Shown piece by piece: positions 1-64,000 of a stretch of 64,000 bases of DNA; position 1 is the stretch's first letter, and the number at the start of each line of letters is the position of its first letter. The stretch covers positions 29,078,001 through 29,142,000 of the forward strand of contig OZ231126.1 of assembly GCA_965153355.1 (NCBI GenBank), given 5' to 3'. Made by a program: the position numbers and the translations under genes. The notes beneath the pieces were generated by a model. That model ran no database searches and had not been told where the DNA came from. It was given only the letters and a program-made list of their open reading frames with translations. This DNA is from Flaccisagitta enflata (taxonomy: Eukaryota).

Positions 1-653
1 CCTATAACTATTCTTAGCAAAAATTGTCCATGTCCCACCCTTCTAGATTTATTTGAGAGGAAGGAATTAAGTTGGGGAATTCGGACACCCCCAACTCCTT
101 ATTTCATATAAATTTCAACCTAGCTGAGTTGTCAGTCCTAGACAAGGCCAGAAGCCAGCATATAACCTTATCCCATTAACCAAATATTCTATAAACTCGA
201 GAAAAATTATCTAAGGCTAAGAACAACTGCCTTTATGCCCGTTTACAAAATACTAATTCAAAGGTTTTTGATAATTACTTCTTTAGCCACAAAGTTAGTG
301 GTCATAGCCTAAGCTTGGATTTGTATGTATATGAGTGGAAGCATATACTTTACCGGAATTCAGTCTGTTGCACTTTACTAGTTAAAAAAAAATTCAACAG
401 TTTTTGTAAGACTATTTATATAAGAAGATTTTTTTCAGATAAACATTTTTACTTTTTGTTGCACACTTCATAGGATGAATTGTTGCAATCTTCACATGAT
501 TCTTTCCCCCCTGAGACACATGGTTGTCCCTCTTTTAACTACCATCACCACCGCGGCTCCTGCTTTATGTATAAACTCTTGTTTGTTGCACTCTTGTTGA
601 ATCAAAAGTTACACCTCTCACCTAACCCCCATACTTGTTTTGTTGTCCCTCAG

Positions 654-22182
<21,529 letters not shown>

Positions 22183-22276
22183 TGATATGGAGAAAAACAG
22201 AGAGAGAATTGCTAAGTTGTTCCTTCTACCTATGTGTATCAGTCTGTCCGTCTCTCTCTCTCTCTCTCTCTCTTTC

Positions 22277-22366
<90 letters not shown>

Positions 22367-22513
22367 CTCTCTTCTTCTCACAAGTGTATTTCAGAACATG
22401 TCACTTGTATTTCCACCTCACTCACTATTATGCCTCTTAGCAGCAAATTCTTGTCAAATCTGTCACAGAACAACAAATCTTGAATGGATAATGGATATAA
22501 GGTCGCGTATAAT

Positions 22514-22606
<93 letters not shown>

Positions 22607-24264
22607 CTCTATATCTCTCGCTTAATCTCTTTGTATCTTAGACAAATTATTATTGTTGTATTGAATGAATGTCAACTTCAAAGTATCGTAAACTTACTCA
22701 TTGATATATATGGAAGTAAATAAGAAGTGAATGTCAAATTTCTAGGAAATCAGGTGGTGAAGAAAATAGTTTGTCCCTATTGAAAGTAATCATCAGCAGA
22801 TTTAAAACTTTCTTTAAAGTTAGGAGATCAAATGTATTTTCGTGAAAAAAAGACATGCTATTACTATAAGAAATGATGAAAAATGACTGGAGATAGAGCC
22901 GCTACCACTTTATTTTCCATCGATGTAAAGTAACCACTTTTACTATCCGTTGTATTTGGGGCCATATATTCGCTTTAGTCCCTTGAGTGATTTGGGTTGC
23001 CAAAAATTCACGCTCTTAAAAAAACAGAATGCAAAAAATATAAACAACCCCCACCCCTCCCACTATACAAATAAGACCAGTTGTTGCATTTAGCTAATAC
23101 AGGAGATCCCCGCGATAACGGATTTTATGGAACCAGTTTTTTCTGTTCTTGCCAATGTAAAAAATGAAAGGACACAATTTTCTATGGAATTTTGTTACTG
23201 TTTTACCCGTTTCAGCAAGGTGTAATTGTATTTGTTTTTCTCGTCAGATAAGATTTAAGTTCTTGCCAACACAGTAGTCGCGGCGATCATGATGCATTTT
23301 TTTTTTCAGTTTAAGTTACTTTTCATGACTCTGTCCAGACGCTTGTCAGTAAATCTAAAGATTGGTTATTTTGATATTTGAATTATGTGTCCACAGCAAA
23401 TATACGTTTTTAAGTCGCGGATTAGCGACTTTCTGATAGGCTTTGTCCGTCCGTCAGTCTTATGGTGAGCACGAGAAGAAAAGTGGGATTACGCTCATTT
23501 CCGCCCCAGCCCACCCGCTTGCGACTGGTGTTGGCCGTTTATTCAGCCTTGTTTACATACACATTACACAACATACTTTACATGTTACCATAATGACACC
23601 TGAGGAAACTGCATCATGAATCGCCTGCCTACACAACATGCCAATCTTGGAGACTCCATTTTGAATATCTTATTTGTAGTACAAACCTCTTTCCGCCACT
23701 TGTCCCCCTTAGCATGATGTAAACAAAACAAACAAAAAACAAAGATAGTGACGCATTAAGTTAACGGACCAAAAACACTTTCTTTCTGGGTTTTAACTAT
23801 TGACATAAATTATCAAGAAAAATACACACCAGGATATGAAAACGCTCTCACATTCACTCTCACAAAAAAAGAACCCTCATGCATTGTATACGTTATTATC
23901 CATTTATTGATTGTTTTCATCGTTCAAACTCTCGTGATTAGGTTATGCAATTTTTTGTATGAATAAAGTTTTTCGCTTTTACTATAATTCATGTTTCTCC
24001 CTTTTTCTTGTCTTAAATAAAAAATCCATCTCCTAAAGATTTTTTTTCTCTCCTCCTCAAACCTTGTTGTATTTTGTATTGTGCCATGTTCTCTTTACAG
24101 GTTCGGAATATTATGAAATAAACGAAAAAAAATATCAAACGCGCCATAAAGAAGAAAGTGAAATATTCAATATCAACATACAGAAAACTGAATGAAAACA
24201 ATTAACATTAAAACAAAAAATCTTCGTACAAATTAAAGGCGATATCAGTGTTTATGGTGAAAAA

Positions 24265-27200
24265 ATGGCCGCGATGGCCGCGATGGCGATGAGTGTGGCT
24301 CCGCCCACCTCCAAAAAACGCGGAAGGCCGCGAAAAGACGCCGAAGAACCGCAACACAAGTTCAACGGCTCTTATGACAATAGGGTAAGTTATGATGTTT
24401 ATAAGGGCAATGTTGTTTCAACTTTCATAAGTATCAGTACTTCGGTGGAGAATGCCGGCGGTCCCAGTTGGTTGTACATCGTTTCTTCCCTCTAAAGGTA
24501 TGGTTTTTTAATCAATATTGCTAGTGTCAGTACTTCCATCAGTACATTAGTAGTCTTTGATTATAACTGTATTGGGGGCGTACCTGATAAGATGTAGGGA
24601 TTTCCCCTGGTCAATGGGTAATCAATGGAGTCTATGTACAGAAGTGTCTTCTGGATCTTGGAGGAGAAAGAGATATCACATATAGGGGTTGATGATGACG
24701 TTGTATTGAGGTACGACGCAATCGGTAAAGAATACAGTGTAAAGATATGTGAGAGGAGAAGCTGCCACGCGAATTATATGAGAAGATAATGCTATACTAG
24801 ACGCGTATGCCACTGCTGAACAACTGATGAATGATAAGAGAATGAACGTTAGGTAATGACAATCATTCATAGGCAAGACGTAACGACAGAATAATGACAG
24901 CATAATGACAATCTGATAACGACAGTAGCAATGGCTTACAATGTGAATCTAACAGCTTCTCCCCCCTTTCTATTCGAAAGTCCCGTGAGAACAAAGAAAA
25001 GGGTAAAACTGCTACTGGCGGGACTGTATCTATATACGCAAAATCATCAATATCACAGCGCAACAGTCAATGACAATCATAACTAAATGATGAGCATAAT
25101 AAGAGTTTGTGAATAAAAGGAATTCCACACATCTAATATTTGCTCGAAAGTGCGCAGTTTCTTGATAATAACAAGCTCATGTAGCGTAATCCTATGATGA
25201 CGCAATCGAAAGCTGCAGCAAGGCCCATTCTCGTTGACGGAGACCACCATACGTAGCAGCCGGTTGTTGAGGCCAATCGCCGGCAGTGATGTTGCCAAGG
25301 ACGAACAGACATGGAAAGAGAAATGACAGAACATGAAGAACCACAGCTAGTTCTCGCGAGTCTGTCTGTCAGTAATGGGTGAAAATGATTGATGACCGAT
25401 TCACCTTTTGATGATGACGACCCCATTCCCAAGATTGGGGAGTGACGACAACGTCTTGAACCATCGAGCCGGAGATACCGTTGCTTTGACGAGGTCAGCA
25501 AAAAGCGTGTAGGTAAGGTGTGACCCTTGGTGGTCACACAAGGATTCTTCTCGGGGGATAGATCTTGAAAACTTGCACGTGAGACTGTCCCTTTGGTGGG
25601 GCAATCGGCTTCTTCAGCATGGGCGACTTACAGATATAGTGTGACCCTCGGAGATCACACAAGGATTGGCGGTTTGGCACTAATCATCGGTGGGGCATTA
25701 ACTTCTTTTGCCACAACAACGGTTCTGCCCGTCAATGTCACAGAACGGATAATGCCAAAGAGACTCGTAGAGTCCCTCGGTAGACACCCAGGGATTCTTC
25801 TTGGAGGGAATGTTGAAAACTTGCGCTTGGGACTGTCCCTTAGGAGAGACAGAAAGCTTCTTTAGTGACAATGGTTCTGCCCGTCGATGGCACAGAACGG
25901 ATAAAAGAATAGTCTTGTTTTGGGTGAGGGATAAGCTTCTTTAGCTGCGATAACGGTTCTGCCCGTCGATGGCACAAAACAGACGAGAGGATGTTTTATC
26001 TTTGGTGAGAAAAGCTTCTTTAGCGGCATTAATTCTGCCCGTCGATGTCACAGAATAAATGAGGATGAATTAATCGGATTCAGAATTGGTAGAAGCTATC
26101 ATAGCTGTGAGAAATGGGCCGTGACTTCGAGAGAGTATCGTAAAACTATACCATTGACAAGGATATCAGATGAAATGATAATGAAATTATTCTGCGCTGC
26201 GTCCGGGAAAACATTGTTGGGTTCGGTCCCTTCAATGTTAGAGGGCTGGAAACACGAGAAAGATAAAATTTAGGTCTTTTTGATGAAAAGTGGTTCATCT
26301 CCATTGAAGCATTCAAGGTTCAAAGAGCGTAGAGTAATTTTCTGTCGAATCCGATGCCAGATGAGGAAACCGGATGGAGGGTAAGTCAACATCCCTCTTT
26401 TTAAAATGGTCGTCCCGACCATAGCACTTAAGTTTCAATTTCAGATGAGTAGGAAGCGTCTCAGCGCAATGCGGCGCAATCGAAGATATTAGTCAAAACT
26501 GATAATACTGCAGGGTTTGGTCCCTACAGAATGGACGTAAACGGCAGAAAATGAAGGTTGTTATGAAATTTAGGCATCTTACATGATGAGGAACCATTTT
26601 CTTCTGGTTCCATGCAGCTGGAAATCAATGAGCTTGAGTAAGACAATGTGATGCGGGTTCAATAATCTGTGAAGCTGATAAAAACAGTTGCCGGGTTGTA
26701 TAATATGGGTTGAATGAAGGTTGAAGTGAAGGTTGGTAGAGGAGGAGCGGAGTGTGAGGACTTCCAATTTCCATGTTACAGAGTTGCTTGAATGTGGGTG
26801 ATTTTGGCCAAGATGATATAAGGCCAGAGATATGTTTTCAGACTTGGGGATTTCCCCCGCTCCAGCAAAATAGGAAGACATCCAATCATTCCGATCATTC
26901 ATTAGGATCTGAACTTATTTGTGGCCACTAATAGAAAGGTTCATTCATATATCACATTCACCAATGTTGCACCTATTGCGTCGGCAGACAGTTATTCCTT
27001 CCTGTCCAAAAACGATATCTCAATTGGGATTTCCCCAGAGCGCGCGATTAGAAGCAAGCAAACTTGATCATTAGAAAGCAGGAAGTCGTAGAGAGTTAAG
27101 ACCAAGAAAGATGATGGATGACTGATTGATCACATGAGCAGGTGTCAAAAGTTATGAGATGTAACAGAGGCATGCCGAAAGATTGCTGAGTAATTACTCG

Positions 27201-30200
27201 ACTAGATGAGGTGCATTTACATGAAGATGAGACTAGCTACGGCGCAACGCGACTTGGGCTGTTCCATCAGGCTTCCAGCGCAATGATAAAACCAAATCTT
27301 GTGATAAGGCGCATCACAAAGCAAGGTAAAATAATGGACAGTTAAAGTGAAGTTTTGTAAGTCGAACAACAATGTAGCAATGCGGCTGAGATACACTTAC
27401 GTTAGACAGCAGTGGATAAGATGTAAGCCATGGATGACCGTTCAGTCAGTATCCAAGGCTGAGTGTACATACACTTAGAATTTTTCCTGTTTTCCAGGAT
27501 CCATGGGACGCCGGACACGAATCACCGCCAGATAAGTGTCATGATCCGGTTCCGAGATCCCCATCAGTTCCCAAAATTTGGTCGTTGTCAACAGCATGGA
27601 CTCAGGAGCGGGCGTTTCCACAGATTCAGGACTGACGCTGTCTTGGCGAGTGGGAAGTGTTAATTTATCTTTTGTCTCACTGACGAGGTCGGTGAGTGGG
27701 AGAGGTTCATGATTATGCTCACAAAAAAAAAGTGATAGAGGCCTCCTCAAGGAAGTTAGTAAGGTCCTGTACAGTAAGCTTGAATTTTCCCTTGCATTTT
27801 GTCTTCTTAGCATGGCGACACACCCATTTTTGATTGTATTTGTGGCATTGAGAGCCTCGTTCACGACGATGTTCATATCCTTTATAAACAATGACATCAA
27901 TTTTACGGGGCCCGACATCCTGGAACAGTAAAAGCTCGTCTTTCTTCAGTGGACGCTTTTTGTGATCCTCATCCCAAACTGATCCCACTGAAGGACTCTC
28001 TTGAACAGAGGGTTCAGAAGGCGAGATTGTCGGATACGTGGCAACCTTCGGTGATTGCCACTCAACATAACGGCTTGTTTCACGGGTTTCGATGAGCGGA
28101 GATGTTGAGGCACTGAGTGATGAGGTGCACAGTAGAGCTGCCTTCGGTGACAGCTCCACATTGGTCACATTGCATGGCGTGGTTGCCTTCAATGGCGAAC
28201 TCACATTGACAAGGTTGCATGGAAGGGTCGTCGTCGGCGGCGACTCCTTCCCTGTAGCACTTACAGCGGGAATGCCATCGCCTATTGGAGGTGGCGACAG
28301 AATGGCACCAAGTTGTGGTGATGAGTGTTCCGGAGTAGGCAGCCATGGAGATAATGTTGAGTGATGCAATAAGAATGGTGCTTCCAAATGAGGATCCATG
28401 AAGAACATAGGACATTGAGGCAAGTTCATATTCAACGGTGGTTGAGAAAAACATTCCAAGGCAAAATTGGGCTGTAGGTGTCCATGAGGCGGCGAGAAAA
28501 TGTGGGATGGCCGACCTAAGGGCCATGAGATAAGCCAAGGTAGGTTAGTCAGAGGCGGCATCGACAAATGGCAGGGCTGATAATATCTAAAATTTTGAAG
28601 TTGGTGACAACCACTCGCGATACTAGCAGTCTCGGTGTTGCTAGTCCATGGAGTAAACATTGACGGCACTGATGGGCGAAATGGCGTGACTACCATAGCA
28701 GGATTGTTGATGGGATACATTTTGCACAGATACAGCGGTTAGATGAGAGTTAGAAATTTTGATTCAATATTTTTGTCAAGTTTTTTTTTTTGTTCAAATA
28801 CAGATTTCAATATGAAGCTAAATAGAGTCATTCAAACAATTTCCTCCCGTTTATGTGGCACACGCGTCTAGACAAATATATACAGTATCTAAAGTAATTG
28901 AACAATCAGAAAGGAAGTTTCTATTTTTGATCGGATGCTGACAAGCTGATGGCGAAGTGACAGAGGAGACGGAGATGTATAAGCGTAGACGATGCGGTGA
29001 TGAAGGTGAGAATTAGCATGAAGCAAAGGAGAACTGATGAACACGCTCCGCCACATCCGGACTTGGCAGATCTCGTAACTGCTCTGGGGCAGGGCCGCAA
29101 GGGTGCCAACAGAACTCAAATGAGATATGGAAAAGAAGGCGCCAGAAAGATGGAAATCTCCTCTGGGTAACGTAGAATGCCAGAGGAAAAATTGAGTGTT
29201 CTCTTGCCACGGACAGAGAGTTTCCCCAAGAACACTCTGAAGCTGATCCGCACCTAGTAAATTGAATGGTCACGGGGTCTTCTTACGCATAGTATTCCCA
29301 AAACACCTGTCCACCCGGGGGGTGCGTGTAGAAGTGACGGACATATCCGGCGATGGAGGGTTAGTAATGGCTTTCTTACGCATGCATGGACGACCATAAG
29401 CAAAGTGTTCAATGCAGATCTATGGAGAAAGTCGACGATTTGCACCTTGAGGGACGAATGATCTTAAGGGCCCGCAACGTCGTAAGGGCTCCAAGGCACC
29501 GGCCACCCGAAGACACCATAATCTATATTGGGATTTCCCGGTAAAAAGCGAATTCTGGCGATGGCGGGTATCACTGAGGAGTGCTAAGCGTCCGCAGCCG
29601 ATCATAAGCGAACCGTTCAGCAATAATCGGGAAGTAGAAACGAAGAAGTGGAGAAGGAAAGTAGAAAACGCAGTTAGATGGGGATGTCCCCCGGACAAAT
29701 GACGGACGGGGATCTTCCCTAACACGGTATGTGTTAGAGAACGGACGAAGCACCAGCTATTGGGGGCGTACCTGATAAGATGTAGGGATTTCCCCTGGTC
29801 AATGGGTAATCAATGGAGTCTATGTACAGAAGTGTCTTCTGGATCTTGGAGGAGAAAGAGATATCACATATAGGGGTTGATGATGACGTTGTATTGAGGT
29901 ACGACGCAATCGGTAAAGAATACAGTGTAAAGATATGTGAGAGGAGAAGCTGCCACGCGAATTATATGAGAAGATAATGCTATACTAGACGCGTATGCCA
30001 CTGCTGAACAACTGATGAATGATAAGAGAATGAACGTTAGGTAATGACAATCATTCATAGGCAAGACGTAACGACAGAATGATGACAGCATAATGACAAT
30101 CTGATAACGACAGTAGCAGTGGCTTACAATGTGAATCTAACAACTGTTTTAAGATATTTTGTGTATACTGAATGGTATAGGCCTGTCCAACCCTATACTA

Positions 30201-31783
30201 ATGAAGTACGCAGTCAAGCTGATAGTTTTGTCAGGTAAGCCTTTTGTTTGTCAGTAGTAAAGGATAGTTGTGAGCAATCCGGAGTAAACACCATTGAAAG
30301 CTTGCAAGGCTTTCATCCTTTGTATATTTGAGAATTCTGCTTCTGGCCTCCTTTTATGAGGGCAATGTTGTTTCAACTTTCATAAGTATCAGTACCTTGG
30401 TAGAGAATGCTGGCGGTCCCAGTTGGTTGTACCTCGATTCTTGCCTATAAGGGTATGGTTTTCTAATCAATATTGCTAGTGTCAGTACTTCCATCAGTAC
30501 ATTAGTAGTCTTTGATTATAACTTTTGTTAGATATTTTGTGTATGCTGAATGGTATAGGCCTGTCCAACCCTTTATTAATGAGGTATGCAGTCAAGCTGC
30601 TAGTTTTGTCAGGTAAGCCTTTTGTTTGTCAGTAGTAAAGGATAGTTGTGAGCAATCCGGAGTAAACACCATTGAAAGCTTGCAAGGAGAATTCTGGCCT
30701 CCTTTTTAGATGCGTCCTCGCATCTCTATAAGAGGGTCTGTCCGTCCGTCGGTCCGTCCGTCCGTCCGTCCGTCGGTCCGTCCGTCGCCGGTTGGTCCGT
30801 CGGTCGGTCCGTTACGCCTGTGCTAAAACCGCGATTTTCGGCTGTTTTTGACCACGATGAGATCCTACACTGAATCTACTGAGAGACAAACATGTTTTGA
30901 GAGCCTCCATTACTACTCTTGACGGACGTCTGTCTTTTTTACTGTCTGTTTATCCATAAATGTCACATGATCAATACATGCAGAAACATAGTCCGGACGC
31001 ATCGTTGCCAGTTCGGGCTTGTTATAAAGGCAACTTTCATGAGTTACGACTGAAATATGATCGACGTTTCCTGATAATTTGGTAGGTTGAAAAGGATGAC
31101 TGAATACTTTAGTTCGGCGGCTTTAATGACGATTGGGTTAGTTAGGAAAGATGATCTCAATCGCTTCTACAGTGTGACATCAGGGTGGATCATGAGGGAT
31201 ATATACAGTCTAGTGACGATCAGCTCATTTTGGCAACGTATCAATGAACAGGATTTCGTAAAAGGACAAAAGGAAGGAGTTTTGTGATGTTACTTAACTT
31301 ACCTCATTTCTCCTCCTCCCCCATCTCAATCCGATATTTACAAACAAACACGCCTACACTCTCCCGCTGCTCTCTCGCACACACAAAAAAATCACACGCC
31401 AGATTGACAGTTCTTCCCCGGAGAAGCTGTTCCCGTGCTCCGAATGTCCCAAATCCTTTTCCAGCAAAACTTATCTCAATCAACACGAGCTGGTGCACTC
31501 TGACGAGCGGAAACACGAGTGCACGTACTGCGAGAAACGATTCAAACAAAAGTCTCACTTGCAACAACACGTGCGCAAACACACGGGCGAGCGACCGTAC
31601 AAGTGCGATCTCCCCGGCTGTAATCGCGCGTTTCCCCAACTCTCCAATCTGAAACGACATCAAAAGAATCACACGACAGAAATGGAAAAAGCGCGACAAA
31701 ACCCTTATCAATGCTCCGTCTGTACCGGACTCTTCTCCAGCGAAAGAGAACTGAGAGAACACGACCTCGTCTGTCTCGTTTAA
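24265..31783 (+). CDS. AT-hook plus C2H2 zinc-finger transcription factor, lin-29/rotund/ZNF384-like
   Basis: Exon 24265-24384 carries the KKRGRPRK AT-hook and a GTAAGT donor (phase 0). It joins exon 31403-31783: CSECPKSFSSKTYLNQH...H, [50 protein letters not shown], plus a C2HC-type fourth finger. The YL.QH / SHLQQH / PGC..AF.QLSNL series matches the rotund/lin-29 finger array. Confidence 0.8.
24570..30142 (-). mobile_element. Non-autonomous LTR retroelement (no gag/pol recognisable)
   Basis: 385-bp direct repeats at 24570-24954 and 29758-30142 with two mismatches seen. 4-bp TSD ACTG at 24566-24569 and 30143-30146. On the - strand the LTRs run TG...TA, a PBS-like TGGTGC follows the 5' LTR by 2 nt, and a polypurine tract GAAAGGGGGGAGAAG precedes the 3' LTR. 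Confidence 0.92.
27475..28720 (-). CDS. FLYWCH-like zinc-finger protein carried inside the LTR element, frameshifted at a T9 run
   Basis: ORF 28720-27719 has a Pro/Ser-rich N-terminus and ends IVYKGY...WVCRHAKKTKCKG...ITFF. The expected HxH (CEHNHEP) continues in the frame of ORF 27918-27475 after the A9 run at 27723-27731. Confidence 0.65.
30356..30702 (+). repeat. Local tandem duplication; uninterrupted copy of the LTR target region
   Basis: Matches 24400-24569 joined to 30147-30350. Confidence 0.85.
30703..31023 (+). mobile_element. DINE-1/HINE-like element, GATGCGTCC subfamily
   Basis: TTTTTAGATGCGTCCTCGCATCT hairpin, (GTCC)n, inverted GGACGCATC, terminal CTTGTT; partial copy at about 41205-41262. 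Confidence 0.7.
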
Positions 31784-31917
31784 GATGACGACAAGGAGGA
31801 GGAGGGAGAGGAGGAGGAACATACGCGTGGGATGGGATGGGCTCGAGGCCCGTGAGGGGGGAAGGGGGGGGGGGGTACTGCGCTGGTAGTGAGTGCGAAA
31901 AGGATGGGAGGGTGCAG

Positions 31918-32497
31918 AGGAATAGTCGCAAAAGCGTTAGATGGTCAGCGGTACCCGTTGCCCCTAAATGAGTGTATGAGGGTGTGAGGTGGTGAGAGGG
32001 GCAGCGGGCCCGAAGGAGCCGATGACCTATGCTGTTTTTATTTGAACCTGGAGGCTGGAATTGGCCTTTAAGCTGGGATTTGAGCTTAGAGGCGGGGATT
32101 TGAGCCTCGTGGCTGAGATTTGAGCCTTGTGGCTGAGAATTGAGCCTCGAGACTAGGATTTGAGCCTCGAGGTTGGGATTTGGGCCTTGAGGCTGGGATT
32201 TGGGCCTCGAGGCTGGGATTTGGGCCTCGAGGCTGGGATTTGGGCCTCGAGGCTGAGATTTGGGCAACGAGGCTGAGATTTAGGCCTCGAGGCTAGGATT
32301 TGGGCCTTGAGGCTGGGATTTGGGCCTCAAGGCTTGGATTTGGGTCTCGAGGCTGGGATTTGGGTTTCAAGGCTTGGATTTGGGCTTTGAGGCTTGGATT
32401 TGGGTCTCATGGAAGAGAAGGAGGAGGAGAAGGAGAAGGAGAAATTTCTCCTGTGTGAAAGCATAGGTCATCGGTCTTCGGGGCCGCTGCCCAAAAA
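31918..32497 (-). mobile_element. Family-B foldback element with an internal 20-bp minisatellite
   Basis: GGGCAGCGG...GATGACCTATGCT arms flank a tandem TGGGCCTCGAGGCTGGGATT array; related copy at about 41468-41964. Confidence 0.75.
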
Positions 32498-32648
32498 GGA
32501 GGAGTCATGAAGGAGAGATGGAAGAAGGAAAGGAGGGAGGGATGGTAGATAGGAAGCAAGCAAGCAAGCAAGCAAGTAAGCAAGCATACAAGGGAGGAAG
32601 GGAAGAAGGGGGGAAAGAAGGACTGAAAGAAAGGCAGGAAAGAAAGGC

Positions 32649-32690
<42 letters not shown>

Positions 32691-35600
32691 TTGAAACAGC
32701 ATCCAGTTATAGTCCAGATGGTGTTTGCGCGTACGTAAGCGGTTTACCATATGTCTTTGTTTCTACGCTTTGCGAAAGATAACATCGGAATCTTTTATAT
32801 TCCGTTTGCTGTAAATGCGTGTGTGCAGCGGTAGCTTGTCATTTGGACATTGCTTTGTATAATTTTTTTGTTTTCATCTTTTCTTTTTTGGATTGCGACA
32901 TTCGGAGGGCTGGGGGGGGGGAAGCGATTGACTGATAGCGGTTGTGTGTAGACGTCAGTAGACACTGCTTAGTCTGCCTATAAATTCCTCGAGTACCTAA
33001 AGGATTTCATGGTTGTGACTTTGTGTGCGATACAAGGAGAAAAGCCCCGTGCAATATTTTGGGAAGAAACTTGACCATTCATACTTTTTAGTTCTGATGT
33101 GAAAGCGTTAGGATGTTGATAATGATTTTGAAGAAAACTACAAGTGCGTTCATTGCCAGGTTATATAATATAAATGCATATCTGATATATTTACTGATAT
33201 TACTTGTAAGTAGTACGATAAATGATTTTTATTGTATATGTGTCGAGGGTGATTTGGCAGACTGAGCAGTGGACAGTGGGCATTTATTCATGTTGGTAAC
33301 TGTAAGTGGGACTGTAAGTGTAAGTGTAAGTAACTCTAAGTGGGAGACATTCGTAGTCGTGATGATGATCTTTGCAGAAAACGTGAATTCCATCTTGCCC
33401 CCACACTTTTTATTTCCGGTCACTTCATCATTAGGAAATATTTGAGTTGCGCCAAGTTCCGCTTCCGCTTTCCCTATTCAAGGCAGGCCGTTAAAAAGAA
33501 CCGATGTATACGATTTTTTTGGGAAGCGACTGATATCTAAGAGTTCTAGTCGCGTGCACGTTGCTATGTTGGATTGTCGGTACATCCGTCAGTCTGAATA
33601 TTTTTATGGGCAAACACTGCTCTCAAACAGAATATCTACATTGTAAAGGCGTAGTCATGCTGTATGGGGCCTGGGAGCCGGATCCTGCTGGAAATACAAA
33701 AAAAATCATTGAAAGTGCTTCGCAACTCACGAACCCGAAATTAAACAATCCAATTAGATAATTTTGACACTGATGGCAATTCCTTACATTCGGTCTTTCG
33801 GAACTTTTTCCTTTTAATTTTACAGATGTGACTAGTTTGAGTTCCATTATCATCTATCATCCGCTGTGGCTTTTTTTATTATTTTCTTTTCAATTTTTGT
33901 TCCCGGCGTTCTCATATACATCATAACGCGTTTTTTCACTCATTGCTTGAATTGACATTGTTTCGTAGTTTAGAATGCCCTCCCACCTCTTTTTGGTTCC
34001 TTTAACGACTGACTTGATCGTTATTTTTCCAGATTTTAAAAAGTACGGCAACTTTAAAGAACAATCATGATGACATGACTCATGAGTTAACTTGATCTAG
34101 TCACGATCATCGATGATCTGTGTCGTGACGCACGTGGGAGGCGAATTGTTAATTGATGACCACCATAATTAGTTTATATAACTATGATTTTTGCCAGACT
34201 TACCAAAACCCACATCTGTAATCTTAAGTTATAGTTGACATGAATTGTATCACTACAATTACGATCATATATGAAATAAATAAGAAATTACCCATTTTTG
34301 TTAAATTCTCTGCGCATGACTCATGTGAATCAACATATTCAGTATCAATGAATTCCCGAATCTCGATTTATTTCAAATGCCGTCCCCCATCTTTCACATA
34401 AACACACAAACACACACTCAATTCGAACAGAGAAACACACACTCTCTCTCCAATTGTTATATCAAAGTGCAAATTTGTGAGTCGGCAGCCGTAGCTGTTG
34501 CCTCAATTTTTTTTTCATGCGGCAACTCTCTGATTGACAATGTAGTTCTTTACTGAGAAATATAAAACAAAAACGAAACATTGGTCTTGGTCCACCTTCA
34601 TTCGACTGATATGTTGAATTCAAATGAAAATAAGAAGGTCAGGATTAAAATAGAGGCTAGGTTGATTTATTCCACTGAAGTATTAATAGATTACGTATCA
34701 GCGATAGGCCTAAGCCAATGCGTATCCACTCAGGTGTGTCAAATACGGGTGATGACTGAATTTGAGACCATAACGCTGACGCAAGATGGGGCTGTTGATT
34801 TTAAAACGATGACCGTTTTTCTTTTTCCAAAATTCAATCGGCAACCGTTTTTTTTTCGCGATCAAAATCTAATGCAGTGTCTGCACTCTCGTTTGCCAAG
34901 AAACAAACTTATTAACCAAAAAAGACTATTTTACCATTTCATTGAAGTTGATATGATTTACTCAGACGCTTTTCTGTGAAGCTTTAAAGTGGATAGCAGT
35001 ATTTAAAAGTAATTGGAATGCCGCACTATACAAGGCAAAGGATGATAAGTCGATAACCTTATAACAACGTTATGCAAATTAGGGGCAAAACAGGGCTTTT
35101 GTAAAAAATGGAAGATGACCGAAATTTGAAAAAAAAAAAACGGTAAGGGCGTTCAAACGAGCAACCCCATGATGCCCTAGCGTTATACTCTCAGGGATTA
35201 ATGTTTTGCATATTGACACACCCGACGTATCCACAGATAAAGTGTTTGATGGGAAGAATATTGAATTTCTGAGATCGTAATGAAAATGAATATGACAGAG
35301 TAAGACAAGCTGATTAGTGATAAGGTAAGTCCATCAACAAGATGGAAACTTATATAACGTGCAACCAATGTCAGATGTAGGCGTATATTTCATGGAATGC
35401 TGCATAGCAGATTTTTTACAAGGACGGCGGGGTCACGATATCGTTGCGTAGAAACTAGAAAATGAGGGGGCAGGGGGGCAGAAACAGAAATGCGTGCTTT
35501 TACACTTTTATTCAACTCAACCATCATGGACCAACCCCACGAACCGACCACCAACCTGAGTTTTGTGTCTGCTACAACAAGAAATAGAAATATGACTGAT

Positions 35601-36533
35601 TTTAAAAAGACCAAGCGAAAAAATTTTGATAACTGCTGTAGAATTGAAATTTTGCCGCAGTTTGAAGTAAAAACAGGTGTAAATTAAAACTAACAGTGAT
35701 CATAAGTTATTGGTAATAGTTTAATTTTGACCAAGTATTACAGAAAGACATGAGATAGCTTTATCACGAGGCTGGTTATTCTGCCATCATTACTCTGACG
35801 TTTCAAGTTTAATCGATAAGAAACAAATCGATAATGATATGTTTGGTTTCTGCTGATGCGCACTAAAAAGCGTATTTTCACAAGTCATTTGTCTGGATCA
35901 TAGAATAACGCCATTGGGGTGATTCATCAGTATCCCTGATGACGAGCAGAATTATTTTTGGTTCTTTTCACTTTTGTTACCTGTTGACAGCAATTTACAA
36001 TGTTTACAAATTACGAGTTAACTTTCTTACATGTTGTTGTCAGAAGCTTCCGCTTTTACTGACTTATTATCCAGCTGAAAACATATGGAAGAATCATTGC
36101 GCTGTTACTGTGTAACAAGTGACACGGGGTCACTATATCATTGCGGACGGGTGGGCAGGGGCATACAACCCCTGTCCACACACTCAGTCCCTCACCCACC
36201 CCACACACACTCACAAACACAGATAATTAAAGTGGCAGCATCAAAAATGCGTGTTTTTGCACTTTTCGACTGCATCATCACGGACGGACCAAGGGACCAA
36301 GGGACCGACAGACGGACGGACGGACGGACGGACAAAGCCCCTTATAGAGTTGCGTGTCCGCAACTAATATTGGGACACCGTTTCGCGCTGTTCCAACTTA
36401 AAGGAGCGAAAGTAAGTGGAGTTGAATGCATCAGTGATGACCTGATTTCTAAGTCCAGCTATTTTGCCGCTTTTTCGGTCAAGGCGTGTTTTTAAATGCT
36501 TTAGTAATGGCGTGTTTTTAAATGCTTTAGTAA

Positions 36534-39500
36534 TTATCGCTTCAATCCGTTGACTTTACGATGATGATCAAAACCCCCGAAGCACTTTTCGAGGAATAGT
36601 TCAACTCTTTGGTAGAGATGGCGTTGTTGCGAATATCGCTGCTGACACTGTTGTAAATGGCGATAAGAGCCGGATCTCCCACGTTTCTCATGAGGCAGGA
36701 AGGAAACGCTTTGACCGATATAAGCCTGAGGAGAATGAGTGGGTACAAGGGTGGAATTATGTAAGAAAGGACTAGTTTTCAGTCGCCCCGCTTTGTCGGT
36801 CGGTCGGTCGGTCGGTCCCCTTTTTACTTTTTCGGCGTTTTTTAGCCTTTTGAGCTCACAGCTCCTTCCCAAATGCCATTATAAGTCATTCTAAGTCATT
36901 CTAAGTCATTTTAAGTCTTTCTAAGTCATTCTAAGTCATTTTAAGTCATATTAAGTTATATTAAGTCACTGAAGTCAATCAGGTCAATATGGTCATTACC
37001 ACGCGTATCAAAAAAAAAAGACGCACCTGGTCATCTATTGATAAAACAGACAAAAAAAATTGTTCAAAATTTTTTTTATTGAAAGTGTTTTAAAGATTTT
37101 TTAATTTTCTTTCAATCTAGACCAATCCCAGGTCAGTATCTTAAACCGTTTAGAAGTTAGAGCCAGTCAAAGACAAGTACTATTTTGAGCATATCACAAA
37201 ATGCAAAATCCTTGGAAAAATAGTTTATAGTTTTTATATCTAATGAAAAGACTTAAGAAAAGTTTTCAAGCATTTTTCAGACAAGATAATTTTAAAGATT
37301 TTCGAATTTTCTTTCATTCTAGACCAATCCCAAGTCTGTATCTCAAATGGTTTAGAAGTTATAGCTGATCAAAGTGAAACATTGATTATTTTGAATTCTT
37401 TTTCTCTAATAGAATTGTAAAAACGATTTTCGACTATTTTTACTCTTTTTTTTTACTACGCCCAAACGCCTCAAGATTAAGATCTTTTTCTTTTTGATTC
37501 TTAAAGCTTAGAAGCTATGCTTTTCAAAACTGCAAAGCATTCAACTTGAAATCGATAAGGAAATGGTTAAAATGGTCATTTAAAAGTGCGTCTTTTTTTT
37601 TATACGCGTGGTAAAGTCATTTTAAGTCATTTCAGGTCCCCTTAAGTCATTTAAACTCAATTTAAGTCATCTTAAGCTATTCATGTCCTGCACGCGACTT
37701 ATAGGCGTTGTCCTTGTTTTTTAGCGTGCTGTATGAACACAACTACATAGCAGGAGAAAGAAGCATATAGCAGGGAAAAAAAAATAAGAAAGAACGGTAG
37801 AATGAATGAAAAACACACAAAAAAAATAAATAAATAAAAACAAGGAGAGAAACAACACCTTGAGAGAAAGAGCGAAAGTAAGAGAGCGATACAGAAAGAC
37901 GAGAGAGAAAGACAGAAAAGAAACAAAGAAAAGAGTGATAGATTAGACGTCACGGTTCCCCTTGCCTGCAGATTGAAAGAAACCCCATTTTCGATCAATT
38001 TGTCCAAAAGTGGCTTCATTTGCTTTTCGTTACTTTTATCTGCGTGGGAATATAACGAAGGAAGGAATAGTATTTTATCATTTTCATAAGACATTGTATT
38101 TCATAAGCTGTAATAATAGAATTATGAAGATTCTAACCAGAGCTAATTACTCATGTGAATTAATTGATTTCATTCATTCTTTCGTTCATTTATATATACC
38201 ATCGATGGTCCCATAGATAAGAAGGAGTGCGTCATCAGAAATCTGCGGTGCGACGTCGAGGAGATTCAAAGTCGAGCCTTTGGCAACGAAACTCTCGGAG
38301 AGAAGTACATCTGAGACCACAGATTGTCAATGCAAGAGAATACAAAAGATGAACGACAAGAGTTAGAAATTAGATTTATGGCGGCTAAATTTCGAAGGAA
38401 AATCAAGTGTTTCAATAAAATTTTTGCATCATAATCAGAACGATAATGAAACTGGAAAGTTTTTAGTAGACAAATTGTCTCTAAAGACACTTGGTTTATA
38501 CTTTTTAATCATAATCTGACCTAGAAAGTAATTTTAACTATGCGATTCACTTGAAAACATGCAGGAAAATGATAAAATGATGGTTTTTCATGAATTTTTG
38601 CTTTTAATTTTTTTCATTTTCTGCGGTCTAAATTCTAAAAAAACCAAATTCAAAGAAATTTTGTATTTTGAAAAACAGTTCTCTCTGTAATCGATTTGAG
38701 AAGAGAACTATGTTTTTCCTTTTTTCATTTTTCATTTTCTATGCAAATTTAGAATTTAGACTGGCGCCCTATCAGAGACCAAAATTGAAAAAAGAATAAA
38801 TTTTCAATAAATTTTCTATGGTAATGTTGGCTAAACTTGATCCTTTTTGCTAATTAATGCAAATTTTTCTTTTAAATATTGTGTCTGAGCTATCCTAATC
38901 ACTTTTATTCACTTATTTTGCCATTTTCATTCATACATGATTTTCATTTTGACCCTCTATGAAACACAAATGTTGCCTTCGGAGGGGCGCTGTCTTATGC
39001 AAAATGGAGCTAATGGCATTTTAAAATGTGTTCGACACAAAGGGTTGTAGTAGGGCAGTGCAGAGGTAGTATTGCTAGAGAGGAAAACAAGGCCGGATAC
39101 ACGGTTACCTAAGTTGCGCGCGGGTGGGCACTGGCCAGGCGCTGTGTTTAAAAACGCTAACCAATCTTTTGGGGAGTGATAATAATTCAACAAGGCCGGA
39201 TACACGGCCATCAGTTGCGGACGGGTGGGCAGGGGCAGAAGTGCGCGTTTTCCCACTTTTCAACTCGATCACCACGGACCAACCGACCGACCAACCGACC
39301 GACCAACCAACCAACCGACGGACGGACAAAGCCTCATATAGAGTTGCGTGTCCGCAACTAAAAACAACTCGTAGACGTCGAAAAAAAAATTGGTATCACC
39401 CAACTGGACCGTCACATCGACGGACCGAATGACATAGCGACTTAAAGATCATGCATTGTGCAATTGTGGATTTACCTTGATCTTTCCACTGTACAATTGG

Positions 39501-42028
39501 GGAAATAACGACGCCGCAGTTCGGCGCCGCTTGTTTAGTTTGCTTCTTCGCTAAAGCGGCGAAAGCGACGGAACCTTGGAAACCGCAGCCCAGGACAGCG
39601 ACCTTTGATGTATCAACGTACGGAAGAGAACGCACGTATCTGAATTTGATGGAAGGATGATGACTGCAAATTGATCTTGGCGGGAAGAGAGACCTTGCTC
39701 TTTGATAATGCGTCTGTGGCCGACACGCGGATAAGTCATCTTCACCATATGATTCTTTCATCTCATTTCACCTTACTTTATTTTTTTTATTACTACAAAC
39801 AATGACACGGAGACATTGAAATCATTTCTTTGTTTCATTCTTATAAATTGCTAACCGTTGAGCAGTTTTCCTCAACGAGAAAGTCACTTTAAAAAAACAT
39901 ACCCCAAGGTTTTGTTGACTGCGAGCAATGACGCGGAGACGTTGAAGTCATCTCTTCCTTGAAGTGTAACGACGATGACGTCATTTTGACTCACTTGACG
40001 ATGGAACCAATCAATTCCAGATTTTAGATGCGATGAACCACTTCGAGACGAGAAAACGTCTTCGCATCCCCTGATTGACAAATGACAATAGAAAAAAACC
40101 TAATTTATAAGCAGAAGTTGCTACTAGCTAACTAGTGGTAAGACAATGAACCCCATCTATTCCCGGTCAGGGATGCGTCAACAGTCCGATTAAATTCATG
40201 TTGCAGAAACTGATTAAATGAAAATTTCACGCGGAATGGAAGCGCATCCTTGTCACGCATCCTTGTTAAGGGACTTCGGTATTCGAGTTGATCAATCGGT
40301 GAAAGCGAAAGTGATTTGTACTCACAAATAGATGAGGACGGGGTATTTGACTTTTCTCTCCAAAGGGTTGAACAACGGAGGACGCAATATGGAGATGGAG
40401 ATACCTGAGAAGAAGAAAAAGAGATAGAGAGCGAGAGCGAGAGCGAGAGAGAGCGAAAGAGGGCAAACGAGCTAGTGCAGTGGGCCGCTACCCACAAAGG
40501 ACAGACAAGCAGACACACACATCAGAGAAAAACTGTCGTAAATTCTTGGAAACGACAATAACAAAGAAGTGGTACCCAGTTACAAGGCTCAAGCTTTATC
40601 AGTCATCAAAAATTAAGCTTCCCTTGCCTAAAGAAAAGTATAAATATTTGCGCAAACTAATGCTGAGACATTTTCTACATTCATGTTACAATATACCAGC
40701 TAGAAAGGAAAAGGATTTAACCTCGAAAATAGGGCTAAATTTAGCCAAAAATGTACGACAGAAAAAGCGAGATGAACAGACTCAGTTTGGCTCAGCCGGA
40801 AATGACGATTAAGTTTATGCCTTTCATCTCATTCAGTTGTCATGAATCAGGAAAGAAATGAACAAGGCCAACACCTATAAGTCGCGTGCAGGACATAAAT
40901 AACTTAAGATGACTTAAATTGAGTTTAAATGACTTAAGGTGACCTGAAATGACTTAAAATGACTTTAATGACCATAGTGACCTTATTGACTTAAGCGACT
41001 TAATATAACTTAATATGACTTAAAATGACTTAGAATGACTTAGAATGACTTAAAATGACTTAGAAGAACTCATAATATCTTCACAATAGAAATCTTTACA
41101 CATGTTTTAACTAATATCTCTGGTTATATTAGCCCATTCTTTAAAAAATTGGTGGCCATATTAAAGACAAGTTGGAGACGGATAAGCAGGATTTTTGAAG
41201 TAGGGTTAACGGACGGACGGAACGACAGACCCTCTTATAGAGATGCGAGGACGCATCTAAAAAGGAAAACGATGAGGTAGCTGGCGACAAATTCGAGACA
41301 CCTTCAGAAGTGAGAGCCGTAAAACAAAAGGACGGGTCAATGACCTCTTTCAATACAAGAAATGATAAGATGGTAGAGAAAGAGAGGCGGAAATATTGAA
41401 GAACAAGGCCGGATACACGGCTACCCCAGTCGCGTGCTCAAAAAGCTCAAAAACGCCAAAAAAGTAATAGTCGTGCTTAGATGGTCAGCGGTACCCGTGC
41501 CCTGCCTGTTGGTTGTGGTTGAAGTGAGGGGACTATACACATATGATTTTCTCCTCTCCTCCTCCCCTCAAATCCCAGTCTCGAGGCTTAAATTCCAGTC
41601 TCAAGGCCCAAATCCTCTGAGGCCCAAATCCCAGCCTTAAGGCCCAAATCCTAGCCTCAAGGCCTAAATCCTAGCCTGGAGGCTGAGATCTGGGCCTCAA
41701 GGCCGGAATCTGGGCCTCTTGGCTGAGATTTTGACCATCAGGCTGAGATTTGGGCTTCACGGCTGAAATCTGGGCCTCCAGGTTAGGATTTAGGCCTAGA
41801 GGCTAGGATTTGGGCCTTGAGGCTGGGATTTGGGCCTCAAGACTGGAATTTGGGCCTCAATACTGGGATTTGAGGGGGGACGTAGAAGGAGGAGAAGGAG
41901 GAGAAAATCCCCCATATGTGTGAAAGCATAGGTCATCGACCCCTTCGGGGCCGCTGCCCAAAAAGGGGACCGACTGACCAACCGACCAACCGACATAGCG
42001 GGTTGTAGAGTCGCGTAGCACGCGACTA

Positions 42029-42088
<60 letters not shown>

Positions 42089-42111
42089 AAAAAAAGAAAG
42101 AAAGAAATATT

Positions 42112-42176
<65 letters not shown>

Positions 42177-42248
42177 AGGAAAGAAGGAAAGAAAGAAGGA
42201 AAGAAAGAAGCAATGAATGAAGCAATGAATGAAGCAATGAATGAAAAA

Positions 42249-42343
<95 letters not shown>

Positions 42344-44623
42344 GAAACAAACGAAGAGATAAAGAATTAAAGAAAGAAAGGGAAAAAGCATTACAAGAAC
42401 AGTTCTATGAGGCTATCTTTCTTGTTCCTCACTGAAATTTCACACAGCATGGCAAAATCACTTACCAAATTCGGAGGCAACATTCAGCGTTTTGTTTTCT
42501 TTGTGAGGAAGCCATCTTTCCCCCAAAACCTTCCGCATTTCTTCATTGTGTTCGATTATGTGGCCCTCTTGGTGAGGCGGAAGGGGGAAAAATAGGGCGG
42601 GAAATGCCACAAAAATGGACACGGCATTAACATTCATTTTTTAACGGGACTGATGGTAATAGATCTCATCAGTTGCCATTGAAAATGACTCCATGTTGAG
42701 ATAAGAAACATTAACATCTGTCTACAAATTAACGTCACAACTTTGAAGCAATACATAAAAATGCCATCGACTTGACCAGGGCGTCGACTCAGGGCTGCCA
42801 ATGTCAATGAAATTGTTTTAAAGCCATTCGAGGTTCAAGGTTAAAGTCGACGATTGCAACTTACTTTTACGTTGTCCACGAAGAGGATGAACGACGGAAA
42901 AAGGTAAGTGAAAATGCAGTTTGGAGATTTGGCAGTCAAGAAGAGCGAAATCCGCGGACGGACCGACGGAAGCGCGAAAACTGTGACAATTCTTGTAGGA
43001 ACAGCTAATGCACTCTGTTCATAGCCAAATGGAAAAAGAAGAATGGAAAAAAAAAATGATCTTGGTACAGTAGATTTCATCAAGACTTGAGATGACGGGG
43101 GCAAGGATAATAGGAAGGAAATTGAAGCGAGGGGAATGATATTCAGAAAATGAACTAATAAAAAAATGATTTATTTCTTATGATGGTCAGTTGCCATGGA
43201 AACACATTTCCATATAAATATTTTGAGAGATTTTTTAAGAAATAGTGTTTAAAATCAAATTTGCTACAACATTCCCGCAATAGGGAGCCTATCTATGTTT
43301 GACAACCCCTAGCAACCGCCAGACGAGCGACATTCTTACAGTAAGTTGTAGCAAATTTAATTTTAAGAAATGCGCCTTATAAATTTTCTCAAAATATTGA
43401 TATTTTAGCGAAAATACATGAGAATGTGTTTCCATGGCAACCAGCTATCATTGGCAATAAAGCATCCTTATATTAGTTTATGTTTCAAATATCACTCCCC
43501 TAGCTTCAACCGTATTTCTACAATATTTGCCTCCTTTATCTCAAGTCTGAATGAGATCTACTGTATCATATCGAAATGGAAATGAATAAAAGGATTTAGA
43601 GAATAAATCATTTGAGCTCAGTTTCATTCTGTTAACATACAGTCCATTTTTGGGACATTTATTTCCTTTTATTTTATGTTTAAAACTCGTTGTGACTTGA
43701 TCAAAAAGGACAAGAATTCTCATACAGAATACCAAATACCTGGTTCTTGAGGTAGATTCTTAAGGCCGGTTGAGGTTGTAGTAACCGTAACGCTGTGGAG
43801 CAATTGACAGCGAATGAAGTGAATATATACTAAGGCTCAGACGCAGAATGGGGCGCTAATAGCGCAAATACGGTTAATGATTAGGAAACACTGTGACTGT
43901 GACACCTTTTATCTTCTAACGGATCTTACCTGAAGAGGTGATGTGAATGCGGCGAGGACAGAGGAGACCCCATGAAGTAACTGGAAACGCAAAAGATAAA
44001 GTATTAATCATATGTCTCTGAAACAAAAGTTAAAGTGAGAGTATGAAAAGTGACCGGGAATGGGTGTTACTGGCATTCTGAAAAAACGGAATACGCTCAA
44101 TTTCAACCATTTTTTGTTATTTATCTGTTTTGATCAATTTTTACATTTTTTTTCTCTTAGTTGTTAGTTGTTTCTGTGCCCTGTCATTAATGACGAATAA
44201 AGGATATTTTAAGCTGACAAACTTGATTTAGTGTTTTTATATCTATCGTATTTTTCAAAAAAAAAAAAAAAAAAAAAGATGAAAAAAAACACGAGAGTGA
44301 AAAAACCAAGCAAAAAGCTTATCAAGACTCGACAGGGCAATTTTCAGTTTCACTTACATGATAGAACGGGATTCATCAACGGCGACTATTTCAGACGGGA
44401 TTAATTCTTCTCCTTTAAATGATTTCAACGTTATTTCCTCCCTTCCTCTTTTAACTTCAGTCTGAAAGTGAGTGAAAGAAGGAATAGAAGTAACGCGAGG
44501 TTAAAACATCGGACCGACGGAGGGACAAAGTCTCTTGTAGAGTCGCGATTGCGGGACTAAAACTGCCAGTATTCTCTTTGCCAATTTGTCGGTCTGTGTA
44601 TATCCGTGTCTGTCTGTCTGTCC

Positions 44624-44663
<40 letters not shown>

Positions 44664-45419
44664 GAAAGGCTGACTTTCACCATTTTGAAATCTTTTCTTG
44701 GAGCCCTTGAATGTGGAAGAGAATGAAAATGATCCCGTTGAGTCGCGTAACTTTTCCGCGATTTGATGTCGAGTTTATTAGAGAACGGATATGTCGTCGT
44801 CTTCGTCGTCGTCGTTTTCGTCGTCGTCGTTGCCGTCGTCGTCGTCGTCGTCGTCGTGGTCTCGATGTTTGTTGTTTTTAATTTTCTTTCATCATTTACT
44901 TTCACCACTTTTGATGTATCTATCGAAGTTTTTTTTTGATAAGTCGATACATTCGCTAAAGATGACGTGATATTAGGATAAGACATGTCCATTGATGTAG
45001 ACATGCTTGAATCAAATGCCATTAATGCTGCTGATGACACGTTGGTAGGATATGATTTATTTGATGTAGTGTCTGTTGGAAAAGATACTGATACGTCATT
45101 CAGTGACATGCTCCTGGTCGATTCATTCGCTTCCCCTGCTGCTGCCATTGTTTTGATTCCTTGTTTTGATTTTACTTCAGTAGTCTCCGACTTGATTACT
45201 GCTGTTTTAGCCATTGTTTTGCCCCCCGCTGAAGAAGGTGGTGTTGATGCTGTATGAATAATTGTCCTTTTGTTGGTAATTAAGGATTTCCGCTTTGATT
45301 TCATCTTTGCGGAGGTTTCGCCGCCTGTCGGCAAAATGGCGTAGAAATGGGAAGTTGACGTGACCAACATCGATGATCGCCAACGCCATGGAGGGAGGGA
45401 AAATTGGTTACGCCACAGC

Positions 45420-45517
<98 letters not shown>

Positions 45518-48500
45518 GTGTCATGGGAACTGTTCCACATGTCAGTTAGAATCTTTTTGACGACTCATTTTGCATATGTCTTCAAGTTTCAATCATCGTC
45601 TTTAGTTTAGAGCTTGAAAAGACCTTCTTTGGGGTCGATCGATGAATCTAAAGAATCGAGAAGCAAATTCTTTCAAATGAAACAACAGCACCATGGTTTA
45701 TTCAGACCAAGTTGATCAACGTTGATGGCAAATACAAACAGGCTGATAGTCTACACTTTTTTAAATAAGAGACCAGTTTATAAGAGGCATGAGGCTGAGA
45801 TTTGCCAAAATTTTAAGGACAAAATAAGAGAATGCCCAGTATGAGATTCAATTTTGGAAGTTTCTTAAAAAAGATTTTTTGAGTCTCTTGATAAAACAAA
45901 CAACAATTATTCAACTTAAAAAAAAAAAATAGTATTTTTTCCCCAAAAAGATTTTTTCTTTTTTGATTTGGTTTGTCACTTTAAGCAAGATATTTGAAGT
46001 TATTTAGTAATGAACAAGTTTTTTACTAAAGACACATAGAACATTACTAAATAGTTAGATATTGACCTCAGATCCTAAATCTAAGTCCTTGTGAATTTTC
46101 ATATTTCTCTTTTATATGTGGCCGGTGCGAAGGTAGTAACGGCATGAGCTCTAGCTTGAACTAATCTGCTTGAATTTGTTCCTGAAAGATACCTTGGCAT
46201 GTACACATAACTCTGTTGATCTCATTGACCAAAATTTTGAACTTCTTAGGGGCCCCTAAGGGCCCCAAAAAGCCCTTAATGAGGATTTTTTTTTTTGAAA
46301 AAAAAGGGGGGTTCATTTGATAGGAAATTGCTTGATTCGCCTAGATCCAAAATCTTGTAATTTCACTTTTTTCAAAATAATTTAGAAAATTTTTGTGTCG
46401 GCCATATTTCAAAAGAAAGTTTAAAGATTCTCCTAGAATTTTTTTAGTTTGATATGGTTCAAACAAATGCTCATAACTTCTAAAGTATTTGAGCCAGAAC
46501 CTTGAAATTTGAAACATGCATTATTGAAAGCGCTGAGCAGGTCCATGCAAAAGATTGAGCTACTGACTGACCTAGGAAAATTTTCGAGTCTAAGTCTAAA
46601 ATAGTGTATTTATATTTTTTTTCGAAATTTTACATGTTGAAAAAAAAAAGAACAATTTAAGAGAATTTGAGCCTCAAAACAGCAAAAAACTGGAGAATAT
46701 CCAGGCTGAGTTGAAAAATGTTGTCTCTTATTAAAAAAAAGTGTAATCTAATGGCGCCTAACATAAGCATAAAAAGTGAAACTGTACATCTTCAAGAAAC
46801 GATTTCAAAGACCGCGATGTGGCTGGGATGAGCACTGCCTTGCTTTTTATCGACAAAACCACCGAGACTCAACAGACAAACGCTGCTTCCACAACGCATC
46901 TCGACAGTTTCGTGCAGGAGCAGTCCTCCATCGGCCCCGCCAAACTCGGTAGGCAGAGGCGCTTCGTCTCTCCATTCCGATTTGCCGACGTCGTAGATTT
47001 TGACTTTGTTGGAGATCTTCGATTCTGTGTCGGAGATCTTCCGATTGCCACCGACCAACATGATCTCGGTGTCCGTCGCGCGCGTGAGAGTATGGTTACT
47101 CAGCGGAGTTGACAGCCCCGTCTCGATTATTTCAGTCCACTCCAACGACTCGAGGTCGAGTACGAAGAAGTCGTTCAGGGGCTGATTGTTGATGCCTCCA
47201 TGGACGAAGAGTCTTTGGTCGAGGAGAGCGATGCCGAAGCCTGATCGAGGCGGGAGTCGCGCGCCGGACGTTGACACGCGAGTGAAGGAGATGTCTCTCG
47301 GGTCAAGACGGTAAATGTCGTTGGTAAAGTAGTACCTTGAAAGTTCCGACTTTTCCACGAAGTCTTCCTGCCTCAGTCTGTCCAATTGGCGCGTGAAACC
47401 CCCGATGAAGTGGACTTTTCCCTCAAAGGCGAATCCACGATGTTCGCGTCTCTCTGATGGAACTTCTCCCGTTGGATGAAGCCTTTGGAATTTCCCGGAA
47501 GTGGAGAGAGCGGAGAGGGCGTTGGTGAATTTGCCAATTCCGCTGTCACCGCCGAATAGGTACAGCTTTTGATTGCCACTTTGCCCTTCTACAACGGAGG
47601 CGGCGGCCATGGTTCCCGGATGAATGTCGCCCGTCACCTCCTTGACTTGCCATCTGCCAGCGATGTCTCCAAAGAGCTGACGCCTCAACGTCAGTGTGTG
47701 TACAGTGGATTTGGGAAGCGTGGAAAATCCACGATGCGGTTGCGCTTGACAGCCTCGTTGCTGGACCTGACTACCACCCCACACGATCAACTGATTGTTG
47801 AGGTTTTCAGCGATGAAGCCGATGCCACTTGGGAATCGAGGGTTTGACATTGATTGGAGATTCTTCCACTCTTTTTCGAGTAGGGGTGGAGATTCAAACA
47901 CATGCTGCTTGATAATCCTGATAGGTTGGCCTATAAGTGAGAAAAGAGACAGTCGCTCTCATTAGGTAATATTCAGGAAAACTAATGGGCATTATCCACA
48001 GGATTTTTGAAGAGGCTTAACGAACAGATAGACGGACGGACTGAGCAACTGCTAGACAAACCCACGCGAGGACGCCTCTATTCAGAGTAGCGACATCAAA
48101 CGGGCAGGAATCTAGGATGAAAATGTCTTAAAAAAAAAACAACAAAACGAAAAAACACCACTTCCAATTTATTTGGTCCTAAAAAGGGTGTAGAATAAGA
48201 ATATGATATTCCTTTTGGTCAAATACTGGCCGAAAGAATTAAAAACGGTTTTCTGTGCTAAAAAGTACTAATTATGCTTGAAAAACAGTGTTACTTAGGA
48301 TATTTTCATGATTTTTTTGCAGAATTGTTTAGTCGCAGTTCAGATTGATAATGTAATAAACTTTGAATGTATTGGGATATGCCTAAATGGCCAAAAAATG
48401 GCTTTACCCCGTGTTCAATCTCAAAGTGGGAAAAGTAAAAAGCTTACAATCCTAAACGCAACCAGTCAGTGATTTCATATTATTTTTCTCTTGTAGTGTT

Positions 48501-51500
48501 ATGTTTGACATTTTTTGTATAAAAATTTTATTGGTGTAGCCTTAATAGTTTGTCCACAACATCAATTTTAAGGTAAACAAGTATCTAAAGTTTGAGCTGA
48601 AAAACCCTCATTTCAATCATGATAGTTTTTCTTAATACTGCTCTAATTTCTAAACGGTTTGAGCTAAAAATACCAGATTGGTCTCAAATGAAGTATAATT
48701 TGAAAATGCTTACATTTGAGACCAATCTGGCACCTGTTATCAAGCCGTTTGAGAATTAAAGGCAAAATATTGAAAAACAGTGTCGATAAAAATATGCGTT
48801 TTTGAGCCTCAACTGTAAACACTTGTTTTACTTCAAATTGCTGTTCTGGACCAACCATTTAAGCTAGACCAATAAGATTTATACATAAAAAACGTCATAT
48901 ATACTAATACAAGACAAGAATGGTTTGAAATCACTGACCGGTTTTGTATAGGATTGTAGGCTTTTAACTTTTCTCACTTTGAGATTGAACACCCTGTAAA
49001 AAGCCAAAAATGGGGAAATAAGGCAAATTTAAAAAAAATTCACATATCAACCATTGGAAACCGTGTCCTGGGTAGAAAACATTGCAGATGTAAATTTTTT
49101 TTTCTTAATAGAACTACATGAGAAAGAAGTAAACAGGTCGCCCAAGGGCAATACATGGTCAGCGATATCCGTTGCCCTGCTTTGCATGGTTGAAAATTGG
49201 AATGAGAGGCAGGGCAGCGGCCCCGAAGGGGACGTAGTCCTGTAGAACACAGGGGACTTTCGTTCGTTCCTTTGTCCATCCATCCGTCCGCCCCCCCAGG
49301 CCCTCTAAAATCTGCCCTCTCAGGCCTGAAATCTACCCTCTCAGGCCTGAGAGGGCAGATTTTAGGCCTGAGAGGTCAGATTTCAGGCCTGAGAGGGCCT
49401 GGGGGGGACGAACGAACGGACAAACAAACGAACGAACGAAAGTCCCCTGTGTTCTACAGGACTACGTCCCCTTCGGGGCCGCTGCCCAAAAACGCAAAAC
49501 GGCATTTTGCAAATAAGATTCAATTTTACAAAAAATAGTATAAGGCCTCTTACGCATATTCCATATTCTAAAAAATACACTAGATTATCAATTTTTACCA
49601 GGACTATACAATTTTACAAAAAAAGAATAAAAAAGATGTTCAGAGCAATACTTTTTCAAGCTAAAATAGCATTTATAGCATTGATAAACGTTTCTAATTT
49701 TTTTTGGCCAGTATTTGACCAAAACAAATTTATAGCATACTCTGAATCTACACCCTTTTTAGACCCCCTGTGCAAGGTGTCTATCTTTTTTCTAAACCCT
49801 TAGAATTGAGATATTTTCAGTCTGGAAATCTGCCCGCAAACGTCAAAAGACCGACTAGAAGAAAAATAGTCAGACAGGGGACCGGGGGAACAGATCGATT
49901 GTTGTTCAATTACCTGTTGTTTTAAGCCGTTGTTGATGAGAGCCTGAAATGATAGGAAGGGAATAAAAAAATATCATTTTACCTATTAAGTTTGGGTTGA
50001 GTGGGGTAAAATGGGTCACCTGGGGTAAAATGGGTCACCCACTTTTTGTGAAAAACGTAAGGAAAATTTTGACGATTAGGATAATTAAAGAAGAATTATT
50101 GTGTCTAGTTTTTGATGAAAACAGAAATTTTGCAATGACTAATACTTGGGTTGAATTAAGTGGATGCCCCATTTTACCCCAGGTGACCTATTTTACCCCA
50201 CTACCCCCTACTGATTTGGAAAGATTTAAACTTCAACAGTGACCCATTTCTTTTCTTACTTTCTCTAAAGCTGTAGGGGTTGCGGATACAATCCCTGTAC
50301 TCGATGATCCATCTGGCCTCCAACATCTTTTCCACTTGCGCCAGTTCCTTGCATTTTACCTCTACTTCTGAAGGAGGTCTGTGATTCTTCGTCAGTTGGG
50401 CAACTGTCTCTTGGAGACGAGCTTTCTCGCGATCCCATTTCTTCAGGTCAGCCTTGAGTGATTTGAAGTTGGATTCTGTTTTCTCGATGATGCGTTGGAT
50501 TTGCTTGTGACTGCCGCTGAAGAACTCATCAACAATGGCATTGTACTCATTGACTGTGGAATTATCACTTGGATTTGCGCTGTCCAATGACTCTATGCCT
50601 ACTGTTCTACGTAGACCCTCCAAATTTCCGTGTATTTTCTGCTTGTGGGCTTTTATTTGTTCTTCATAAGCCTTGACGCACTGGGGAGGAAAGTTTTCGG
50701 TAAACTTCAATTCGAAATGCCTTGCGGAAATCCATAACAAATCCTGGGGTGTGCTTCAAGATCATCTGCAGCAGCTCGTTACTGGAGGGCAGGCGACCGT
50801 ACTTTTGCTGCAGTAGCTCCTCATACTGCCCAGCGTGGAAGATAAGATTCCGGCAGTACCGCAAGTATGCGTCAACACCATCTGAGTATTTTGAGCCTTT
50901 CAAAATTTCCGGGAAAACAAATGGCAGCTCCTTCCATTTTCCCTGTAACAACATGAAAAAGGAATCATTCAGTTCCTTCCTTATGGTTTTTCCTTTTTCG
51001 GAATCCCCTAGCTCAATGATAGCTTCATTGAGGGCTCCCAAACCTTGGATTTGTTGTTCAAAGCCGTCAAAGTAAGGGGCAGATTTGGCCTGATTAATAG
51101 TGATCCTATCTTCAGGACATGGTTGGGTCATGGTCCAGATGAGATTCTTGGCAAGTCCGTCAATCTCAGCGTTCAAAAGGTTTTCACGATCGTTGTTTCG
51201 CATTTTGTGAATGGTATCGTGATCATCTGAGCCCTTGAACAAGTGTTTGCCATTACCTAGCAGTTCAAACGTGACCAACGCGGTGGCATAGACGTCATGC
51301 GCTGCGTAATCATCGGCGGAAACATCTTTCAATCTTTTCCCGACACGGTTTGGATCTTGATAAAGCGGAGTCATGACACCGCCGGTGATTTTTACATGGT
51401 CATCTTCGTCCATCTGCTTCGCCGAGTCAAAGTCAGTAAACGTGATGGCGAAGCTTCCATCTCTCTTCTGTGGAACAACGATGATATTTTCTGGCTTGAT

Positions 51501-54059
51501 ATCACGATGGGAGATCATATTACTGACATCATCAGTTCTAGAATGGATGTATGTTACTCCATCAAAGATATCATGGATGATATCGTGAATATCTTTTGTA
51601 TGCAGCAGCCGCTGGCGCAATAGCTTCATCTCCTCTGTTGGTTGAATGATATCCCGTAGAGACCCCTCTCCTTTCTCTAAGAGGAGGGTGAATTCGCGGC
51701 TTGGACTGGATCTTTGATGCATTCCATGGACTTTGATGATGGAGGGGTGGTCGTGGAGACTTCGATGAATTTCAGCCTGTTCCTGTAATCTCCGGAGTGC
51801 CTCCCCATCCATTGCAGTGGTAATCTGATCACAAAGAATAAGAAAAATAAGATAACTTGTCATCCAAGGATCGCACATGGTCGGCGGTACTCATTGCCCT
51901 GCTTGGGGTGATTAATTGAGGCGGTGGAGCGGAAGCAATGCAACGATGTCTGGGAGAGCTAACGTAAAATTTCAAAGAACCTAAAAGAGGAAAACTAGAA
52001 ATCAGACTTGGGAGGGCTGATTTGAGGCCTCTCTGTCTTTCTGTCTCATTCGCTTTAAGGCGTCTGTACTCAATAGTCTGTCGAGGGGTGGATGTTTGGA
52101 AATTCACCTTTGTATCCTTCGTGACGTCGGTTCTTTATTCTCGCTACACTGCCTTGTTGTATCAGTTACATCAAACTGACAAATATTCTTGATAAACCCA
52201 CCTTTGCCACAGATTCGATTGGATTTCCCGCATCCTTAAGCATGGCCGGATACAAAGCGGTTGCAGAAGTAGAACCGATGCGATACTTGTCGATTCGGGA
52301 AGCTTCATTTCGATCAATGGAAACAGGGTACGACAAAGTGCGGGAGCGCGGGAGCATTGCTCCAAGGCAGCTTGCCACTTTGTAGGCAGAAGAGAGAGGG
52401 GAAAATAGGAAGAGGGGAAAAAAGTATTAGCAAAAAAAGCAGAAAAGAAAAAAAAGGTTCCATAAAGAGGCATAAAACCAAAAAAGTTCTGAGTCAGGAT
52501 AGTTTATTTGCCTTAAAAGTATTGAAAGTATTTGTTTTTGACAGTTTACTAATATACAACAAAAAAAACATGTATGAATTTTGTAAGCAGGAACCAGATG
52601 AAAAATTTTGCTCGTAGGCAGCAAAATAATTTGTCGGACCCTGAATGGAAACATCGAATAAAGAAAAATCGACGCCGGTTTTTATCAGTTTGGAATCTGA
52701 ACTTACGCGACGAAATGGCAGGGTAAAATGGGCCATGCTCGGATCAGATTGGCTGTAAACGTGTTAAGGTGTAGTATTGGGTCTGAAAAGGGAAAATTTT
52801 TCACGCCAATTACAGCATTTATTACTGACTAAATGCAGTCAAAAGGATATAAGCTTGAAGCGAAGCGAAGAGCGTAATTGTGTTGTGTCACTTAATGACA
52901 TTCGACTGGTTTCGAAACTAAAGAAGCCGCAAAATTCTGCTGGCATGGCGAAAGGAGGTCGGGCTTAATCATTAATTGTTTTCTTCAATTCGCATGCTTC
53001 ACGACTCTAAAAGCCTCCTATTGGTCGATCAGTCGGTTTGACCGAAAGTCTTCTCAAGACAATTTCGTGCATAAAATCATTTCTTTGGTCATTATAGTCG
53101 TGTGTCAACTTGAGAGTCATATGGTGAGCAGTTTTGTTATAGATTCTCAAAAGACATGTTTTTCACGACGTTTTATTTAATGGAAAACTAGTCATTGAGG
53201 GTTCACGAGGCCCTCTTCCAAACTCAGTTTGGAAATAGTGAGGGATATTGATCCACTTGTAATGTAATTTTTAGGTCATTTTCGTGATTTCTGAGCTCAT
53301 TTTAGTCATAGAGGTCATTTTAAATATTAATGTCATTTCAGTCAATTTAGTCAAGTATGTCAATTGATGATCTTGAATAGAAGATTTTAGACATTGGCAA
53401 TTGCAAAAAAAGATGAGAATAAAAAAGGTTTTCTTAAATTACTTGCTTGAATCGATTTTTTCTGTAATTCTTTTTTGTAAAACCATGATGCTTGCCTATT
53501 TCTTTTATTCATTCATTCATTCATTCATTCGTTCATTCATTCATTCATTCATTCATTCATTCATTCATTCATTCATTCATTCATTCATTCATTCATCCAT
53601 TCATTCATTCATCCATCAGCATTAAATTAGCTTGAGATTTTACCCAATCTACAGATGATTGACGGAAAAAGGGTATCGCGGACCTGCAATCTCTTCAACC
53701 CGGCTTTTTTTTCGGACACGGGCTCGACTTTTTCTCGATACAGTTTTATTATTGGCTCAGAGTCTGTTCGGTCGAAATACCACACTGCAGACAGCAAAGA
53801 CCGATATCATTTTGTTTTTGCTTCAATATGAAAAAAAATTCCGTCTACGCTAAGAACAAACTTTTGTCAAAAGACATTCCTCACACATTTGCTTACCGTC
53901 GTGCAAGCGGTCGTATTGATATTGCATGAAGCCAGGACGAATAGAGTTTGACGCCGGTTGATCCATCCCAAGATCAAGTCGCCAGAGTCGTTCTCTTTAG
54001 TGCCAGTGCCGATGTTTTTGGAACTTGCTCGCCATTGTAAAGTAACCAAATAGAATTCG
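36534..54059 (-). CDS. Dipeptidyl peptidase 4 family (S9B) protein, predicted catalytically inactive (DPP6/DPP10-like); 5' exons not found
   Basis: Phase-compatible exons: 54059-53897 (YLVTLQW...WINRRQT...C...C), 45418-~44663, 44461-44358 (EIVAVDE), 43980-43930 (YF...P...HLFS), ~43792-43740, 43014-42865 (CISC...C), 42567-42466 (IEHN), 40404-40326 (LRPPLF...KYPVLIY), 40070-39903, 39639-39476 (LPYVD..KVAVLGCGFQG), 38310-38200 (LLIYGTID), 38039-37966, 36725-36534 (HLYQRVELFLEKCF, stop). The GWSYGG nucleophile motif is replaced by GCGFQG. Confidence 0.85.
36999..37611. mobile_element. TA-flanked MITE nested in a HINE-like element
   Basis: TIR CCACGCGTAT.AAAAAAAAAAGACGCAC. The uninterrupted host copy at about 40861-41070 shows the empty GGTCATTAAAGTCAT site. 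Confidence 0.8.
43095..43535. mobile_element. Degenerate palindromic (foldback) MITE
   Basis: The two halves are imperfect reverse complements (GTTGCCATGGAAACACATT / AATGTGTTTCCATGGCAAC; TTTGCTACAAC / GTTGTAGCAAA). Confidence 0.65.
45754..46743. mobile_element. TA-flanked MITE (relatives at 13281-13678 and 19358-19900)
   Basis: TIR CACTTTTTT..ATAAGAGAC at both ends; shared subterminal GAGGCTGA/CAGCC motifs. Confidence 0.75.
46792..47930 (-). CDS. Kelch-repeat beta-propeller (terminal exon of the kinase-KEN-Kelch gene)
   Basis: 369-aa ORF with repeated GG motifs (LIVWGG, LYLFGG, VHFIGG, LFVHGG, IMLVGG, LSLGG) and ending at TGA. It lacks an initiator ATG at its 5' end and has an in-frame phase-1 TTATAG acceptor ending at 47931. 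Confidence 0.88.
48101..49836. mobile_element. Long-TIR element with CAAA flanks, containing a nested TA-flanked MITE (48407-48996) and a family-B element (49130-49491)
   Basis: CGGGCAG ... CTGCCCG termini and inverted TAAAAAGGGTGTAGA motifs. Inner TIR GTGTTCAATCTCAAAGTG. Confidence 0.7.
49914..49943 (-). CDS. 30-nt linker micro-exon of the kinase-KEN-Kelch gene
   Basis: TTTCAG acceptor and GTAATT donor; phase 1 to phase 1; keeps the frame between 50260 and 47930. Confidence 0.6.
50000..50205. mobile_element. Small MITE
   Basis: GTGGGGTAAAATGGGTCACCTGGGGTAAAATGGG is inverted at 50166-50202. Confidence 0.7.
50260..52357 (-). CDS. IRE1/RNase L-like kinase plus KEN ribonuclease domain plus coiled coil (5' part of the kinase-KEN-Kelch gene)
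   Basis: Exon 52357-52202 (IGSTSATALY...VAK) splices in phase 0 to 51824. The kinase has HRDIKPEN and TDFD. KEN-like KYSDGVDAYLRYCRNLIFH (compare IRE1 Y...LLRAMRNKKHH) follows. The frame changes at about 50681-50740, then a coiled-coil-like segment runs to a GTAAGA donor at 50259. Confidence 0.8.
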
Positions 54060-55339
54060 CTGCAAGTAAGTGATGTGATAAAAAAAACGATATTAAATTC
54101 TGCATAAGTGTATGGCGCGGAATCTCAAAGGGCCGTCGGCAACCAGTTTCAAGTCCGACACAGCTTCAAGCCCAACAGGCTTTATCGCTTGTTTATTCTT
54201 TTCAAATCCTAAACTATAATCTCATGCAAGAAATGGCAGCGTAATCTTTTACAAAAACACTCATTCTCTCTCATTCCTTCCCTGAATATCCTTGTTCTCC
54301 TCCTGTTTCCTTTTCTTACATTTTTTATTCATTCCATGCCTTCTTTTTCTACATGGGCTTAAGTCCAACAAGGGTATGAGTCCGACAAGCAGGGACGTCG
54401 GCCGACGTCCCTGACGTCCCTCCCCATACACCCATGAAATTCTGCAAAATTGGCAAAAATGCAACCAAGTAAAAAATGTCGCGACTCACAGATTCATGTT
54501 ATTAGCAAAGTTCTGCATTGTTTGATAAGTCCCACCATATACTTAGCATAAACAATAATTTCATTTCCTTATATTGCACCCCATCAATCCTAAGAATCGC
54601 CAGGACGATTTTTTGATAACTGTCTGTTTCTCTTCCGTTTTGTACAGTCCAGGAGTCAAGATTTAACCATTAAACAAATTTTCATTGGGCACTTTTGGAA
54701 AAAAAGCTAAAATTAACAACTTTACGTGTTATTTTACATACAGAATTAATCAGGCAAGTAGAAAATTTTTTTTGATAGAGTCCTTGAGTTCCTGATGGAA
54801 TTTCCTCTCATTTGATAGGCGACACTGTATATTTTGATGAAGAAATAAAATTTTCATTTTTATTTACTACCATTGAAAATTAGTAATGGTGCCTAAAAAA
54901 AGAACAAGGCCGGATACACGGCTACCGAAGTCGCGTGCGGGCGGGCAGGGGCCATATTTGAGGTCACTAGACAACGTGGGCAGGAGCAGTGAGGTCCAAG
55001 AAATGAAATCATAAAAAAAAGTAAAGTGTGACGGACCGACTGACCGACGGACAAAGCGGGTTGTAGAGTCGCGTGCACACGACTAAAAATTCTATTTCTT
55101 CACAAAGATATATGTAAGCCCCGGAAAACTGCTTCAAAGACATTGAGAAAGACTCTCGTGGAATGGCGTACAAACTCAAGACATTCTTCGTCCGGTCATT
55201 GAATCAATGATATTGTCTAATGGCATAGTCTCCTCATACAGTAACATTGCGATGACTGTGGATTGATTGGCCTTTGTGTGTTGATCTATTTGTTGTTTCT
55301 TTGTACTTCGCAGGTCTCTCTACCTGCCGGGTTCTTATA

Positions 55340-55854
55340 CAGTCAGCGGACAAAACACAATAGGTATATATATCACTCTGTTGGTTTTGATCCAGCCCAC
55401 TGATTTTAAACAGAATATTATAAATAACAACTGGTTGTTGAAATAACAACCGGCTGTTAAGTTACAAAGTTGGCAAAAATCTAACTTTCACCAAATCATT
55501 CATAATTCAGATGAAATTCTAAGATGTTTGATATGTCACAACATATACTTTTACATCAAAATAAAAAAAAAAAATATTATCGTTTAATCTAATTATAACG
55601 CAATGTTAAAAAGAATGTTTTTACAAAAAAATGTTTAGTGTGACATATCAAACTTCTCAGAATTTCATCAAGAGTATGAATCTGCAGGTCTCATTCTATT
55701 TAGGAAAAATTGGATTTTTGCCAACTTTGTAACTTAACAGCCGGCTGTACTTTCAATAACCAATTATTATTTACAGCATTCTGTTCAACATCAGTGGGTT
55801 GGATCAAAACCAACAGAGTGATATATATACCTATTGTGTTTTGTCCGCTGACTG
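55340..55854. mobile_element. Tc1-like MITE with long TIRs
   Basis: TA|CAGTCAGCGGACAAAACACAATAGG... near-perfect inverted repeat running about 200 bp inward. Confidence 0.85.
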
Positions 55855-56519
55855 TATAGTGGATTGAATACTAAAATAGGACGCTTCTAAGACTGGATGA
55901 CAACCGATCCGGTCGCCCATTGTGGTTAGATCCGTTAATAATCTAAACTAAAGTCTCTTCATGCGCAGTTGAAAAGCTATTCAGCTAGTTAACGCAGCTT
56001 ATGTGGATGGACTCTCGATTATGATGGTAGTTCGGTCCGACTGTTCTCCCTGGACCGTTCCGATGCCCGCGGCGTACAAATTGGATCATCTAGCGAGCTT
56101 TTGTAAGTCATGCAATATTTGACGGCTTACATATAGAGTGCGACCTATCAAATGAAAGGAAATCACATAAGAAATTCAAAAATGCCGTCAAAAAAGACCT
56201 ACCCAGTTAATACTGTATGCAAGATAAAATGAAGAATAGTTATTTATGGATTTTTTTCTAAATGTTTCCCGATGAAATATTTTTTAATGGTTGGATCTTG
56301 ATCACTGCACACCAGGACTGTACCAGACTGAAGAGAAACTTGGAATAATCCAAAAAACGTCCTTGCGGTTCTCAGGATCCATGGTGTGCATCTATTCCTA
56401 ATTGCCTAGGACAATAAAGAGTGAAATGTAAAACTATAAATGTTGAGGACGCTCTTTTTAAACAACTTTCTTTCAATTTTTTTCAGGTATCATTTGCAAC
56501 GTGAATCAATGAACCAGCA

Positions 56520-62304
<5,785 letters not shown>

Positions 62305-62730
62305 TTGTCTATGGAAACTGGAAAGGGCATTTCCTGCCTAGATATCAGACATGGGCAATGCATTTGTTTTTCATGAATATCTAAGAAAATCACCCTGTCG
62401 TTATTCTTGATTTATGATTCGTTTTTCATATTTTACTCTAAATGTATATACATATGAATTGAAACAAACAATCAAGTTATGTTTTTTTTCGGTACCAATA
62501 AAGGCAGCTCTCGCCGTTGGAAAAAAGTCGTAAGTGCGAGGTTTTGGAGTTTTTTGTGATTGTGTTTTGTCTGGTTGATTGCCTTTTTTTTTCCCAGGCA
62601 TCTTTTTGGTGTGTTCCACTCTCTACATGTGTTTCTCTGTTTGTTCTTTGTTTGCCCGTCTCTTTCTCTCTCTCTTTCTTTCTCCCATTCTCATTTTCTC
62701 TCTCCCATTCTCATTTTCTCTCTCCCCTTC

Positions 62731-62807
<77 letters not shown>

Positions 62808-63741
62808 ATCTCTCTCATGTAACAAGGGGTTACAATATTGTTGCAAACAGGTGAACAGAGGCATCCAACCCCCATCCACACCCCAACCCCAACCCCCACA
62901 CACAAGCATCTAGACCGCTTGATTTTTCACTTTTCTACTCGGACAGACAGACGGACCAACAAACTGATGGATGGACTGACGGAAAAAGCCTCTCATAGAG
63001 TCCAGAGTTGAAATGAGAGAGAGACTGTGCTGCCAGGATGCACAATTATCACCTGGGACATTTCAAAATTCAAATAGACTACAACTAACTCGATGACTCG
63101 TTTTTGGGAAAAATGCAAAAAATGCGAAAAATATGAAAAGATTTAAAAAATCATAGCTCCAAAACTATCAATCGCACAGAATTCTGCTTAGCGTCATCTT
63201 AAAGAGGAGAATTAGTTCTTTCTTAGCTATTAATTTCATGCGTAGTCCCATTCTGCCCCCAAAATGCAGCAACTTTCTCAAACGCTTCATTAATCAAAGG
63301 GAAATCCGTTTTTCTCTGCAGGACTCAAAAAGACCGAAGGGACTTCGTCTCTTCGACTTTTTTCCAAACTACTTAGGATATCTTTTTTTCAGGTTCCAGT
63401 TGGGGGCTTCGCAAAGCAAAAAATTTGATTTTCTTCTCGTCCCACTAACCCAATACGGAGTGAAAGAAATCATGAAGATGATTGTTTTCCATTTTTTCAA
63501 AATTCCTTCATCTTCCGTTTTTGTTTTGGCCTTAAAGTTTCCTCAGATTTTCCGGAATTCAGCAAAATCCTGTGTAGTCTTGTTACAAAAGGAACAATTG
63601 TTTGTTTTAGAAAATCATGATTTTTTAAAAAATAAATTAAAATATCACAGCATAAGTTACGAAAGAGCTTGTAAAAATGCAGATTAATGATTCTTTAAAG
63701 AGCAGAAATTTGTAAAAGCTTATTTAAAAAAGATCAGCATA

Positions 63742-63917
63742 CAGTAGGACCCCGCCTCATCGGTCCCATTGGGACTGAAGATTTTTCACCTTTATCTCAG
63801 GATAACCTTTAAAGAGAGGTGAAATAACATTAAAAACTATCATTTGGGACCTCAAAATGTTAACTTTTATTGATGGGGAACCTTTAAAAACGAGGCTGTT
63901 ATTGCGGGGTTCCACTG
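63742..63917. mobile_element. Short pogo/Tigger-like MITE
   Basis: CAGTAGGACCCCGC ... GCGGGGTTCCACTG; reverse-orientation relative of 16392-16546. Confidence 0.7.
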
Positions 63918-64000
63918 CACTTTTTTATCCCACTGCAATATACAAATTAGGCTCTCAAAAATAATTTTCTAAAAAATGGAAAATGAACGATTTTTGATAA

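Follow-up and report, generated by a model that had tools for sequence, protein, structure and literature searches.

To our knowledge, only two of the regulated ribonucleases that combine a kinase fold with a KEN nuclease domain, IRE1 and RNase L, have been characterised in depth. The first acts in the unfolded-protein response, and the second performs antiviral RNA decay in jawed vertebrates. A preliminary description of the locus treated here took these two systems as its frame of reference, which is too narrow, since the text of a 2023 survey places homologues of the RNase (PF06479), most of them with a kinase domain, in ten eukaryotic clades (PMC10400998). The same text reports RNase L only in jawed vertebrates (PMC10400998). 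Lineage-specific expansions of KEN domains are described for monocots and Oikopleura in the text of PMC3710099, those of Oikopleura as KEN without kinase.

We have analysed a stretch of 64,000 nucleotides of the assembly of Flaccisagitta enflata, called the window in the following. Judged by its sequence, the locus encodes a protein of the RNase L/IRE1 type, from a family that is diverged and expanded and has no name as yet. We lean, although only slightly, towards one explanation of the whole: a diverged RNase L/IRE1-type gene with a candidate Kelch exon downstream, whose copy in the window is broken by an 11-base deletion.

The family resembles IRE1 in having the kinase fold directly before the KEN domain, and no solved structure matches the family profile better than IRE1; the family's Tyr, Arg-Asn and His correspond in yeast Ire1 to Y1043, R1056, N1057 and H1061. 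Unlike IRE1, it has neither lumenal sensor nor membrane segment, DFD stands in place of DFG, Gly-rich loop and APE are lacking, an extra three-helix region follows the KEN domain, and a long branch separates the two in the tree. In the window as in the relatives, the start codon precedes the kinase N-lobe by about 20 residues, which agrees with the absence of an N-terminal sensor in the preliminary description. The likeness to RNase L consists of a cytosolic kinase fold plus KEN, a non-canonical C-lobe and the DFD, for RNase L has the same uncommon Gly-to-Asp change in DFG according to the text of PMC4718504. In contrast to RNase L, no ORF of the gene gives an Ank match and the 52 residues of exon 1 are already kinase N-lobe; ankyrin repeats are thus lacking and would have no space, which leaves no evident 2-5A sensor. 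The PK-KEN clades of the survey share kinase and RNase with the family, which is set apart from them, as far as the survey's text goes, by its low PF06479 score (PMC10400998).

The kinase-KEN family comprises, at E <= 1e-30, no fewer than 30 cluster representatives, which come from marine contigs, and all nine family clusters that were looked up come from ENA contigs of 0.65-3.9 kb. In the tree, in which 16 of the 26 family rows were used, the branch between the family and five reference kinase-KEN proteins has support 100/100. Its best E value for the Pfam RNase model is 1.4e-4, which falls short of the Pfam cut-off and of the survey's threshold of 1e-5, so the family may have been missed by the survey; it is diverged enough to escape Pfam-based surveys, and such proteins may be under-counted. 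A lineage-specific expansion would fit a role in conflict or defence.

Gene layout and the frame break in exon 2

The features of the locus are collected in Table 1. There are three minus-strand ORFs, at 50664-51890 (408 aa), 50201-50755 (184 aa) and 46792-47958 (388 aa). Exon 1 aligns with residues 9-52 of the protein record P0008 (54.5% identity, E 4e-9) and with the N-termini of 12 relatives, all equally short. Over the whole window, neither an Rfam family nor a tRNA was found.

Table 1. Features of the kinase-KEN locus and its surroundings (positions in the window)
Feature	Position	Strand	Description
Exon 1	52202..52357	-	ATG at 52357; 52 residues ending ..ESVAK; phase-0 donor GT 52201-52200
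Exon 1 content	VAK lysine at 52202-52204	-	N-lobe strands, conserved RIDKYR; read from translation
Intron 1	51825..52201	-	377 nt, GT..AG; AG at 51826-51825
Exon 2	50260..51824	-	Kinase-like, KEN-like nuclease (predicted) and helical region; frame broken in window copy
Pfam Pkinase match	51069..51791	-	E 6.2e-28; 98.4 bits against a cut-off of 31.7
Kinase motifs	HRD 51501-51509; DFD 51426-51434	-	Read from sequence
KEN-like (HEPN) nuclease domain (predicted)	50660..51068	-	Tyr 50886-50888, Arg-Asn 50847-50852, His 50835-50837
Frame break	between 50734 and 50733	-	11 bases absent that other DNA from this species or population carries
Helical C-terminal region	50260..50659	-	Ends at phase-1 donor; coiled coil of the preliminary description
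Exon 2 donor	50260/50259	-	A|GTAAGA, phase 1; GT at 50259-50258
Gap from exon 2 to Kelch exon (intron if fused)	47931..50259	-	Three inverted-repeat MITE-like elements, high-copy depth
MITE-like inverted-repeat elements	48403-49000, 49212-49487, 50000-50202		Within the gap between exon 2 and Kelch exon
Putative 30-nt micro-exon	49914..49943	-	AG 49945-49944, GT 49913-49912; within ORF 49906-50034
Kelch exon or gene	46792..47930	-	Stop at 46792-46794; pyrimidine-rich acceptor AG 47932-47931; first ATG 47850-47848

The preliminary description had joined these ORFs through GT-AG junctions, with exon 2 as a single frame. The ORFs and the splice signals are indeed where it placed them, but exon 2 is not one open frame: its two ORFs, which lie in different frames, share 92 nt, so the proposed junctions are phase-compatible only by a silent change of frame, and the 11-base break had been overlooked. 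P0003, which is 98% identical, is collinear with exon 2 in two tblastn pieces, between which the frame changes at about 50727-50743. The 11 absent bases take with them a stretch of a conserved KEN helix (..HFYW.. in the relatives). They are carried by all three other DNA contig sets, in one contig each and at full depth (140.2/140.2, 6.9/6.9 and 202.1/202.1 for the form containing them), and the site is intact in the four near-identical protein records that span it (P0003, P0154, P0155 and P0156). With the 11 bases restored, exon 2 measures 1576 nt (525 codons plus one base) and ends in phase 1, so it fits the Kelch acceptor.

Because other DNA from this species or population has intact copies, we regard the break in the window as a null allele or else as an error of the assembly, not as a feature of the gene. 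A decaying pseudogene, in which the deletion is real in Flaccisagitta enflata and no working protein is made, seems to us quite unlikely. The position of the break inside a conserved KEN helix would suit such decay, as would a near-identical record broken elsewhere (P0153, whose frame is lost after ..GGVM), an in-frame TGA in another gene of the window and the 7 residue-changing differences among the 11 listed for exon 2. That count is, however, small and partial, the catalytic residues are retained in the window copy, and the three DNA sets and four site-spanning records are all intact, with open frames of 476-562 aa. In any case, the raw reads need to be checked before the window copy is annotated as an intact protein of 950 aa.

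The 30-nt exon at 49943-49914, which formed part of the preliminary gene model, has neither homology nor read support. We have dropped it as unsupported, not as disproved; it adjoins an inverted-repeat element, and the frame is kept if it is skipped. The predicted fused protein would have 956 aa without this micro-exon and 966 aa with it.

Kinase fold and KEN-like nuclease domain

All the motifs that had been read in the preliminary description (the VAK lysine, HRDIKPEN, DFD and KY..LRYCRNLIFH) are found in the sequence. The DFD is present in 17/17 family rows and HRD in 15 of the 17. While the VAK Lys and HRD are kept, APE has become YxDP and the GxGxxG of the Gly-rich loop is lacking. The kinase domain is thus, going by these motifs, probably a nucleotide-binding pseudokinase. 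The nearest matches outside the family (P0039-P0053, of which eight were scanned) are proteins with multiple kinase domains and are uninformative.

The region after the kinase is, by prediction, a diverged KEN (HEPN) ribonuclease domain, as the preliminary description had proposed from its Tyr, Arg-Asn and His. It begins at about ORF residue 275, directly after the end of the Pkinase match at residue 274. When the profile of the 26-sequence family is searched against the PDB, the 15 distinct sequences at the top of the list are all IRE1 (best E 9.4e-26), in an alignment that extends from the kinase through the whole nuclease and pairs the Tyr, Arg-Asn and His with those of yeast Ire1, whose active-site roles are covered in the text of PMC3149027. 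Compared by hhalign with five reference proteins that carry Pkinase plus Ribonuc_2-5A, with domains checked, the family gives Prob 99.4 and E 1.6e-21 over 204 columns, C-lobe included; restricted to the KEN region, the comparison gives Prob 84.4 and E 7.1e-6, with 124 columns spanning the nuclease domain of the references. W315, Y331, R340, R343, N344 and H348 (P0003 numbering) are invariant in all 26 sequences. The Rx4-6H motif with a polar residue after the Arg, by which HEPN domains are defined in the text of PMC3710099, is found in 26/26 as R343-N344-x3-H348 together with Y331, and in the window at 50835-50888.

The Pfam model Ribonuc_2-5A (PF06479), which had been suggested for checking the domain, stays below its curated cut-off of 23.3 bits in the window piece (12.7 bits, E 0.14), P0020 (21.3) and P0008 (15.8), this value being an operational threshold and not a structural feature; the profile comparison shows homology to bona fide KEN domains. 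Ribonuc_2-5A is nevertheless the third most frequent Pfam family, matching 10 of the 26 members at E <= 1. In the Atlas feature search, the two nearest clusters (0.99) carry it in 98% and 90% of their members. The Atlas structure search with the P0003 model returns it in five of the top seven rows, the other two carrying Ank_2; residues 1-404 are aligned there, with TM 0.52-0.59 by query and 0.74-0.76 by the short targets. AlphaFold models of the KEN-like region are all-helical (pLDDT 83). Smaller queries of the PDB yield less: a 9-sequence profile finds IRE1 at E 0.005-0.012, in the only 13 rows that pass the kinase C-lobe; a 3-sequence KEN-only HMM finds only ribosome-recycling factor at E about 1; and the post-kinase region of the window, as a single sequence, gives one chance match and no IRE1 or RNase L chain. 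RNase L is absent from the best 60 PDB rows of three profile or sequence searches.

A KEN-derived domain might also have become a helical scaffold or an RNA-binding module that does not cut RNA, leaving the protein to act through its kinase fold, a reading that we find very unlikely. It would account for the scores under the Pfam cut-off and for the altered distance between Tyr and Arg-Asn (between Tyr and Asn there is one residue fewer than in Ire1), and some HEPN domains are non-catalytic according to the text of PMC3710099. But Tyr, Arg, Asn and His are invariant in 26/26 sequences that average 42% identity in the domain, which is hard to explain without catalysis, and the kinase to which the activity would then fall itself lacks Gly-rich loop, DFG and APE.

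Helical region, Kelch propeller and proposed mechanism

What had been called a coiled coil after the KEN domain appears in the AlphaFold monomer model of P0003 as three helices of about 30 residues (443-470, 472-501 and 506-536). In its best heptad window, 7 of the 8 a/d positions are hydrophobic. The region matches DUF7491 below the cut-off (E 2e-5), and our literature search on DUF7491 found nothing. Among 15 family ORFs that reach the end of this region, 14 continue with Ser or Gly (followed in seven by Lys) and then run into unrelated tails; the counterpart in the window is the donor A|GTAAGA read through. A conserved phase-1 intron follows the helical region and implies at least one more coding exon.

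The best candidate for this further exon is the Kelch exon 2.3 kb downstream, with about even odds by our reading of the sequence. The preliminary description was right about a Kelch propeller ORF downstream on the same strand, whereas the fusion that it proposed is seen in no transcript, annotated protein or second locus. The ORF matches PF24681 (E 3.6e-46; 157.7 bits against a cut-off of 50) as a six-blade KLHDC2-like propeller, and KLHDC2 is its best natural solved match in the PDB (E 7.5e-15). An Atlas structure search with P0172, which is 98% identical to the Kelch ORF, gives TM 0.84 to KLHDC1/2 clusters. The likeness to KLHDC2, which reads C-terminal degrons, and to KLHDC1 is in the propeller fold, while the sequence identity is low; a link to a nuclease would be new.

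The two parts may instead be two genes, a possibility that we take seriously even if we rate it somewhat below an even chance. The kinase-KEN-helical gene would then end in a short terminal exon within 50259-47960, and the Kelch ORF would be a separate KLHDC-like gene of 352 aa with its ATG at 47850. One candidate terminal piece starts at 49943, where the micro-exon read past its donor gives 12 residues and then a stop, but such a short exon has no homology support. P0178 starts at this first ATG and the Met of P0173 is three residues from it, although the ORF callers behind both records begin at Met by construction. The propeller is complete from the ATG, the Pfam match starting 17 residues after the Met and KLHDC2 aligning from query residue 85-86. 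On the other hand, the frame is open for 26 codons from the acceptor to this ATG, with a phase that matches the conserved exon 2 donor on the same strand, and the single listed variant in between (47911) is synonymous; the open frame is weak evidence, because 36 open codons precede 16-22% of all ATGs in the window. Against a separate Kelch gene, furthermore, the only canonical AATAAA signals between the ORFs (48532 and 48173) fall within high-copy repeats, and some 100-250 nt would leave very little room for a promoter.

The search for a fused protein speaks for two genes, with negatives that are weak: no relative of the Kelch ORF longer than 662 aa and no kinase-family member longer than 714 aa were found, and a word-index search for longer relatives gave only two unrelated kinases for the kinase-KEN ORF and none for the Kelch ORF. 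As to a second locus, none of 286 pattern matches in JGI metagenome contigs and none of 119 in viral contigs was confirmed. A kinase-KEN-Kelch protein was not found in the text of the literature searched either. The Kelch ORF has only two close relatives (P0172, 98%; P0173, 30%) versus at least 30 kinase-KEN representatives, and the two exons also differ in their pattern of change: the listed haplotype differences, 18 out of more than 100, are non-synonymous to synonymous at 7:4 in exon 2 and 2:5 in the Kelch exon.

Each member of the family has, by our reading, a kinase fold (a probable nucleotide-binding pseudokinase), a predicted KEN (HEPN) endoribonuclease domain and a three-helix region of about 150 residues. 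If the Kelch exon is joined to the gene, its propeller would be the part that senses a signal or binds a target. If the protein works like IRE1 and RNase L, its kinase folds would associate with one another and so pair two KEN domains, whose His/Tyr pair would cleave RNA without a metal while the Arg-Asn holds the phosphate. A bolder version, which we consider unlikely, sees an RNase L-like family of innate-immune ribonucleases with the sensor at the C-terminus. The phase-1 intron would let the sensor exons vary, the Kelch domain would sense a parasite peptide or protein, or a stress signal, and drive pseudokinase-KEN assembly and RNA decay, and null alleles would segregate. We think that a separate, expanded kinase-KEN family in a marine animal, with catalytic residues kept, a DFD pseudokinase and no N-terminal sensor, would show another way of wiring a KEN nuclease and could be an invertebrate counterpart of RNase L. 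Were the Kelch join true, the nuclease would be controlled by a protein- or peptide-binding propeller.

In about 6% of one poly-A RNA run labelled with the same species (X12), 29 reads gave partial matches only and none on an exon, so they are uninformative on expression and splicing; they fell between exon 2 and the Kelch exon, at 47877-48087 and in repeat bins at 48932-49564. A very high-copy repeat, as judged by depth, also lies in intron 1, near 51850-51890.

The domain behind the kinase

The region behind the kinase, read as an IRE1/RNase L-like nuclease in the preliminary description, is judged to be of the KEN type: the single-sequence tests are weak, whereas the family-level profile tests are clear. 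The post-kinase piece of the window has Ribonuc_2-5A as its sole Pfam match (12.7 bits, with a cut-off of 23.3), and a PDB search with this piece alone returned no IRE1 or RNase L chain. An exhaustive sequence search returned 3050 representatives at E <= 1e-3, mostly ordinary kinases, of which 69 passed 1e-10 and 30 passed 1e-30; 26 relatives drawn from this search formed the family set. Ribonuc_2-5A was matched in 10 of them at E <= 1 (best 1.4e-4), as the third commonest family behind two kinase models. When an HMM of the 26 sequences was run against solved structures, IRE1 occupied places 1-15 (yeast 2rio, E 9.4e-26; human, about 4e-23), with CDPK and DAPK kinases ranked below. The alignment of the HMM with IRE1 spans the whole nuclease domain and pairs the family Tyr, Arg-Asn and His with their yeast Ire1 counterparts; there, according to PMC3149027, Tyr/His are experimentally defined as the general acid/base pair and Arg-Asn as phosphate ligands.

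Besides, in a single-sequence search the five matches aligned beyond query residue 370 all carry Pkinase plus Ribonuc_2-5A (Pfam, E 4e-21 to 3e-40), whereas both control matches with an earlier alignment stop lack the pair. Profile-profile comparison of the family with those five kinase-KEN proteins gave Prob 99.4 and E 1.6e-21 over 204 columns; with three kinase-less family sequences, it gave Prob 84.4 and E 7.1e-6 over 124 columns, which fall on the reference nuclease domain. Run against the PDB, an HMM built from the same three KEN-only sequences returned no KEN chain. For P0003, a protein record 98% identical to the window copy, the nearest ESM Atlas clusters by features (0.99) are kinase plus Ribonuc_2-5A, and so are five of the seven top structure neighbours, the other two having ankyrin repeats (residues 1-404 aligned). 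W315, Y331, R340, R343, N344 and H348 (P0003 numbering) are invariant in all 26 sequences, at a mean domain identity of 42%, and the R-N-x3-H string is compatible with the HEPN motif Rx4-6H, as given in PMC3710099. The AlphaFold predictions are confident, with pLDDT values of 83.4 for the KEN domain of the related record P0038 and 82.2 for P0003, with blocks >90 through kinase and KEN. We conclude that the post-kinase region represents a diverged KEN domain, and that in intact copies it is very probably catalytic.

Kinase fold and place among kinase-KEN proteins

The kinase features described previously, namely the VAK lysine, HRD and DFD for DFG, were seen again in the kinase part. HRD is found in 15 of 17 family rows and DFD in all 17, while APE is changed to Y-x-D-P and the Gly-rich loop is absent. 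In DFD, the kinase fold of the family shares with RNase L an uncommon substitution of Gly by Asp. PMC4718504 describes RNase L as a pseudokinase without activity, which binds ATP and acts as the scaffold on which homodimers form; by analogy, we infer a nucleotide-binding pseudokinase in the family.

That the locus belongs to a diverged, expanded pseudokinase-KEN family is solid. By analogy, the core would work as a kinase-KEN protein like RNase L and IRE1, and it is a member of neither: the family lacks the ankyrin 2-5A sensor of the first and the lumenal and membrane part of the second. In a tree of 16 of the 26 family sequences (10 shorter fragments were left out), the family and five reference kinase-KEN proteins are split with 100/100 support by a long branch. 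Ten clades of kinase-RNase homologues beyond IRE1/RNase L (PMC10400998) and KEN expansions in Oikopleura and monocots (PMC3710099) are already known; therefore, the family is a variant within the known kinase-RNase proteins. In the text of the literature searched, we found neither a kinase-KEN-helical nor a kinase-KEN-Kelch protein described.

In P0074 (789 aa), a distant match of the exhaustive search, Pkinase and Ribonuc_2-5A (E 4.2e-21) are followed by an F-box (665-696): another kinase-KEN protein with a C-terminal module of protein-recognition or ubiquitin-ligase type.

Exons and the broken reading frame

The genome around the locus is animal-type; its neighbours include a Sushi-repeat receptor tyrosine phosphatase and ORFs with MBT repeats and with C2H2 zinc fingers, and the window DNA is present in marine metagenome runs too.

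Features of the locus and its surroundings (positions within the window)
Feature	Position	Strand	Remarks
Exon 1	52357-52202	-	52 residues, C-terminal VAK; GT directly after
Exon 2	51824-50260	-	acceptor AG directly ahead
Kinase ORF	50664-51890	-	408 aa; Pfam Pkinase E 6.2e-28
Helical-region ORF	50201-50755	-	184 aa; coiled-coil-type Pfam matches below cut-off only, best DUF7491 E 2.2e-5
Kelch ORF	46792-47958	-	388 aa; Pfam PF24681 Kelch propeller E 3.6e-46
Low-complexity ORF	44501-45520	-	long, Ser/Thr-rich; just downstream of Kelch ORF, between (TC)n and (GA)n microsatellites
Inverted-repeat, MITE-like elements	48403-49000, 49212-49487, 50000-50202		fill much of exon 2-Kelch gap
MBT-repeat ORF	8625-9347	+	E 9.1e-25
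C2H2 zinc-finger ORF	31298-31783	+	E about 1e-20
Receptor-type tyrosine phosphatase gene	57924-62304	+	Sushi and two Y_phosphatase domains
In-frame TGA in phosphatase gene	60837-60839	+	second broken reading frame in window

The proposed exon 1 is real: it is 54.5% identical to the N-terminus of the related record P0008 and aligns with 12 relatives, with ..RIDKYR..TSLHPATLKD.G....VAK in common. The N-termini of these 12 are all short, which leaves the protein without an N-terminal sensor, a signal peptide region or ankyrin repeats; a lack of the last two had already been noted.

The single reading frame assumed for exon 2 is not found, the kinase and helical ORFs overlapping by 92 nt in different frames; the window copy of the gene is frame-broken. 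P0003 (562 aa, from an ENA contig) is uninterrupted across the break site (..GFVINFYWISARHF..), which is intact in all four spanning members of its six-member 90% cluster. All three DNA contig sets aligned to the window, two with the species label and one marine metagenome, have 11 extra bases behind 50733, at full depth and in one contig per set. With these bases, exon 2 has 1576 nt and a phase-1 end; their absence removes part of a family-conserved helix (..H.YW.AK..). One contig set, X1, has 8 other letter differences from the window in 1.7 kb, so the contigs are not simply the same haplotype. The gap may mark a true null allele or be a fault of the assembly. In the near-identical P0153, a fifth cluster member, the frame is lost elsewhere, after ..GGVM, with an early stop; this may mean that the sampled population often carries broken variants, or that the short contigs are misassembled. 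Among the listed differences between the window and the other DNA sets, a small, partial sample with 84 more beyond it, 7 of 11 in exon 2 (50260-51824) are residue-changing, but the Kelch exon (46795-47930) has just 2 such changes among 7.

The TGA of the phosphatase gene occupies the place where a ..FW.M.W.. type motif would be expected to continue; it may be a nonsense allele or a fault of the assembly.

Helical region and the Kelch propeller

The coiled coil suggested earlier is modelled in P0003 as three helices (443-470, 472-501 and 506-536; pLDDT mostly 85-95), each about 30 residues long. Its best 28-residue window is hydrophobic at 7 of 8 heptad a/d positions, and a Pro-Pro turn lies between two of the helices. 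Conservation within the family is lowest in this region (mean identity 30%, versus 44% for the kinase).

Fifteen family ORFs extend to the end of this region. In 14 of them Ser or Gly comes next, in 7 of these 14 with Lys after it, and the tails beyond are unrelated and 1 to about 60 residues long. The window counterpart is read-through of the donor A|GTAAGA. As GT at codon positions 2-3 gives Ser (AGT) or Gly (GGT), a conserved phase-1 intron is taken, from their protein sequences, to be present in the other members as well, and every member would then need at least one more exon. A further C-terminal exon is solidly indicated by this intron.

We think that the chances of this exon being the Kelch propeller, which is complete and KLHDC2-like, are about even. 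Apart from a low-complexity ORF, the next one of appreciable size on the strand is the Kelch ORF; its exon has a pyrimidine-rich acceptor of matching phase, and the three inverted-repeat elements make up about half of the 2.3-kb gap. The 26 codons from the acceptor to the first ATG are open in frame, with a synonymous change as the sole listed variant, but 16-22% of window ATGs have an equally long upstream open frame, and the related record P0173 (30% identical) starts with Met three residues from the Kelch ATG. Moreover, word-index searches with the kinase-KEN and Kelch ORFs found no fused protein, and only two close Kelch relatives, compared with the 30 or more kinase-KEN representatives of the exhaustive search. 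No exon is touched by the 29 partly placed reads from ~6% of the poly-A RNA run X12, and no supporting evidence was obtained for the 30-nt micro-exon (49943-49914). The preliminary description is confirmed in part as observation and supported in part as interpretation; fusion to the Kelch exon, dimerisation and a possible immune role are what we infer.

Contig depth at the MITE-like elements and at about 51850-51890 is thousands to millions of times the exon depth, so these are very high-copy repeats of the genome. Contigs linking 49492 to about 51853 are numerous, a sign that one and the same element may lie on either side of exon 2.
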